NCBI GenBank assembly: GCA_965207445.1 | Contig: CBDBLX010000002.1 | Location: 1,687,849-1,751,848, forward strand | DNA from: Nitrosopumilus sp. | GTDB taxonomy: Archaea > Thermoproteota > Nitrososphaeria > Nitrososphaerales > Nitrosopumilaceae | Reading direction: 5' to 3' | DNA: 64,000 nt | Shown: in pieces, positions 1 through 64,000 of the stretch | How positions within the stretch are numbered: the first letter of the stretch is position 1 | How the letters are laid out: each line of letters starts with the position of its first letter | Made by a program: the position numbers and the translations under genes | Notes under the pieces: generated by a model | The model's input: the letters and a program-made list of their open reading frames with translations, nothing else | Told to the model about the DNA's origin: nothing | Database searches by the model: none

Positions 1-66
1 CAAAGCCTAGCATTCTATTGGTATCGTGATGGTCCATATTCTGAGGTTATAGAAGATAACTTACAG

Positions 67-807
67 ATGCTAGTAGATGAGAAAAAGATCATACGGAGTA
101 AAACTAATCAATGGGAGACATATAGACTGGCTCCAGAACACAACGAGCGCCCAATTGTTCAACCGTATGATGATTTTATAAGAGAGATAGTCGATGCAAT
201 CCGACATGTGAAAAATAAATTTACTGATGTGCATGAGATAGTACAACACATATACAAAACTGCCGCTCCTACTCCATGGTATGTGTCATACAAGCTAGAG
301 TTTATGCCCAAATTCGAGTCTCACTGTAAGGATATAAAAAAAAATAGAAAATCATTGTATACGCCTGAACAACTATTAGATCTGTTCGATGATGCCGTCT
401 TGGATGTTCCTATGGACCCAAAATTTATTGGAATTAGACTGGTCTTTATGGACTATTCAAAAATTTTGAATGCGTTTTTGCGTTGGGATGAATATACATC
501 ACACATTGATCTATTAGATGAATTGTTGGAAATATGTCAGAATATATGGAATGTATTTGCGTATGGAATGAGGGCATACAATCATGATGGTTATTATGAG
601 CCACATGCAGATGAATGGAGGCTCAAGTATGAAGAAGAGGTCCGTGCACTAGATCGCATTATAATTGAGCGCGTGAAAAAATATGATAGTATTGTTGTAG
701 ATGATGACCTGTATATACCACCTGATGTGGAAGACATGATACTACATCCCGAACGGCATGCTTTCAAACCATTGGAGGCAACTTTCTTTGCAGATAACAA
801 ACGATGA
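67..807 (+). CDS. Hypothetical acidic protein, possible antitoxin partner of the downstream RelE-like toxin
   Basis: 246-aa ORF overlapping a RelE-like gene; its C-terminal VEDMILHPE resembles VEGMIKDPE upstream of the second RelE relic at 17.5 kb. Confidence 0.45.
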   Translation: MLVDEKKIIRSKTNQWETYRLAPEHNERPIVQPYDDFIREIVDAIRHVKNKFTDVHEIVQHIYKTAAPTPWYVSYKLEFMPKFESHCKDIKKNRKSLYTPEQLLDLFDDAVLDVPMDPKFIGIRLVFMDYSKILNAFLRWDEYTSHIDLLDELLEICQNIWNVFAYGMRAYNHDGYYEPHADEWRLKYEEEVRALDRIIIERVKKYDSIVVDDDLYIPPDVEDMILHPERHAFKPLEATFFADNKR

Positions 808-1099
808 TTGGTTTACAGAAAATAAATGGACCATAGAACGTAGTGGTAAATTTAAAAAAAGTAGCGAAAAATATCTACGCAATGTAAAAATTTCTAAAAA
901 AATACAAGAATGTATTGATTCACTTTCACGTCTAAGGGAACCTAGACGAGGAGGTGAACGCAAAAAAGGCAAGGTAGAAGGCGCGTATGCTATCAATATT
1001 TCAAAATCTGTACGACTATTGTATGTAGTTAATGATACAACACATACAATTTATCTACTCGACATAGGTGTTCATAAAAAAGTATATGGGAATGATTAG
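758..1099 (+). CDS. RelE/ParE-family toxin (start uncertain)
   Basis: Small basic protein: WTIERSGKFKK...RLLYVV...IYLLDIGVHKKVY. Confidence 0.7.
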   Translation: MLSNHWRQLSLQITNDDWFTENKWTIERSGKFKKSSEKYLRNVKISKKIQECIDSLSRLREPRRGGERKKGKVEGAYAINISKSVRLLYVVNDTTHTIYLLDIGVHKKVYGND

Positions 1100-1850
1100 T
1101 TACAACTTATCATATAATGCAATTATAATGAACGCTGTTCATCAATCATAGATATGAATATTTTTTCTTTGACACAATATACGTGGTCAACTACATTTCA
1201 CAACCATCCTAGATGATGACGTGTCTTGTAGTGAAATACCACCTTTAACCTCGTGATGCTTTTCGCGATAAAAAGATGGAATCCAACTCTTCCATGGGTC
1301 CGACATTCCTTTAGAACAAAATCTGAAAAAATCTTCAGGTTGGATCCAGTTCACATCTCACAAAGAATTGCAAAATCTCCATTTACACATTCTTTATGTT
1401 ATCGCAATAAAAGCTCGGGTCAAATCAATGCTCATGTGATAACGACCCTACTGCAGTATCAACCAATTATCTATAGGGGAGAGAACGGGATTATGTGTCG
1501 TGAGCGTCGTGAATTCTATCTGGTCGTTTAATGGTGATTTTATTCCCCGACATGCCGAAGATCGGCGGTTGTATACACAACTGATGAAAGATGTCTCATT
1601 CAGGATCTTTTATCAGACTCAAAGGGGTTTTTATGTAAATAAGACACTAAATGCATGTCTGGTGCAAATAACATCTTTTGTGAAAAATGCGACGAAAACA
1701 AAACAATGGGTCTGGTAGATATCGTGGGATATGGTACGAGTCAGTAGAGTAGATGAATTTTACAATGTCCTGATTGTAGTTGGAGAACACCGCCATTGAA
1801 TCCATGTGAAATTGATGCATGGTAAGAAAATGGTTTTTTAAATAAATTGT

Positions 1851-2267
1851 AAAGCAGGAATAAGCAAAACTCATGACAAGGGAAACAACAATGTCATTGA
1901 AAGTTTTAACAATATACAGCGAATCTGTTACAATCCTCGACGCGGAATCAAAAGCACAAAATCTGCCATAACCATGGGCTTTAGTGAGTGGTACAACTAT
2001 GTACGTTCACATGGATCATTAGGATGTACACTCGCAGAAGCAGCAGGAATAACAATACACGGCAATAACAAATGGATTACACTCATCGGCAATGCTGGCG
2101 TGGCAGCCATGGGAGGAGCAGTGACCTGAGTCTGCATAACCTTGCCATGTGAATCCAAGGGTCTTGAGCCAGTCATGCAACGACGGCGATATTACGGGAC
2201 GCATCAATGTCGCACAAGCGACAATGGTAGCAACGTGCAAGTTACCAACGATTAACGCAGAAGATCC
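1851..2267 (+). mobile_element. Truncated 3' end of the IS6-family element at 31886-34026, including the right TIR
   Basis: Near-identical to about 33610-34026; ends in gttaccaacgattaacgcagaaga. Confidence 0.92.
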
Positions 2268-2324
2268 GAAGATCCCAATAAACAATTAACGTTTATTTAA
2301 GATAAAAAACTAGAGCACATAATT

Positions 2325-3398
2325 ATGGCAACTATTGACAAAGCTGCAATTGGGTTTTCAATTGCAATTGTAGCAATAGGTGTAGCTGTTGCAATGTATG
2401 GCGAGGCAACTCAAGATAATATAACATCAACTGCACCAATAGAAAGACAGACACCACCCCCACCTCAACCAATCGATGAGATGAAAGATGAACACGAGAT
2501 GAAAGATGAGATGACAGACAAAGAAATGAAAGATGAACACGAGATGAAAGATGAGATGACAGACAAAGAAATGAAAGATGAACACGAGATGAAAGATGAT
2601 CGTGAAAAAGGTGCATATGATGAAAAAATGGACGGTAAAGACAAAAAAGATATGATGGCATTATCCATAATGTTTGGACCATCAACAGAGACGATCGAAA
2701 TATTTACATCACACGATCTAACCGATGAAAAGGCAGAGTGTCCAGATAACAAGCTTGAAGTTAATGAACATTGTGTTCCATATCACATCAAAGGCGGAAC
2801 AGTAACAGACGTCAATGTCAATGCAGATGAGAACTCAGTTGCAATTACAATAGATGCAACAGATGAAGGATACATAGCATTGTTCAAATCAAAAGAAGCA
2901 ATCGACTCAATCATAGTGATTCTTCTAGACGGTGAAGAAACAAATGACTATATGGTAATGGAAAAATCAGAGATGAAGGAAAAGATGAAAGAAGAAAAGA
3001 TGAGAGAAAAAGATGAGATGAAGTATGAAAAAGATGAGATGGAAGAAGACACTATGGTGGAAAACAATGATGGTAATGCAGAAACCAATGCAGAACCAAA
3101 GACAGTAGTGGTGGACATGCCAGAAGGTAGTGCAGTGATAGGCTGTCAAGATGACGACACATGTTACATACCATCAAGTGTCACGATCAATGTAGGTGAC
3201 ACTGTATCATGGATCAATACCGACACAGCAGCACACACTGTCACAAGTGGGAGTCCTGCTCAAGGTTATTCAAACTTGTTTGACAGCAGTCTAGTCATGG
3301 CAGGTCAATCTTTTGAGTACACATTCAATGAAAAAGGTACAATTGAGTACTTTTGCATTGTGCATCCATGGATGGTAGGCTCCGTAACTGTAAACTAG
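2325..3398 (+). CDS. Membrane-anchored plastocyanin/cupredoxin (blue copper) protein with Met/Glu/Asp-rich repeats
   Basis: N-terminal TM segment; C-terminal AAHTVTSG...YFCIVHPWMVG type-1 Cu site; 45-bp repeats encoding DEMKDEHEMK. Confidence 0.88.
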   Translation: MATIDKAAIGFSIAIVAIGVAVAMYGEATQDNITSTAPIERQTPPPPQPIDEMKDEHEMKDEMTDKEMKDEHEMKDEMTDKEMKDEHEMKDDREKGAYDEKMDGKDKKDMMALSIMFGPSTETIEIFTSHDLTDEKAECPDNKLEVNEHCVPYHIKGGTVTDVNVNADENSVAITIDATDEGYIALFKSKEAIDSIIVILLDGEETNDYMVMEKSEMKEKMKEEKMREKDEMKYEKDEMEEDTMVENNDGNAETNAEPKTVVVDMPEGSAVIGCQDDDTCYIPSSVTINVGDTVSWINTDTAAHTVTSGSPAQGYSNLFDSSLVMAGQSFEYTFNEKGTIEYFCIVHPWMVGSVTVN

Positions 3399-3562
3399 AA
3401 TAATTTTTCATTTTTTTAAACATGTAAGCTCAGGTTGCGCATGTATCCAAATGTTTCAAGATGATTGGTGTTCGTATTCGTCTTAATCTTACCGATATCT
3501 ATCTTGTTATGTGTCTTCTTTACGACGTCTATTAAAGTGTCTTTCTCCTTGTCTGTTAGCTT

Positions 3563-3643
3563 GTAACCGTTCAACCCCCGCATCTACACCAAAAGTTAGA
3601 CGATGAATCTGTGCCTAAATTTGAAAAGTGGTTGAACGGTTAC
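3563..3643. mobile_element. 81-bp MITE, family A (GTAACCGTTCAA TIRs)
   Basis: TIRs plus four homologues in the window. Confidence 0.85.
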
Positions 3644-3749
3644 GCCTCCCACATGTAAGGTCAATGGAAGTAGTGTCGTTGCCACATGGCTATGAATTTG
3701 GCCTAAAATTATACTTGAGAAATATCACAAAAAAATACACCAAAGTGCA

Positions 3750-5636
3750 TTAGTTATCCTGCATCATTTTTCTTTGAAGAATTCTATTGTATGATACACC
3801 AAATCTATGAGCCTCGTCTCGTGCATGTTGTAGTATTTTGAGTGATTGTTCAGTTTTTGATATTATTATAGGATCATTTTGCCACTCAACATATATCTCT
3901 TCATTTTTCTTTGCAAGTGATGCGCATGGTAAATCATCTAATCCAAGATCACGTATAGATTTTAGTGCTGCATGAAGTTGTCCCTTGCCACCATCGATTA
4001 ATACCAAATCAGGAAATCCAGATACATTGTCATTAGAATTATCGTTTAAAGTAAAAAGTGTGTTGTCATCAGTGTAATTGTTGTGATCGTTGTTGCAGTT
4101 GTTGTTGTTGCGGTTGTTGTTGTTGTTGCCATCATTGCTATTGTTATCATTATTATGGTTATGATCACCATTATGATCATTATTACGATCATCATTACCA
4201 TCATGAGATTGCCCACATTCATCAAAAAGCAATCTTTTGTACCTTCTAGATACAATCTCCTGAATCATCGCATAGTCATCACGCCCACTAACAGACTTGA
4301 TTCGAAATCTACGATAACCAGACTTGTCAGGACTGCCATTTACAAACCTAGACATAGAACCCACTGCAAATGCATCACCGTGATTGGAGATATCAAAGCA
4401 TTCTATAATGAGAGGTACACGTGGCAGATGTAGTTCTTTTTGAAGATCAACTAATCCCAATTCATGCCCACTCTTCTCATGTATTAGATCGATATTTTTC
4501 ATCAGCAAATTAATCATCTCTCTTCTCTTTCCTTTTTTAGGTACCAAAATTTTTACAGCAAATCCTGCACGCTCAGATAAAAGTGATGTAATGAGTTTTG
4601 TATTATCAAGCATCTCACTTAATATTATGAATCTAGGAATTCTATGAGTCGTGTAATATTGATAAATAAATCCAGAAAAAGAGTTATCTGCCACCACATC
4701 AAAAAAGAACTTTTCACTATCACGAATAACCCCATGTATCATACGAAATGTCATAACAACAGCAGCATGATTCTGTATACCAATTCCAAAGTACTCTTCA
4801 TCAGAGCTTTTAACATACTCCATCTTTTGATTCGAATTTAAAGTGTCAAGTCTAGATATAGTGTCACGGAGCTCAATTGCGCGCTCAAATTGTTGCGCAT
4901 CGGCAGCTTGTCTCATTTGTGTCTCTAATTTTTCAGAAAACACCTTGAGTTGATCAGACCCTCGAAGAACATCTCGCAGTGCATCTACATGCTGGGTATA
5001 TCTTTTTTGTGCATCTACAAACTCACATGGACCCTCACAATTTCCAATATGATACTCCAAGCACACCTTTTTTGGAAGTGTCTTGCATATACGTATCTGA
5101 AATGTTTTGCGGAGTGTTCCTACAGTAAGTAGTTTTGAGCTTCCTTGCACAAATGGTCCAAATGTCTCACCTTTGCCAAAAAACTTTCCCTCACGAGTAC
5201 GTCTTGCAACAAGTAATCTAGGATACTTTTCATCAGAGAGTCGCAAGTACGTATAGCGCTGCTGATCCTTGAGTTCAATGTTAAACTTTGGCCTATACTG
5301 TTTAATCATATTGGACTCTAGCAAAAATGCCTCACCTTCAGTATCAGTTATAACAAATTCAATATCTGCAACTAGGCGCACCAATCTCTGAGTCTTGTAA
5401 TTGTCATGATGTGCAGTAAAATATGACTTTACGCGCCTTTTGAGATTTTTTGCCTTGCCGATGTATATGGTGTCACTTTTGGCATCTTTCATAATATAGA
5501 CTCCAGGATCAGAGGGAAGTGTGACTTTGGATATATCAAATGTGCCTTTATTTGTTGTAGGTGTTTTATGAGTAGTAGGTGTTTTATGAGTAGGTGGTTT
5601 GTGAGCAGGCGCTACTATCATTATAATCAAATACAC
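3750..5636 (-). CDS. uvrC: Excinuclease ABC subunit C
   Basis: GIY-YIG (PGVY...IYIGKAKNLKRRVKSYF), ECFDISN, DLVLIDGGKGQL, RDEAHRF. Confidence 0.97.
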   Translation of the reverse strand: MYLIIMIVAPAHKPPTHKTPTTHKTPTTNKGTFDISKVTLPSDPGVYIMKDAKSDTIYIGKAKNLKRRVKSYFTAHHDNYKTQRLVRLVADIEFVITDTEGEAFLLESNMIKQYRPKFNIELKDQQRYTYLRLSDEKYPRLLVARRTREGKFFGKGETFGPFVQGSSKLLTVGTLRKTFQIRICKTLPKKVCLEYHIGNCEGPCEFVDAQKRYTQHVDALRDVLRGSDQLKVFSEKLETQMRQAADAQQFERAIELRDTISRLDTLNSNQKMEYVKSSDEEYFGIGIQNHAAVVMTFRMIHGVIRDSEKFFFDVVADNSFSGFIYQYYTTHRIPRFIILSEMLDNTKLITSLLSERAGFAVKILVPKKGKRREMINLLMKNIDLIHEKSGHELGLVDLQKELHLPRVPLIIECFDISNHGDAFAVGSMSRFVNGSPDKSGYRRFRIKSVSGRDDYAMIQEIVSRRYKRLLFDECGQSHDGNDDRNNDHNGDHNHNNDNNSNDGNNNNNRNNNNCNNDHNNYTDDNTLFTLNDNSNDNVSGFPDLVLIDGGKGQLHAALKSIRDLGLDDLPCASLAKKNEEIYVEWQNDPIIISKTEQSLKILQHARDEAHRFGVSYNRILQRKMMQDN

Positions 5637-5675
5637 ACAAGTATTAACACATGATAAATCTTTGAAAATGGTTTA

Positions 5676-8600
5676 CTATTCTAGTACGTCTTTGAGATAT
5701 CTTCCAGTATAACTATCTTGTATATTTGCCACTTGTTTTGGCGTTCCTACGCATACCAACTCTCCACCGCCATCACCGCCCTCAGGGCCTAAATCTATTA
5801 TCCAATCAGAGTTTTTTATTACATCCATATTGTGCTCTATAACAACAACAGTGTTTCCAAGATTCACTAATCTATTCAATACATCAAGTAGTTTTTGAAC
5901 ATCTGCAAAATGCAGACCAGTAGTTGGCTCATCTAGTATGTAGAGTGTGCGGCCAGTACTAGGACGTGACAACTCTGATGATAATTTAACACGTTGTGCC
6001 TCACCACCAGATAACGTAGTAGATGCTTGTCCCAACTTTACATACCCAAGCCCAACATCGACCATCGTTTGTAGTCGTGTTCGTAAAGCAGGAATACTTG
6101 AAAAGAACTCTAATCCTTCATCAATGGTCATATCCAAAACATCAGATATGTTCTTTCCTTTGTACAGAACATTTAATGTCTCAGAGTTGTAGCGTTTGCC
6201 ATTACATTCATCACACACCACATACACATCTGAGAGAAACTGCATCTCTATCTGCTTTACTCCTGCGCCCTCACATGCAAAACAACGACCCACCTTTACA
6301 TTAAATGAAAACTGTCCAGGCGAGTACCCACGCGTACTTGACATAGGTGTGCTTGCAAACAACTCCCTTATCACAGTAAAGGCGCCAATATACGTAGCAG
6401 GATTTGATCTAGGTGTTCGTCCTATCGGAGACTGATCAATCTCAATGACCTTGTCAATATTAGACACACCAGTAATCTTATCATGTGCACCAGAACGTGC
6501 ATCAGACTCAAAGAACACAGGTAATAATGCCTTGTATAAAATGTCAGTGACAAGGGTAGACTTGCCAGAACCAGATACGCCAGTCACACACACGAGTTTA
6601 CCAAGTGGAATTTCAACATCAATGTTTTTGAGATTGTGCTCTGATGCACCCAAGACACAAATAGAGTTAGGATTATCTTTACGAATACGATTCTCAATGA
6701 CAACCTTTTTGTCACCACGCAAGTATGCACTAGTAGGGGAATTCACATCATACATGATATCAGATACGGTGCCCTCAAACATGACATTTCCACCATGGAC
6801 ACCAGCACCAGGCCCCAAGTCAACTATCCAATCAGATTTTCGAATCACAGATTCATCATGCTCTACTACAAGTACAGTATTTCCTAAATTGCGCAACTTT
6901 AAGAGCGTCTTGACAAGTCGCATGTTGTCACGTTGATGCAGCCCTATTGTAGGCTCATCGAGCACATATAATACACCTGTAAGATTAGAGCCAATCTGAG
7001 TTGCAAGCCTGATTCGTTGTGACTCACCACCAGATAATGTGGCACTTGGCCGCTCAAGTGTAAGATAATTCAACCCCACATTAATCAGAAACTCTAGCCG
7101 CTCTATAATCTCCTTTAGTATATCGTGTGCAATAAATGACTGTGTCTCAGTCAAGTCCAATTTAGTGAAAAACTCATAACATGATTCTATTGACATATGG
7201 CAGACATCTATGATGTTTTTACCACCCACAAGCACTGCAAGTGATTCTGGCCTCAACTTTTTGCCAGAGCATTGTGCGCATGGGATATCGCGCATGAATC
7301 TGCGTAGCCAGCTTCGCTTTGAGTCAGATGTGGTGTTCTCAAGCATGTAATACAAGTCATTCATAACTCCATCATACGAGTCAGGATTATCTAGTACAGA
7401 GATCTTCTCACGTCTAATCCCAACATCAGGTGCACCATGCAACAAGATATCCATATGCTTTTTGTCAAGTTTGTTTAATGGAGTCATCAAGTCGATGTCA
7501 AAGTATTCTGCAATCTCTGTGAGTTTTTCGGTTTTATATGCTGCATATTTTCCAGTCCACGGGACTATTGGATACTCCAAGAGGCATTTTGACTTGTCTG
7601 GGATTATCAACTCTTCATCAAATTGTAAATTGACACCCAATCCACTACACTTGTTGCACATACCAAACGGAGAGTTGAACGAAAAGTTACGTGGTTCTAG
7701 TTCTCCAATACTTAATCCACAGTGAGGGCATGCATTCTCTTGTGAAAATACGGCATCTTGTGCAAAAGACTCGTTGTGTTTTTTTGTTGCAGTTGATATT
7801 ATAACAGAGCCATGAGACGCTTTTATTGCATCTTGAATAGATTCGAAGAGACGAGAGCGCTCTTGAATAGTTGGTGTTAAACGGTCAACTATAATCTCAA
7901 TTGTATGCCACTTGTTCTTATCAAGTGATATGCGCTTGTCATTTGTATCAGGTTTGGCAGTAGTAGCAGCACCACCAATGGCAATGTCCCCAATATGTAC
8001 AATCTCACCATTTACACGAAGACGTGAAAAACCGTCTTGTTTTGCGCCTTCAATTACTTTGTCATGTGTGCCTTTTTTTCGTTGAATGAGGGGAGCTAAA
8101 ACCAATACAGGTTCATTTTCATACACCTTTAAGACAGAATCACAGATGGCATCAAGTGACTGAGAAGAGATCTGTTTGTTGCACCCCACACAATAAGGTA
8201 TCCCTATTCGTGCATAAAGTAGACGTAGATAATCATATATTTCTGTAGTCGTTCCCACAGTGGAGCGGGGATTTTTCACAGTGGTTTTTTGCTGAATCGA
8301 GATTGCAGGCGATAGTCCATCAATAGAGTCAACATCAGGCTTATCCATCATTTCTAAGAATTGCCGAGCATATGCTGAAAGTGACTCTACGTATCTTCTC
8401 TGTCCTTCTGCATAGATTGTATCAAATGCCAAAGATGACTTGCCGGACCCAGATAGTCCACTTATTACAACAAGACTGTTTTTTGGAATGTCTACTGTGA
8501 TGTTCTTTAGGTTGTGATGACGTGCACCACGAACACACAGAGTCGGAATGGTTCTATTGATGGTAATGGTTTTGTCATATTTGTTAAAAGGTGAGGTATT

Positions 8601-8765
8601 GTTTGGTTTTGATGATAGTGCAGTGGTGTTATTTGTTGTTGCTGTTTTTGTTTTTTGTTGCTGCTGTATGTTTTGTGTTTTTGAACTTGTGCGCGTCTTT
8701 GTTGTTTTCTTTACGACTTCCTCTCTTTTTGTCATCATTGTTACGTAATGCAAGTTCTTTTTCAA
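5676..8765 (-). CDS. uvrA: Excinuclease ABC subunit A (real start probably near 8738)
   Basis: Two ABC modules ([21 protein letters not shown]), Zn fingers. Confidence 0.98.
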
Positions 8766-10842
8766 GGCTATTTATTGTATCTCTGCATTTGATTGCCTGC
8801 TCAAAGTCCAAATCACGCGAGTATTGCTCCATTTTGGTGCCCAAATTTATAATCTCAGACTGTATGTCATATGAGGACCGTGACTTTACATCAAGTGAAT
8901 CAGACAATTTGCCGCCGCCGCCGCCACCCCGCCGACTAGTGCCACGATTAGAGGAATCATCGGCGCTAGGAGGAATCGGCTTTATTATAGTGCGAGGCGT
9001 CACATTGTGCGCTATATTGTACTCGGACTGTTTTTTGCGACGTCTCTGAGTCTCAACTATTGCACGACTCATAGAGTCAGTAATCTTATCAGCATACAGT
9101 ATAACAGTCCCATTTGCATTTCGAGCAGCTCTGCCAAATGTCTGTATCAAACTCGTCACATTTCTCAAGAATCCTTCCTTGTCAGCATCAAGTATGGCAA
9201 CAAGTGACACTTCAGGAATATCAAGTCCTTCACGCAATAGATTGATTCCAACTAACACATCAAACTCACCTATTCGTAGTTTGCGTATTAGTTCTGTTCT
9301 CTCCAATCCCTCGATCTCAGAATGCATATACCTCACACGTACATTTTTGCGTGACAAGTATTCTGCCAAGTCCTCTGCCATGCGTTTTGTCAAAGTAGTC
9401 ACTAAAACACGCTCACCGCGTTTGGCACGTATGTTAATCTCAGATATTAGATCGTTCATCTGTCCTTTTGTATGTCGCAGATCCACAATAGGATCAAGTA
9501 ATCCAGTAGGCCTGACTAACTGTTCTGCCACTACAGTAGATGTTTTTTGCTCATATGCACTAGGTGTTGCAGAAACAAAGATTGTCGGATGTCGTATCAT
9601 ATACTGCTCGAACTCTTCGAACTTTAATGGTCTATTGTCATATGCGCTCGGTAGTCGAAACCCATGCGTTACAAGTTCGTGTTTACGAGAGTGATCCCCC
9701 TTGTACATGCCATGCAGTTGCGGTAACGTGACATGAGATTCATCTATAACCAACAAATAGTCATCCATAAAAAAGTCCATTAAACAAAACGCTTGCTCAC
9801 CAGGACTTCGTCCATCAAAGTGACGTGAATAATTCTCAATGCCAGAGCAGTATCCTAATTCTTCGATCATCTCAAGGTCATAAGTGGTACGAGACTCGAG
9901 TCTTTGTCGTTCTAGTTCACGCAGTTCGGGTAAACGTAATGCCAACTCTTCACGAATCGATGCAAGTGCATGCGTTCGTACATCATCGGCAATCAAATAA
10001 TGTTTGGCAGGAAATATCATAATCTCAGATAATTCTCGAATCTCATCATGTGATACCTTGTCAAGTATATGGATATGTTCAACCTCATCTCCAAATATCG
10101 ATATACGTATCAAGTCCTCAGAGTATGCAGGTGTGATCTCAATTGTATCCCCGCGTACACGAAAGTTCCCAGGAGCAATGTCAAGGTCGTGACGCTCGTA
10201 TCGTGCATCTACTAATCCCTGAATCAGACGAGTACGACAGTTTTTTGGTTCGTCACCTTTATGTATTCGCAGTGCAAGGTCATCCCAATCTTTTGGGTTT
10301 CCAAGTGAGTAGATACACGATACTGTAGCTACGATAATGGTAGGCTCACCGGACAAAAGCATTGCAGTGGCTTCTAGACGCATCTTTTCGATCTTTTCAT
10401 TTATTTGTGTATCTTTTTCGATGTATGTGTCAGTCTGTGCAATGTAACTTTCAGGCTGATAATAGTCATAATAAGAGACAAAATATCCCACATTATTGTG
10501 GGGGAAGAACTGTTTTAGTTCTGCGTATAGTTGCGCTGCAAGTGTCTTGTTATGAGATATTACAAGTGTGTTCATACCAGATCGTTGAATCACATTTGCA
10601 ATGGAGAATGTCTTGCCGCTACCAGTGACACCTAATAGTGTCTGTCGCTGATTGGTTTTTATTCCATTTACAAGTGCAGATATTGCTTCTGGTTGATCAC
10701 CTGTGGGTGCGAACTCTGAGACGAGTTCAAAGTGGTTTTTACCATGCAAGATGCCAGTGTCACTAGTATCAGGTGTGGAAGAGTCAGGTTTTGAGGGTGT
10801 GGTGGTGGAGGGGGGCATATCAGAAGAGTTATTGCTTTTCAT
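8629..10842 (-). CDS. uvrB: Excinuclease ABC subunit B
   Basis: GVTGSGKT, YYDYYQPE, DESH, C-terminal UVR motif (DFEQAIKCRD). Confidence 0.98.
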   Translation of the reverse strand: MKSNNSSDMPPSTTTPSKPDSSTPDTSDTGILHGKNHFELVSEFAPTGDQPEAISALVNGIKTNQRQTLLGVTGSGKTFSIANVIQRSGMNTLVISHNKTLAAQLYAELKQFFPHNNVGYFVSYYDYYQPESYIAQTDTYIEKDTQINEKIEKMRLEATAMLLSGEPTIIVATVSCIYSLGNPKDWDDLALRIHKGDEPKNCRTRLIQGLVDARYERHDLDIAPGNFRVRGDTIEITPAYSEDLIRISIFGDEVEHIHILDKVSHDEIRELSEIMIFPAKHYLIADDVRTHALASIREELALRLPELRELERQRLESRTTYDLEMIEELGYCSGIENYSRHFDGRSPGEQAFCLMDFFMDDYLLVIDESHVTLPQLHGMYKGDHSRKHELVTHGFRLPSAYDNRPLKFEEFEQYMIRHPTIFVSATPSAYEQKTSTVVAEQLVRPTGLLDPIVDLRHTKGQMNDLISEINIRAKRGERVLVTTLTKRMAEDLAEYLSRKNVRVRYMHSEIEGLERTELIRKLRIGEFDVLVGINLLREGLDIPEVSLVAILDADKEGFLRNVTSLIQTFGRAARNANGTVILYADKITDSMSRAIVETQRRRKKQSEYNIAHNVTPRTIIKPIPPSADDSSNRGTSRRGGGGGGKLSDSLDVKSRSSYDIQSEIINLGTKMEQYSRDLDFEQAIKCRDTINSLEKELALRNNDDKKRGSRKENNKDAHKFKNTKHTAATKNKNSNNK

Positions 10843-10889
10843 AAATCACACATCTGTCAATAATAGTAAAAAAGATACGTCTAATATTA

Positions 10890-11250
10890 ACAACAACCAC
10901 CACCACAACCACAACCACAACCACAACCACACTACTACTAGTACAATAACATATGTGCAAGACAGTGGTTTTAAATGCCATTATAATCATTTTAAGTGTA
11001 ATAATCATTTTAATTATTATAATCACCATCACTATTTTGACCATCTCGTATCATTATCATTATTATTATTATTATCATTATCATCATTATCACCTCAGAT
11101 CATTATTACCATCATCGCTATTTTGACCATCGCGCATCATTATCATCATTATCATCATCATTATCATCATTATCATCATCATTATCATCATTATCATCAT
11201 CATTATCATCATTATCATCATCTCAGATCATTATTACCATCATCGCTATT
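10890..11250. repeat. Intergenic CAC/CAT/TAT microsatellite field
   Basis: (CACAAC)n and (CATTATCAT)n runs. Confidence 0.9.
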
Positions 11251-11251
11251 A

Positions 11252-11887
11252 CTACCATCTCGGATCATCATTTGACATATGCGGCATACCATCAACAATA
11301 TCAAATCCCATTATACGCAATGTATCTTTTGCAGTAGACGTGTTACGTGACAAGATTAGTTCTGCCAATTTTTGTCGCTTTTCACGAGTCAAATGTTGCC
11401 CTATCTTGTATTTTCCATCCATACTCAAAGGTTTGATGCGTATTATACTAACTGCATCCACGACAGCCATATCAGGTCGTATTGGCTCATACATGCCCTC
11501 TGGTTGATACTTTAACATCAGTGCATTTAATGCGCGTGTCTTTTCTACACGGTCATCTATAATTTGTGCAGTTCCCTTTATTACAACGCTAATGTATAGT
11601 GTGTCTGCAAGGGAGGCATCAGTAGGATGCTCAAAATATGAAGGTAGGAACTCTAGTTGACGATCAACTTCAAATCCGACATGGTCATTGCTAGTAATAT
11701 TATCTAATTTCTCACCACGTATATGAGAGTGCATATAGATAAAGCCATCAACGTATGCATAGTTCATTGGAATTATTTGAGGAAAACCCAAAGAGTCTAT
11801 ACTAGCAATTCTGCCAGTGTGGGCATCGTTGAGAAATTCTTCTATTTTTGATTTTGAGCCAATGCGTAAGATACCAGCATGTTGCAT
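11252..11887 (-). CDS. Pyridoxamine 5'-phosphate oxidase-family flavin-binding protein
   Basis: GRIAS...PQIIPMNY...IYMHS...GEKLDNI...VGFEVD. Confidence 0.85.
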   Translation of the reverse strand: MQHAGILRIGSKSKIEEFLNDAHTGRIASIDSLGFPQIIPMNYAYVDGFIYMHSHIRGEKLDNITSNDHVGFEVDRQLEFLPSYFEHPTDASLADTLYISVVIKGTAQIIDDRVEKTRALNALMLKYQPEGMYEPIRPDMAVVDAVSIIRIKPLSMDGKYKIGQHLTREKRQKLAELILSRNTSTAKDTLRIMGFDIVDGMPHMSNDDPRW

Positions 11888-11932
11888 AACTATAACAGAT
11901 AATAGTACTAAATCAAGATGTCGTAGATCTGG

Positions 11933-13042
11933 TCAGGTAGAACTTTTCACTTTTTCTCGAAGTGCAGGCATAACATGACTGGCAAACTTGTCAATTGAGC
12001 CAAAATAGTTTTTGCCCCAAAATCTAATGACAAAGTGGTTTACACCAGCATCAATGAATCGCTCAAATGTGGGTATGATATCATCAGGTGTTCCAACAGC
12101 AGTAGATGATCGTGCTATAGAGTCAGGTATCTTTGTAGCTGCCTCACGCATCTTTACAATCCAATCTTGGTTTGACATGGAGTATTCTGTAAAGTATTTT
12201 CTAAAGTCAAACCCTTCGATCTCTTTTAATCCATGAACTCTGAGAATTTCAGGTTTGAATAGACTCACCTTTACTGCCTCTTTCATCCGTGCCCATGATT
12301 CTTCAGAGTCATCAGAAAAGTAGACATCTATATCAAGTGCAAACTCAAAGGTGTCTTTTTCTTGCTGTGATCGTCCATTAGCATCCATAGATGTTTTGAT
12401 TTGTTGTGCATGATCCTCAAAGAGTTCAGGAGTATATCCTATTGGAAGCCACCCATCACCTAATTTGCCTGTAAGTGCAAGTGTTCTCTTACCACCAGAT
12501 GCCATATACGTAGGTGGACGTGGCTTGCGTATTGATGGTGCCTGAAGACATGCCCCTTCTAACTTGTAGTATTGCCCAGAATAGTCCACAGTATTATCAG
12601 GAGTAGAGTCATACAGTGTATGAATTAGTTCGATCTGCTCGGCCCATTTTGATACAGGTTTGTCAAATGGTATGCAAAATTCTTTTAAGTTTTGAGCTTC
12701 ACCTGCACCGATTCCAAGAATAGCTCTGCCTTTTGAGACACGGTCAAGTGTGATAGCGGCAAGGGCAATATTAGATGGATGTCTACGGATGGCATCTGTC
12801 ACACACGTTCCAAGTTCTACATTATTTGTAACAGCAGCAATTGCAGAGAGCATTACCCACGGATCAAGTACAATTGCGTTTTTCCATTGAGGTACATTTG
12901 TGTGATCCATGTAAAATATAGAGTCATATCCAGTCTTGTCTGCAAGCATACAAGCAGTAAGTATCTGATCCTCAGTGTACCCTGCCCTAGCTACATTAAG
13001 TCCATTTTGTATGCCAAATTTGACTTTTCCTTTTTCTGCCAA
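11933..13042 (-). CDS. LLM-class flavin/F420-dependent oxidoreductase
   Basis: DPWVMLSAIAA, LGTCVT, LDRVSKGRAILGIGAG. Confidence 0.9.
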   Translation of the reverse strand: MAEKGKVKFGIQNGLNVARAGYTEDQILTACMLADKTGYDSIFYMDHTNVPQWKNAIVLDPWVMLSAIAAVTNNVELGTCVTDAIRRHPSNIALAAITLDRVSKGRAILGIGAGEAQNLKEFCIPFDKPVSKWAEQIELIHTLYDSTPDNTVDYSGQYYKLEGACLQAPSIRKPRPPTYMASGGKRTLALTGKLGDGWLPIGYTPELFEDHAQQIKTSMDANGRSQQEKDTFEFALDIDVYFSDDSEESWARMKEAVKVSLFKPEILRVHGLKEIEGFDFRKYFTEYSMSNQDWIVKMREAATKIPDSIARSSTAVGTPDDIIPTFERFIDAGVNHFVIRFWGKNYFGSIDKFASHVMPALREKVKSST

Positions 13043-13210
13043 TTATTATAGACACAGATACAACAATAAAAAAGTGTATCGATGCACAGATAATAAACAC
13101 TCAAGTATCAGCTCAGGTCAAATTTATACCCATTTGGAGACGACCTTGCCGCCGTATTGGTCAATCAAGCATGTATGGGGTGAAACGGGACCGTATGGAT
13201 GTCGCGGGTT

Positions 13211-13289
13211 GTAACCGTTCAACTTCTTTCCAAATTTAGGCACAGATTCATTGCATAACATGGAGCAGGTACAAGGATTGAACGGTTAC
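13211..13289. mobile_element. MITE family A copy with 9-bp TSD
   Basis: TIR GTAACCGTTCAA; TCGCGGGTT on both sides. Confidence 0.9.
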
Positions 13290-13299
13290 TCGCGGGTTC

Positions 13300-13730
13300 T
13301 GTCCTGTTGTCAGTGTGCGGCTCCGTTCCCCTGCTGAGCCGAAGATCGGCAGAGGTATGCCGACGTTGAAGATACCCCATGTTGGATCTTTTGCTATGTC
13401 CATAACGGCCTTGTATGAGATGGTGCCGTTCTTTTTACAGGTGGCAACGACAGTTTTCATTAGAGAAAAGTTGTAGGCGCTCACTGCATCGAGAATGCAA
13501 TGCGGCGACGGTCGACGATGACGTTGTCGTGTATTGACAACTCGTTGCCGTTGTTGTTATTATTGTTACCGTTGTTGTTACCGTTGTTGTCGTGGAGGGC
13601 CATGCATGATACCCGGAGTGGAGTAAACATGTGGTGCAGCGCGTTTGACACGGTCGTGGTGACCGCGTCAGGAGGTGCCATCTCAAGAGCATTCTGGACG
13701 CGTTTGGTGAGTCTGCGGATCTGCTGTTCA
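13300..13730 (-). pseudogene. IS66-family transposase C-terminal relic
   Basis: TCKKNG...WGIFNVGIPLPI aligns with TCRKNG...WDIFTSGIPPPI of the IS66 transposase at 14294-16333; frameshifted. Confidence 0.7.
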
Positions 13731-13733
13731 ATG

Positions 13734-13814
13734 GTAACCGTTCAACCCCTTCTCAAATTTAGGTACAAATTCACCGCCTAACGTCTGGCGCAGGCACATG
13801 GTTTGAGCGGTTAC
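13734..13814. mobile_element. MITE family A copy
   Basis: TIRs; near-identical to 53800-53880. Confidence 0.85.
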
Positions 13815-13979
13815 TGATCTAGGAACGCAAACATGTACATCACCCATCACTGCAACATGTCGAGCACCTTAGCATGTTCGGATCGTCTATGTTCCTGCCA
13901 CTGTACATTCTCTCCATTCAAACACATATCTACAAGTAATACAATGCATATACATGACTCCAGATCCAAACAGTGTTAT

Positions 13980-16529
13980 GTAAGCGTTCAGGTCTAATTA
14001 TTGATGATCATAAGCAGGCACGCCTGCACGGGTCAATTAATGATATCACAGAGGATAATCCAGAATTGAGTGTGTCTAGATGAAAGGTGATGGGTGCGAT
14101 AATCCAAATTGTAAGTCATGTAAATTTTAGCAGTTGATATGATGTCAAACTTTAGGTGTTGTGATTAAATGATGCAGGTAAGTTGACCATGTAGATGAAT
14201 AAATTTTTGTTATTTGGTCATATCGTGACATGTCGTGCGGCAACGTAGAGTCCGCATGAAAACATGGAATTCCTTGCAATCATACTTTGATAGTTACGGA
14301 CGTATACTGTCTTCAGTAGATTGCTTTGTGTTTGTCATTATCGGCGGAGGTATTCCAGATGTGAAGATGTCCCAAGCTTTATCTGCAGACATTTTGATGA
14401 TCGCATCATATGCAGATGTTCCGTTTTTTCTACAAGTTCTAAAGAATGTCTGTAATCTGCCAAAGTTGCGTGCTGCAGTCCAGTTTGGAAATGGTCCTTT
14501 TCTTTTACTTTTGGACACAAGGACATCGCGTACATTATGCTCTGTATCATTGTTGTGTAGTGGGACTCCGGGGTATTTGATGCCTGTAAATACATGATCT
14601 CTTGCATTTTTCAGTGTAGTGGCAGCCGTATCCTCTATCATGTTTGATACTTTGTCATATTTTGCCAAGAGTTGGGATATTTTTTGTTGTACGGATTGAT
14701 CCAATCCTTTTTCTTTTATGATGTTTAGGTCACATGCACTCTGCATTGGGCCCCCGGCATATGCGGTGAATGATTTTGCACTTGCTTTGGCATCTACAAA
14801 TATCTCACTGAGAAGTATGTGTCTGGTGCATTCTGGAGAATCAAACTCATTGTCCATTGCAGCATCTTCTACTTTGCGCGATATGTGTACTGTACATCGT
14901 TGAAAATCAAAGTTGTGCCAAGAGTATCCTTGGTATCCGTCACGAACATTTGGTCTGTTTGTGCCCCACTCTAGAAACATCTGCATCTCAGAGACATACT
15001 TGTGTTCTACTGCCTTGTAATGCTCTGTTTTGTTTGTATTGGCAGTTAGCATCTGTATGTTGTCTTTTTTGACTTTGTGCGGTGACTCGTCACTTTTACT
15101 GTATGGCTGCATAGAGGCCACTTCCATGATATGCACGTTTTTTGGTTGTGTGACAGATGATGTCCAGACTGTACTGTAACGAGTTTGAAGTGCCTCACTT
15201 TGGGCATACGTGTTCTCTCTAGTACGGTCATCTGCATCATAATCATCTAAAATGTCTGCACCCTTGCCCACTTTCCAACCGCCTGCAGGCTCAATAGGCA
15301 TCCGGCATAAACGCAAGTCATCTTCATCGATTACAAGTGGTTTTTCAATTGGCGAGTGTATAATTCGACTATCAACTAAATTTGCAGTTGCACTGACACA
15401 GTTTGACATGGCACCAATCGATATGTGCAGGTGTTCTCTATCTTTGATGTAACCTTGTGCAGTACGTACACTAGTGCCGCCGTTGTTGTACATGTTTATC
15501 AATGCACGCTCATTTACCAAAAATGCAGATCCGCTGATTGCATCTGTATCAGGTACGTATTCTTGACCACATTGTGGGCATATTTCATGATACCACACGT
15601 ACATCAGAGTACGCCATACTCCATCGACATCTTGGCCAAACACTCTTTTGCGCACACACGAACCCTGAATCATGTCTGCTCTGCCACAGCATGCACTCAA
15701 TCCAACTTTAAAAAGTATGGTCTTCTCGCACTTGCCCTCACGTGACTTGCCAACATGACCTGGCTGGCCTCCGGGGTTTTTTGGCAGTTTTTGTAACAGA
15801 TCACCATCCCCACTTGTCACATCCCCACTTGTCACATCCCCACTTGTCACATCCCCACTGTTCGTGTCACTGCTACTCACAGACTCGTTGCGCTTTTTGG
15901 TCAGATGAGTTGCAAGTTCTTTTTGAAACTTTGCACGTTTGTCACCATATGGCTTGGATTTGGATGGACTGCCATTATATCCATATTCTATTGCAAGTTT
16001 TTGTTGCAGTCCTGATAATTCTACCTTTAATCGCGCTACCAACTCGTCTTTGTTTTGATTTTTTGCTACAAGACCTAATATGGTCTCCACTGCCACCTCC
16101 ATTACACTCTTGAACAAATTCTCAACTGCTGTCTTTTCTTGATTTAACTTTGCATTATCATTGCGTAAAAGAACCATGTCTTGATTTAATGCAACATCTC
16201 TCTCTTTCATATAGCCAATCATATCAAACAATTCTACAATCTTGTCGTTTAATTCATCAATCGTGCAGTACGCCGCGTCTCTTTCGGCACGTATGCGATC
16301 AATCTCTAAAGGCATCACACTTGCACCTCCCATCTGATCGCATGTATCATGGTTAAATTCCCATTGTACAATATTGCATTGTTGATGTTTCTATTTGTCA
16401 TTTTTGTCGGATAATGACAAATAGCGATATCTCCTTATAACCATGTTGTCTGTATATTTAATATCGTGCTCGAGGGTTGAAACAAACGTGCCTATTTATG
16501 ATCATCAATAATTAGACCTGAACGCTTAC
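13980..16529 (-). mobile_element. IS66-family element, single-ORF type
   Basis: 34-bp perfect TIR starting GTAAGCGTTCAGG; 8-bp TSD AGTGTTAT. Confidence 0.92.
14294..16333 (-). CDS. IS66-family transposase
   Basis: N-terminal coiled coil, GGQPGH, CPQCG, QRCTVH, NNDTEHNVR. Confidence 0.85.
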   Translation of the reverse strand: MGGASVMPLEIDRIRAERDAAYCTIDELNDKIVELFDMIGYMKERDVALNQDMVLLRNDNAKLNQEKTAVENLFKSVMEVAVETILGLVAKNQNKDELVARLKVELSGLQQKLAIEYGYNGSPSKSKPYGDKRAKFQKELATHLTKKRNESVSSSDTNSGDVTSGDVTSGDVTSGDGDLLQKLPKNPGGQPGHVGKSREGKCEKTILFKVGLSACCGRADMIQGSCVRKRVFGQDVDGVWRTLMYVWYHEICPQCGQEYVPDTDAISGSAFLVNERALINMYNNGGTSVRTAQGYIKDREHLHISIGAMSNCVSATANLVDSRIIHSPIEKPLVIDEDDLRLCRMPIEPAGGWKVGKGADILDDYDADDRTRENTYAQSEALQTRYSTVWTSSVTQPKNVHIMEVASMQPYSKSDESPHKVKKDNIQMLTANTNKTEHYKAVEHKYVSEMQMFLEWGTNRPNVRDGYQGYSWHNFDFQRCTVHISRKVEDAAMDNEFDSPECTRHILLSEIFVDAKASAKSFTAYAGGPMQSACDLNIIKEKGLDQSVQQKISQLLAKYDKVSNMIEDTAATTLKNARDHVFTGIKYPGVPLHNNDTEHNVRDVLVSKSKRKGPFPNWTAARNFGRLQTFFRTCRKNGTSAYDAIIKMSADKAWDIFTSGIPPPIMTNTKQSTEDSIRP

Positions 16530-16800
16530 AGTGTTATCAGTGATGCTAAATCTATAGCAAGTAATATACAAACCGCTATAGAAGCTAAGGGTATGAACAG
16601 TATTACAACAGCATCTAACTCATTAGATGCATTAATACAAGATATTGAAGAGTTGTTACGTGATGGATGATAACACACGTGAAGTCTTAACCGAATTTAA
16701 AATTAATCAGAGCTACGAAGTGAAATTAGTACTATTACAATTGTTGTTTTGGGAAGTGAAAAATTACCTATGATTGTAGAACTAATACAGGCGATTCTCA

Positions 16801-17196
16801 ATGCGTAAATATTTTATCACAAACGCAATTATACTTGCAACCGCCTGCATTTTATTCACTCTTTCAATCATATATGATGCATCAGAACTTGCTACAACTT
16901 GGTTTGCGATTGCCATTGTAACTTATGGCATAAGATATACGGCATGGTGGAAAGAGGTATTTTATTTACAGACGATATCATTTGAAAAATCAGACAGATT
17001 TTCATCCATGAAATTTCTTATAGTAATGTGTGTTATTACAGGATTGAATATATTATTCATCATTGGTGATCATGGCAACACGCACTGGCACATCACTTCG
17101 ACTATGTTGCACGTATTTACCTTGTATAGGGCAACCATTGAGTACATGCATCAACGGTATAAGAGTCCAGAGATACTAGACAAGTGGCTCATATAG
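16801..17196 (+). CDS. Small multi-pass membrane protein
   Basis: 131 aa with about 4 hydrophobic segments. Confidence 0.55.
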   Translation: MRKYFITNAIILATACILFTLSIIYDASELATTWFAIAIVTYGIRYTAWWKEVFYLQTISFEKSDRFSSMKFLIVMCVITGLNILFIIGDHGNTHWHITSTMLHVFTLYRATIEYMHQRYKSPEILDKWLI

Positions 17197-17231
17197 AGAT
17201 ACGCCTACAAATTATCTATACACATACACTG

Positions 17232-17483
17232 TCAGTCCGAATCATAGACGGCCTTGTGATCCCCCACGGCAAGTAGTATGATTCAATCTGGGTACACCGT
17301 GTACATCAGTCAATTGCTTTTGTTCAACCTGTATGTGTAAGTATTACTGTGTCTCTTAAATTCCCCTAATTCCTGTGGGTTGTCTGAATCCAGCATGTCT
17401 GCTAGCGCGTATTCGACAAGTCTTTTTACAGATGAATCCAGCTTCTTGTATTGTTTCTTATACTTGGCCTTGTACTCAATCAT
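17232..17483 (-). pseudogene. RelE-family toxin pseudogene with two in-frame TGA stops
   Basis: Manual translation: MIEYKAKYKKQYKKLD...YRLNKSN*LMYTVYPD*IILLAVGDHKAVYDSD. Confidence 0.75.
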
Positions 17484-17885
17484 TCGCTTCAGGATCTTTT
17501 ATCATGCCCTCCACGCTACTGTACATTGTAGGCTCTTCTAGATTCGTATGATACTCAATTGCCACACCGAGCCCGTTAAACGTCTCTTCCAAGTCGTCAC
17601 CGTTCGAATTCAGGTAGATGTATCTCTTCATGTCAAATAGTACGTTGTCGCGGTTCAGTATATGGCCGATTCGTCATTCGGCCTTGCTTGTAGCGCTTTA
17701 TCATAGCACTCCATGGCTTTCTCATACATGCCCAGCCTGACAAATGCGACCCCCATGCCCACTAGCGCCCCGGCATCATTGGGTCTGATCTTCAGCGCCG
17801 ATTCATAGTATTGGGCATCTGGATTCTCCCACCATGGATTTGATTCTCGTAGTATGCTTTCATGAATCATATGTTCTGTTGACAA
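17476..17885 (-). pseudogene. Frameshifted TPR-containing gene upstream of the RelE relic
   Basis: TPR motif (ALVGMGVAFVRLGMYEKAMECYDKAL) continues in another frame as NRDNVLFDMKRY...VEGMIKDPEAND. Confidence 0.6.
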
Positions 17886-17944
17886 TTATATTATATATTG
17901 TTTTAATATTACTGTGATGTTTTTTATATGTGGGTGTTCACTAA

Positions 17945-18072
17945 TACTGAATGGTTCTTTATATGTAGTTGATCACATCTACTGAATGGTTCTTTATATG
18001 TAGTTGATCACATCTACTGAATGGTTCTTTATATGTAGTTGATCACATCTACTGAATGGTTCTTTATATGTA
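17945..18072. repeat. 35-bp tandem repeat, about 3.6 copies
   Basis: Unit TACTGAATGGTTCTTTATATGTAGTTGATCACATC, no spacers. Confidence 0.95.
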
Positions 18073-18091
18073 ATAATGCAGAGTTATCTGT

Positions 18092-18231
18092 GTGAACCAA
18101 GCTCTATGACTGATAGGGTCATTAAAAATAGCACCAAGTCAAGCGTCACGCAGATGCAGAATTATACAAGCAGGGATGTGACTAAATAGAGATATGTGAT
18201 TTTATTATTGTGTCCAAAGAGCTTGGTTCAT
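18092..18231. mobile_element. About 140-bp MITE, family C (TGAACCAAGCTC TIRs)
   Basis: TIRs; homologues at 30669-30812 and 21552-21712. Confidence 0.7.
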
Positions 18232-18249
18232 ACAAAATTATTTACAATG

Positions 18250-18393
18250 GGTGATTTATGGATTCAATTGCCAGATTGATCAGAGGACTGCTTTGATGGG
18301 AATTAAAATGTGATAGTTACTTGCCATTGTAAATCTGTCGCACTGTATAATCAAAAATAAGATCATTGGAATTTGACACATTGCAAACTGCTG
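18250..18393. repeat. Dispersed ~145-bp IS-end relic, IS481-like terminus
   Basis: Homologous to 26786-26932 (reverse complement) and 51289-51430. Confidence 0.75.
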
Positions 18394-18935
18394 TATTTGA
18401 GTATTCCATACATTTATATCTATATAACATATTTTCAGTACCTGTTATCATTTCTTTGAGATTATTTACCCTTTCTAAAGCAGCAGCTACTTCTTGACTA
18501 AGATCCATATAATCATTTTCTATAGATTTAAGATTATGTTCTTTATCTTTTAATTCTTCTTGTGCTATACGTAAATCTTCTATAAAAGTGTCATGGGCTT
18601 TTTGTATGATAAATCTTTCGTTTTCATCTAACATATTGTAGTTATTAGAAATATTTTTAAAAGTGTCATACTCTATTAAAGTATGGCAAATATAGCAGAA
18701 TTGCGTGAAATGGAATCTCAACTCAAAGACCCAGAGGCAAAAGCACTCTTACAGAAAGCTATCAAGTTTTATGAATCTTGGTGAAGACATTTTTTATTTT
18801 TTTAGTAACTATTTTGCTTTTTGAAGTGCACATATAAACTAAAAGATCATGTGTATTTTTCTGACCATGGTAATCTCGGCATTGTGTATTTATATATAAT
18901 CAGTTGGCAATGATAACACGCAGTTGATTATAATG

Positions 18936-20690
18936 TGCATAGTGATTTCATTAAAGATCCGATAGTTTTTAGACATTCTTATAATCATATATTGGGAAAT
19001 CAGGCAGGCCCCATGTTGTAATCCATACATGCTTCATGATTTTCACATGGGCATGTGTATGCCAGCCGTGTATTTAGGCGTGGCAAAGGGTATGTGCGCA
19101 GCCGTCCTGATCATAGTGCGATCTGTGCGTCGCACAGCCACACCCGGACCCACCTAGTTCGCGTAATATGCAGTTCATGTAGCCCGGAGTTCGGATATGA
19201 GTGCGTTGTTCTTTGCATCTTGTATGGCATTGCGCATGTACTCTAGCAGTCTGACTGTACCTACCTCGCCTTTTTCCATCATGTGTAGTATGGACTTTTG
19301 AATCTCTGGAAAACCACCCTTGTAGTATCTGCCTGCCAGTGCGCGCTTTATCTCGCGCCATTGGATCTCTATGAGATTGTGTTGAGGGGTATATGGCGGC
19401 AAGTACCATAGTGCGACTTGGTCCCTTGTCTGTTCCAGATACTGTTTGATGTCTTTGGACTTGTGTACGCAGATGTATTGTCACATATGACAAATACCTT
19501 GCCGTACTTTTCTCGGAGCATCTCCAACAGTTTTATGACGTTTACAGTATTTGCACTGTCGCAAAAGTGCAGGTGGCATGTACTGGCCCCGAGTGCACCC
19601 AACATTTTCATGCTCGTTTTTGAAAAGTTGACCTTTACAGTCTCAGAGCCTCCCCGGGGATATAGTCCGCGCGCGACAAACGGCGAGTTTGTGATTGCAG
19701 AAGCGTCCATACAGAACACCTCATAGCCGGCGCGGGCGTGCGCCATGATGGCGCGTATTGTGTTGTGTACATAATGCAGTTCTTCTAATGGACTGGCAGA
19801 CTTGTGGTGAATTGGCCTGTGGGTATTCTTATTGAAAAGCACATCCTGTGAGCTAGCGCCAGGGCTCCGGTCCACGTGTACTGGACGTCAAAAATGTTTC
19901 CCAGATGCAATGCAAACAAGGCCAGCAGTCCATGTCCCACGCTCAAAGCCGCACTGCATCGGCTCTTTACTCAGATCGGCCTTTGCCTGTTCTTGTTGTT
20001 CTTTTGTGAGTCTGCACGGCCTACTGGGGGCTCTTGCGGTCATATCTGCCCTCCAAGCCCTCTGATTGTAGCCTGTTGAGCCACTCAGATATGACGCTCT
20101 GGCTGCGTCCGAGCTGGGCGGCTATTGCAGACTCACTCTTGCCCTTTTTTCGTCCAACTGCCGCCTGCAGTCTGTCCCGGGACTTGCCCGGAGGCTCTTT
20201 GCGGTAGGCGGCTTTTAGATCTTCCAGGGACACGTCGGGCATGAACCCGTCCCCTCTTTCTACATAGGCTGTCTTCAAAAAATACGCACCTCGTCGATGC
20301 CGCAAGACGATCTACCTGCAGAGTCGTTAAATATGGCATCGACGAGTACTAGTCGATGTACCATTTTTTTTGTTTTTCATCAAACACTAATGGCCACATC
20401 GCCTTTTGACACTCGAGGTCAAATTAGTTAAACCAAATGATCAAAAGTTACTTAATACCTGCCACTGGACATACACACCAATTTCTCACCTCTCTTCTGG
20501 GCAAGACCGTCTACAGGGTTTAAAGACTGCTCATACTGGACATACACACCAATTTCTCACCTCTCTTCTGGCCACCACACGGTATCTGCTACACATAGTG
20601 CCAATTACGTCTATTTTTCCACTCCGTACCCGCCTGCCTAGCCGAAATCGCCTGCAAAAACCATCGGATCTTTAATGAAATTACTACGCA
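18936..20690 (-). mobile_element. TIR-bounded segment containing a decayed IS630-family transposase
   Basis: Inverted TTTCATTAAAGATCCGAT ends; HTH fragment (20021-20305) and DDE fragments (CMDAS, CDNTSAY, PPYTPQHNLIEIQW). Confidence 0.75.
19175..20305 (-). pseudogene. IS630-family transposase, multiply frameshifted
   Basis: PPYTPQHNLIE resembles the IS630 PPYSPELNPIE motif; split over at least 3 frames. Confidence 0.8.
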
Positions 20691-20782
20691 TACGTGATAC
20701 GATTCCTGTTTTTGTTATAAACATGTAGTTGGTCTGGTTAATAATAAGTGGTTGTATAAGGTATGCTGACTTATATAATACA

Positions 20783-20845
20783 TAAAAACACATGTACAAA
20801 AACACATGTACAAAAACACATGTACAAAAACACATGTACAAAAAT
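20783..20845. repeat. 14-bp tandem repeat
   Basis: (AAAAACACATGTAC) x4. Confidence 0.9.
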
Positions 20846-20991
20846 ATATACACATAAAACATACATAAAAACACATACACACAACACTACTGCCAAATGT
20901 GGTGTTTGTGTTATAGTAGAGACAGTTCGGTCAATTTTTCACATACCTCGCATCGGCGATAAATACTTGGTTTACAAGTAAAAACCATTAG

Positions 20992-21522
20992 TCATTTCCG
21001 TTTTAATTCCCATTCAGGAACCACCCACACACCAGGTTTTACTGTCTCGGCCCAATAAATTTTATTTGTAAACTTGTATTTTTGTACAGTTCGTCTCCAA
21101 ACAGTTGCAACTCGAACATCAAACTCTTCTCCACATATTACATCATTTTTCATGTATTTGAGTAAACGATGCACAGTTACACCAGTATCCAATACATCAT
21201 CGATAATTAAAATATTCTTCTTATATTCATTTTTGATGTATAAAGATGCATTAGAAAATTGGTCTGGGTCAAGATGTACTTGTTTTGCAAGTTTTTCTCC
21301 ACCCTCTGTATATTGCCACATTCGTATATGTTTTAGTGGTATTTGCAAGTCATGTTTTATTGCAATTTTTGATCTAATGTACTCTGATGGAATAATTCCA
21401 CCTCTGTCTATGCATAAAATTACATCAGGAATCCAATAAAGAGTCATCTCATCGACCAATCTATGGCACATTTTACAGATAGAATCATAACTCACATTTA
21501 CTTTGGTTAGTTTCATTATCAT
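20992..21522 (-). CDS. Type I phosphoribosyltransferase, purine PRT-like
   Basis: IDRGGIIP, PRPP motif ILIIDDVLDTGVT, WVVPEWE. Confidence 0.85.
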   Translation of the reverse strand: MIMKLTKVNVSYDSICKMCHRLVDEMTLYWIPDVILCIDRGGIIPSEYIRSKIAIKHDLQIPLKHIRMWQYTEGGEKLAKQVHLDPDQFSNASLYIKNEYKKNILIIDDVLDTGVTVHRLLKYMKNDVICGEEFDVRVATVWRRTVQKYKFTNKIYWAETVKPGVWVVPEWELKRK

Positions 21523-21837
21523 TGATGTGCATATGTTGTAATAATAATAACGCGAACCAAGCTTTCGTGTGAATCAATCTCTTTGGATGCACTAATGAAA
21601 TTATATACTTTGTTTGGTCACATCCTTAACTACATATCAAATATCGTGCATGTAATGCGTTGGGCTAGCAGTTATTTTTGAATAATCATACAAGTTATGG
21701 ATCGTGGTTCACACAATTATGTTGCACGTGCTTTGTTTTTTGTATGATGTAGTATAATATAATATATAAAATATGATTAATTATTTATATGTCATGCAGA
21801 TAAATAATTGCAAAGATAAAGTCTCACATGCAACACA

Positions 21838-23511
21838 GTGGTTGGTGCGTAATTCATCAAATCGCCACCTGTATCGTACTTGCAAAGCCATCTGCAAATA
21901 TCACCAAAGTTTTATGTACATATATTTAATAAGCTCATATATAAAAGTATATGCGCGCATACCAAAAGTTACTTATAGGGGCATCCCAATTGAATAATTA
22001 CAGTATGTACAAAGGGGATGCTAAACAACGTTGACTAGCCAATGTTATCAACGTATCGTTTGTGAAGTGTGGTGGAACGACGACATATGGTGGGCTGCCA
22101 CAACATACTATGCTACACAGAATGGCGCCCATTACAATGCATGGTTTGTGATGAATATGGCGTATGCTTGTTGTTTGTGTAAATTTAGTGGGTGGGTCTC
22201 AAATAAGAACAGATTATGGAGGCAGACCGTACAGTGACAGAACAGCACAAGCGACGCGAAGGTTATTGGCAGTATTACGAACAGGCACGCAAATCTGAGC
22301 CGGATTTTATGCGCAAGACCTTGTTGTCAGCGATACGAAAAAACCCACATCCGTGCAAGGAAAAGAAAACAAATAGAGGATGCAAGCCGGTACACTCTCG
22401 TGACAAGATGGATTTTTTATGTCTTTTAAAAGTTGCAAAAAATATTCCTTTTCGTGATGTGGTAAATGATCTTGGACATATGCATGATGAATGGGTTGAC
22501 GAGCCGAAGCCTGATTATAGTTGGGTAACCAAACATATGCAAACAATTGATCTCGACTGGCTTGATTCTATTTTGGCATATACTGCCAATATGTGTCTAA
22601 CTGAACTTAAAAAATCGGGGACAGATCCGGTACCGATAAAAGGTAAAGAGACCATACTTACGCACGGATCCGAGGATTTTGAGAGCGGTAAACAAGACGT
22701 AAAACAAGAACCTACAGCTCCAATTGGGATAGACAGTAGTGGGGTAGAGACTGATAGGTACGAAAAACAAGAAAGACCTAATCATGTACTACAAGACTTT
22801 GAGCCGACACGCGTCAAGACGTACCTAAAATATCACATTACTGCGATAACAGGACACCAGATCATACTTGCATCATACACAACTCCAAGCAATGTGAGTG
22901 ACACGTCAATGCTTCCATATATGGTCAGCTTTCTCACAAAAAACTATACACAGATTGAAGAACGCTTATTCAACGGAGACAAGGGATACGACTCGGATCA
23001 AAATTGCGAGACAATATTCAATGCAAACATGAAACCGAACATAAAACAGCGCAATCACACAGATGGCGCAGGTCATACAAACCGTGGTAAACCAAGCAGA
23101 AAAAAAGCAGCAGAGATCTTTGACCAAGATGCATACAAACAACGCGCACTTATCGAGGCAATATTTGGAGCAGAAGAGACAAAAAATCACAGGCTGCACT
23201 GTCGTATGCGTCTGGCCAAAAACAGAAAGCGATTTGGTAAAATACTATCAATTGCATGGAATATCAACGTCCTGAACAGATTTATCTGCGCTCATGAAAA
23301 AGGGCAAAAGATTCCATCATACGAATGATAGTGACTGCTATCACACTTGCACGTTTCATATTCTATAATCCATGTCTGCCAAAACACACATGCATATTCA
23401 AAAACGAAACGCACTATAGATAGATTCCAGTCTTTTGTAGATTGAATGTGCAATAAACCAAGTTCACAGACGGGTCACAGGCAGGTCTAATGTCAATTAC
23501 GCACCAACCTC
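21838..23511 (+). mobile_element. IS5/IS4-like (DDE_Tnp_1) insertion sequence, intact
   Basis: TIR G(A/T)GGTTGGTGCGTAATT; 9-bp TSD TGCAACACA (21829-21837, 23512-23520). Confidence 0.9.
22216..23328 (+). CDS. DDE transposase, IS5/IS4-like
   Basis: GIDSSG, GDKGYDSD, YKQRALIEAIFG. Confidence 0.88.
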   Translation: MEADRTVTEQHKRREGYWQYYEQARKSEPDFMRKTLLSAIRKNPHPCKEKKTNRGCKPVHSRDKMDFLCLLKVAKNIPFRDVVNDLGHMHDEWVDEPKPDYSWVTKHMQTIDLDWLDSILAYTANMCLTELKKSGTDPVPIKGKETILTHGSEDFESGKQDVKQEPTAPIGIDSSGVETDRYEKQERPNHVLQDFEPTRVKTYLKYHITAITGHQIILASYTTPSNVSDTSMLPYMVSFLTKNYTQIEERLFNGDKGYDSDQNCETIFNANMKPNIKQRNHTDGAGHTNRGKPSRKKAAEIFDQDAYKQRALIEAIFGAEETKNHRLHCRMRLAKNRKRFGKILSIAWNINVLNRFICAHEKGQKIPSYE

Positions 23512-23907
23512 TGCAACACAACTAAATTTAAAAATATGTATGTTATTATATGCATTATTTTTTAATACCATACAAACCATATTGCCACCACAAGAACGAA
23601 ATCACATAAAAATAATTATAATCCATTGCCAAATTTATCATGATCACATTAGACAATCATTATATTATAATTAAAAGTACATATATATCATCACACATAG
23701 TATTTGGAATTATTCCAGATAATTGACAATGACTAACCAATCCAATTCAAAAATGCGCATAATATTATTTGACGCAATTTGTAGTTTTTTTACACAAGTG
23801 TATTTTTAAAAGTATTAAAGCAAAAGTTTAGTTTGAAATTTTTGAGTTAACTGCGTTCATATAGAAAAATAATAATAATAATTATAATAATAAAAAAAAA
23901 GTAGAGA

Positions 23908-24852
23908 TTAGAGATTTCCTGCCTTTATATCCTCAAGGCATTTTACAATATCATCTTTTGATATTGGTATTGGATTTGGATCAAGGTGTCCCCTATCAGT
24001 CATGACAACATCAGCTGCCTCGGACACATCTGCTTTTAGATCAAGTTTGTCAAATCCTAGCTTGTCCATTGCCTCTTTGAATCGATCATAAAAGACAGAT
24101 TTGTTGTGCTTGTGAGCTACAGTGGTGCAAGAGGATAGTGAATAGCCATGTGGAACGCCTTCGTTTGAAAAGACATATGACAAAGCGTGTCCAAGTGTAG
24201 TAGAGCAGTTACCAAATCCCATGCCAGATAACATAGAGCCGTATGGATAGTCTTGTGGTCTATCTTCCATGATTGCACTGTACAGTATATCAAATGCTTG
24301 CTTGCACAAGGTTCTAGTCATATCATTGCCAAGTTTGCTATCATACCCTTCTGTTGCCTGAGCACATGCATCACACACAGAATTTTTTATCACTTGTTCT
24401 GGTGTCCCATCCATAAAGTACGAATCAACCACTGCCATATCTGCCAAGAATCTATCTTCTCGCAATAGTTTCTTTTTTCCATCAAATTTGAGCACGCAAT
24501 ATGTAGTCATCTCAGCACCAGTCCCAAAAGTAGTTGGAATCAGAATCTTTTCTTTCTTCATCTCAGGTGCAGCATATTTTACCACATCTAGTGAACTCCC
24601 ACCGCCCAATCCGATTAAAACGGATGGATTCTTGTCTTTGAATTGAGATATTACAGCATTGACATCGTCAATTGATGGTTCTGGTGTCACCTTATCATAT
24701 AGCATATAGTCAGTTATACCCATCTTTGCAATCCATTTGTCAGATAGTTCAGGAGGTACTGTAGTGACTATTAGTGCATTTTTAGGATATTCGGTCTGAC
24801 CCAAAGCATCCTCGCCAAAGTTTATGATCTTTGGAATACGCATAGTGTGCAT
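23908..24852 (-). CDS. Iron-containing alcohol dehydrogenase family; likely malonic semialdehyde reductase of the 3HP/4HB carbon-fixation cycle
   Basis: GLGGGSSLD, IPTTFGTGAE, HALSY; recalled close resemblance to the Nitrosopumilus enzyme (not searched). Confidence 0.8.
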   Translation of the reverse strand: MHTMRIPKIINFGEDALGQTEYPKNALIVTTVPPELSDKWIAKMGITDYMLYDKVTPEPSIDDVNAVISQFKDKNPSVLIGLGGGSSLDVVKYAAPEMKKEKILIPTTFGTGAEMTTYCVLKFDGKKKLLREDRFLADMAVVDSYFMDGTPEQVIKNSVCDACAQATEGYDSKLGNDMTRTLCKQAFDILYSAIMEDRPQDYPYGSMLSGMGFGNCSTTLGHALSYVFSNEGVPHGYSLSSCTTVAHKHNKSVFYDRFKEAMDKLGFDKLDLKADVSEAADVVMTDRGHLDPNPIPISKDDIVKCLEDIKAGNL

Positions 24853-24902
24853 AAGTATCAGTTAAAATATTCACTATTATACCTTGCATTCATATCTAAA
24901 AT

Positions 24903-26351
24903 GTGATAATTAATAAAAAAGAACTAGTGTCAACAAACGACAAGCGAGAAGACTGTTTACGTATAATAGAGGCAGGCATGTCAGCGGCCAACCCTGCATT
25001 ATTCATGCACCTATATTTGAGTCATGATAAGATTAAGCCATCAAATGGGAATGGTGGTAATGGTAATGATATCATACATCTTGACAAGTATAGTGAGATA
25101 CATACAGTTGCATTTGGTAAAGCAGCAGATACAATGACAAGTGCTGTAAATACCATACTCAAAGACAGATTAACAAGTGGCATTATCATAATGCCAAAAC
25201 ATATCAAATCAGCAAGTAAGAGTAAGAAATTTCGAATCTTCAATGCCAAACACCCCACACCAGATAAAACAAGTGTAAAAGCAGCAAAAGAAACAATCAA
25301 GTTTTTGCAAGCAAGGCGAGACGGCGAGCTAGTAATATTTTTGATCTCAGGTGGCGGTTCCTCATTACTTGCATTACCAAAAGATGTTACACTCGGAGAA
25401 AAGATACACGTGACAAATTTACTTTTAAAATCAGGTGCTACAATACAAGAATTCAATTGTGTAAGAAAGTGTCTATCAAAAGTCAAAGGGGGCAAACTTG
25501 CAAAATATCTGAAATGTGACGGTGTTGGTCTCTTAATGTCAGATGTTCAAGGTAGAGATGACTTGTCAAGTATTGCATCAGGGCCTACCATATCTACCAA
25601 TCACATAAAAGAGCACACACAATATCAAGACGCACTTGACATACTAACAAAATACAATCTAGTAAAAAAGGTAGGGAATATGGTCATAAATGTACTATAT
25701 AAAAATGCTCAACTACCCACAACAAACAAAACATCAAAGTCAGTCACACAGACACAAGATACAACAGTCTCAGCAAAATCAATATGCAATCCACAAACAC
25801 ATACCAACCGCATGATTGGAAATTATATTATTGCAAAAAACTCAGATTGCACAAACAAGATGATAGAGACTGCAAAGAGTCTAGGGTACAGCATATCAGA
25901 CATGTCACCCATACAGGTAGTGGGAGACATTAAAGAGGCAGCAGATGTCATATACAGAGCAATTCCACAAAATAAACACAATTGCCTTGTATTTGGAGGC
26001 GAGACAACGGTAAAGATATTGGGCAATGGTAAGGGAGGAAGAAATCAAGAACTAGTATTACGTTTGCTCAAAAAGTCACAAAACACCAAGTATAATCAAA
26101 AAAGACTCAACGTTACATTTGCATCTGTTGGAACAGACGGTATTGATGGAAATTCAATATATGCAGGTGCCATATCAGATAATGAATACGTGGATCTAAA
26201 CTTGATAAATACTGCAATCAAAAATAGTGATTCAAGTGGGTTTTTTGAGAAACGTAGAAAGAACAAGGATGGGAAAATTATTCCCCCCTCGTTGATCAGA
26301 ACCGGCCCCACGCACACAAATCTAACAGATATTGGTGTAATACTTACATGA
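24903..26351 (+). CDS. Glycerate 2-kinase (MOFRL/DUF4147)
   Basis: FGKAA, ISGGGSSL, GGETTV, GGRNQE, GTDGIDG, TGPTHTNLTD. Confidence 0.92.
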   Translation: MIINKKELVSTNDKREDCLRIIEAGMSAANPALFMHLYLSHDKIKPSNGNGGNGNDIIHLDKYSEIHTVAFGKAADTMTSAVNTILKDRLTSGIIIMPKHIKSASKSKKFRIFNAKHPTPDKTSVKAAKETIKFLQARRDGELVIFLISGGGSSLLALPKDVTLGEKIHVTNLLLKSGATIQEFNCVRKCLSKVKGGKLAKYLKCDGVGLLMSDVQGRDDLSSIASGPTISTNHIKEHTQYQDALDILTKYNLVKKVGNMVINVLYKNAQLPTTNKTSKSVTQTQDTTVSAKSICNPQTHTNRMIGNYIIAKNSDCTNKMIETAKSLGYSISDMSPIQVVGDIKEAADVIYRAIPQNKHNCLVFGGETTVKILGNGKGGRNQELVLRLLKKSQNTKYNQKRLNVTFASVGTDGIDGNSIYAGAISDNEYVDLNLINTAIKNSDSSGFFEKRRKNKDGKIIPPSLIRTGPTHTNLTDIGVILT

Positions 26352-26641
26352 TGTAAAATTATTTTTTTATATATATAGGAGATGTAATGTATATCAACTT
26401 TTAATCATTAAATTCAAAAGAAATATTGAAAACGCTTTGAGAATGCACATCTAGTTGTATAAAAAAAGTAGTAATGATAATTCAATGAAATCTACAGTAT
26501 ATAGTGATATTCATAAATTCTGGTACAACGAAAAAACCATGCACGATAATTTTTAGCAGATATCTTCATAGTTGCTCAGTAATTCAAATTTGGCATATTT
26601 TTGAAAAGTAAAATGTAAAAAATGTGGTGTCGGGACTCTGA

Positions 26642-26759
26642 TGCATAGTAGTTTCATTAAAGATCCGATAGTTTTCTAATATTTTGTATTCATAATACAT
26701 GTTCAACTTTGAGATGAATATCAATCAAAATATCGGATCTTTAATCATATCAGTATGCA
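26642..26759. mobile_element. About 118-bp MITE, family B (ATTAAAGATCCGAT TIR core)
   Basis: Near-identical to 52098-52214; shares ends with 18936 and 20690. Confidence 0.85.
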
Positions 26760-26785
26760 CATGTGCGCTAACACGTGACTGGACA

Positions 26786-26932
26786 TGTCAGTAGTTCGCA
26801 ATGTGCCAATTTTTAATGATCTTATTTCTAATTATGCAGTGCGGCAGATTTACAATGGCAAGTAACCGCCGTGCTCTAATTCCCACCGAAGCAGTCTTCT
26901 GATTGATCCGGCAATTGAATCCATAAATTATT
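26786..26932. repeat. IS-end relic starting TGTCAGTAGTTCG
   Basis: Reverse complement of 51289-51430 and 18250-18393. Confidence 0.75.
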
Positions 26933-27187
26933 CATTGTGAGTAATTTTTCATCTGCAAGTCCGTCGTAATTTTCGTATCTTGTTATTGCCCACAATCCAT
27001 ATAACAACATTTCAAAAAAATATCAACAGTAATCAGACTTGCAAGGCGTTGTTAGTTGTTTTTGGAGTTATGTTTTTTATCACTATAATTCCGTCTCTAT
27101 TATCCAGCGCTTGCGATAAGTCGGGAATTACACACTAGTTCACTTTGACCCGATGCGGGCAGTTAATTCGCCTCCGAGCCGCTGCTG

Positions 27188-29986
27188 TTATTCGCGCGCC
27201 GCCAGCGCGTTGGCAATCTGCGGCCATAGTGGGCTGCTGTACTTTTCTGCATTGGTTTGCGCCTCTGCTGCGGTCATCGGGTTTGAGTGGTCAATCTCAC
27301 CAAAGGCAGCTAGAACGCGGTTCCACCTGTCCACGTGCGCGTCGCCGTGGTGCGTCTGTGCCGCCAGCTCCCTGACGCTGTTGATCAGAGCAGGGTCTAT
27401 GGCAGGCGGCGTGTCAGGCTCGGTCGGTACGTCAGGCGGCGTCTGCGGATCGTCCTGTTCTGCTACTACTGCCGCCGCCTCTAGCAATGTCAGCACGTCG
27501 ACAATCTGCGGCCATAGTGGGCTGCTGTACTTTTCTGCATTGGTTTGCGCCTCTGCTGCGGTCATCGGGTTTGAGTGGTCAATCTCACCAAAGGCAGCTA
27601 GAACGCGGTTCCACCTGTCCACGTGCGCGTCGCCGTGCTGCGTCTGGGACGCCATCGCGGTCACGTTGGCGATCAGCGCTGGGTCTATGACGACTGCCGT
27701 CAGATTCTGCGCCTGGGTGAGCTTGTCGTACACGGGCGGCTGCATCAGGCTTGACGTCGTCCCGGCGTCCTGGACGTCCACGGTCCAGCTTGCAAATTGG
27801 CCCGGCGTGTAGCCGACGCCTGGATTTATCGTGAGCGTAACATTGTTGACGTCTATGACGCCGTCGTTTATGGTCGGAACCTCCAGCGTATACGAGCCGA
27901 TCGGTGGGATCTCCACGATGCGCCAGCCCACGTCAGATACGTTGAGTACGTTCCCGGCGTCCGAAAGGGTGACGTTGACTGGCAAAGGCGACTGCAGGGG
28001 GAGGGGGGCTGCGCCGATGCTAAATGAGACGGGATCGCCCTCCGAGCCGCCGCTCGATATACCGATTGAGACTGTAGTCGGGGGAGGGGGGCTGCCGCTG
28101 CCCAGCGGGCCTGGGTCGTCGTCTAGCACAGCAAGTGTTACACTTGAGGGTTGTCCGATTCTATAGTTGCCTGGCTTTATTGTAATTGTAACGGTGCCGT
28201 CAGGCTCATCGACAGCGTCAGGTCCACGTGACACTACTGTATATACACCGGATGATCTCTCATTGCCCATCGGAATATTTTGAGTCTTGTCACCCAACGT
28301 GAGCGCACCAAAAGAATCCCCGGTCTGGGCCAGGTTAAAATTGACAGTAATGTCCTCAGAGTCGCACGTGTATTTTGTGGTGAATATATCAGCTAAAGCG
28401 AAGGAATTTCCCTCATATACCGTCATGTTGTTGACTTTATTAGCTGACTCAATAGCATCAGTGTTGATGTACACAGCCGGGCTGTCGGCCTCGCCTAGCG
28501 TTATAGTCTTGGTCGTCGCGGTACCTTCCTTTATCTGGTAGCCGGGGCCGTCGAGCAGCTCGAATGTTATCTCGTTTCTGCTCCCAGAGTTGGGGTTGCA
28601 GTCAGTCGTAGTGGGCAGAACATCATAAAAGGATGAACCATACGCTGCAAGCGTGCGCGTCTCGCCATTTTGATTGGTAGTGAGCGCCTGACCGTGCGTT
28701 GTGTATTTTATTGCTATAGTATCGTCGCCTCCGGGGGTGCGAGTTTCACCCGGCTCAGTATACGGAGATACGCCAGAACGATACGGCTCTATATCAAAAC
28801 GAACTATCACATTATCACCCTCAAAGGAACTCTTATCCAACACATGCATGCTTATGCACGGGTTATTGTGGGTGCACTCCTGGGATGGGGGCGGGGGAGA
28901 ATCATTGTCACGTACGGTAAAGGTGATGCTTTTCGAATTGGTCAGATGATAGTCCCGAAGTCCTTTGGTGCTCGGAAGCAATGTTATCGTAACGGTGCCA
29001 TCAGACTCGACAGTGTCATCATCTATAGTAGTAAGTTCAAACCGGTGCATTCCTATCTCGTTCACCTGCATGTCACCCGTCTGACCTGGAGATAGATAAT
29101 TCCCACTGGCAGTGATTCGATAGTTGAATTGACCTTCCCTATCCCCCAGATTGAGGAACAATAGAACACTAATAGTGTCGCCCTCAGTAATCGTAATAGG
29201 ACCCTCATTGTTAACCCATAAATTCGGTATTCTCACGGTTGTGGGTGGGTTGTTGTTGTCAGCAATTTTAAAAATTGGTGATATGCCATAAGAGTACCGG
29301 TCAGACTGGAAGTGCTGGCCGTGCTCGTTCCTGCTGCCATCCGACGCGCCCGGCGTGCCGCCGGCGTAAAAGTCATCGTAATTGTCAGCTATTTTACTCC
29401 CACCAAGCCAGTAGACGGGGACCCCAGGGTATTGCGTAAAGGTATGCGCTCTGACGTCGTCGCGGTCGGAGTGCCCAAAGTGCAGTACGCGAAAGTGGTC
29501 GTGCAATTCCCGCAGCGGCGAGGGTTCCGGCCTTGGAACGTTTACCGTCCGCTTATACATATAATAGCAATAATCCACGCCGTTTTCAGTTATGTCAGTT
29601 CCCTCACCGTTATTGTTCCTTTCAACAATATTCCAATAGACATCCGAGCTGACCATCTGGCCATAATAACTATAACATTGAACAGCAGGATCGTCGGTTA
29701 TACGGTAGTATGTAGCCTTGCCGTACGTAAAGATGTTAGATGATTCAATCAGGCCCTGTATCTTTGCATCCGTAAATGAATGTCCGGCAGATGGCGTGAA
29801 CAGCAGCCTGAACGTGTCCCCGACTGCCAGGCCGTCAGGTGCGTAGGCCCAGTCCTGGGGTACGTCGAATACCACATAGGCGTGCGCGTCTTCTGCCGAT
29901 GTCGCCACCGCGAGCGCGCCAAGTACCGCCAGGGCCGCCAGCGCGCACGTCCTCAGGGCGCGCGTGCGCAGTCCCCCCCCCCCCAC
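27188..29986 (-). CDS. Large secreted/surface protein with Calx-beta/Ig-like repeats and a duplicated C-terminal domain
   Basis: Signal peptide; TIDDDTVESDGTVTITL and DAVDEPDGTVTITI motifs; GC-rich; 145-bp internal duplication. Confidence 0.7.
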   Translation of the reverse strand: MGGGGLRTRALRTCALAALAVLGALAVATSAEDAHAYVVFDVPQDWAYAPDGLAVGDTFRLLFTPSAGHSFTDAKIQGLIESSNIFTYGKATYYRITDDPAVQCYSYYGQMVSSDVYWNIVERNNNGEGTDITENGVDYCYYMYKRTVNVPRPEPSPLRELHDHFRVLHFGHSDRDDVRAHTFTQYPGVPVYWLGGSKIADNYDDFYAGGTPGASDGSRNEHGQHFQSDRYSYGISPIFKIADNNNPPTTVRIPNLWVNNEGPITITEGDTISVLLFLNLGDREGQFNYRITASGNYLSPGQTGDMQVNEIGMHRFELTTIDDDTVESDGTVTITLLPSTKGLRDYHLTNSKSITFTVRDNDSPPPPSQECTHNNPCISMHVLDKSSFEGDNVIVRFDIEPYRSGVSPYTEPGETRTPGGDDTIAIKYTTHGQALTTNQNGETRTLAAYGSSFYDVLPTTTDCNPNSGSRNEITFELLDGPGYQIKEGTATTKTITLGEADSPAVYINTDAIESANKVNNMTVYEGNSFALADIFTTKYTCDSEDITVNFNLAQTGDSFGALTLGDKTQNIPMGNERSSGVYTVVSRGPDAVDEPDGTVTITIKPGNYRIGQPSSVTLAVLDDDPGPLGSGSPPPPTTVSIGISSGGSEGDPVSFSIGAAPLPLQSPLPVNVTLSDAGNVLNVSDVGWRIVEIPPIGSYTLEVPTINDGVIDVNNVTLTINPGVGYTPGQFASWTVDVQDAGTTSSLMQPPVYDKLTQAQNLTAVVIDPALIANVTAMASQTQHGDAHVDRWNRVLAAFGEIDHSNPMTAAEAQTNAEKYSSPLWPQIVDVLTLLEAAAVVAEQDDPQTPPDVPTEPDTPPAIDPALINSVRELAAQTHHGDAHVDRWNRVLAAFGEIDHSNPMTAAEAQTNAEKYSSPLWPQIANALAARE

Positions 29987-30337
29987 CGGAGAGAGTGTTT
30001 GCCGCCGGCGCGTGCATACAAAAACGGTGACTTGTAATAATCTTCATGTCATATTTACAAACCACATATTATTAAAAGTATCGAATATATTAACGTGTTG
30101 TATAATTTAGTTAATCAGGTATTCAAACCTACAAATTTTGCCAAAATATAACTGATTATATAAAAACTCTAAATTGGATAAATCACGTCATGTACATTTT
30201 TGAGTTTTGGTGACTGTATAATTTATAATCATATGAAAATTCTTTATTATTTTGTTACATGTATCAAAAGTAATATAAAAATAATAATTTCAAGACGGTA
30301 ATTAATTGCTTTAATATGATGTTTGCATAGTATATGT

Positions 30338-30661
30338 ATGCTTGAAAAAGAGTTCAGACCAGATAAATTATATGGTAAAATAATTAAATATTATATAGAT
30401 AGAAAAGGATATGACAAGTCAAGGGCAAACTCTATTGCACAAAAGATTGTTAGAAAAGAGACACAGCGTAGAATATGTAAAACAAAAGGATGCGGCCACT
30501 TTGCGCATGACCACATAAGAAATACAGGTGTGTGTCTTGTAAGTAGATGCAACTGCTCTGCATTTACAAATAAAGAAAGTTCACACAAACCAACCACAAC
30601 ATCTAGTAGTATAATTGAGGAAGATGAATCAACTACAGATACAACATTAACAGCAGCATAG
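30338..30661 (+). CDS. Hypothetical protein with a Cys/His Zn-binding motif
   Basis: CKTKGCGH...H...C...CNC. Confidence 0.6.
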   Translation: MLEKEFRPDKLYGKIIKYYIDRKGYDKSRANSIAQKIVRKETQRRICKTKGCGHFAHDHIRNTGVCLVSRCNCSAFTNKESSHKPTTTSSSIIEEDESTTDTTLTAA

Positions 30662-30668
30662 AAAACGC

Positions 30669-30812
30669 ATGAACCAAGCTCTTTGGGTGCAATAATTAAA
30701 TCACATATTTGTATTGGTTACATCTCTGTCTGCATATCAAGTATCATATATGCGATGCATTTGATTAGAAATTATTTTTGAATGATTACATTAGTCATAA
30801 AACTTGGTTCAC
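30669..30812. mobile_element. MITE family C copy (inverted)
   Basis: ATGAACCAAG...CTTGGTTCAC. Confidence 0.7.
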
Positions 30813-30850
30813 ATATACAACAATAACAACAACAACAAAAATAAAAAGAA

Positions 30851-31825
30851 TCAAGATGCAAGTGATTCTGCCACAATACCCATATTTTGCAAAGTATGTG
30901 CAAACTCATCTACAAATCCATGTGTTGTGTATACCATCTTTGCACCAGACAAGCGCACCATACGAACTAGTTCTGTATAATCACAATGGTCACTCATTTG
31001 AATAGAGTAGTCTGCTTTGCATCCAAACGGGTAACGAGTAGATCGTGCCCATCCACTAAATCCTATCGTAACTGCACCGTATTTGGATTTCATATCTTGA
31101 ATGAACTTTGTCTTTTCTGAGAATGGAGGTGATATCATGACCCACGGTCGTCGCGCAAGCAATCCTTGTGACTCGGCATCCGCATACCCAATTCCACCAC
31201 TCAAAGATATACCAAGTTTTTCATGTAAGTTATTCATCTCTAAAACAGAGTCATAAAAGTAAAGAGGTTTCCAATGGCCAAACAAGTCAGTCAAAGTCTG
31301 AGCTTTTCCCAATTGATATCCCATCAATATGACAGGCACACCACGCTCATATAGTTGCGATATGAGTTTATTTGTCTGCTCAACTGCATCTCTAATACTC
31401 AAAAACGTAAATTCAGGCAGTCCAAAAGTACACTCTGTTATGAGTATTTTGCATTTTGGTACCCTTGCACCTTGCAAAAAACCCCTACTGCGAGTACAAA
31501 TGTCACCTGTATAAAAAATATCATCAAATAATAGTCCCCTAGAACCTAAAATATGGCCGCTGTCGATGAGTTCAAATCCATCCATATTCTCTACATGGTT
31601 CTTCATATCAAATCCTCTCAAACGTGCAATTTCTTGTGTGTGATGTGATGAGAGTATAACTGTATTTTGATTGTAATTATTCTTAATGGTAGGTAGATGG
31701 TCCATATGAGCATGTGATACAAAGTTTAACATATTGGAATTCAGAGTCTTGGGGTCAAGCATGATCTCGTGTGTTTTTGTTTTGCAATGTATGCCGTTTT
31801 TAGTCATCTTTATCAGAGTAGACAT
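30851..31825 (-). CDS. Metallo-beta-lactamase-fold (beta-CASP-like) exonuclease
   Basis: SHAHMDH, SGHILGS, YTGD, SDHCDY. Confidence 0.9.
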   Translation of the reverse strand: MSTLIKMTKNGIHCKTKTHEIMLDPKTLNSNMLNFVSHAHMDHLPTIKNNYNQNTVILSSHHTQEIARLRGFDMKNHVENMDGFELIDSGHILGSRGLLFDDIFYTGDICTRSRGFLQGARVPKCKILITECTFGLPEFTFLSIRDAVEQTNKLISQLYERGVPVILMGYQLGKAQTLTDLFGHWKPLYFYDSVLEMNNLHEKLGISLSGGIGYADAESQGLLARRPWVMISPPFSEKTKFIQDMKSKYGAVTIGFSGWARSTRYPFGCKADYSIQMSDHCDYTELVRMVRLSGAKMVYTTHGFVDEFAHTLQNMGIVAESLAS

Positions 31826-31885
31826 GAAGGCAGAGGCAGATCACTCTGATTTTAATGAGTCTAAATCTTTTTTCAGTTATCAACA

Positions 31886-34026
31886 GGGTCTTCTGCGTTA
31901 ATCGTTGGTAACTGAAATCTGGCAAGTTCCGTAGGTATACTCATGGCGTGGTTGAATAAGCTTTTTAAAAATTCACAATTTAAAATCTCACATAATGTAT
32001 AATTCTAGTGAATATTTTCTCAAAATATGAGTGTGCTGACATCGTTTTTGCACATGAACGTTAAATATACACGTCGTGAGATCTCATTGAGATAGAAAAA
32101 ATGAGACCAAAGAGTGTACAACAAAAGATTACTGATTATGAATTTAACCCTGATGGTGTTCAAGATTCAAATGATTTGGGACAAAAACGCCCAAAGTTAG
32201 ATCGTCTTAAACGATTTAGAGGATGGTTTACACTAAAACATGACAGGACAGTAAGACTAGCAACATGGATGCAAAAACGTGTCTCATGGAGCAAGGGCGC
32301 AGAAAAACGAGGCCAAAAAGCCATGCGTATACTGGAAAAACCAGAGAATATAACGTGCATTAAACCTGGTCATTATGCAGTCAAATCGCAGTCCCAACCA
32401 GGTCTGTGGTATGATGTTATCCGGAAATCCACCGGAAGATATGAGTGTAACTGCTTTGATTACGAATACAGAAAAGCTAAATGTAAACACATTTTGGCGG
32501 TGACGGCACATGTAGTGGACAATGAAGCAGAAAAAATTATGAAAAACGTATCGGAGACAGACAGTAAAGAGACAAACGTTACAAATCGTTGCACTACCAT
32601 TACAGAATATTGTACCAAAAAATACGATGGCGGTGATCAATTACCACACACAGAATCAAAGCAAGAAAAAGATACAGACACACAAACAAAATCTGAATTA
32701 TATGATGATAATGATGGTGAACAATTACCACACACAGAATCAAAGCAAGAAAAAGATACAGACACACAAACAAAATCTGAATTATATGATGATAATGGTG
32801 GTGATAATGGTGGTGATAATGGTGGTGATAATGGTGGTGATAATGGTGGTGATAATGGTGATAATGAATTTACAGATTCAATTGAGCCTACACACATCTA
32901 CCCCATAGATGAAAAACGCCCTCCAAAGTGTAAACACTGCAATAATACACACATAATCAAATATGGGACACAAGAATGGACTGTAAAAGAAACAGGCCAA
33001 AAAAAGAAAGAACAAAGATGGCAGTGTAGTAAAAAAGACGATTGTGGTGCAGTATTTGTATACAGAGCAGGCATGGAACGTATGCGTTGTAGCAAAAAAG
33101 ACGTAGCAGATATGTTAAATGATTATTTCAAAGGACACTCATCACCAGCAATTTCAGACACACTAAAATCCCAAGGACTAGAAAGACATCACACCAGCAT
33201 CCTCAGAACAATTGCAAAATACACCAAAATGATCAATACATACACAATGAACCTACCATTACCAAATCTTGGCGATAGATTTCATGTAGATGAAGTATAT
33301 GTAAAGATAGATAATAAAACGCATTATCTGTTTACTATAATTGACTACAAGACGCGGGTATTGCTTGCAATTGAACTGGGAGGTAAAAAGGATGAATTTA
33401 ATGCAACGAGCCTGTTTACAAATGCCGCAATACGTGCAAATAAGATACCCGTAGAGATTATCAGCGACGATCTTGACTCATACAAAGTTGCATTTAGAAT
33501 TGTATACGCACAACTTAGCCCACTTGATGATCACTGTGAGCACATTTCAGATCCTGATAAAATTACACAATTGCAACGACAAAAAAAGACACAATGTATA
33601 CACAAAGACAAAGCAGGAATAAGCAAAACTCATGACAAGGGAAACAACAATGTCATTGAAAGTTTTAACAATATACAGCGAATCTGTTACAATCCTCGAC
33701 GCGGAATCAAAAGCACAAAATCTACCATAGCCATGGGCTTTAGTGTGTGGTACAACTATGTACGTCCACATGGATCATTAGGAGGTACACCCGCAGAAGC
33801 AGCAGGAATAACAATACACGGCAATAACAAATGGATTACACTCATCGGCAATGCTGGCGTGGCAGCCATGGGAGGAGCAGTGGCCTGAGTCTGTACAACC
33901 TTGCCATGTGAATCCAAGGGTCTTGAGCCAGTCATGCAACGACGGTGATATTACGGGACGCATCAATGTCGCACAAGCGACAATGGTAGCAACGTGCAAG
34001 TTACCAACGATTAACGCAGAAGACCC
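31886..34026 (+). mobile_element. IS6-family element, intact
   Basis: 28-bp perfect TIR GGGTCTTCTGCGTTAATCGTTGGTAACT; 9-bp TSD TTATCAACA. Confidence 0.93.
32101..33888 (+). CDS. IS6-like DDE transposase with SWIM Zn finger and Zn ribbon
   Basis: CNCFD...CKH (SWIM), CKHC...C...C, HVDEVY, ISDDL, NNVIESFN. Confidence 0.88.
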   Translation: MRPKSVQQKITDYEFNPDGVQDSNDLGQKRPKLDRLKRFRGWFTLKHDRTVRLATWMQKRVSWSKGAEKRGQKAMRILEKPENITCIKPGHYAVKSQSQPGLWYDVIRKSTGRYECNCFDYEYRKAKCKHILAVTAHVVDNEAEKIMKNVSETDSKETNVTNRCTTITEYCTKKYDGGDQLPHTESKQEKDTDTQTKSELYDDNDGEQLPHTESKQEKDTDTQTKSELYDDNGGDNGGDNGGDNGGDNGGDNGDNEFTDSIEPTHIYPIDEKRPPKCKHCNNTHIIKYGTQEWTVKETGQKKKEQRWQCSKKDDCGAVFVYRAGMERMRCSKKDVADMLNDYFKGHSSPAISDTLKSQGLERHHTSILRTIAKYTKMINTYTMNLPLPNLGDRFHVDEVYVKIDNKTHYLFTIIDYKTRVLLAIELGGKKDEFNATSLFTNAAIRANKIPVEIISDDLDSYKVAFRIVYAQLSPLDDHCEHISDPDKITQLQRQKKTQCIHKDKAGISKTHDKGNNNVIESFNNIQRICYNPRRGIKSTKSTIAMGFSVWYNYVRPHGSLGGTPAEAAGITIHGNNKWITLIGNAGVAAMGGAVA

Positions 34027-34138
34027 TTATCAACAAAATAACATACATTATATGAGTTTGATAAATCTAGAGTGCTGATTAGCAAAGGTAACACAAGCCA
34101 CAATAATTAAAATAAAAATAGTAAATGAGTTTGCACAT

Positions 34139-34426
34139 TCACTCTAACATTTTAAATGTCAAACGAGTCGGATCAGCGTCCATCAAGGGCCTACCTTGAG
34201 CAAATATAGCATCATGTTCAGGACTGTTATGCATTGCAATAAAAGTATCTTTACTTTCATGCATGAATACTATTCTGTACATATGATTGTTTTGATGCGA
34301 ACAAAAGAGATGTCGTGACTTGAATCCAGGCATCTTTGAGACTACCTCATTTGATGATTTGAACCATTTTTGAAAATCATCATCACATTCATCCTTGACG
34401 CGTATATCTGCCATTACAACAAACAT
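34139..34426 (-). CDS. Antibiotic biosynthesis monooxygenase (ABM)-domain protein
   Basis: 95 aa; MPGFKSRHLF...HESKDTFIAMHNSPEH. Confidence 0.75.
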   Translation of the reverse strand: MFVVMADIRVKDECDDDFQKWFKSSNEVVSKMPGFKSRHLFCSHQNNHMYRIVFMHESKDTFIAMHNSPEHDAIFAQGRPLMDADPTRLTFKMLE

Positions 34427-34783
34427 GTTTGGCAGTCTTGTGCATCATTTATTGGTGTTATTATTGAAGATCATCTCAAGTGCTTGTAATTAATTGTCAG
34501 ATAGTTTATCATATATTTTTTAATATTTATTAATTGGTGTAATTGGTCATTATTTTCATGTAAATTAGTACCATGCAATACATTGTTCTAATTATACCAA
34601 TTCCAAATTGAGTAAAAATTCACACAATGATATTTGTCTTATTATATGCCAAGGATCCAAGTGTGCACAAGTATGGTTGAATTACACAAGTATGGTTGAA
34701 TCATACCACATTACCAATGCAGTACCAAACAAAACACAAAAGCAGTAGATACAACTTAATACGTACAAGGGAAATGAACTGTA

Positions 34784-35686
34784 TTGAGTGGAATCGTAAT
34801 TGATGGAATCAAGATAGCTGCTAGTGTAAAGAGTAAAATCAAAGAAAACGTACTTGAACTCCAAAAGAGAGGCATCAAGCCATGCTTGGCGACCATACTA
34901 GTAGGAGATGATGTAGCATCTGTTACATATGTTAAAAAAAAGCATGACGCATGCTTTAATGTTGGAATTTCAACACTAGACCACAGATTAAAAGATAACA
35001 CATCACAAAAAGATCTCAACAAGACAATAGAAGAACTTAACTTGAATCAAAACGTGCACGGAATACTATTGCAATTACCACTGCCAGAGCACCTGAATAG
35101 TACAGAGGCATTATCAAAAATGTCACCTGACAAAGACGTAGATGGTCTCACATCACACAGTATGGGTCTACTTGCAATCGGTGAGGCAAAACTCATACCA
35201 TGTACACCACTTGCCATAATGACCATATTAGAGTATCAAGACATAGACTTGGCAGGAAAAACCATAGTAGTGGTAAATAGAAGCAATCTAATTGGCAAAC
35301 CACTAGTGCACCTCTTATTGAAAAAAGATGCCACGGTTATAGTGTGTCACTCTAAGACAAAAAACATTGAAGAGTTTACACAAATTGCAGATGTTTTGAT
35401 AACTGGAGTAGGAGACAGAACAAGATTTGAGGTGAGACCAAATATGATAAAGGATAATTGTGTTGTGATTGATGTTGCAATATCAAGGTATAATGGCAAG
35501 CTAGTAGGTGATGTAGATTATAAAAAAGCAATCTCAAAGGTATCACATATAACACCAGTGCCAGGTGGAGTAGGTCCGATGACAGTAGCAATGTTATTAC
35601 AAAACACCATAATAGCAGCAGCGAGTATAAATAATGTTGAAATCAAAACCAATATCACAACAAAAGCAAAAACAACAACAAAATAA
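34784..35686 (+). CDS. folD: Bifunctional methylene-THF dehydrogenase/cyclohydrolase
   Basis: GILLQLPLP, KDVDG, PCTP, ITPVPGGVGPMT. Confidence 0.97.
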   Translation: MSGIVIDGIKIAASVKSKIKENVLELQKRGIKPCLATILVGDDVASVTYVKKKHDACFNVGISTLDHRLKDNTSQKDLNKTIEELNLNQNVHGILLQLPLPEHLNSTEALSKMSPDKDVDGLTSHSMGLLAIGEAKLIPCTPLAIMTILEYQDIDLAGKTIVVVNRSNLIGKPLVHLLLKKDATVIVCHSKTKNIEEFTQIADVLITGVGDRTRFEVRPNMIKDNCVVIDVAISRYNGKLVGDVDYKKAISKVSHITPVPGGVGPMTVAMLLQNTIIAAASINNVEIKTNITTKAKTTTK

Positions 35687-36254
35687 AGAAAAAAAACAGA
35701 TTCGCAACCACATGCTTGAAAAACGAGAATGCACATCAGAGGACTATCTCAATATAGCAACTCGGCAAATATCAAATGCCATACTTGCAAGTAAAGAATT
35801 TACAAATGCAACAAGTATTGGCGCATACTACTCAATAGGAAGTGAGATTCCAACACAAATGCTAATAGTTGAAATGATGAAACGTGGCAAAAATGTATAC
35901 TTGCCAAGAGTAACAAATGAGACAAAGATGGAATTTGCCCTAGTTTTACCCACATCAAAGCTACGATCAAGTAAATTTTTTACAGAAATTATGGAGCCTG
36001 AACCCAAAGCACATGTCACAGATCACATGGACATGATACTAGTACCTGCAATAGCAGCATCATACAACGGATACAGACTAGGATATGGACATGGGTATTA
36101 TGACAGATACTTGACAGAGTATGACAAGATTAAAGACACAGTAATAATTGCATTATTACTTGAAAAACAACTAGTAAAAAAATTACCCGTAGACAAACAC
36201 GACATAAAGACAGATATGATAATAACAGAAAAGAGAACTATTTCGTGTAATTGA
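35634..36254 (+). CDS. 5-formyltetrahydrofolate cyclo-ligase
   Basis: LVPAIA...GYRLGYGHGYYDRYL, HDI. Confidence 0.92.
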   Translation: MLKSKPISQQKQKQQQNKEKKQIRNHMLEKRECTSEDYLNIATRQISNAILASKEFTNATSIGAYYSIGSEIPTQMLIVEMMKRGKNVYLPRVTNETKMEFALVLPTSKLRSSKFFTEIMEPEPKAHVTDHMDMILVPAIAASYNGYRLGYGHGYYDRYLTEYDKIKDTVIIALLLEKQLVKKLPVDKHDIKTDMIITEKRTISCN

Positions 36255-36278
36255 TCAAAAATATATCCACGATAGTGA

Positions 36279-37769
36279 TTAGTGTGTTATGTTATCAAGG
36301 CTTGTAGCAGAACCAATATCAGAACGATACTCTAAATCACCCTTGACGTGTTTGTCAATGGCATTATTTATCATATCAGATGCATCACATATGGTATCAG
36401 AAGTTGCAGAGAACGCAACAATTCTGGATTTTTTAATTGTGCGATAACTATTCTTGCCAGTGCGTATACATGATGCATAATATGCAACCACACCCAACTT
36501 TTCAATCGCATCATCATCAACCTCAAAGTCAAGTGCATTTGGACTTGGTGATGGATACTCTTTTGCTACCAAATATTTGTTAACACTTGCCTTTTTTGCA
36601 AAAGATACAACGTCACTATACAATGTGCCATCCCACATGCGTACAAGTATCTCTGAGAGTCGAGTATTTAGAACAGATAGTATATTGAGACACTCTGGGT
36701 CGCCAAATCGACTATTAAACTCCATGAATTTGATACCATTTGAAGTTTTAAAGAAACCACCATTGATAACACCAGTAAAGCCAAGTGAGTGAGAGTGCAT
36801 GTCATCAAGTATGCGCTGCATTATGATACGACAGTCATCTAGATCTTTGTCTGACATGAATGGCAGTTTTGAATCTGCATCTGAAAAGCATCCCATACCT
36901 CCAGTTCCAGGGCCATTATCTCCTTGAAATCTATAAGGATAATCATACGTGGCAGGTGACATTACAAGATGTTTGCCATCTGTTAGTCCCATGATGGTAA
37001 ATTCAATACCATTTAGTTTTTCAACAAACAGTACACCGCGTTCATTGTCAGTATTGCTGTTGTAGTTATTGTGACTAGTGTTATGATCGTTGTTGCGGGT
37101 AGCATTATGATCAGTAGCATTATGATCAGTAGCATTATGATTATCAGTATCATGATCAGTAGTATCATGATCAATATCATCACTCAAATTATCATCATCA
37201 TCAAGTAGTTGTGCAGCATAAGATGCACAATCATCATACGTCAAAAGATGCTCTGGCATTACCTTTACACCTTTACCACCGGTCAGTCCTTGTGGTTTTA
37301 CGACCACATTCATGTTGTGAGATTTGAATTCAGATAGCGCAGCATCTATCTGACTTTTTTTATTCACAATGCGATAAAATGGAGTGTATTCTGGACAGAG
37401 TTTACTCATCATTTTGATAGCATATATCTTGTCCCACTCGATGCGTGTAGCTGCTTTTGTGCCCCCAATTGATTTTATTCCTGCAGATAAAAGTGCATCA
37501 ACGACACCATTTGCAAGAGGCTCATCTGCATTTACAAATGCATAATCAATCAAATTAGTACGAGCAAATTCTACAACAGTATCAGGATCACTTGAGTTGC
37601 CAACAAGATACGAGCCACAAGTTTGTTTAATGCATTTTATAATCAGAGGATTCTCATGCGGGATTACTGCATACACCACATGATGCTGTGACGGGTCATT
37701 TGCAAGATCAAGTGCAAATGATGCTTCTCGTCCACCACCACCTATGATGAGAAATCTTTTTTTGTTCAT
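36279..37769 (-). CDS. purD: Phosphoribosylamine-glycine ligase
   Basis: GGGGRE, GGKGV, GPGTGGMG, EFNSRFGDPE. Confidence 0.95.
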   Translation of the reverse strand: MNKKRFLIIGGGGREASFALDLANDPSQHHVVYAVIPHENPLIIKCIKQTCGSYLVGNSSDPDTVVEFARTNLIDYAFVNADEPLANGVVDALLSAGIKSIGGTKAATRIEWDKIYAIKMMSKLCPEYTPFYRIVNKKSQIDAALSEFKSHNMNVVVKPQGLTGGKGVKVMPEHLLTYDDCASYAAQLLDDDDNLSDDIDHDTTDHDTDNHNATDHNATDHNATRNNDHNTSHNNYNSNTDNERGVLFVEKLNGIEFTIMGLTDGKHLVMSPATYDYPYRFQGDNGPGTGGMGCFSDADSKLPFMSDKDLDDCRIIMQRILDDMHSHSLGFTGVINGGFFKTSNGIKFMEFNSRFGDPECLNILSVLNTRLSEILVRMWDGTLYSDVVSFAKKASVNKYLVAKEYPSPSPNALDFEVDDDAIEKLGVVAYYASCIRTGKNSYRTIKKSRIVAFSATSDTICDASDMINNAIDKHVKGDLEYRSDIGSATSLDNITH

Positions 37770-38159
37770 ATTTACACCTGCACAGATCAGATCATTTTAC
37801 AAAATTAAACTGGATTTTTCTAATAAAATATTTTGGCACAATTATATTCAAAAAGTTATGCAAGAGTACAACAATAGTATTCAACATGACAATCACTCCT
37901 CTAATTTTGAGTAAATACAATGATCAATTAAAAAACTCAATTTCAATATTAAAACTCCTAGCTCATTATTTATATTTATTATGTGAATTATTAATTAGTC
38001 ACATAATTAGAATCTAAAAATATAGTGTTGATCAGCAACACCAAAGATCTAATTGGTGTTGTTAATTTGTTGCAAGTTGGTGATTTTTGGAGCAGCCAGC
38101 AATACACAGAAGTATATGAAAATACTAACTTTATAATGCTACAAATCAGAAAAACAATC

Positions 38160-41100
38160 ATGAAATTTGCTCAGAAATATGATGCAAAAGAGATAGAGTC
38201 CCAAGTCAGGGCATACTTGCAAGGGCAAGATATGCATGAGCAGATACGTACTAGCAACAGAGAGAAAAAGGCAAGATTCATCGAAGGTCCACCTACTATG
38301 AACGGTTCGCCTCATGCAGGACATTTGCGAGGCAGGGTGATCAAAGACTTGTGGTACAGATTCAACACGCTACGTGGAATGCACATAGAATTTAATGGTG
38401 GGTGGGATACACAAGGACTACCAATCGAATTACAGGCAGAAAAAGATCTTGGTGTGACAGGAGGCAAGACACAGGCAATACAACAATTTGGAGTAGAACG
38501 TATAGTATCAGAGTGTAAAAAGATCGTATCAAAGTACACAAAGGAATGGATTATAGTAGATAGTCTTCTTGGAATATCACTTGATCATAGAAGCGCATAC
38601 AGGACATTTGATGACTCATTTATTGAACGAGAATGGAAGATTCTCAAGTCTGCAAAAGAGTTGCACGCAGTACGAGAAGATTATACAGTAATCGCATACT
38701 GCCCGAGTTGTCAGACATCCCTGAGTCATGCAGAGGTGGGACAAGGATACAAAGAGACTACTGACCCATCATTATACTATACAGTCAGATTAGAGATGGA
38801 TAGTGTAAAAGATAGCAAAGTTGGTGGTGGTGATGGTGGTGATGGTGGTAGTGATGGTGGTGATGGTGGTAGTGATGGTGGTGATGGTGGTAGTGATGAT
38901 AATGACAATAATCACAGCGATAATTATGGTGATAAACACGGCAGTCACAACAACAACAACAACAACAACAACAACACACACCTAATTGTATGGACTACAA
39001 TGCCATTTACACTCATCACAGATGCAATGGTAGGTGTTCATCCAGACGAAGAATACATGCACATAAAAATTGACAGTACAGACAAGATACTAGTAGTAGG
39101 AAAGACAAGATTAGAAGGATTCCTAGCAGAGATAAAAGCAGAATCATATGAGATCATAAAAAGTGAAAAAGGCTCAGAGATGGATGGTAGAAACTATAAC
39201 CACCCATTACGACACATGATACCAGGTCTTGATGCGGCACTAAAGAGAAATCTTGACACATATCACAAAGTTATAGCCGATGATTTTGTTGATGTGAATA
39301 CGGGAAGTGGTCTTGTGCATATTGCACCTGCAAATGGTGAAGAAGACATTAGGATAGCAAATGAGCGTAAAGTGGAGATATTCTCACCGATTGATGATGA
39401 AGTAAAATTTACACAAGATGCAGGTGACAGATACGCAGGAGTGTTTGTGAGGGATGCGGACCGCATGATAGTAGAGGATCTAAGAGAGCATGGATCACTG
39501 ATCAAGATAGGTAAGATAAAGCACAATTATCCCCATTGTTGGCGTTCTGGCCACGCACTTGTGTGGTTGGCTCGCAGAGGTTTCTTTTATGATACCAAAG
39601 TAATAGGCGAGAATACGACTATTGCTGCTCAAAATGTAGAATACTTTTTTGAGCAACCAAAAAACCGCTTTTTATCAATAATAAATGACAGACATCCATG
39701 GTGTATATCAAGGGAGCGTGTATGGGGATGCCCCCTACCAGTATGGAAATGCAATGACTGCTCAGAGGCCACATGGTTTTACTCACGCGATGAGATTGTG
39801 AGTAATTCAATATATCTGCCTGATGGCAAAGACTTTGAGCTTCACAAGCCATGGATCGATAACATAAAGGTACGATGCAAAGACTGTGGAGGTGTAAATA
39901 CTACAAGAGAAGATTATGTACTTGATACATGGCACAATAGTGGCTCTGCGCCATGGTCGTCACTAGATGACCAGCAATATCAAAGCGACATACCAGTGCC
40001 ATTTCTCACAGAAGGAATTGATCAGACAAGAGGATGGGCATACACATTGTTGCTTGAGAGTGTAATATTAAAAAAAGACGCCATAGCCCCATACAAGTCG
40101 TTTTTGTTTCAAGGACACGTACTAGATGAAAATGGGCAAAAGATGAGCAAGAGTAAAGGAAATGTACTAGACGGGATGGATATGCTAATAAAATATCCAG
40201 CAGATACAATACGACTATACTTTATGTGGAAGGCATCTCCAATAGAACCGCTGAGTTTTAGTACAAAAGAGATGATGTCAAGGCCCCACCAGATACAAAG
40301 TACATTGTATAACCTACATCTATACCATATGCAGAACAGTATATATGATGAGTTTGATAAAAATATACACACCATAAAATGGGCTAGAGAGAAAAATATG
40401 CTAAAAGAGCCAGACTTTTGGCTAGTCTCAAAACTTCAACATTTAATCAATACAGTCACGGACTTGAATACAAGATGTAGATTTCACGAAGCCGCAAGGG
40501 CACTTGACGATTATATTGTAAATGTGTTCAGTCAGATATACGTTAGAATGACAAGAAGTGAGATATGGAATGAAGATGAGCAAAACAGAGACAGAAGGCT
40601 TGCCATATATGCAGTCTTGTACCACACATTGCATTCACTTGATGTGATGATGCACCCATTGTGCCCCCATATTACAGAGTACTTGTGGCAGACAGTAATA
40701 TGTGAAACTGAAAAACAAAACAGCATACTACTTGAAGCATGGCCAACGTATGATCATAGCATGGTGAACTCAAAACTAGAGAGTTCATTTGATTTTATGA
40801 CCAAAATAATATCAGCGTGTAGCGCAGCACGTATGACAAAAAAACTAAAGGGTAGATGGCCACTAGATGAGGCAATCATATGTGTAGAATATGGCCAAAA
40901 ACAGAGAATAATACCACTAACAGATATGCTCAGAGAACAGATAAACGTTGAGAAAATATCCATAATAGAACTCAAAAATATGAATAAAAAGAATACAGCA
41001 CATGCAATAGAGCTCATAAATTCAAACATGCCAATTACAACAACAGCACAAATAAACGGAAAGAGTGCAGGTCCAAAGGCAAAGCAGCACATGTCAAAGA

Positions 41101-41711
41101 TGATGCAACTATTTCAAGGTATATCACCAAAAAATATAACACAAGAACTCTACAAGTCAGGCATATACAACATGAGAATATCAGATGATGTAATCATAAG
41201 TCTTGATGAGGATGATATTTTTGTAGGGTATGAGCCCACACAAGGGTTTGCAATGGCAGTGAAGAGGGACAATGCAACATCAAACAATCAGAGAGTTCGT
41301 GATGGTGAGGAGGGTGGTGGTAAACATGGCAATGAGGATAGAAAACGATATGATGCAGATGATCACAATAGCAACAATAATAGCAACAATAACAGCAACT
41401 ACACAGAAAGCGACTCATGTGTAGTATTTCTGAGCACATCACGAAACAGAGAGTTAACTGCCAGAGGACTCGTAAAAGACATTGCAAGAAGACTACAGTC
41501 CCTACGAAAGAGTAGAGGGTACAATCCAACTGACATACTAGACCAAGCATCCATACTAGATTTGACAGATGAGCAACAAAGTATGCTTGCAGACAAGGTA
41601 AGTGATCTGACATTTTTAGTTAGAGTAAAAAAGATAAGCTTTGAGCAAACTTGCACAAAATACGACAACGATGAGATCGACGAACAAAAGATAAGAATAT
41701 CTGTGGAATAG
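38160..41711 (+). CDS. ileS: Isoleucine-tRNA ligase (start placed at MKFAQKY)
   Basis: EGPP...PHAGH, GWDTQGLPIE, WTTMP, EGIDQTRGW, KMSKS. Confidence 0.96.
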   Translation: MKFAQKYDAKEIESQVRAYLQGQDMHEQIRTSNREKKARFIEGPPTMNGSPHAGHLRGRVIKDLWYRFNTLRGMHIEFNGGWDTQGLPIELQAEKDLGVTGGKTQAIQQFGVERIVSECKKIVSKYTKEWIIVDSLLGISLDHRSAYRTFDDSFIEREWKILKSAKELHAVREDYTVIAYCPSCQTSLSHAEVGQGYKETTDPSLYYTVRLEMDSVKDSKVGGGDGGDGGSDGGDGGSDGGDGGSDDNDNNHSDNYGDKHGSHNNNNNNNNNTHLIVWTTMPFTLITDAMVGVHPDEEYMHIKIDSTDKILVVGKTRLEGFLAEIKAESYEIIKSEKGSEMDGRNYNHPLRHMIPGLDAALKRNLDTYHKVIADDFVDVNTGSGLVHIAPANGEEDIRIANERKVEIFSPIDDEVKFTQDAGDRYAGVFVRDADRMIVEDLREHGSLIKIGKIKHNYPHCWRSGHALVWLARRGFFYDTKVIGENTTIAAQNVEYFFEQPKNRFLSIINDRHPWCISRERVWGCPLPVWKCNDCSEATWFYSRDEIVSNSIYLPDGKDFELHKPWIDNIKVRCKDCGGVNTTREDYVLDTWHNSGSAPWSSLDDQQYQSDIPVPFLTEGIDQTRGWAYTLLLESVILKKDAIAPYKSFLFQGHVLDENGQKMSKSKGNVLDGMDMLIKYPADTIRLYFMWKASPIEPLSFSTKEMMSRPHQIQSTLYNLHLYHMQNSIYDEFDKNIHTIKWAREKNMLKEPDFWLVSKLQHLINTVTDLNTRCRFHEAARALDDYIVNVFSQIYVRMTRSEIWNEDEQNRDRRLAIYAVLYHTLHSLDVMMHPLCPHITEYLWQTVICETEKQNSILLEAWPTYDHSMVNSKLESSFDFMTKIISACSAARMTKKLKGRWPLDEAIICVEYGQKQRIIPLTDMLREQINVEKISIIELKNMNKKNTAHAIELINSNMPITTTAQINGKSAGPKAKQHMSKMMQLFQGISPKNITQELYKSGIYNMRISDDVIISLDEDDIFVGYEPTQGFAMAVKRDNATSNNQRVRDGEEGGGKHGNEDRKRYDADDHNSNNNSNNNSNYTESDSCVVFLSTSRNRELTARGLVKDIARRLQSLRKSRGYNPTDILDQASILDLTDEQQSMLADKVSDLTFLVRVKKISFEQTCTKYDNDEIDEQKIRISVE

Positions 41712-41740
41712 CTTTTATTGGAACATTTCAGAAATCACAC

Positions 41741-42382
41741 ATGGCAAAAGCAAAATCAAGCAGTGCTTCAAAGTCAAAAAATACGAAAACTAAATCTTCA
41801 AAGCAAGATACACCAAATGTCATTGGCGTGACTGTGCTTGCCAAGAATGGTCTTGATGTAGAAAAACTGCTAAAAGAGCTGATAAAAAACGCCGCAGTAG
41901 AGTTCACAGCATACTATTACTTTACCAACTTGAGGGCTCACTGTACAGGAATGGAAGGAGAAGGACTAAAGGGCATAATAGAAGATGCAAGACTAGAGGA
42001 TCTCAGTCACTTTGAGTCATGCATTGAGCGCATATATCAACTCGGAGGTACATTGCCCAATGATGCAACAGAGTTCATAAGAATTTCGGGTTGTGACTTT
42101 TTAAAGCTGCCACCAAACCCAACTGATCACAAGTCCATACTTGAAAAATGCCTCAAAGCAGAACAAGGTGCAATAGTCAACTGGAATAACATATGTAATA
42201 TGACATTTGGCAAAGATCCTGCAACATATGACATTGCAAAGGATATACTAGCAGAAGAGATCGAGCACGAGTCATGGTTTCTAGAGTTGTTGTATGGCAG
42301 ACCATCAGGTCATATGAGACGCAAGTATTCAGGTGAGCGACCACATACTAGAAAACACTCACGTGCATTAGATATGGTTTAA
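41741..42382 (+). CDS. DPS-like (DPSL) ferritin-superfamily protein
   Basis: EFTAYYY, EDARLEDLSHFE, ILAEEIEHESWF. Confidence 0.9.
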   Translation: MAKAKSSSASKSKNTKTKSSKQDTPNVIGVTVLAKNGLDVEKLLKELIKNAAVEFTAYYYFTNLRAHCTGMEGEGLKGIIEDARLEDLSHFESCIERIYQLGGTLPNDATEFIRISGCDFLKLPPNPTDHKSILEKCLKAEQGAIVNWNNICNMTFGKDPATYDIAKDILAEEIEHESWFLELLYGRPSGHMRRKYSGERPHTRKHSRALDMV

Positions 42383-42679
42383 TGTACATATAATGTACAC
42401 TTTCTTTTTTATTAATTATAACGAGTAATATTTTATGTCTATAGATGCTCAAATTCTGGCATAGCAAGTAAAATAGAGAAAAGAAAGTAGGCAAGATTTA
42501 CTAGGATTAATAAGAGTCAAAGTGCACATATATGCCCTCAATATTTTACAGGTGTAAAGACGTCTGCCAAAAATTCTCTTGTTTTATTTTTTTTGTGGGT
42601 GTGGTAAAAATTATGAGTGGTGTTACAAGCAGCATACAAATCCGATCAGTGTTAAATAGAAAAAAAGACATGTATTCAC

Positions 42680-43081
42680 ATGGGAAAACAAGTCAACCTT
42701 GACACATGGCAGACACAACGCCTACAAGAACTGCTTCAGATGGGATCTGAGATTGTATCAAAGACTGACAGATCAATAATACTATACAGACAAACACTAG
42801 AAGAAGAAGACGGATGTTATGAGGAGATCGTCTGTACATTAACTACTGGATATATCATAGAGCAGATAGTGACATCAGGGGGCATGTTGGTTCCAAGTTT
42901 TCGATGTCAGGTTATATACAAAATACCTGATTATCCAAAAGTGCTTTTAGGACAGAGTAAAGACAGATTCAGAGAGGTTACAGTCAGATTAGAAGAGCAA
43001 CTAGGATTACATGATGATGATGATGATAAAAAAGGGGAGGAAAACGATGAAGAGAAAATCAATTTAAAAGTGACAAGATAG
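42680..43081 (+). CDS. Hypothetical protein
   Basis: 133-aa ORF with upstream TTAAATA TATA-like box. Confidence 0.6.
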   Translation: MGKQVNLDTWQTQRLQELLQMGSEIVSKTDRSIILYRQTLEEEDGCYEEIVCTLTTGYIIEQIVTSGGMLVPSFRCQVIYKIPDYPKVLLGQSKDRFREVTVRLEEQLGLHDDDDDKKGEENDEEKINLKVTR

Positions 43082-43189
43082 TAAACATACAACATAAAAA
43101 CAGATAGCCGCGATCATAAAAACTAGCCAAACACCATAAAAAATTATTACGTCACAGTTATTAAATATCGCATTTAATTTGAAACGAAT

Positions 43190-44311
43190 ATGCGACTGTT
43201 AGAATTTCAGGCAAAAGAACTCTTCAGAGAATACGGCATCAATGTGCTCGATAGCAAGGCATCAAACAACATAGAGCAAGGCAGAAAACATGCACAAGAG
43301 TTAGGTTATCCATTTGTAATCAAGATCCAAGTACCCGTAGGTGGAAGAGGCAAGGCAGGAGGCGTACAGGTCTGTAATAATTCAGATGAGTTTGAGATTA
43401 GATATCCACAGATTAAAAATTTGGTGATCAAAGGTGAGAGTGCAAGGGCAATATTACTTGAAAAGATGGCAGATATTAAAAAAGAGTTGTATGTGTCGCT
43501 GTTCTTGAATCGCTCAAAGCGATGTTATACCATAATTGCATCATCAGAAGGTGGAGTTGAAATTGAATCAGTAAAGAATCAGACTATCAAAGAGATCGGC
43601 ATGGGTGATATATCAGAACATCTAGCACAAGAGGTAGCAGAACAGATAGGACTAAAAGACAAAGCAGCAAAAGGATTTGCAGACATTCTAGTCAAACTCT
43701 CAAAGCTTACTATACAAAAAGAAGCAGAGTTAGCAGAGATAAACCCTCTTGCAATAATGCAAGATGGTGAGACTGTAATTGCGCTAGATGGCAAGTTTGT
43801 AACTGATGACAATGCAAACTTTAGACATGCAGAGTTAGAGAAATATCAAGAAAAATCAGAGATAGAGGAGAGAGCAGAAAAGAGTGGATTCTCACTTGTA
43901 GAGCTTGACGGTAACATTGCAGTTGTCGGAAATGGTGCAGGACTAGTAATGTCAACATTTGACATGTTATCAGATAGTGGCGGCAAACCAGCATGTTTTT
44001 TAGATGTAGGTGGCGGGGCTACAACAGAGTCCGTATATGAGGCCCTCACACTGATCAGCAAGATCAAAGGTGTAAACAGCATACTAGTAAATTTGTACGG
44101 CGGTATTGTAAAGACTACCGTAGTAGCAGAGGCATTCTTAAGAGCATATCAGACAAAATTAATTGACATGCCAGTATACGCTAGACTAAAGGGAACAGAG
44201 TCAGAAAAGGCAAAAGAGATGTTGCAAAACTCTAGAATCAAGATGTTTGATTCAGTAGAGGATGCAATTAGTGCAGTAGTTTTAGAAGGAAAAAGCGAGC
44301 AAGGAGAATGA
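43190..44311 (+). CDS. sucC: Succinyl-CoA synthetase beta subunit
   Basis: LLEFQAKELF, GGRGKAGGV, EINPL, NGAGLVM. Confidence 0.96.
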   Translation: MRLLEFQAKELFREYGINVLDSKASNNIEQGRKHAQELGYPFVIKIQVPVGGRGKAGGVQVCNNSDEFEIRYPQIKNLVIKGESARAILLEKMADIKKELYVSLFLNRSKRCYTIIASSEGGVEIESVKNQTIKEIGMGDISEHLAQEVAEQIGLKDKAAKGFADILVKLSKLTIQKEAELAEINPLAIMQDGETVIALDGKFVTDDNANFRHAELEKYQEKSEIEERAEKSGFSLVELDGNIAVVGNGAGLVMSTFDMLSDSGGKPACFLDVGGGATTESVYEALTLISKIKGVNSILVNLYGGIVKTTVVAEAFLRAYQTKLIDMPVYARLKGTESEKAKEMLQNSRIKMFDSVEDAISAVVLEGKSEQGE

Positions 44312-44314
44312 TTA

Positions 44315-45280
44315 ATGATGACAAGTAATATAGACATATTCAAAATATTGCAAGGTTTGCCAGAGGACCAAGATTATAAAAAGAAAAAAGTCATTGTTCA
44401 GGGCATAACAGGGGCATATGGTTCACTACATGCAAGAAATATGATTTCATATGGTACCAATATCGTTGCAGGTGTTACACCGGGCAAGGGCGGTCAGATG
44501 TTTGATGAAAATATACCCATATATGATACAATGTCAGAGGCAGTAGATGCCACAGGTGCTGAGATATCAGTAGTGTTTGTTCCAGCAAAGTTCTTTTTGA
44601 GTGCAGCAAAAGATGCACTAGAGGCAGGTATAATACTATTAGTTGCAATACCAGAGCACATACCAATACGAGATACAATGCAGACTCTAAATTTGGCAGA
44701 GCAAAAGGGGGCAGTCATGATAGGTCCAAATACCCCAGGTATAATGATACCAGATGTAATCAAGATAGGAATAATGCCACCCTCTCCATTCAGATCAGGT
44801 CGAATAGCTGTTTTGTCAAAGAGTGGTACATTACTCTATGAGATATCAGATGCACTAAGTAGTACAGGCTTTGGACAAGCAATTACAATTGGGATTGGAG
44901 GGGATCCCATCAATGGTACCAGATTGGTAGATGCATTTGAGATGGTAAAAGATATCAAAGAGTTAGATGGACTAGTTATAGTAGGTGAGATTGGAGGTGA
45001 TTCAGAGGAGATATTGGCTCAGCGGATCATCGACTCAAAGTTTTCAAAGCCAACAGTTGCATATATTGCAGGTAGAGCAGCCCCCAAAGAGAAGAGAATG
45101 GGTCATGCAGGTGCAATTGTAATGGGAACGTATGGGTCAGCAGAGTCAAAGATAGCAATGTTCAACAAGGCAAACATACCAGTTGCAAAGAGGCCAATAG
45201 AGGTGCCGGTATTGCTTGCAGAAAAGATTGATGGGAATAGTAATACAATAAAAGATAATAATATTAGCAAGAATGATTAA
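44315..45280 (+). CDS. sucD: Succinyl-CoA synthetase alpha subunit
   Basis: VQGITG, GVTPGKGG, GPNTPG, RMGHAGA. Confidence 0.96.
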   Translation: MMTSNIDIFKILQGLPEDQDYKKKKVIVQGITGAYGSLHARNMISYGTNIVAGVTPGKGGQMFDENIPIYDTMSEAVDATGAEISVVFVPAKFFLSAAKDALEAGIILLVAIPEHIPIRDTMQTLNLAEQKGAVMIGPNTPGIMIPDVIKIGIMPPSPFRSGRIAVLSKSGTLLYEISDALSSTGFGQAITIGIGGDPINGTRLVDAFEMVKDIKELDGLVIVGEIGGDSEEILAQRIIDSKFSKPTVAYIAGRAAPKEKRMGHAGAIVMGTYGSAESKIAMFNKANIPVAKRPIEVPVLLAEKIDGNSNTIKDNNISKND

Positions 45281-45305
45281 TAAAAAGAGTAAAAGTGAAT
45301 AATAC

Positions 45306-45473
45306 ATGCCAATTACAGACCCTGAGAAGAAAAGAATTGCACAACAAGCACGTCTAGTAATGAAGATATGCTTTAGCTGTGGTGCACGTAATGACATCAA
45401 TGCTACAAGATGCCGCAAGTGCGGAAATCCATATCTGAGGCTTAAAAACCGTAACTTGGGCGCCAAAAAGTAA
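45306..45473 (+). CDS. rpl40e: 50S ribosomal protein L40e (absent from the ORF track)
   Basis: Manual translation: MPITDPEKKRIAQQARLVMKICFSCGARNDINATRCRKCGNPYLRLKNRNLGAKK. Confidence 0.95.
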   Translation: MPITDPEKKRIAQQARLVMKICFSCGARNDINATRCRKCGNPYLRLKNRNLGAKK

Positions 45474-45562
45474 CATTTCAATGTGTAACAATCTAGGTGT
45501 TTTTATATGTAAATATAGAACATGTAAGACTAAAGTTAATGGCAAGTCAGCGTTGTCATTAC

Positions 45563-45634
45563 AATCATAGTTGTAATCATAGTTGTAATCATAGTTGTAA
45601 TCATAGTTGTAATCATAGTTGTAATCATAGTTGT
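45563..45634. repeat. 12-bp tandem repeat x6
   Basis: (AATCATAGTTGT)6. Confidence 0.95.
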
Positions 45635-45889
45635 AATGACCATCATAAATAATAGTTTAAAAAGTACACTCAAACAAAAAACGTATTAATGAACGATTAC
45701 CCACATACAAGATTACAATTTTATAAAAAATTGTTTACGTATATATATATATGATTATATTAAACATTATAATCAGCACTGCACATCATCATACATTACA
45801 AAAAGCATTAATTGAATTGACAAGACCCACATTACTTGCATTACAATAACAGTCAAAAGACAAAAAAGTGGTTTTTTAGAACAAAAAAT

Positions 45890-45981
45890 GGACCGGTCGT
45901 CTAGCCTGGTTTGGATGACGCACTCACACTGCGTAAGGCAACAGCCCGCAAAGGTCGTGGGTCCGAATCCCACCCGGTCCA
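45890..45981 (+). tRNA. tRNA-Val(CAC) with a 17-nt non-canonical BHB intron (45936-45952)
   Basis: Acceptor GGACCGG/CCGGTCC, anticodon arm ACGCA-CTCACAC-TGCGT, T arm GTGGG/CCCAC; T-tract follows. Confidence 0.9.
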
Positions 45982-46230
45982 TTTTTATTTACAGAACTTG
46001 ATGATCATATGAAGAGATAATACGACGCAAGTAATATTGTTTACCAAAAACGATAGAATAAATTAATCATATAATTAAATTACAATTCAGCATCATATTA
46101 CAAAATCGAATCATGGTAATTGGCACAAATCCTTGACTGAATACACCGCACATTCAATTATTAGTATATTTTAAACAAGTTAATTTAGAACATATATAAG
46201 TATACATTAAGATGTTCGATATAACTTGTA

Positions 46231-49200
46231 TTACACAATTCCTGTGATTTTCTGCCAGACTTTTTTACATTCGTTGCCAGTGATAACGTCTGAGGTAGGT
46301 CGCCACAAATCTTCAGGGGTTTTCTTAAGCCATGGCAGTATATCGTGCGCGCCAGATGCATGTAGATCTCCGTCCATATACTCTCTATATTTACTTCCAA
46401 TCTTTTTTGACACACTTCTTGGAACGCCATACATTCGCATCAAAACTGCCTCTTCTGAATCCACACCATAATATATCATAGCAGGCAACATCCGAACCAT
46501 TTTCCTCTGTTCATCATCTGCATATGATCCAAGGTCTGAGATCCGTTGAATGCCTGCCACGCCCCAAGTGGCAGCATTTGTAATGTTCCGATACAAACTA
46601 CGTACACATCTAGTTATGGCGATTCTATCGTCACCGCCAAAATACGAGTTGGCAATATTTGGAATACTCTCGCCAGACACCCATTTGGAAACAATTTTGC
46701 CTACATCACTATTTGTAAGCTCTCGGTTAGATATTTTGATTTTCAACTCTTCTTTCACCTCAGTTATGTTCTCTAACATTATATTCACAAGTGATGTCAT
46801 TTTATTTGATGCCGGAGCAAAAAAGTTTTTAGAGTTCCAATAGTCGGGGTTTTTATATTGATCATTTATTGCACCAAGTGTTTTTTCCACAGTTTCAGGT
46901 GCAAACCCAGTAATGTCAGACAATAATGCCAAGTGAGGTTTAGAGTCAAGTGACATGGCATATCTTTTGACAGCATTTATGAGAGCTGTCTGGTTGTTTG
47001 GTGGGAGTCGAGAGAATCCATATGTGCGCCCCAAGATCATCTCCAAATCTTCTACAAACTGCTCCAGACTTGCAGATTGTCTCTTCATGTGAGCCACATA
47101 CTGGAGAAAGATAGACCATTGTGATTTGTCATATTGGTGTGACAAATCAAGTTCATTACCAGTTTGGAGAGCCTCATTGACCATTCCAGTAAGCGTAGAC
47201 ACCAAATCTTCGGCGGCTTTCTGAACATATTTAGCATTGCTCAAATCATCAGTTCCATCTGATTTGGCTGCTAGTCCCACAATACCTACTGATGGTTGGT
47301 CGATTCGTCCCACGCGTCCTGCCAGATTCCAGAAATCCCGCGTGGGCATGGACTTGCCGTATGGATATGATGTCGAGGAGATCAGCACTCCTGAAACTGG
47401 AAAGTTCACACCTTGAGCAATGGTTGTAGTTGCGACCATCACTCTGAGAAGTCCTGCTTCCATAAGCCATTCCATGAGCATGCGGATCTCCTCAGGCAGT
47501 CCACTGTGATGTATTCCCACACCTTTCTTCAAGTATGACGCTAACGGGAATTTTGATCCCAACTCCAATTCTGCAAACTTGGCTACAAGTCTAACATCAT
47601 TGTTGTTCACTGTGTGATATTCATCAAAATTATCAGATATAATATCAGCCGTCTTCCATGCTACTGAAGGATCCCGCACAAGCACCAAAAAGCTTCTAGA
47701 TCTTGCCATCTGTGTTGCAAGTAGTGCACTTAGTTTGTACTTTGTATTTCGTATCTGGTTTGCAGTCAACGAAAATGCTTTGATATCTCCAATAGGTATC
47801 GTGTCGTCAAGTTCTATGGTTTTTGCACTTGTGATTAGTGGCTTAAACACAGTTGTGTAAGCGTCCCCGTCTGTTTTATCTAAGCTGTACGATCCGACCA
47901 CTGACTCGTTTGGACGCCATTCCAATCCTATCTCAATTGATTTTGAACTGCCAGGATCTAGCCAAGATGCAATCTCCTGACTGTTTGGGATGAATGGTGT
48001 AAGTAACAAAAAATTAGCCATGTCACAGTCGCTCTTTATTATGGAGATAAGCATCTCTAGCTTTAACCCTCTAGATTCGTCTGCAATGTTGTGAGCTTCG
48101 TCTATAATAGCAAGTACCAACGAATCTGCAAGTTTACCCTCGGGATGTCGTATCAACAGTTGCAATTTTTCAGGGGTAGTTACTAACACATGAAATGGCC
48201 ATTGTCCAGAAAGCATGTTTTCTTCAAATCCATCAATTTCCACGGCCCCACTCATTTTTTCTACTATTATGTTTAATTCACCCAAGTCATGTCTTAGACG
48301 CGCAGTGATCTGATTTGCAAGGGCCCTTGTAGGAACTACATACACCACACGTGCATCATTACCGAAGATACTGATCGCCTGAAGTATTTTAAACTCTGCC
48401 ATTAGTGTCTTACCACTAGATGTAGGTAGGTTTACTACTATTGCCTTGTTGGCCGGATCAAGTAGTCCTTTCTCAAGTATTGCCATCCTTTGTGGATAAA
48501 GGAGTTCAAACATGGGCTTGCCTGCTCTCGTTATCGTTTCAACAAACTGTACAGCACGTGGACCTGCACTTCTTGCTGCAATCCATATAGAGTTACGGGT
48601 CATCTTGACAAATGTTGCATAAAGTAGCTCCAGCATTATATCCAGTTCTATACTTTTAGCATTTCTGCTGTGATCTTTAGCTTTGCCGATATGATAACCT
48701 ATTTCTCCTTCAACATCAGATGGTTTGCCTGACATCATGAATATGGACACAATTTCAACGATCTTTGCAAGGTGATACATAGAAGCAAGCTCATGAGCAG
48801 CTCCTGCCTTGTAGCCTTCTTCTACAGAATCAAGGTACGCCTTTTCTGATGCGTGTTGGCGCTGACGGAGATCATCTATGATCTCAGATACCCTAGTCAT
48901 ATCCCTCCATGACTCTTTGCGTGTTAAGTGAAGTATTGCAGAATAGATCCCAAAAAATACGACGTGTATCCAGTCCTCGTTCATCCCTACATTCCAAACT
49001 TTCGGGTGTTCTTTGAGATGGCGCCTCATATCTGCTCCTCTCTCCCCCAAGTATGCATACGCAAGCATCTTGAGGACATGTACAAACATCTCAACAGGCC
49101 GTTCTGGAACGGGTAGTACACGCGTCAAAGAAAGGCATTCCGTACAGATCCTCCGAAATATTTCCTTTTTGTGTTCGTTCTTGGGATCTGGATCAAGTGC

Positions 49201-49395
49201 AAACATCCAATCATGTGCCGCAGCCAACTCGTAAGCTTCTATGACATCCTCCAAGTTTTCAAGGTCATGTATGGATTCCATGTTTTCTGGGTTGATTGCT
49301 TTTTTAACCATAAATTGGTTGACGTTAGTGCGCACTGAATCTATTATACGTTGATCTATAACGTCTATTATTGGGTGTTTTATCCGTAGTTCCAT
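46231..49395 (-). CDS. Ski2-like DEAD/DEAH helicase, Hachiman HamB-like
   Basis: LPTSSGKT, DEAH, HHSGL, TIAQGVNFP, NLAGRVGR; long helical N-terminus. Confidence 0.8.
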   Translation of the reverse strand: MELRIKHPIIDVIDQRIIDSVRTNVNQFMVKKAINPENMESIHDLENLEDVIEAYELAAAHDWMFALDPDPKNEHKKEIFRRICTECLSLTRVLPVPERPVEMFVHVLKMLAYAYLGERGADMRRHLKEHPKVWNVGMNEDWIHVVFFGIYSAILHLTRKESWRDMTRVSEIIDDLRQRQHASEKAYLDSVEEGYKAGAAHELASMYHLAKIVEIVSIFMMSGKPSDVEGEIGYHIGKAKDHSRNAKSIELDIMLELLYATFVKMTRNSIWIAARSAGPRAVQFVETITRAGKPMFELLYPQRMAILEKGLLDPANKAIVVNLPTSSGKTLMAEFKILQAISIFGNDARVVYVVPTRALANQITARLRHDLGELNIIVEKMSGAVEIDGFEENMLSGQWPFHVLVTTPEKLQLLIRHPEGKLADSLVLAIIDEAHNIADESRGLKLEMLISIIKSDCDMANFLLLTPFIPNSQEIASWLDPGSSKSIEIGLEWRPNESVVGSYSLDKTDGDAYTTVFKPLITSAKTIELDDTIPIGDIKAFSLTANQIRNTKYKLSALLATQMARSRSFLVLVRDPSVAWKTADIISDNFDEYHTVNNNDVRLVAKFAELELGSKFPLASYLKKGVGIHHSGLPEEIRMLMEWLMEAGLLRVMVATTTIAQGVNFPVSGVLISSTSYPYGKSMPTRDFWNLAGRVGRIDQPSVGIVGLAAKSDGTDDLSNAKYVQKAAEDLVSTLTGMVNEALQTGNELDLSHQYDKSQWSIFLQYVAHMKRQSASLEQFVEDLEMILGRTYGFSRLPPNNQTALINAVKRYAMSLDSKPHLALLSDITGFAPETVEKTLGAINDQYKNPDYWNSKNFFAPASNKMTSLVNIMLENITEVKEELKIKISNRELTNSDVGKIVSKWVSGESIPNIANSYFGGDDRIAITRCVRSLYRNITNAATWGVAGIQRISDLGSYADDEQRKMVRMLPAMIYYGVDSEEAVLMRMYGVPRSVSKKIGSKYREYMDGDLHASGAHDILPWLKKTPEDLWRPTSDVITGNECKKVWQKITGIV

Positions 49396-50156
49396 TATGT
49401 TGTAGCCACCATTCTGGTAAATGAGGTTAACGAAACTGGAATGTATAAAGCCAAGACATTCAACAACATGTTTGGTTTTGTTTCTATTTTGTCAAGTGTA
49501 GACTTGATATCACGTTTATCGGGTCTTGTAGAGCGTACGAGAACACCTATGGCTTTAAATTCATTGCTCTTATAATGCCGGAATGCAGCAAGCCAGTCAT
49601 TGTAGTCTGTATTTTTGATCTTTCTCAATAACCATCCGATCAACACACGTCGGTTTTTTTTAGATGATATGATTGCATTCATTTGGGCACATAAACCACC
49701 CTTGTTGGTGACTACACCCGGAGGATGGCGGTCTTCACTTGATGTCTTTATCTCGCCAAATAGAAACATCGTGTTATCACCAGTTGAGGAAAATCCAACA
49801 ATGTCTGCACCACTAGGCTCCGAACGTGGGTTCTTGGCGTCGCGTCGGTGCGGGTATGGGATTCGTGAGTTGTAATAGTCCTCAAGATAGCATTCGGTAA
49901 ATGTCTCACCTACAGATGAGGGTGTTAATTTGGGTTCGATTGCAAGCACTGCACGTAGTTCCTCTTTTGCAAAGCCGGTTGTGCCAATGCTCGAAAGTTC
50001 TGTTGCGAGTGTGTCCGTCATGGGTTCATCATAGTGTCGTTCGTGGACTCTAGTATTCATATAAGTCGTAAAATTTTCTTTTGTTATGCTAATACCTACT
50101 GCCATATGATGATCACGTTCAAAGGAATACACCTCTGTTTGATTTAACCTAGCCAA
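49395..50156 (-). CDS. PD-(D/E)xK-like nuclease, Hachiman HamA-like
   Basis: GETFTE...GADIVG...GEIKT; TAATG stop/start overlap with the helicase gene. Confidence 0.62.
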   Translation of the reverse strand: MARLNQTEVYSFERDHHMAVGISITKENFTTYMNTRVHERHYDEPMTDTLATELSSIGTTGFAKEELRAVLAIEPKLTPSSVGETFTECYLEDYYNSRIPYPHRRDAKNPRSEPSGADIVGFSSTGDNTMFLFGEIKTSSEDRHPPGVVTNKGGLCAQMNAIISSKKNRRVLIGWLLRKIKNTDYNDWLAAFRHYKSNEFKAIGVLVRSTRPDKRDIKSTLDKIETKPNMLLNVLALYIPVSLTSFTRMVATT

Positions 50157-50750
50157 ACGTTGTAAACCCCAAAATTGTCAACCATACTGACCATACATCC
50201 GTACTGTGAATAACTGTTTTCATTGTGGTGGCGTGTTGCATAACTCGTAAATTTATACCCCTCTGGGGCCGTGGCCATGTGGTCTGAGCCGCGCAACCTA
50301 CGTTACACGATTCGAAGCCACTCAAATGCTCTGTAAACTGGACAGGAAGACGGTCTGCCTCAAGCTACGATGCCAGCGGGTGTGTCAAGTCACGCCTACA
50401 ACAAGCCATACGCAGGCCGTGCTTCCAAGCCTACAAAGTGTACGCGCAAAACATGGCGTGGTAGACGCCTTGGTATTTTGTTAGTACATACACATATCTT
50501 CATATTTGTATTTAAGCTGTACAATGTGCCATTATACAGCAGTCCAGATGTGCAAATAGGTTAAATACGCATAATGTGAGATCCCATCGATCAACGAAAT
50601 GATGAGATCAAAACATCAGCAATGCAATATTGTAAAGGGTAAATTTAACACTGCTTGTGCCCCGAGCACGCAGACCAGAGGTGAGGTTGTATCATGAACA
50701 AAAGTGCAGAGAAGGTAGGCAAAACTACCAGGCAGGTAGACAAAAGTGGT

Positions 50751-51314
50751 GTGAACCAACCTCCCTGACTGATGTATTCATTTAAAATTTGAATATGACT
50801 AAATAAAATAATTTAGATTTTTAGGTTTCACAATAATATTTTTTCTAATATTTAAATTAATCTATCTAAATCAATGGAAATAATAAATACACTTATATGA
50901 TCAAAGGTTTTTACCAATACTATGAGTCAAAAAAGATCAAACAAAGCAGATGATGCATGTATTCAATTAAAAATAAAATATGAAAAGAAAATTCAGCAAC
51001 TTGAACAAAAAGTAGATAGTAAGGATGAAGAGCTGAATAAAAAAGATGAAGAGCTGAATAAAAAAGATGAAGAACTAAAGAAAAAAGATCATATCATAAA
51101 TACATTAAAGAGCCGTGTTAATACATTAGAAGAAGATAACTCAAACTTAAAAAAAGATAACTCAAACCTAGAAAAGAATAACACTGCTATAAAAAAACAA
51201 AGTCAAAAAAAAGATGCAACCATACAAAATTATGAGACAAAGTTCAACTATTATGAGAATGCCCATACACCATCATCAAAGCAAGGAGGTTTGTGGATTC
51301 AATTATCGGATTAA
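50751..51314 (+). pseudogene. Truncated IS66-like transposase N-terminus with a family-C-like left end
   Basis: Coiled coil then YYENAHTPSS; upstream GTGAACCAACCTC resembles the MITE C end; abuts an IS-end relic at 51289. Confidence 0.55.
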
Positions 51315-52097
51315 TCAGAAGACTGCTGTGATGGGAATTAAAACGTGGTAGTTACTTGCCATTGTAAATATGTCGTACTGTATAATCAAAAATAAGATCA
51401 TTAAAATTGAGCACATTGCGAACTACTGACGTGCATTTTTGGACAAAGTCAATGACACTATGGATAGTCTGACGGCCGTTTTTTCTTTGCCAGTAGTCGC
51501 CTGTACAGGAAGACGAATATGAGAAACGGGGCGACGCCGATGATTGCAATGGGTATTAGGAAGCCCAGAATAGGCATCATTACGGCCTCAAAATCTGAAA
51601 TTGCCGGAAATACAAAAGGGGCGACGGGCTCCAAATAGTAGTCCGGCTCCGACAATGTATGCGGAAGATATGCCGGCAGGAGCATCAAAAATAATAAAAA
51701 AACAAAAGTTTCATGAAGTCTGCACCGAATATGTCTAGTTTAATGTTATGTTGCTAATCTTGGTGGTGGTCCACACATGATAGCCGGCATTAAAGAACGT
51801 TGTCAGGTTGTTTGCAGAGCAATCGCCTTTTTCGTCAAAGTTCGGATAGTACGTATTCTCGAATTGCGGGCCGGTGCCAAAGACGAAATGCTTTGCATTC
51901 CGCGTCGTATCCATTCTAAAGTCTACGCTGGAATGGTGTGTTGGCTTGTCCAGGCAAACGGAGCTGTGGAAGTCAACATCCCCGTTGTACAGGACGAATC
52001 CTTTTGGCGAGGTGGTGGTTCCCTGGTTCCATCCCCATGCTATCTCAATGCAGTAGAGGGATCTTAGATCAAGCAGTATGCATGGAAAAGCAACCCA

Positions 52098-52214
52098 TGC
52101 ATAATAATTTCATTAAAGATCCGATAGTTTTCTAATATTTTGTATTCATAATATGTGCTAACTTCGAGATGAATATCAATCAAAATATCGGATCTTTAAT
52201 CATATCAGTATGCA
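52098..52214. mobile_element. MITE family B copy
   Basis: Near-identical to 26642-26759. Confidence 0.85.
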
Positions 52215-52730
52215 GGGGGGACTTCCAGACTGGACGGCTGCAAAGACGCAGGCCAACCTGCAGACCATACATGCAAACTCTGCTCTGTGGGGCGTATTTT
52301 CAGGACAATTGGTATCAGGATATCGCGGCAGTTGGAAGCCTCCACCATCAGATTCAATCACAATAATATACCCGTCGCCACCATCACAGCGACCGCGTCC
52401 GCGTGTCACCGAAAAATGTATCACGAAATCCTCTGATCCATTAATACAGGCACACGACCTCATCTGCATACCAAAATCACAAAATGCCAAGGTCGCAGCC
52501 GCATGACTTTTTAATATAATCATATTATTGTAAAACTTGCCCCATATTATGCCATTTTTGTACCATCCATACACTCCTCACCTTTGACACTACTAACACA
52601 ATACACAAACTGGCCGTGCCGCCACCATCCAATCCGATGTTTTTGCCTTGAACAACGTGACACTGCATGTTACCTGCATGACCACCATATCACATACCAT
52701 AACGCCTGTCCGATATCTGTCTAAGGTGGT

Positions 52731-52796
52731 AGGGTGAGGGGGTGAGAGTTGAAGGGAGGGTGAGGGGGTGAGAGTTGAAGGGAGGGTGAGGGGGTG
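52731..52796. repeat. G-rich ~26-bp tandem repeat
   Basis: GGGTGAGGGGGTGAGAGTTGAAGGGA, about 2.5 copies. Confidence 0.85.
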
Positions 52797-52844
52797 AACG
52801 CTTGCCACAGAGGTCCACTCCACTATTTGTGACTTTAAGTATGA

Positions 52845-53750
52845 TCATAGACGTGAAAAACAGCACTTTTTGTATTTTTTGCCAGAGCCACAGGGGCACG
52901 GGGCATTTCGCCCTATGCGACGTTTTGGTGAATCTTGATGTGTGGTAAATCTCGAATATTCGTATGGATGTTCTGTAGATACGGATGTACTTGACCACTT
53001 TTTATCTCTCTTAGATGGAGTGAGATTTCGCATACTGGGTGGAATTATGTTCTTGTTATCGTGCAAAAAATACAATGGATCCTTTGATTGTATTGTGAAC
53101 CTCTCAAAATCAGAAATACCATTAAACATACCTTCCATATCAGATAGCTCATAACATTCAGATGTTGCAAATCCTGAGTCTACCAGATCATCTACATATT
53201 TGCGTATGTTAGAATTATTCAGATAGAGTAGGTGACCGAGTATGTCGTCTCTAATACTTATGTCCTGCTCGTTTGCTACACACTGTTTTATGGATGCTAT
53301 TATTGGTTGCATCATTTCAAGATTCTTGGAACCAATTATGAGTAGTGCCGTCTCGGCCCCTGTCCGTACGTGTGAGTTGATGTTGTCGTCACCCACGATT
53401 TTTACAAGTTGGTCCACAGCATCATGTCCCATATACGCCAATACACCTGGCGCATCACATAGTAGCCAATCATCCATGTATTCTGCATATTCGATGATGG
53501 CAGTGTTTATTGCAAGCAAGGCGCGATAATCTTTCATCTTTGCCAATATACTAATCGCACAAAATGGGGACCAGGGATGGACAGACAACGTATCCCAGTT
53601 TTCACGTGACGTTACAAATTGTGCAAGATGAAAAAACGATTCTTCCTTTCTCTCCAAGATGGCACTTATCAAATCATCATTTATCTTGGGACCTTGTTGC
53701 TTTAACTCATCAATCATCGATTCTATATCCAATACTAATTCACGGTACAT
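52845..53750 (-). CDS. SEC-C motif protein, DUF1186-like N-terminus
   Basis: C-terminal [19 protein letters not shown]; helical N-terminal domain. Confidence 0.8.
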
Positions 53751-53799
53751 ACAAATTCATTAAGATTTTGATTAAAAGGTGAAGGCAGTAAACTCTACA

Positions 53800-53880
53800 G
53801 TAACCGTTCAACCCCTTCCCAAATTTAGGCACAAATTCACCGCTTAACGTCTGGCGCAGGTACGGGGGTTGAACGGTTAC
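53800..53880. mobile_element. MITE family A copy
   Basis: GTAACCGTTCAACCCC / GGGGTTGAACGGTTAC. Confidence 0.9.
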
Positions 53881-54026
53881 GACCGGCGTGACAGTAATCA
53901 TGATATTGGGCGGTACAATGACATATGAAAAAGAGACTGTCGGTATGATGGGTGTGCACCACGCGTAAATACTTGTAGTGCGCAGACATAGGGGTGGGTG
54001 ATGCTGGCTGATACGGGTCAGATACA

Positions 54027-54466
54027 CTCAGGTTGTCTCAATACCAGGATACATCTCTTTAACTATGAGAGCAAGTTCCTCAGATACCTCAAGATCTGCT
54101 TCCGTGTAACCCATTATACCTGTATGTGATTCGTCTGGAGGTATAGGCATATGTTTTACTTGCAGAGAACATCCTGCGTTGTTTCCAGCAGATTTACATC
54201 CAATATGTTAAGTATGGCATTACATCCAATATGTTAAGTATGGCAAACTGTCCATTATGGTTGACGTCAATACGTATGACCTGTCGAACTCTTTCCACAC
54301 ACGCGGCAAAACTTGGGTCATTAAAATACTCGAGCCAGTTAACGGACAAGAACTCTTCATTTGCACGTAGTTCAAATGACGCTCCCGTGGGGTTGCCGTC
54401 TGCTAATATTTTTGGACGGCAATACCGTGCTACATGTTCATCGTCGGGTGGTGCTATGTTGCTCAT
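54027..54466 (-). pseudogene. Hypothetical gene disrupted by a 26-bp tandem duplication
   Basis: TTACATCCAATATGTTAAGTATGGCA repeated at 54194-54245; open frame (...PDESHTGIMGY...) resumes downstream. Confidence 0.6.
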
Positions 54467-55176
54467 GATTTTGATATTTTGTCCACAAATGGCTTAACAG
54501 CTCTTAGCATGTCACGTGGCCGCATAGTACCACTGCATCGTTCAGAACTACCGCCGTCTAGATTGTGCAAGATGGCAGTAAACCTCACTAAAGCGGATGG
54601 CAAGAACACCATGGCAAGAACTCCTTTTTCCCCAATTTTCCATCTCAGGTAAGTCAGTCCCTCGGCGCTTATGACAATTTGTGGACTAGTCCACTGTTGA
54701 TTTTCAATTATAAAGCGGGCGGCATTTTGTAATGATTTTACGTCCATAGGTTTTTCGTCCGTTTCTTTATCCGTCAATTCCTTGAGATATGTCAAGCGGT
54801 TTACAATTGCATCCAAACCTGTGCGCTTGAGTATGTCAATAACGTCATTTACACTCTCAGACTTTTCTATCAATGTTTTATAATAAAAGACATCGCCTGA
54901 TGATGGGCGATTGTCATCATCCGACGTACTCAAAAGAAGCTGCACGTCACCTTGCACAACTTCCACCGGTACACGTTTTCCAATGGTCCTGACGCGGTTC
55001 TTGCTTGATACACGTTTTTCTATAGTCGAGTTTTGTAGGAAGTTTCTGATTATGTGTTTCATTTCCGTTTGATGGGCTGGCGCGGATATTTTACTATTGT
55101 TATATATGTTGTACCGATACTCACGTCTTGAGGGTTTGTTGTAATATTTTGCAATTTGGTTTATCTTACTCATCAT
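54463..55176 (-). CDS. Hypothetical protein, second gene of a coupled three-gene operon
   Basis: 237 aa; 4-nt ATGA overlaps on both sides. Confidence 0.6.
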   Translation of the reverse strand: MMSKINQIAKYYNKPSRREYRYNIYNNSKISAPAHQTEMKHIIRNFLQNSTIEKRVSSKNRVRTIGKRVPVEVVQGDVQLLLSTSDDDNRPSSGDVFYYKTLIEKSESVNDVIDILKRTGLDAIVNRLTYLKELTDKETDEKPMDVKSLQNAARFIIENQQWTSPQIVISAEGLTYLRWKIGEKGVLAMVFLPSALVRFTAILHNLDGGSSERCSGTMRPRDMLRAVKPFVDKISKS

Positions 55177-55805
55177 TTGTTACCTACTATTAAAAAATCT
55201 GGATGCTGTTTAGCGTTATACGTTTCTATGGTTTTTGCACTATTCTCATATATGTCTGTCAGGTCATTTATCATGATTTGAAGTTGTTCTATCGACATAT
55301 TGACGTGCTCAGAAATTTTCTTTTCATTGCCATCAAATGAGAACTCTAGCCTTATGACTGGTGTGTGACAAACGGTTTTTCTGTTGTAATCTTCAACCGC
55401 TTTGAGAAAAACATCATGGCGCATGAATTCCAGGGTGGATTCATTTATGGTGCTTGCATTGATAAAATACCTTATTTCAAACCCATTTTTTCCCACTTTG
55501 TTCAGTTTGGTAGTAAAATTGCTGATATTTGACTTAATATTTTTAGGCATTTTTGATTTGTTTAACATGGCGGTAAAGTTTTTGGGATATTTGTCTTTAT
55601 GATAGATCAATATAGCTAAGGTTTCAAGAACATTCTCTGCTTCGTTGGCCTTAATCCCTACAACCTTTACAAATTCATATATGTTCAAATGTGGGCCTCT
55701 GTCGTTGAAAAGTTTTATGGCATCATTTTGTGTGTTCAAATCTAGCTTAAAAAAGACATTTAGTGACTCTTTAAAATCATCGAAAGGATTCATCTCATTA
55801 GTCAT
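55173..55805 (-). CDS. Hypothetical protein, possible COMMD-like fold (start at MTNEMNP)
   Basis: The longer N-terminus in the ORF track comes from an IS end; C-terminal PVIRLEF...MSIEQLQIMINDL. Confidence 0.5.
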   Translation of the reverse strand: MTNEMNPFDDFKESLNVFFKLDLNTQNDAIKLFNDRGPHLNIYEFVKVVGIKANEAENVLETLAILIYHKDKYPKNFTAMLNKSKMPKNIKSNISNFTTKLNKVGKNGFEIRYFINASTINESTLEFMRHDVFLKAVEDYNRKTVCHTPVIRLEFSFDGNEKKISEHVNMSIEQLQIMINDLTDIYENSAKTIETYNAKQHPDFLIVGNK

Positions 55806-55849
55806 ATTGTATAGGGTAAACAGATCCATAAAAGTATATAGCGACGTGC

Positions 55850-56007
55850 GAGGTTGGTGCGTAATTGACATTAGGCCTGCCTGTGACCCGTCTGTGAACT
55901 TACTTGGTTTATTGCACATTCAATCTACAAAAGACTGAAATCTATCTATAGTGCGTTTCGTTTTTGAATATACATATGTGTTGTTTTGGCAGACATAGAT
56001 TATAGAG
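55850..56007 (-). mobile_element. Solo right end of the IS5-like element, inverted
   Basis: Reverse complement of about 23360-23511; cut off by an IS66 TIR. Confidence 0.9.
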
Positions 56008-56056
56008 GTAAGCGTTCAGGTCTAATTATTAATGATCATAAATAGGCACGCCTGTT
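56008..56056. mobile_element. Solo IS66 TIR
   Basis: GTAAGCGTTCAGGTCTAATTATTAATGATCATAAATAGGCACG. Confidence 0.88.
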
Positions 56057-56164
56057 CTGACCATATAGCATGATATTAAATATACAGTTAATGTAAGAGT
56101 CTCCGAAAGGCACTCCAGATTTGGATAGACCTCCTTATATAACGTAGTGGTGCATAAGTATGCA

Positions 56165-56818
56165 ATGATTGACAAAGACACAATATCACTCTTGGGAACA
56201 ATTGCTCCAGGCCTCGCGTTCATTGGCTTAGTTCCTGCATTTGCAGACAGTTCTATGTCCACCGGTCCGTGGTCGGTTCTACAGGAAATTCCAAGCTATA
56301 CGAATTCGGACTGTAACTTCTCAGATGACAAATGCGCCGATGCCACTACCAGCGGGGAGAACTCGTTGGTGTCACATGGTGATAACTTCGTTTGGAATGT
56401 CGCCATATCTAGGAACAACATACAGAAAAGTCCAAACGACTAAGGCTCAACACCAGAACTCACCACATCTGCCAGTACAGTCAAGTACAAATACACAGTA
56501 AGCTACAGGGGCACACACGACATAGCCGCCGGACATACCGGCTGGTACTCGTATGGAGCCGATCTGATGAAAAAGTCGGGCAACATCTGGGTGAAGCAGG
56601 GCAGGTGCTACTTTGACGAATTCGGAGATGGTGACAAGTCAGGTTCACCTAGCCACACCTGTTCTCTGCGTAACGTTGGTAGCAACACCTATCAGATGGG
56701 CATACAGCACAGCACGACTGCACCTGCATACTTGTTTGGTAGTGACGATGTCTTGGACTACTACTCTGGCAGCAACCACGCAAGCACCGAAAGGTTGGAG
56801 ATATGCACGGGGTGTTGA
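56165..56818 (+). pseudogene. Secreted Cys-containing protein with one in-frame TAA (56441-56443)
   Basis: ORFs 56147 and 56567 are in the same frame; signal peptide ending VPAFA. Confidence 0.65.
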
Positions 56819-56821
56819 GGG

Positions 56822-57352
56822 ATGGACAGGAAAACCATTAGCATCGTGGCAATAGGATCGATAGTTCTAGTTGCGGCCATAGTCGCCGGACTGTCTGTAC
56901 CTGAACCGGCCAAGGCCGGCGAACTACAGGAAGCCGAACCACACCGCGAGATACACTATTCGTCACACATGAGCCAAGACGTACTGGATGACAGCAGGAT
57001 GGTCACCGTCACACGAGGCGGAACCCTTCAGATTCCAGTGGACGTTTATGCGGAGCTGGACAAAACAACGGCCGTCAGTTTTGGCGTTACCTCTGACGGG
57101 CAGGAATCCATCCTGGCCATTATGGGCGAGTCCATACTGCCTGAGGGCATCCAGGTGACAACAGTCAAGTCGTCGTTTGCCTTTCCCGTGGAGGAGCAGA
57201 CTGGTATAGACAAGCGGGGATCGACCACCATAACAATAAGCGTCGGTACGAACGCAGTGCCCGGAGCGTATCCACTTTCACTGGTTCTTTACGAGATGCA
57301 GAGTAGCTATTCAAAAATGTCCATAGAATACTTTACGTTGATAGTAGAGTAA
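56822..57352 (+). CDS. N-terminally anchored exported protein, Ig-like
   Basis: TM segment; TITISVGTNAVPGAYPLSL; followed by a C-rich tract and T-run. Confidence 0.65.
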   Translation: MDRKTISIVAIGSIVLVAAIVAGLSVPEPAKAGELQEAEPHREIHYSSHMSQDVLDDSRMVTVTRGGTLQIPVDVYAELDKTTAVSFGVTSDGQESILAIMGESILPEGIQVTTVKSSFAFPVEEQTGIDKRGSTTITISVGTNAVPGAYPLSLVLYEMQSSYSKMSIEYFTLIVE

Positions 57353-57509
57353 CAACCCCCCCTCCCCGTTTTTTATTGTAGTCGTGGTAGAGCGCGCCCA
57401 TTGTATCTTCTCAGTGGTTCGGATGCCCTCCTTCTGTTGTCGGCTAGTGTACTTGGAGCCTCAACCCACTTTTTGCAGAGTTCGAATCGAAAATAGATCG
57501 ATCTCAACT

Positions 57510-59200
57510 GAGGTTGTACATAATTCATCAAATCACCACCTGCATGGTACTTGCAAAGTCATCTGCAAATATTGTCAGAGTTTTATATGTATAAATTAAA
57601 TTAAATTACTTAATAAGCTCATATATAAAAGTATCTGCGCGTATACCAAAAGTTACTTGTAGGAGCATTCCAATTGAATAATTACACAATGACCAAAGGG
57701 GATGCTAAACAATATTGACTAGCCAATGTTGTCAACGTATCATTTGTGAAGTGTGGTGGAACGACGACATATGGTGGGTTGCCACAACATGCTATGCTAC
57801 ACAGAGAATGACGTCCATTACAATGTATGGTTTGTGATGAATGTGGTGACTGTTTATTGTTTATATAAATTTAGTGTGTGGGTTTCAAATAAGAATAAAT
57901 CAAGGAGGCAGACCGTACAGTGACAGAGCAGCACAAGCGACGCGAAGGTTATTGGCCGTATTACGAACAGGCACGCAAATCTGAGCAGGATTTTATGCGC
58001 AAGACCTTGCTGTCGGCGATACGAAAAAACCCACATCCGTGCAAGGAAAAGAAGACAAATAGAGGATGCAAGCCTGTACACTCGCGTGACAAGATGGATT
58101 TTTGTGTCTTTTAAAAGTTGCAAAAAATATTCCTTTTCGTGACGTGGTAAATGAGCTTGGACATGTACATGATAAGCAAGTTGATGAGCCGGAGCCTGAT
58201 TAGTTGTGTAACCGAACATATGCAAACAATTGATCTCGACTGGCTTGATTCTATTTTGGCATATACTGCCAGTATGTGTCTAAATGAACTTGGAAAATCT
58301 ATGACAGATCCGGTACCGATAAAAGGCAAAGAGTTCATACTTACGCACGGATATAAGGATTTTGAGGGCGGTAAACAAGACGTAAAAAAGAACCTACAGC
58401 TCCGATTAAAGTAAACAGTAGTGTGTGGTGTAGAGAGACTGACAGGTACGAAAAACAACAAAGACCTAATCATTTACTACAAGACTTAACTGACACGCGT
58501 CAAGACATATCTAAAATATCATATTACTCGATAAGCGGACACCAGATCACACTTGCATCATACACAACTCCAAGCAATGCAAGTGTTACGTCAATGCTTC
58601 CATATATGGTCAACTTTCTTGTAAAAAACTATACACAGATTGAAGAGTGCTTATTCAACGGAGACAATGGATGCGACTCGGATCAAAACTACGAGACAAT
58701 ATTTGATGCAAACATGAAACCGAACATAAAGCAGCGCAATCATACAGCAGGTCATACAAATCGTGGCAAACCACCAAGCAGAAAAATGGTAGCAGAAATC
58801 TTTGACAAAGATGCATACAAACAACGCGCACTTATCGAGGCAATATTTGGAGCAGTAGAAGATACAAAGAATCACAGGCTACACTGTCGTATGTGTCTGG
58901 CCAAAAACAGAAAATGATTTAGCAAATACTATCGATTGCATGGAATATTAACGTCCTGAACAGATTTATCTGCGCTCATAAAAAAGGGCAAAAGATTCCA
59001 TCATACAAATGATAGTGACGCTATCACACTTGCACGTTTCATGCTCTATAATCCATGTCTGCCAAAATAACACACATGTATATTCAAAAACGAAACGCAC
59101 TATAGATAGATTTCAGTCTTTATAGATTGAATGTGCAATAAATCGAGTAAGTTCACAAAAGGGTCACAGACAGGCCTAATGTCAATTACGCACCAACCTC
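57510..59200 (+). mobile_element. Degenerate second copy of the IS5-like element
   Basis: Colinear with 21838-23511; transposase split into 3 or more frames. Confidence 0.92.
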
Positions 59201-59245
59201 GTGCTATCCACAAATCTTATAATTTAAAGGCATGACGTTACAGCA

Positions 59246-60064
59246 ATGGGCACAAAAGACAAGTTTGAAATATTTGACACGAATCTTCAGCAATTGAATT
59301 CGTTGATAGAAAAAAACTCCTTTGTAAACTGTTATAGAACATGCACCGACTTGACAAGATATTCTGCAATGTCAAACTATACAGATGGATTGATAATATC
59401 AGAAATTTTAGAGGAGGTTTTTTCGCAGATACACAGGGTATTTACTGAGCATTCGATCCCAGATGACGAAAAACACATTATTGAATCTGAATTAAAAAAT
59501 GGAATTGATAAAATAAAGGGTTCTTACAAGGACGAAGATAAGAACTCACTTTATGATGGACTTAAAAAGATAAGAAATGATGCAACTCATTTTCAATTGA
59601 AATGCGGAAATAACTTTCCACACAAACAAAAGATCAGGAGACAGATTGGCGACCTTGTAATGATCATTCCAAGTAAGATGTGGGAGGACGACAAGAAAAT
59701 AGAAGAAGATATGCAACATGCCATATTGATAAAACATTTGGAAAATACGGGGGTAAACGATCCTAGTATCCATCTAAACGATACCGACAAAATTATTCGC
59801 GCTTTGTTAGAATATGTTGCGCTATGGGAAGAAAAGCATGAGGAACTCGAAGAAAAATATGAGGAACTTAAAGATCGTTACAACCGCATGACGATACAAG
59901 ATATGGACAGACAGAGTAAGGAAGCCATACAAGATCTTGAAGATATCTTCGGAATCGATTTTGACGACATCTTTGGTCCATATGAGGTGGAAGGTATGTT
60001 GAGCGACTATTCTGATGATCAATCATCCATGGAGTGGGTACGTTCTGTCCGAAGCGGTACATGA
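59246..60064 (+). CDS. Hypothetical protein; C-terminal half is a putative antitoxin
   Basis: Acidic C-terminus ending SMEWVRSVR directly before a PIN gene. Confidence 0.5.
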   Translation: MGTKDKFEIFDTNLQQLNSLIEKNSFVNCYRTCTDLTRYSAMSNYTDGLIISEILEEVFSQIHRVFTEHSIPDDEKHIIESELKNGIDKIKGSYKDEDKNSLYDGLKKIRNDATHFQLKCGNNFPHKQKIRRQIGDLVMIIPSKMWEDDKKIEEDMQHAILIKHLENTGVNDPSIHLNDTDKIIRALLEYVALWEEKHEELEEKYEELKDRYNRMTIQDMDRQSKEAIQDLEDIFGIDFDDIFGPYEVEGMLSDYSDDQSSMEWVRSVRSGT

Positions 60065-60696
60065 AAATTTGGTCTACTATGACACCAATGTGTGGGTGGC
60101 GTGGATGTTGTGTCCTGACGACAAATTCTATAAAAGCTCCAAAAAACTGATAGATGATGTTACAAGTGGCAAGAAAGTGGCAATAGTTTCCTACATAGTC
60201 ATACTAGAAACGATTCACGTCTTGCGAGAAAAGATGACAAAAGGCCACAAGTTTGAGACAGACTATGACACATATCATGCTCAAATTGAACACAGAATAA
60301 GAGAAGACACAAAAAAAATATGCGTCAAATTCACACTCTTGCTAGTCGAAGACAAGTAATCTTAGTAAAACCAAATATTGGTTTGGCTGAACATCACGTA
60401 CGAGTTTTGCGTGAACTGGTACGACGTTTTGGTCCCATCAAAACGTTCAGTCGATGTTCATCCTGTGGCGAGAAATTATCTTCTGAAAGTCTGATCAAAA
60501 TTTGCCCCAAATGCAAGGCGGGCATCATTCCGGCCAAATTAGAATATAGAGGGCTCGGCCATGCAGATCTGGAACATGCACTCCTTGCTAGACGCTACAA
60601 CGTGAAAACGTTCTACAGCAGTGATCGCGCATTTAAGCAGTTTAATGACGATAGGACTTTCAGAGGAATGTATTTTAAAACAATATTAAGTTGTCT
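60015..60696 (+). pseudogene. PIN-domain (VapC-like) nuclease with a Zn-ribbon insert, split at an A8 tract
   Basis: YDTNV...LETIHVL / CSSC...CPKC...DLEH...YSSDRAF; A9 at 60311-60318 would join the frames. Confidence 0.7.
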
Positions 60697-60854
60697 TGTA
60701 AGTAGTTCCGCCTTGAGTGTACGCCTAGATATGATCATAGGAATAATCGTCAATGTAAGTAGTTCCGCCTTGAGTGTACGCCTAGATATAATCATATTTA
60801 ATATGAAGCGTATGATGAGTTTAGCTTTTATGCCCACTTGGAGAGAAAAGAAAA

Positions 60855-61988
60855 TTGGCTACTAGTGGCGTAGATCCTCATATATCCGTGTGCGGAGTGG
60901 AAATGAAGGTGTGTGGGTCCAATCATGATCCTCGTACAAAGATCAAAACTAGGCTCAAAAATGGTAAAAAACTTCGTGTAATACATAAACTTGATGAGGA
61001 ACAGGTACGGTGGATAGTTCAGCAAAAGCACAATGATGAGATGAGTGACGCCCAGATTGCAAAATTAGTGGGTGTATCTGCACGATGGGTTAGAAAATTG
61101 TTCTTACGATATGGTCATTTACAGCCAAAAGATATCACATATCCTCCAAAGATGGGACGTCCTTCTAATGGATTACCAGGCCGTCGAGAACATTCTGCAG
61201 TGATATCTTGTTGCAAGCAGAACAGACGTATGGCAGTCAGACTCGAGACTATAATAGAAGAAGAAATCGGAATCCATATTTCTCACAATATCATATATAA
61301 GATATTGAAAGATGAGGAGTTAGTAGAAAACCAACCAAAAAAAGCAAAGCAGCGAAAGTGGGTTAGATATGAGAGAAGATTCTCAAATTCTTTATGGCAT
61401 ACGGATTTTAAGCAGATTTACGATGGTAGATGGTTTGTGTCCTATCAGGACGATGCATCTAGGATGATTATGGGCTTTGGAGTGTATAATGAACCTACAA
61501 GTGTTCATGCAATAAAGGTGCTTGAGGGCGCCATCAAGAAATACGGTAAACCTGCCCAAATACTAACGGATCATGGATCTCAGTTCTATGCAAATGAGAA
61601 AAAGAACTCTGAGCGCGGTGTAGCAGTATTTGAGAACAAGTTAGTCGAGCTTGGTATCAAACAAGTCATGGCACGTATAAAACACCCTCAAACCAATGGT
61701 AAATTAGAACGATTCCACTCTGAGATTGAACAACATCTAAAATCATTTGAAGAAGAGTCTGCATGTAATACAGTTCGTGGTTCCAAACCCGGCGACCATG
61801 TGGGGAATCCATTCCATACTAGGGGTATAACAGACCCAATAACAAGACTCGTCAACTGGTACAATAATCTCCCACATATGTCACTAAAAGACGGTAAAGA
61901 AACGCCTATAGAAGCCTATAAACGCAAACAAGCACCAAAAGACATAACAGCAAAAGAAATGGAGAGTCATGCATATGTCAAATCATAA
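60855..61988 (+). CDS. IS481-family transposase
   Basis: HTH, LWHTDFK, DDASR, TDHGSQF, HPQTNGKLERFH. Confidence 0.92.
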   Translation: MATSGVDPHISVCGVEMKVCGSNHDPRTKIKTRLKNGKKLRVIHKLDEEQVRWIVQQKHNDEMSDAQIAKLVGVSARWVRKLFLRYGHLQPKDITYPPKMGRPSNGLPGRREHSAVISCCKQNRRMAVRLETIIEEEIGIHISHNIIYKILKDEELVENQPKKAKQRKWVRYERRFSNSLWHTDFKQIYDGRWFVSYQDDASRMIMGFGVYNEPTSVHAIKVLEGAIKKYGKPAQILTDHGSQFYANEKKNSERGVAVFENKLVELGIKQVMARIKHPQTNGKLERFHSEIEQHLKSFEEESACNTVRGSKPGDHVGNPFHTRGITDPITRLVNWYNNLPHMSLKDGKETPIEAYKRKQAPKDITAKEMESHAYVKS

Positions 61989-62004
61989 GTGGAACTAACC
62001 ATAT

Positions 62005-63231
62005 GTGGCACGAAAAACACAACAGAGCAGAAATTCAGATGGTATAGATCGTGATTCGCACAAGCAAAATGCAAACAAACAGATTAGGGGTAGAAAAAAT
62101 GACCATATGGATAGTCATAGCGTAAGCAAGGTGAAAAAAACAACCACAAAAACATCGGTAAAATATGATAATGCTCAAAAATATTTTGTTGGTATTGATC
62201 TTCACAAAAAATTCATGCAAGTGGCAATTATGGATCCTAAAGGTAATGTTCTTCAAAATAAACGAATTGAGTGCAATCATATTGATATTGTAAAAGAATT
62301 TTCTGAGTTTCCGCCCAATGCAAAATACGTGTTGGAATCTTCTTCAGTATGGTATGGCATGTATAGATTTCTCACAGAAAAATTGCATTTGGATGTGATG
62401 TTATCAAATCCACTTGCAACAAAACGAATAGCTGAATCAAAAAAGAAGACAGATAAAGTAGATGCTCGTATATTGGCAGATCTGCTAAGGGGTGGATATA
62501 TTGCAGGATGTTATGTTCCAGAGGAAAAGGATGTGCATAATAGACAATTGGTCAGGTATAGAAGTACAGTAGTAAAGTCTAGAGTAAAGTCCAAAAATAG
62601 TGTTCATGCAATATTGTTACAAAGTGGAATCAAGATCAAAGGGATTCCATTTTCTGCTGAACATATACAAAATTTACGCAAGCTTAATGACTGGAGGATA
62701 GACAAACATATCAAAACAATTGCATTTTTAAATGATGATGTTCGTGATTGTGATGATAAAATATCCAATGCAGTATCAAAAAACGAACATGCTTCACTTT
62801 TGACTACAATGCCTGGAATCGGTCCTGTTACTGCGCTTACATTATCATCTGAAATTGGTGATATCTCAAGATTTCGTGATATGGGCAGTCTTGTTGCTTA
62901 TTTTGGACTAGCTCCATCTGTGAGGAATTCTGCCAGTACAGTTCACCATGGTGCCATAACGAAAATGGGAAATTCCATGGTTCGACAGTTGCTCACAGAA
63001 TGTGTGTTGTCTCATGTGCAGTTTGCAAAGAATAATAATCGACAGACTCCAATAAGTGTATTTTATGAAAGATTAAAGGAGAAAAGAGGCGTCTCAAAAG
63101 CACAGGTTGCCGCTGCTGCCAAGATGCTCAAAATTGTATTTTGGATGCTAACAAAGAATATAGATTTTTGGACATGTATAGAGATGGGTAAAAAGAGTAC
63201 ACATCGTAACCCCAAGAAAAAAAATGAATAG
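62005..63231 (+). CDS. IS110-family DEDD recombinase (start possibly ATG at 62107)
   Basis: VGIDLHK, LESS, KTDKVDARILA, PGIG, GLAPSVRNSA. Confidence 0.95.
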   Translation: MARKTQQSRNSDGIDRDSHKQNANKQIRGRKNDHMDSHSVSKVKKTTTKTSVKYDNAQKYFVGIDLHKKFMQVAIMDPKGNVLQNKRIECNHIDIVKEFSEFPPNAKYVLESSSVWYGMYRFLTEKLHLDVMLSNPLATKRIAESKKKTDKVDARILADLLRGGYIAGCYVPEEKDVHNRQLVRYRSTVVKSRVKSKNSVHAILLQSGIKIKGIPFSAEHIQNLRKLNDWRIDKHIKTIAFLNDDVRDCDDKISNAVSKNEHASLLTTMPGIGPVTALTLSSEIGDISRFRDMGSLVAYFGLAPSVRNSASTVHHGAITKMGNSMVRQLLTECVLSHVQFAKNNNRQTPISVFYERLKEKRGVSKAQVAAAAKMLKIVFWMLTKNIDFWTCIEMGKKSTHRNPKKKNE

Positions 63232-63246
63232 ATGTGAAAAATTATG

Positions 63247-63365
63247 GTTAGGGATTTGTGCGTTGTAAGTGTGAGATTTAATGCTCGGGGAACTAACTGC
63301 ATGGTGCCCCTAACGAATGGATGAAGCATGGTATTGAGATTTAATGCTCGTATAGATACATATCC
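63247..63365 (+). ncRNA. Predicted bridge RNA/seekRNA with target-binding and donor-binding loops
   Basis: Two modules share GAGATTTAATGCTC; flanked by TGTAAGT/GGAACTA (target) and ATGGT/ATAGATA (donor). Confidence 0.8.
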
Positions 63366-63689
63366 GAACCATCCTCCGGAAAAACACCACCCTAGCGTAT
63401 GCTGCGCACTTTAGTACGAAAAGTGAAGAATCGCTTATAAGGATCCCACATAGATACTTACAGGATAGCACAATTTTAAAACAATATATTCACAGTGACG
63501 CTTTATAGTACACGCTCAGACCGGCCCCAAATTTGTGTTCATGGTTATGTGCCGTTCATGTACTTTGTCTGTGACTTCAATTAACGCGAGTGTATAGAGA
63601 CCAGTCAGATATACTTTCTTGCAATAAGAAAGTGTGCAAGCGCACGTGAGTTCAATTCCCTTCTCACATCAAGAATATCATGTTAGTCC

Positions 63690-63770
63690 GTAACCGTTCA
63701 ATTTCCGTGCCTGCACCAGATGTTAGACGGTGAATCTATGCCTAAATTTGAGGAGGGGTTGAACGGTTAC
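63690..63770. mobile_element. MITE family A copy with 9-bp TSD
   Basis: TIRs; TGTTAGTCC on both sides. Confidence 0.9.
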
Positions 63771-64000
63771 TGTTAGTCCATGCACAACATATTTCATATG
63801 CAAAATGCTAGGTTTTCCTCATTTGTAATAAAAATGGATAAGGGATATTGTAAGTGCCCCGATTCGCTTTCTGCCGTCTAAAGGTATCCAGGCCCCCGCT
63901 TACAGCGCCACTACCATTGTCACCATCATCACTCTTCTTCCCGAACCGATCTGTCCCATATTTGAAATAAAACCTGCCAACAGACATGTTGCACCGCATG

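Follow-up and report, generated by a model that had tools for sequence, protein, structure and literature searches.

The locus examined here raises the question of how one insertion sequence came to lie within the terminal repeat of another, and whether it was aimed there. The window is the whole 64,000-nucleotide stretch of DNA that was analyzed, from Nitrosopumilus sp., an ammonia-oxidizing archaeon of marine origin; the organism is represented solely by metagenome-type assemblies.

An IS110-family element inside an IS481-like inverted repeat

The nested anatomy can be read directly from the junctions in the window. An IS481-like element harbors, in its right inverted repeat, an IS110-family element of 1,459 bp (61998-63456, plus strand). 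The left half-site GGAACTA (61991-61997, plus strand), whose final TA is the probable core, is followed at 61998 by the IS110 start, ACCATATGTGG; the IS110 end at 63456 reads CCCACATAGATA, and CTTACAGGATAGCACA continues from 63457. Because TA is shared, the boundary could equally be drawn at 61996-63454 instead of 61998-63456, and rejoining the flanks without the element gives GTGGAACTACTTACA. Comparison with uninterrupted IS481 ends, which also set the ends of the IS110 element, identified the 16 bp beyond it (63457-63472, plus strand) as the right half-site CTTACA and the severed tip of the right repeat. The interrupted IS481-like element spans 60687-63472 (plus strand), of which 1,327 bp are its own and the remainder is the IS110 element, and is bordered by target-site duplications (ATTTTAAAACAATAT, unstranded), identical 15-mers at 60672-60686 and 63473-63487. 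Its DDE transposase gene (60855-61988, plus strand; maximal ORF of 377 aa) is intact, and the insertion point falls 9 bp past its stop codon. The transposase carries an rve domain (Pfam, 9e-13), and its best NCBIfam family, IS481 (NF033577), scores 152.5 bits (cut-off, 224), with ISNCY next at 75.9 bits.

The genome holds six copies of the IS481-like element at 98-100% identity. The transposase aligns end to end in five of the six and is split in copy c6, which has no target duplications, suggesting a rearrangement. In five of the six copies, direct repeats of 14-15 bp set the tips as TAAGTTGTCT-TGTAAG... and ...CTTACA-GGATAGCACA, and TAAGTTGTCTTGTAAGTAGTTCCGC forms imperfect terminal inverted repeats with the reverse complement of GTGGAACTACTTACAGGATAGCACA. 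An earlier note on this DNA had placed the IS110 element precisely in the IS481 terminal repeat and had taken TGT...ACA as the termini. The insertion in the right inverted repeat and its sequence were as read there, but the tips lie 10 bp further out than TGT...ACA and the insertion point is 16 bp inward of the right tip. The uninterrupted right ends of the other copies end in the sequence that the note predicted: GTGGAAnTACTTACAGGATAnCACA in all five, with the 13-mer exact in three and carrying one mismatch in two.

The left-end motif that the note had reported, TGTAAGTAGTTCC, is present in two copies, at 60697 and at 60754, owing to a 57-bp tandem duplication in the left end. Both occurrences are free IS110 target sites on the minus strand: the outer copy of the left inverted repeat (60697-60709) is of the type occupied at a second locus, and the inner copy (60754-60766), displaced by 57 bp and recognized by 13-mer search and comparison of IS481 copies, is without the 10-bp tip. 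We considered that the doubled repeat could be a recent decoy against the IS110 element and rejected this, given that IS481 relatives of about 70% identity from other genomes share the doubled end.

The recombinase gene of the IS110 element (62107-63231, plus strand) encodes 374 aa from its ATG, within a maximal ORF starting at 62005. The protein matches Pfam PF01548 (7.4e-24) and PF02371 (9.4e-23), the DEDD RuvC-like N-terminal and Transposase_20 C-terminal domains, and scores 241.2 bits against the NCBIfam model for IS110 family RNA-guided transposases (NF033542; cut-off, 140). Its PDB matches are the ISCro4 and IS621 transposases. The segment GLAPSVRNSAS aligns with GLTPRRYESGS of ISCro4, and the alignment takes in the serine of GL-P----S, a motif that follows the C-terminal G(L)-P----S(G/A) catalytic-serine definition in the relevant passage of PMC11187229; S271, S275, and A276 are invariant in six relatives. 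Among annotated proteins, the closest are haloarchaeal ones labeled "IS110 family" (33-35% identity), the ISHvo9 family included. The longer of the two noncoding ends lies 3' of the recombinase gene (225 nt, 63232-63456, versus 109 nt on the left, 61998-62106), and sub-terminal inverted repeats of 7 bp lie 4 nt from each end (TATGTGG at 62002-62008 and its reverse complement CCACATA at 63446-63452, both given on the plus strand). The motif ACCATATGTG at the left end is kept in relatives. The element is an archaeal IS110-family member with an IS1111-like layout.

Recurrence of the insertion site in the genome

The sole other full copy of the element in the genome (copy B; 99% identical; C2:1283715-1285174) is inserted in the left repeat of a different IS481 copy. 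These two independent copies occupy the same 13-bp site, GGAACTA^CTTACA, in the same orientation relative to it; they are in opposite orientations relative to the IS481 body and in identical orientation relative to the asymmetric target. The 2.6-Mb genome contains 10 occurrences of the exact free 13-mer, GGAACTACTTACA, every one in an IS481 end, and five of the seven sites with one mismatch also lie in IS481 ends. Placement of the IS110 element in IS481 ends is therefore beyond chance, given this distribution and the fact that both full copies occupy such sites. The earlier note had called the target multi-copy and selectively cheap, a reasonable description considering that there are 17 IS481-end sites in the six IS copies (two of them occupied) and that the window insertion spares the transposase reading frame by the 9 bp noted above.

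Degraded right ends of the element were found at three unrelated loci (C2:601104, C2:1572308, and C2:~350135), where each remnant runs into CTTACA and a left-type IS481 tip; the 16-bp tip is all that is left of IS481 beside it. A degraded left-end fragment of the same type, at C2:944017, sits at TTTTTGAACTA with no adjoining IS481 sequence. IS110 pieces were also found in a sponge metagenome from a different study (X5), where one right-end piece runs 6 bases into CTTACA. Comparison with uninterrupted sites revealed only the shared TA and no target-site duplication for the IS110 element. In contigs of four sequencing runs, three of them from one sample, possibly the one from which the assembly came, we saw further IS481 copies with uninterrupted right repeats and no joint that would mark either an excised site or the junction of a circle.

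A predicted guide RNA and what it matches

The 225-bp region 3' of the recombinase gene folds, by comparative prediction (RNAalifold on 20 relatives), into a candidate bridge/seekRNA at 63247-63365 (plus strand). Its predicted stems are P1 (63247-53/63308-14), P2 (63259-62/63298-301), and P3 (63319-23/63361-65). Across the 20 Nitrosopumilaceae sequences, standard pairs occur in 97.6% of cells and compensatory changes are seen in 9 of 23 pairs, values that none of 500 shuffles reached; slid controls gave 29-47%. Hairpin 1 (63273-63286, plus strand; GAG-AUUUAAUG-CUC), read from the sequence, is identical to hairpin 2 (63335-63350, plus strand), which was placed by RNAalifold and pair counts. The middle pair of hairpin 1 is G-C in 9 of the 20 sequences and A-U in 8. 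An Rfam scan of 60500-64000 with E up to 1 returned no family match. When the right end was folded as a single sequence, its minimum free energy did not surpass that of shuffles (z = 0.22 and -0.87), and the RNA structure therefore rests on the comparative data.

The segments flanking the two hairpins match DNA on both sides of the reaction. Around hairpin 1, the target guides match both strands of GGAACTA^CTTACA, over 7 nt and 8-9 nt, and overlap on the TA. The right target guide loop (63263-63272, plus strand), which contains UUGUAAGUG (63263-71), lies 5' of GGAACUA (63290-96); its reverse complement, ACACTTACAA, compares with the target TACTTACA(G/A), and a G opposite the core T makes a wobble. 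The left target guide (63287-63297, plus strand), GGGGAACUAAC, matches the target as GGAACTA and continues with AC, the dinucleotide that opens the element's left end; in relatives this guide covaries with left flanks. Around hairpin 2, the donor guides match the element's own ends, over 7-8 nt for AUAGAUA[C] and 5 nt for AUGGU. The right donor guide loop (63324-63334, plus strand), AAGCAUGGUAU, contains the AUGGU that pairs with only five bases, ACCAT, of the left end; in the left donor guide loop (63351-63360, plus strand), UAUAGAUACA, AUAGAUA equals the right-end terminus. The earlier note's proposal that the element is programmed against IS481 ends is borne out by this complementarity of the predicted target loop to both target strands, together with the second full copy and the three remnants at the same site type.

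The guides change together with the sequences they would read. A match of at least 6 contiguous bases between the right guide and its own right flank was found in 12 of 26 insertion events involving related elements, compared with 8 of 624 non-cognate pairs; by the same test, the left guide matched its own left flank in 10 of 17 cognate events and in 15 of 268 non-cognate pairs. Both tests omit L005, L135, and L141, in which the first hairpin was not parsable, and the right-guide test also omits L025, L127, and L128, in which the target loop was truncated or mis-parsed; L118 and L119 were scored as poor, with a flank match at an offset beyond the scored range. A metagenome scan with the recombinase alignment gave 80 loci, three of them close relatives (54-73%) and the rest at about 22-36%, from which only L033 was used. 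In 14 of the 26 events, those of elements C and D included, the match between right flank and guide falls short of 6 bases, so target recognition appears not always to be two-sided.

The donor guides follow the element's own ends in the same manner. Elements C and D, 66%-identical relatives in the same genome, have ATCAT in place of ACCAT at the left end alongside AUGAU in place of AUGGU in the right donor guide, and the two bases after their left target guide are AU instead of AC, matching the ATCAT end. Likewise, relatives with the right end ATGGATA instead of ATAGATA have AUGGAUA instead of AUAGAUA in the left donor guide. C and D have different guides and lie outside IS481 ends, and no copy of the window element itself was found outside such ends, an outcome that favors the earlier note's reading. 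The full target predicted for C and D resembles a repeat of about 15 copies, at which none of C, D, and L007 sits. A tblastn search of the IS481 transposase against 42 relative loci found one neighbor, at L122 (30% identity), where the IS110 element is situated past the IS481-like end by about 40 bp and not in its repeat. As this sole neighbor is not hit in its repeat, IS-end targeting is specific to the window element. In kin from other genera the left guide GGGAACUAAC is shared, but the right guides are for CTG... sites; the specificity for IS481 ends may have arisen by swapping the right guide alone.

We consider it very probable, on these sequence comparisons, that the IS110 element inserts into the core of the IS481 repeat under the guidance of the predicted bridge/seekRNA encoded 3' of its recombinase. 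The insertion reaction would be a conservative site-specific recombination at GGAAC-TA-CTTACA, which is the core conserved in the IS481 inverted repeats, with TA as the shared core. The RNA, presumably made and bound by the recombinase, would comprise two modules built alike, each a top-strand guide, a hairpin, and a bottom-strand guide. The target module would read the IS481 repeat, and the donor module would read the abutted ends of an IS110 circle, a putative intermediate with the right-left junction ...CATAGATA-ACCATATG....

Other explanations and the fate of the host element

Recognition of the IS481 repeat by the recombinase could instead rely on protein-DNA contacts only, the guide-like segments being coincidental or remnants of a target carried along, an account with which the unremarkable single-sequence fold agrees. 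We regard it as very unlikely, given that the guides change together with the flanks (12/26 versus 8/624 and 10/17 versus 15/268) and with the element's own ends, that the stems show compensatory changes, and that the IS110 family is experimentally RNA-guided according to the parts of PMC11187229 and PMC11208160 that address this. Equally unlikely is a single chance insertion with no site preference that was later spread by homologous recombination, gene conversion, or composite transposition. IS481 copies that are 98-99% identical would be suitable substrates for recombination, and copy c6 does lack target duplications; against this, the two full copies sit at opposite ends of IS481 in identical orientation to the target, a pattern that conversion cannot yield, the three further remnants adjoin left-type tips at unrelated loci, and the sponge-metagenome piece also runs into CTTACA.

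Within RNA-guided targeting, a separate matter is whether the hit IS481 is disabled. The repeat split 16 bp from its tip would disable that IS481 end, which makes immobilization of the host IS481 by the insertion plausible, as the earlier note had supposed. Alternatively, the IS481 may not be immobilized, with the composite still mobile or the inner left repeat serving as a substitute, so that the IS110 element hitch-hikes. In line with this idea, the window transposase gene is intact, the 16-bp tip remains at the outer end, and a second copy of the repeat core is available at the left end. Conversely, no composite was found at more than one locus, and the two composites differ in the end that was hit; the window composite retains its original 15-bp duplication, the inner left repeat has no 10-bp tip, and transposons hit by IS4321 or IS5075 are described, in a passage of PMC5034289, as deficient in further mobilization, an assertion of its authors made without an assay. 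That no interrupted IS481 copy was seen at a second locus carries little weight, given that there are only two interrupted copies. On balance, hitch-hiking seems unlikely, though it is by a wide margin a more serious contender than protein-only recognition or chance insertion.

A more far-reaching possibility is that the IS110 element acts as an RNA-guided hyperparasite that erodes the IS481 lineage, its guide aimed at the apparently unchangeable GGAACTACTTAC and its hits followed by loss of the IS481 body. GGAACTACTTAC is kept in the IS481 relatives of about 70% identity in other genera. Three loci retain just a 16-bp IS481 tip beside a right-end remnant of the IS110 element, and of the hit IS481 copies, the one in which the transposase gene has decayed no longer has duplications. 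We hold this idea as doubtful, a shade more so than the hitch-hiking one.

Comparison with known systems

A precedent for an IS that inserts in transposon repeats is reportedly found in work by Partridge and Hall from 2003, which by its title concerns IS4321 and IS5075 in Tn21-family repeats. Passages of PMC5034289 describe these elements as inserting within the inverted repeats that Tn21-family transposons carry, as the earlier note had correctly stated. According to the same passages, IS4321 and IS5075 resemble our element in being DEDD-recombinase ISs that take one position and orientation in the terminal repeat of another element, where either end can be hit and split repeats are left. A long noncoding region 3' of tnp and sub-terminal inverted repeats are further features in common. 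The differences are that the host here is an archaeon (Nitrosopumilaceae) rather than one of the Enterobacteria, that the target is an IS481-like insertion sequence rather than a Tn3-family transposon, that the recombinase, at 374 aa, has haloarchaeal proteins as its nearest annotated relatives (33-35%), and that the sub-terminal repeat is just 7 bp with 4-nt extensions.

The predicted RNA shares features with the seekRNAs of the IS1111 elements ISEc11, ISPa11, ISKpn4, and ISPst6 (Siddiquee et al. 2024, PMC11187229), which, in the sections of that paper describing them, are encoded downstream of tnp and carry the top-strand complement 5' of the bottom-strand complement, with matches that overlap in the target. 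The targets given there are a short linear site, attC sites, and REP sequences, whereas here the target is an IS end; the recombinases given there are 330-350 aa, compared with 374 aa. The identical target- and donor-module hairpins seen here were not found in the description in PMC11187229. For IS1111 elements, sub-terminal repeats are reported there as usually 11-13 bp, flanked by 7+3-nt extensions; those seen here are shorter and have a more symmetric arrangement, but fall within the 7-17 bp given in the corresponding part of Durrant et al. (PMC11208160).

The IS621 bridge RNA, as presented in the relevant parts of Durrant et al. 2024 (PMC11208160) and Hiraizumi et al. 2024 (PMC11208158), likewise has target and donor internal loops, each of which guides both strands with guides that overlap on the core dinucleotide, and it has extra guide bases that match the partner DNA after strand exchange (the "handshake"). 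By those accounts, IS621 encodes its RNA at the left end, places the left guide 5' to the right one, and uses CT as the core; ours lies in the right end, with the order reversed and TA as the probable core. In our element the handshake-like bases come directly behind the bottom-strand guides (AC for the left target guide and C for the left donor guide), whereas IS621 has them on the right-guide side.

In summary, the locus reveals no new kind of system, given that the kind is already known from IS4321 and IS5075 in Tn21 repeats. It offers a natural example of bridge/seekRNA programming that can be read straight from a genome, with the guide, free targets, occupied targets, and differently programmed relatives all in one organism and family. 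Furthermore, the roughly 20 related archaeal guide RNAs, with their varied targets, could be used to study natural half-site reprogramming and the frequency of insertions in which only one half is matched. The habit of an IS residing inside an inverted repeat, of the IS4321/IS5075 type, is hereby extended to archaea and to a pair in which one IS is inserted in another.

IS110-family insertion in an IS481 terminal repeat

The window, which spans C2:1687849-1751848 of the genome, contains an IS481-like insertion sequence (60687-63472) encoding an rve DDE transposase that scored best against the IS481 model of NCBIfam (152.5 bits, under the cut-off of 224). Six copies with 98-100% identity are present in the Nitrosopumilus sp. 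genome, and an alignment of their ends revealed direct repeats of 14-15 bp flanking five of the six, which set the true tip positions. The target-site repeats of the window copy, ATTTTAAAACAATAT, lie at 60672-60686 and 63473-63487, and its left and right tips read TAAGTTGTCT-TGTAAGTAGTTCCGC... and ...GTGGAACTACTTACA-GGATAGCACA, respectively. The earlier note had taken TGT and ACA for the termini, but the direct repeats place the real tips 10 bp further out. Five of the six copies carry a 57-bp tandem duplication at the left end, due to which TGTAAGTAGTTCC is present twice, at 60697 and 60754. Next to this end, an ORF at 60015-60359 encodes the N-terminal half of a PIN domain, and an overlapping ORF (60320-60865) extends into the IS481 left end, its last approximately three codons having been replaced by the IS481 insertion.

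Nested within this copy is an IS110-family element of 1,459 bp (element A, 61998-63456) encoding a DEDD/IS110 recombinase. The recombinase matched PF01548 and PF02371, scored 241 bits against the NCBIfam "IS110 family RNA-guided transposase" model (cut-off, 140), and matched the solved ISCro4 and IS621 recombinases by sequence comparison. The insertion point of A is 9 bp past the stop codon of the IS481 transposase gene and 16 bp inward of the right tip, with a TA found at both junctions as the sole ambiguity of its boundaries. Given that the uninterrupted right ends of the other IS481 copies all read GTGGAAnTACTTACAGGATAnCACA (5/5), excising A restores the ordinary right repeat, which bears out the earlier placement of IS110 within the IS481 inverted repeat. 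Directly 5' of the recombinase start codon, AATGCAAACAAACAGATTAGGG (62070-62095) is near-invariant among relatives that are otherwise 60-70% identical, which suggests a functional site, be it a promoter or a binding site for the ribosome or for a protein.

Occupied and free sites in the genome

Searching the genome with A returned eight places: two full copies (A and B), two full-length relatives with 66% identity (C and D), and four fragments. B (contig C2:1283715-1285174) is 99% identical to A, differing by 14 substitutions and one indel, and sits between TAAGTTGTCTTGTAAG and TAGTTCCGCC in the left repeat of another IS481 copy, c6. It occupies the same 13-mer as A (GGAACTA^CTTACA) in equal orientation to this asymmetric target and is hence inverted relative to the IS481 body. 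The same 13-mer used in the opposite repeat, with an inverted IS481 body, indicates that A and B represent independent insertion events. In each of three right-end relics the sequence continues into CTTACA and an IS481-type tip: at C2:601104; at C2:1572308, with a degraded guide RNA still inside; and at C2:~350135, within an unusual array of 104-bp tandem units. The single left-end relic (C2:944017) sits at TTTTTGAACTA without IS481 sequence. The array itself (C2:~350135-350450, minus strand, outside the window) comprises three 104-bp units, each ending in CCACATAGATA, the IS110 right-end terminus, and beyond the last unit comes the left tip of IS481, CTTACAAGACAACTTA. Within 3.3 kb, neither an IS110 gene nor a left end is present.

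The exact 13-mer occurs 10 times in the genome, always in IS481 ends (10/10), as do five of the seven one-mismatch sites. Together with the occupied sites, these counts give 17 IS481-end sites, two of them occupied. Contigs from a sponge metagenome run of a different study (X5) carry IS481 with an uninterrupted right repeat and another flank, as well as IS110 pieces with 98-99% identity, one of which continues past the right end into CTTACA.

Two further repeats were observed. One, at ~26786 in the window and at about 25 other places in the genome (e.g., C2:1714634), ends in ...CACATTGCGAACTACTGACAT, and its inner part comes in two variants, which suggests one for each end of another IS or MITE. 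This end is two bases off the IS110 target and resembles the GGAACTA^CTG... sites of related IS110s in other genera; none of these repeat ends is occupied in this genome. The other, a short repeat ending in ...GGGGTTGAACGGTTAC, lies at 63700-63780 in the window and in the flanks of element D and of a related IS110 locus (L005), and adjoins several IS relics.

Predicted guide RNA and its comparative test

The recombinase gene of A stops at 63231 and is followed by 225 bp of non-coding sequence in which the hairpin GAGATTTAATGCTC occurs twice, at 63273 and 63336, with short segments either side of each copy. Hairpin 1 is flanked by TTGTAAGTGT (reverse complement ACACTTACAA) and GGGGAACTAAC; TTGTAAGTGT and GGGGAACTAAC represent the two target strands, overlapping on TA. 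Hairpin 2 is flanked by AAGCATGGTAT, which holds the complement of the left-end ACCAT, and TATAGATACA, which holds the right-end terminus ATAGATA. This match of the predicted RNA loops to both target strands supports the proposal that A is programmed against IS481 ends and gives it a probable mechanism. The right donor guide pairs over 5 bases only, a G in the right target guide faces the core T, and the energy of single-sequence folds of the right end is unremarkable. The left target guide is followed by AC, identical to the first two bases of the A left end, and the left donor guide by C, the base with which the right target begins. These extensions resemble the "handshake" pairing that the available text of PMC11208158 describes for IS621, and we infer that the same idea could apply to A.

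Relatives of the recombinase were found in Nitrosopumilaceae/Thaumarchaeota assemblies only; one of these records coincides in its coordinates with G014, from the family to which the window belongs, and this places the host in that family. The right-end DNA of A was matched in 20 of 401 family genomes, this one included, and none of the others gave a match of >83% identity. From the relatives' loci, 32 distinct RNA regions with ends were extracted and their guides parsed. Each guide was compared with its own flank and with those of other elements, a match being at least 6 contiguous bases; six rows (L005, L135, L141, L025, L127, and L128) were left out before counting. For the right guide and right flank, such a match was seen in 12/26 cognate events, compared to 8/624 non-cognate pairs; for the left guide and left flank, in 10/17 events, compared to 15/268. 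The right flank was poorly matched in 14 of the 26 related events, among them those of C and D, whose left half-sites alone fit their guides. "Half-match" insertion, described for IS621 in the available portion of a 2026 preprint, may explain these right flanks. A repeat containing ...cttatGATTATATACTAtgataatttt..., with about 15 copies in the genome (e.g., C2:233984 and C2:166529), has 11/12 bases of the full target predicted from the C and D guides; their actual sites match the left guide only.

The donor side covaries too. C and D combine a left end ATCAT with a guide AUGAU and a left-guide extension AU, and elements with the right end ATGGATA carry AUGGAUA in the donor loop. RNAalifold on an alignment of 20 RNAs predicted hairpin 2 and three stems. 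Once hairpin 1 was included, standard pairing held in 97.6% of cells, and compensatory changes were seen at 9 of 23 pairs. None of 500 shuffles attained the observed values, and pairing in slid controls was 29-47%. Several elements carry the same hairpin twice, but that hairpin varies from one element to the next, suggesting that a single protein surface reads both modules. Separately, a related IS110 in another Nitrosopumilaceae genome (L026/L116, G039) has identical 29-bp flanks on both sides, ttattcgttttgaaatttcaggtataatg, a surprising arrangement given that insertions of this family leave no target duplication.

Consequence for the host IS and relation to known systems

The window IS481 has an intact transposase gene and has kept its original duplication. 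In c6 (C2:1285175-1286410), the transposase gene is split, the left repeat is single without the 57-bp doubling, and there is no target duplication; its right flank is GC-rich, and c6 may reflect a rearrangement or a segment of foreign origin. The same IS481-IS110 composite was not seen at two loci in this genome. For transposons hit by IS4321/IS5075, the authors of PMC5034289 state, in its available text, that the end is disabled. A repeat split 16 bp from the tip should likewise disable that IS481 end, and the immobilisation of the host IS proposed earlier is plausible. Of 400 other family genomes, 37 contain IS481 relatives (≤71% identity), a tally that counts one genome flagged as unpublished (G258), used here alone. 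In 7/11 fetched loci the ends of these relatives retain GGAACTACTTAC (≤2 mismatches to the 13-mer), often doubled at the left end. From this conservation, the predicted guide is aimed at the conserved core of the repeats of the IS481 lineage, and the doubled left end is old.

A belongs to the IS110 family, and its layout is IS1111-like. At 374 aa, its recombinase exceeds the typical length of IS1111 recombinases, the sub-terminal repeat of A is a short one of 7 bp, and the nearest annotated relatives of the recombinase are haloarchaeal, the ISHvo9 family among them. The literature searched, whose coverage is incomplete, yielded nothing on an IS110-family element aimed at IS481 ends or on IS110 in Thaumarchaeota, an absence that is no proof that such an insertion is unpublished. 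The finding is a further case of a known phenomenon. The available text of PMC11187229 places IS1111-type seekRNAs in the non-coding region 3' of tnp, with the match to the top strand lying 5' of, and overlapping, that to the bottom strand, and A has the same arrangement; it also shares the two-loop logic of bridge RNAs, as set out in the available part of PMC11208160.

Follow-up and report, generated by a model that had tools for sequence, protein, structure and literature searches.

Near its 3' end, the window (the whole stretch of DNA analysed here, 64,000 nucleotides long) contains one mobile element lodged within another: an IS110-family element of the IS1111 type sits in the right terminal repeat of a resident IS481-like insertion sequence (IS), 16 bp from its tip. 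At the level of these two elements the features are the following (forward strand, +; reverse strand, -).

60687-61997, +: resident IS481-like IS, entered by the IS110-family element; its last 16 bp now lie at 63457-63472
60697-60709, -: GGAACTACTTACA, an empty target within the IS481-like IS (left terminal repeat)
60754-60766, -: second empty target at the same end, lying in a tandem repeat of 57 nt
61991-61997, +: left target half and core, GGAAC-TA, in both intact copies of the element; identical to the predicted RNA at 63289-63295
61998-63456, +: the whole IS110-family (IS1111-type) element, 1459 bp, beginning with the base that follows the left TA and including the TA that closes the right end; ends from comparison with a 99% copy (L002)
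62002-62008, +: left subterminal inverted repeat TATGTGG, the reverse complement of CCACATA
62107-63231, +: recombinase gene, 374 aa when read from the ATG at 62107, in an open frame that extends back to a GTG at 62005
63244-63366, +: predicted bridge/seek RNA core, two modules, 123 nt (covariance model R1, 142.7 bits; R2, 118.8 bits)
63434-63442, +: TATA-box-like sequence CTTATAAGG, a putative promoter box with a purine-rich stretch before it, outward-facing and 22 nt short of the right end
63446-63452, +: right subterminal inverted repeat CCACATA, read directly
63457-63462, +: right target half CTTACA, in both copies and in remnants L008 and L073; complementary to 63264-63270

The genome holds a second copy of the element (L002) at 99% identity, two "type B" copies at 66%, and four fragments. 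The left end is the same in copies 1 and 2 (GGAAC-TA/ACCATATGTGG, 61991-62008, the slash marking the boundary), and so is the right end (CCACATAGA-TA/CTTACA, 63446-63462), while comparing the copies shows their outer flanks to be unlike; the element therefore comprises 61998-63456, and the core that it shares with its target is exactly TA. It follows that the empty target, GGAAC-TA-CTTACA, and the sequence of the joined ends, CATAGA-TA-ACCAT, are what a preliminary description of this DNA had reconstructed; the two have only TA in common. Two remnants (L008 and L073) end ...TAGATA/CTTACA and another (L006) begins GAAC-TA/ACCATAT: a single target is shared by the two intact copies and the three remnants. 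That description had named copies at unrelated sites as a finding that would count against it, and copy 2 and the three remnants are all at the same site. Insertion is thus specific for site and orientation, duplicates no target sequence, and uses a short core that target and donor share. The subterminal inverted repeats, 7 bp long and inset 4 nt and 4 nt (TA included) from the ends, are at the lower limit of the 7-17 bp of IS1111 elements. A sequence search of the assembly for a circle junction or tandem copy found no CATAGATAACCAT. One of the remnants, L073 (G000:C2:1572397-1572515), is an orphan: a decayed copy of the RNA (74.5 bits) without a recombinase gene, cut on its 5' side by a MITE, its end still located at CTTACAGGACAATTTA.

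The recombinase has the RuvC-like DEDD domain and the C-terminal Tnp domain with catalytic Ser by which the IS110 family is defined: it matches DEDD_Tnp_IS110 (PF01548, 7.4e-24) and Transposase_20 (PF02371, 9.4e-23) in Pfam, both above their cut-offs, and reaches 241 bits against NCBIfam NF033542, "IS110 family RNA-guided transposase" (cut-off, 140). The catalytic D, E, D, D and S columns (residue roles as assigned in PMC11208158) are kept in its alignments to IS621 and ISCro4, and the frame is without stops in both copies. An intact IS110 recombinase with a TA core had been claimed for this locus, and these properties, with the TA-only core, bear that out; the claimed thaumarchaeal host agrees with the nearest named relatives, which are Nitrosopumilaceae and Thaumarchaeota MAGs. 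As in IS1111 elements, the longer non-coding region is downstream of the recombinase gene: 225 nt (63232-63456), with 109 nt upstream (61998-62106) if translation starts at 62107. The motif around the serine is GLAPSVRNSA, that is, SA; for the IS1111 motif GL-P----S(T)G, SG, TG or occasionally TA are the endings described in PMC11187229.

What the element has entered is itself a multi-copy IS: six copies of the IS481-like IS are present at 98% identity or more (Pfam rve; the best NCBIfam match is IS481, below cut-off). The 13-mer target GGAACTACTTACA occurs in both ends of this IS, and twice at the left end by virtue of the 57-nt tandem repeat; the genome contains 10 uninterrupted exact copies, all in the ends of IS481-like ISs, against a chance expectation of approximately 0.08 for a genome of this size (hand arithmetic). 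Variants also exist: five sites read GGAAGTACTTACA and one reads GGAATTACTTACA. Contigs of four sequencing runs, all of one sample, contain the uninterrupted target, and there are loose ends of the form ...GGAACTA/CTTACAGGATAGCACA; reading the empty-site contigs as excision at this locus was set aside, as other copies of the IS481-like IS are their probable source. (A separate observation: a MITE-like repeat of about 82-90 nt at 63690-63773, with inverted ends GTAACCGTTCAA..., has more than 130 genome copies. Some contigs skip 63680-63771, and loose ends place the MITE-like repeat in an IS110 copy near 62665-62673.)

The 3' non-coding region carries the predicted guide RNA. It is built of two modules, each of which runs from a stem through a 5' loop strand and a short hairpin to a 3' loop strand (all on the + strand).

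63247-63314, +: module 1, the predicted target-binding loop; outer stem (helix 1) GTTAGGG/CCCTAAC at 63247-63253 and 63308-63314
63258-63261 and 63299-63302, +: inner stem of module 1 (helix 2), GTGC/GCAT
63262-63272, +: 5' strand of module 1, GTTGTAAGTGT; its TGTAAGT (63264-63270) pairs with the top strand A-CTTACA, the right target half
63272-63287, +: hairpin 1 (helix 3), TGAGATTTAATGCTCG, stem UGAG/CUCG with an 8-nt loop
63288-63298, +: 3' strand of module 1, GGGAAC-TA-AC-T; its GGAACTA (63289-63295) equals left target half plus core
63319-63365, +: module 2, the predicted donor-binding loop; closing stem (helix 4) GGATG/TATCC at 63319-63323 and 63361-63365
63324-63334, +: 5' strand of module 2, AAGCATGGTAT; its ATGGT (63328-63332) pairs with the left end, ACCAT
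63335-63350, +: hairpin 2 (helix 5), identical to hairpin 1
63351-63360, +: 3' strand of module 2, TATAGA-TA-CA; its ATAGATA (63352-63358) equals right end plus core
63370-63374, +: CATCC, which can pair with GGATG as the 3' strand of an alternative helix; relatives have a longer version (GGATGAAG/CTTCATCC)

The 3' strand of module 1, being equal to the left target half and core, pairs with the bottom strand; after the core it continues with AC, the first two bases of the left end, and so occupies the place of a "handshake guide". (The identity with the target extends over the 9-mer GGAACTAAC, exact at both 61991-61999 and 63289-63297.) Module 2 repeats the arrangement of module 1, in which G is followed by 6 nt, TA, 2 nt, T and the stem. 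The stems, guides and repeats of the preliminary description were all found exactly where it had placed them; its identical 14-mer GAGATTTAATGCTC (63273-63286 and 63336-63349) lies within an exact 16-mer, TGAGATTTAATGCTCG, repeated 63 nt apart at 63272-63287 and 63335-63350 and matched in none of 100 shuffles of the window. (Allowing two mismatches makes the repeat test uninformative: 19 of 100 shuffles then gave at least two matches.) In 5000 random non-coding regions generated from a first-order Markov model, both target matches were as long in 18, both donor matches in 37 and all four in none; the longest donor-complementary match counted there is an 8-mer at 63243-63250 rather than ATGGT, a 5-mer that is weak when taken alone. 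Apart from the four guides, TATGGTTAG, at the very start of the RNA (63243-63251), is perfectly complementary to the left junction CTAACCATA (61995-62003). A comparable complementarity is seen in group E (ATAGTTA with TAACTAT), and is lacking in types B and D.

Does this region fold as drawn? Folding 63232-63456 had been suggested as a check; the folding energy is no better than that of shuffled sequences (z = 0.22 for 63232-63456; -0.61 for 63244-63366) and lends no support. The minimum-energy fold of the 123-nt stretch 63244-63366 does contain the same five helices. A search with 4227 Rfam models, at E up to 10, yielded no match near the non-coding region and no bridge RNA family among its hits. 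Homologues from the same archaeal family with at least 43% protein identity have the same two-module layout 3' of the gene, and a covariance model (R1) built from five sequences, the other check that had been proposed, gave 43 matches in 57 loci. In an alignment (A3) that was fitted to the model, and thus favours the model's structure, and whose rows come from related elements that are not independent, 98.2% of the cells of 31 distinct rows pair (34-45% when the partners are slid), both-side changes occur in 18 of 24 base pairs, and the covariation score was reached by none of 500 shuffles. The helices covary: both sides have changed in six of the seven pairs of helix 1 (GTTAGGG/CCCTAAC), in four of four in helix 2 and in four of four in helix 3, which is 100% paired; at one pair of helix 5, AU and GC are each found 15 times. 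Helix 4, the closing stem of module 2, is the weakest (98.7% paired, both-side changes in just two of five pairs). G-U pairs are common in several helices. (A technical note: an earlier alignment with MAFFT and RNAalifold of 20 of 25 representatives, leaving out the five long-hairpin elements L054, L019, L023, L022 and L020, misaligned hairpin 1 and the inner stem and so recovered only three of the five helices; it was replaced by the covariance-model alignment.)

Just downstream, the alternative helix (GGATGAAG/CTTCATCC in relatives) and the closing stem of module 2 are mutually exclusive. It reaches at least 6 bp in 15 of 21 elements, compared with 35% of shuffles, and L020 and L023 show compensated changes in it; it might act as a switch or belong to a longer form of the RNA. 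Most relatives also have a run of four to five T residues, 10-20 nt past module 2, that is absent from types A and B here and is likely to be an archaeal termination signal.

If module 1 reads the target, its strands should follow the flanks of each insertion. On average they do. Taking one insertion per group and permuting flanks among groups 5000 times, the longest run of complementarity between the 5' strand and its own right flank averaged 5.42 nt (3.68 permuted; 19 groups), and the identity of the 3' strand with its own left flank averaged 3.5 of 7 (1.68 permuted; 16 groups); in neither case did any of the 5000 permutations reach the observed value. Guides and insertion sites thus covary, as the preliminary description had wanted checked, and they do so unevenly from element to element: the left-flank match is at most 3 of 7 in 14 of 27 insertions (among them groups D and G, L013 and L017), and the right-flank run is at most 4 nt in 8 of 33 (among them types B and L010; in the present genome, type B matches weakly on this side). 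(Another technical note: the ends of single-copy elements were placed by motif search, not by comparison of copies. These tests were run without L018, which the anchor search missed, L021, whose RNA is incomplete, L046, which has no RNA, L059-L062, and L025, L055 and L056, which are at 40% identity and were not parsed; insertions whose flank could not be set, one on the right and seven on the left of 34, were excluded.)

Close relatives are instructive. A single guide base separates L052 from L053, and the corresponding base of the right flank is changed as well (TGCATAAGG versus TGCATACGG); L003 and L004 have G and A at one guide base, and their left flanks differ likewise. Between near-identical copies, differences are 5-fold denser in the target-guide windows than elsewhere (10 in 198 nt versus 149 in 14,850 nt; Fisher p = 5e-5, computed over copy pairs that are not independent). 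In genome G019 the association of guides with flanks is incomplete (one-sided Fisher p ~0.07, by hand calculation): all four copies with G-type guides are at C-type flanks and all five G-type flanks hold C-type guides, and C-type guides at C-type flanks amount to three distinct insertions (four loci, of which L101 and L105 share a flank). These mixed cases could be explained by RNA acting in trans or by insertion at a half-matched site; RNA supplied in trans works for the bacterial IS1111 elements described in PMC11187229.

Two side observations concern the choice of target. The motif TGCATACGGTCTAAT recurs as target or flank at L049, L050, L015, L052 and L053, in genomes G019, G001 and G044, which suggests that these three genomes have a repeated element in common as prey. 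In genome G177 (L114; L044, L045, L057 and L058), elements of group E have been entered, within their left end, by an element of a third type. The right end of this third type, CACATGGA-TA, abuts TGTGAATAAGAAAG, to which its 5' guide, TTTTCACATT, is complementary. Here one bridge-RNA element has another as its target.

Module 2 was said to match both strands of the joined ends, and here it does; among relatives the two sides are unequal. Its 3' strand equals right end plus core in 19 of 20 elements, with matches of 7-8 nt (ATAGATA in nine, ATGGATA in nine, ATGGGTA in one). Its 5' strand is the complement of bases 1-5 of the left end in 11 of 17 (ACCAT/ATGGT in nine, ATCAT/ATGAT in two), and the exact 5-mer is missing in the other six, of which L015 and L017 have ATGAT facing ACCAT. 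In type B and in L054 the left end starts with AT, and the 3' strand of loop 1 likewise continues with AT after the core; the place of this AC or AT is that of the handshake guide in IS621, as described in PMC11208158.

A rival view is that only module 1 guides, as a target "seekRNA", while module 2 is scaffold or protein-binding site and the ends are read by the recombinase through the subterminal repeats and flanks. The shortness of the left-end match and its loss in six elements speak for such a division of labour, as do the small number of right-end variants (three, partly tracking relatedness) and the place of the closing stem as the least supported helix; the IS1111 work, as presented in PMC11187229, stresses target matches and correct flanks around the donor. 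Those three variants are nevertheless mirrored between RNA and right end in 19 of 20 elements, including the single ATGGGTA and the close pair L017 (ATAGATA) and L014 (ATGGATA); the pair ATCAT and ATGAT is seen in both type B and L054, which are unlike elements; and the layout of module 2 is that of module 1. A module 2 that does not guide is, we think, very unlikely.

It is very unlikely that the modules act instead as DNA, that is, as subterminal sites or single-strand DNA hairpins for the recombinase, the matches then representing recognition of DNA by DNA. Short hairpins could form in single-stranded DNA too, but compensatory changes in five helices, together with the G-U pairs common in several of them, fit a transcribed strand, and homologous recombinases use RNA from the same region (PMC11187229; PMC11208160, in the elements described there), the NF033542 family being named RNA-guided. 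That the element is a dead relic, its matches arising by chance or left over from an old recombination, we consider extremely improbable: there is no sign of present-day movement, and the empty-site contigs may stem from other copies of the IS481-like IS, but two 99% copies retain open frames, no permutation in 5000 attained the guide-flank matches on either side, and no random region in 5000 attained all four guide matches.

Very probably, then, the element at 61998-63456 is intact and belongs to the IS1111 type of the IS110 family, its host being an archaeon of the Nitrosopumilaceae; its 3' region would encode a two-loop bridge/seek RNA that guides the recombinase. In this scheme the 3' non-coding region would give rise to a bridge (seek) RNA with two internal loops, some 123-135 nt in length. 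Loop 1 would hold the target, a 13-bp sequence found in both terminal repeats of the resident IS481-like IS, its 5' strand on the top strand of A-CTTACA and its 3' strand on the bottom strand of GGAAC-TA; loop 2 would hold the joined ends of the excised element, with ATGGT on ACCAT and with ATAGA-TA standing for right end plus core. With both loops bound to it, the DEDD/Ser recombinase would swap strands at the common TA, and the products would be GGAAC-TA-ACCAT... on the left and ...CATAGA-TA-CTTACA on the right, without duplication. Comparison of sequences shows the anatomy, the site specificity, and covariation both within the helices and between guides and flanks; beyond this, the region would be transcribed, its RNA would bind the recombinase, and a circle would form.

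What would express such an element? Archaeal transcription directed by a TATA box placed like that at 63434-63442 would start a few bases past the tip, which is to say in the left end once the ends have been joined. Of 20 elements, 18 have the motif with its purines at -21 to -24 nt relative to the right end, and from its position we infer that the outward-facing box would drive the recombinase gene after end joining.

The likeness of the two modules raises the question of their origin. The preliminary description took them for one module duplicated, and the shared layout agrees with that; identity of the hairpins is less general. Of 24 distinct combinations of hairpins 1 and 2, only 4 have the two identical, with a mean similarity of 0.78 within elements and 0.65 between them, and a duplication therefore stands as plausible but unproven. 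(The identical hairpins, and 4-nt palindromes in several of the loops, had prompted the idea of kissing loops; it was dropped because type B has no such palindrome.) One can try to draw all of this together: paralogous guide modules (stem, 5' strand, hairpin, G-6nt-TA-2nt-T) whose hairpins several lineages keep identical, though they differ from lineage to lineage; a complete BRE/TATA promoter at a fixed 22 nt from the right tip; an IS parasite that cuts terminal repeats in two; and retargeting by point changes in the loop. As a single reading this is tentative and, on the whole, somewhat doubtful. If it were true, joining of the ends would switch on both recombinase and guide RNA, and the promoter of the integrated element would fire outward; mesophilic archaea would offer a compact, symmetric and naturally reprogrammed bridge system; and there would be a hint that two-loop bridge RNAs originated by duplicating a one-loop guide.

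How widespread is the system? A second model (R2) has matches in 24 of 151 sampled genomes of the class, spread over five families; two complete genomes have at least 20 copies each. R2 found no match in the more distant thaumarchaeal IS110 loci L027-L038. The best plasmid matches are haloarchaeal IS110 transposases with 33-35% protein identity: R2 found nothing in two of the haloarchaeal IS110 elements (L074 and L076), and a weak match in a third (L075; 19 bits, E = 0.019), located upstream of the gene, was set aside. Among the papers searched, no description of this element family in Nitrososphaeria was found. The tree table of Durrant et al. (PMC11208160) lists one Thaumarchaeota cluster and several archaeal ones, in a form that gives no RNA detail; the same paper predicts bridge RNAs in 93% of ISfinder IS1111 entries, and according to PMC11187229 IS1111 elements abound in archaea as well as in bacteria.

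In IS1111 elements, according to PMC11187229 and PMC11208160, the RNA lies 3' of the gene and the match to the top strand is 5' of the match to the bottom strand. A 3' RNA with four guides, IS1111-fashion, had been claimed here, and its location and strand order fit the descriptions in PMC11187229; because these are the features reported for IS1111, the element is counted as one of a known kind. The mechanism is already established for the IS110/IS1111 family and is not a new one. The closest parallel is with the IS1111 seekRNA elements ISEc11, ISKpn4, ISPa11 and ISPst6 as Siddiquee et al. (2024, PMC11187229) describe them, which also have a DEDD recombinase, a long 3' non-coding region, subterminal inverted repeats, no target duplication, a target of its own for each element or group, and a segment complementary to the top strand followed 3' by one complementary to the bottom strand. 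Set against those descriptions (PMC11187229), the present element differs in its archaeal host (Nitrosopumilaceae), in having SA in place of S(T)G, in repeats at the short end of the range (7 bp), and in an evident second loop matching its own ends.

The bridge RNA of IS621 (Durrant et al. 2024, PMC11208160; Hiraizumi et al. 2024, PMC11208158) is the other point of reference. It likewise has internal loops for target and donor, each reading both strands around a 2-nt core, and a recombinase with catalytic D, E, D, D and S; likewise, two bases of its target loop past the core match the donor (AC here) in the manner of a handshake guide (PMC11208158). Unlike IS621 as there described, the element has its RNA 3' rather than 5' of the gene, the reverse order of strands in its loops, and a TA core instead of CT; similarity of the two proteins is weak (E = 4e-7). 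Many donor-binding bases of IS1111 RNAs are placed in a multiloop by Durrant et al. (PMC11208160); here both loops are simple and alike.

The habit of preying on another element's ends has its own parallel. The IS1111-family elements IS4321 and IS5075 reportedly target the terminal repeats of Tn21-family transposons (Partridge and Hall, 2003). Here too the target is inside the terminal repeat of another mobile element, and is used at one position and in one orientation; the prey differs in being an archaeal IS481-like IS.

None of this alters the known mechanism. What the archaeal element would do is extend bridge/seek RNA-guided recombination, for which bacterial elements are so far the only ones tested, to ammonia-oxidising archaea, in the form of a well-resolved family. 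The many natural pairs of guide and target, and a small RNA with two simple, similar loops and a TA core, could provide a data set on specificity and a scaffold for engineering. The promoter-like box suggests how an archaeal promoter may take the place of the split junction promoter of bacteria. And in this archaeal genome, one IS preys on the terminal repeats of another.
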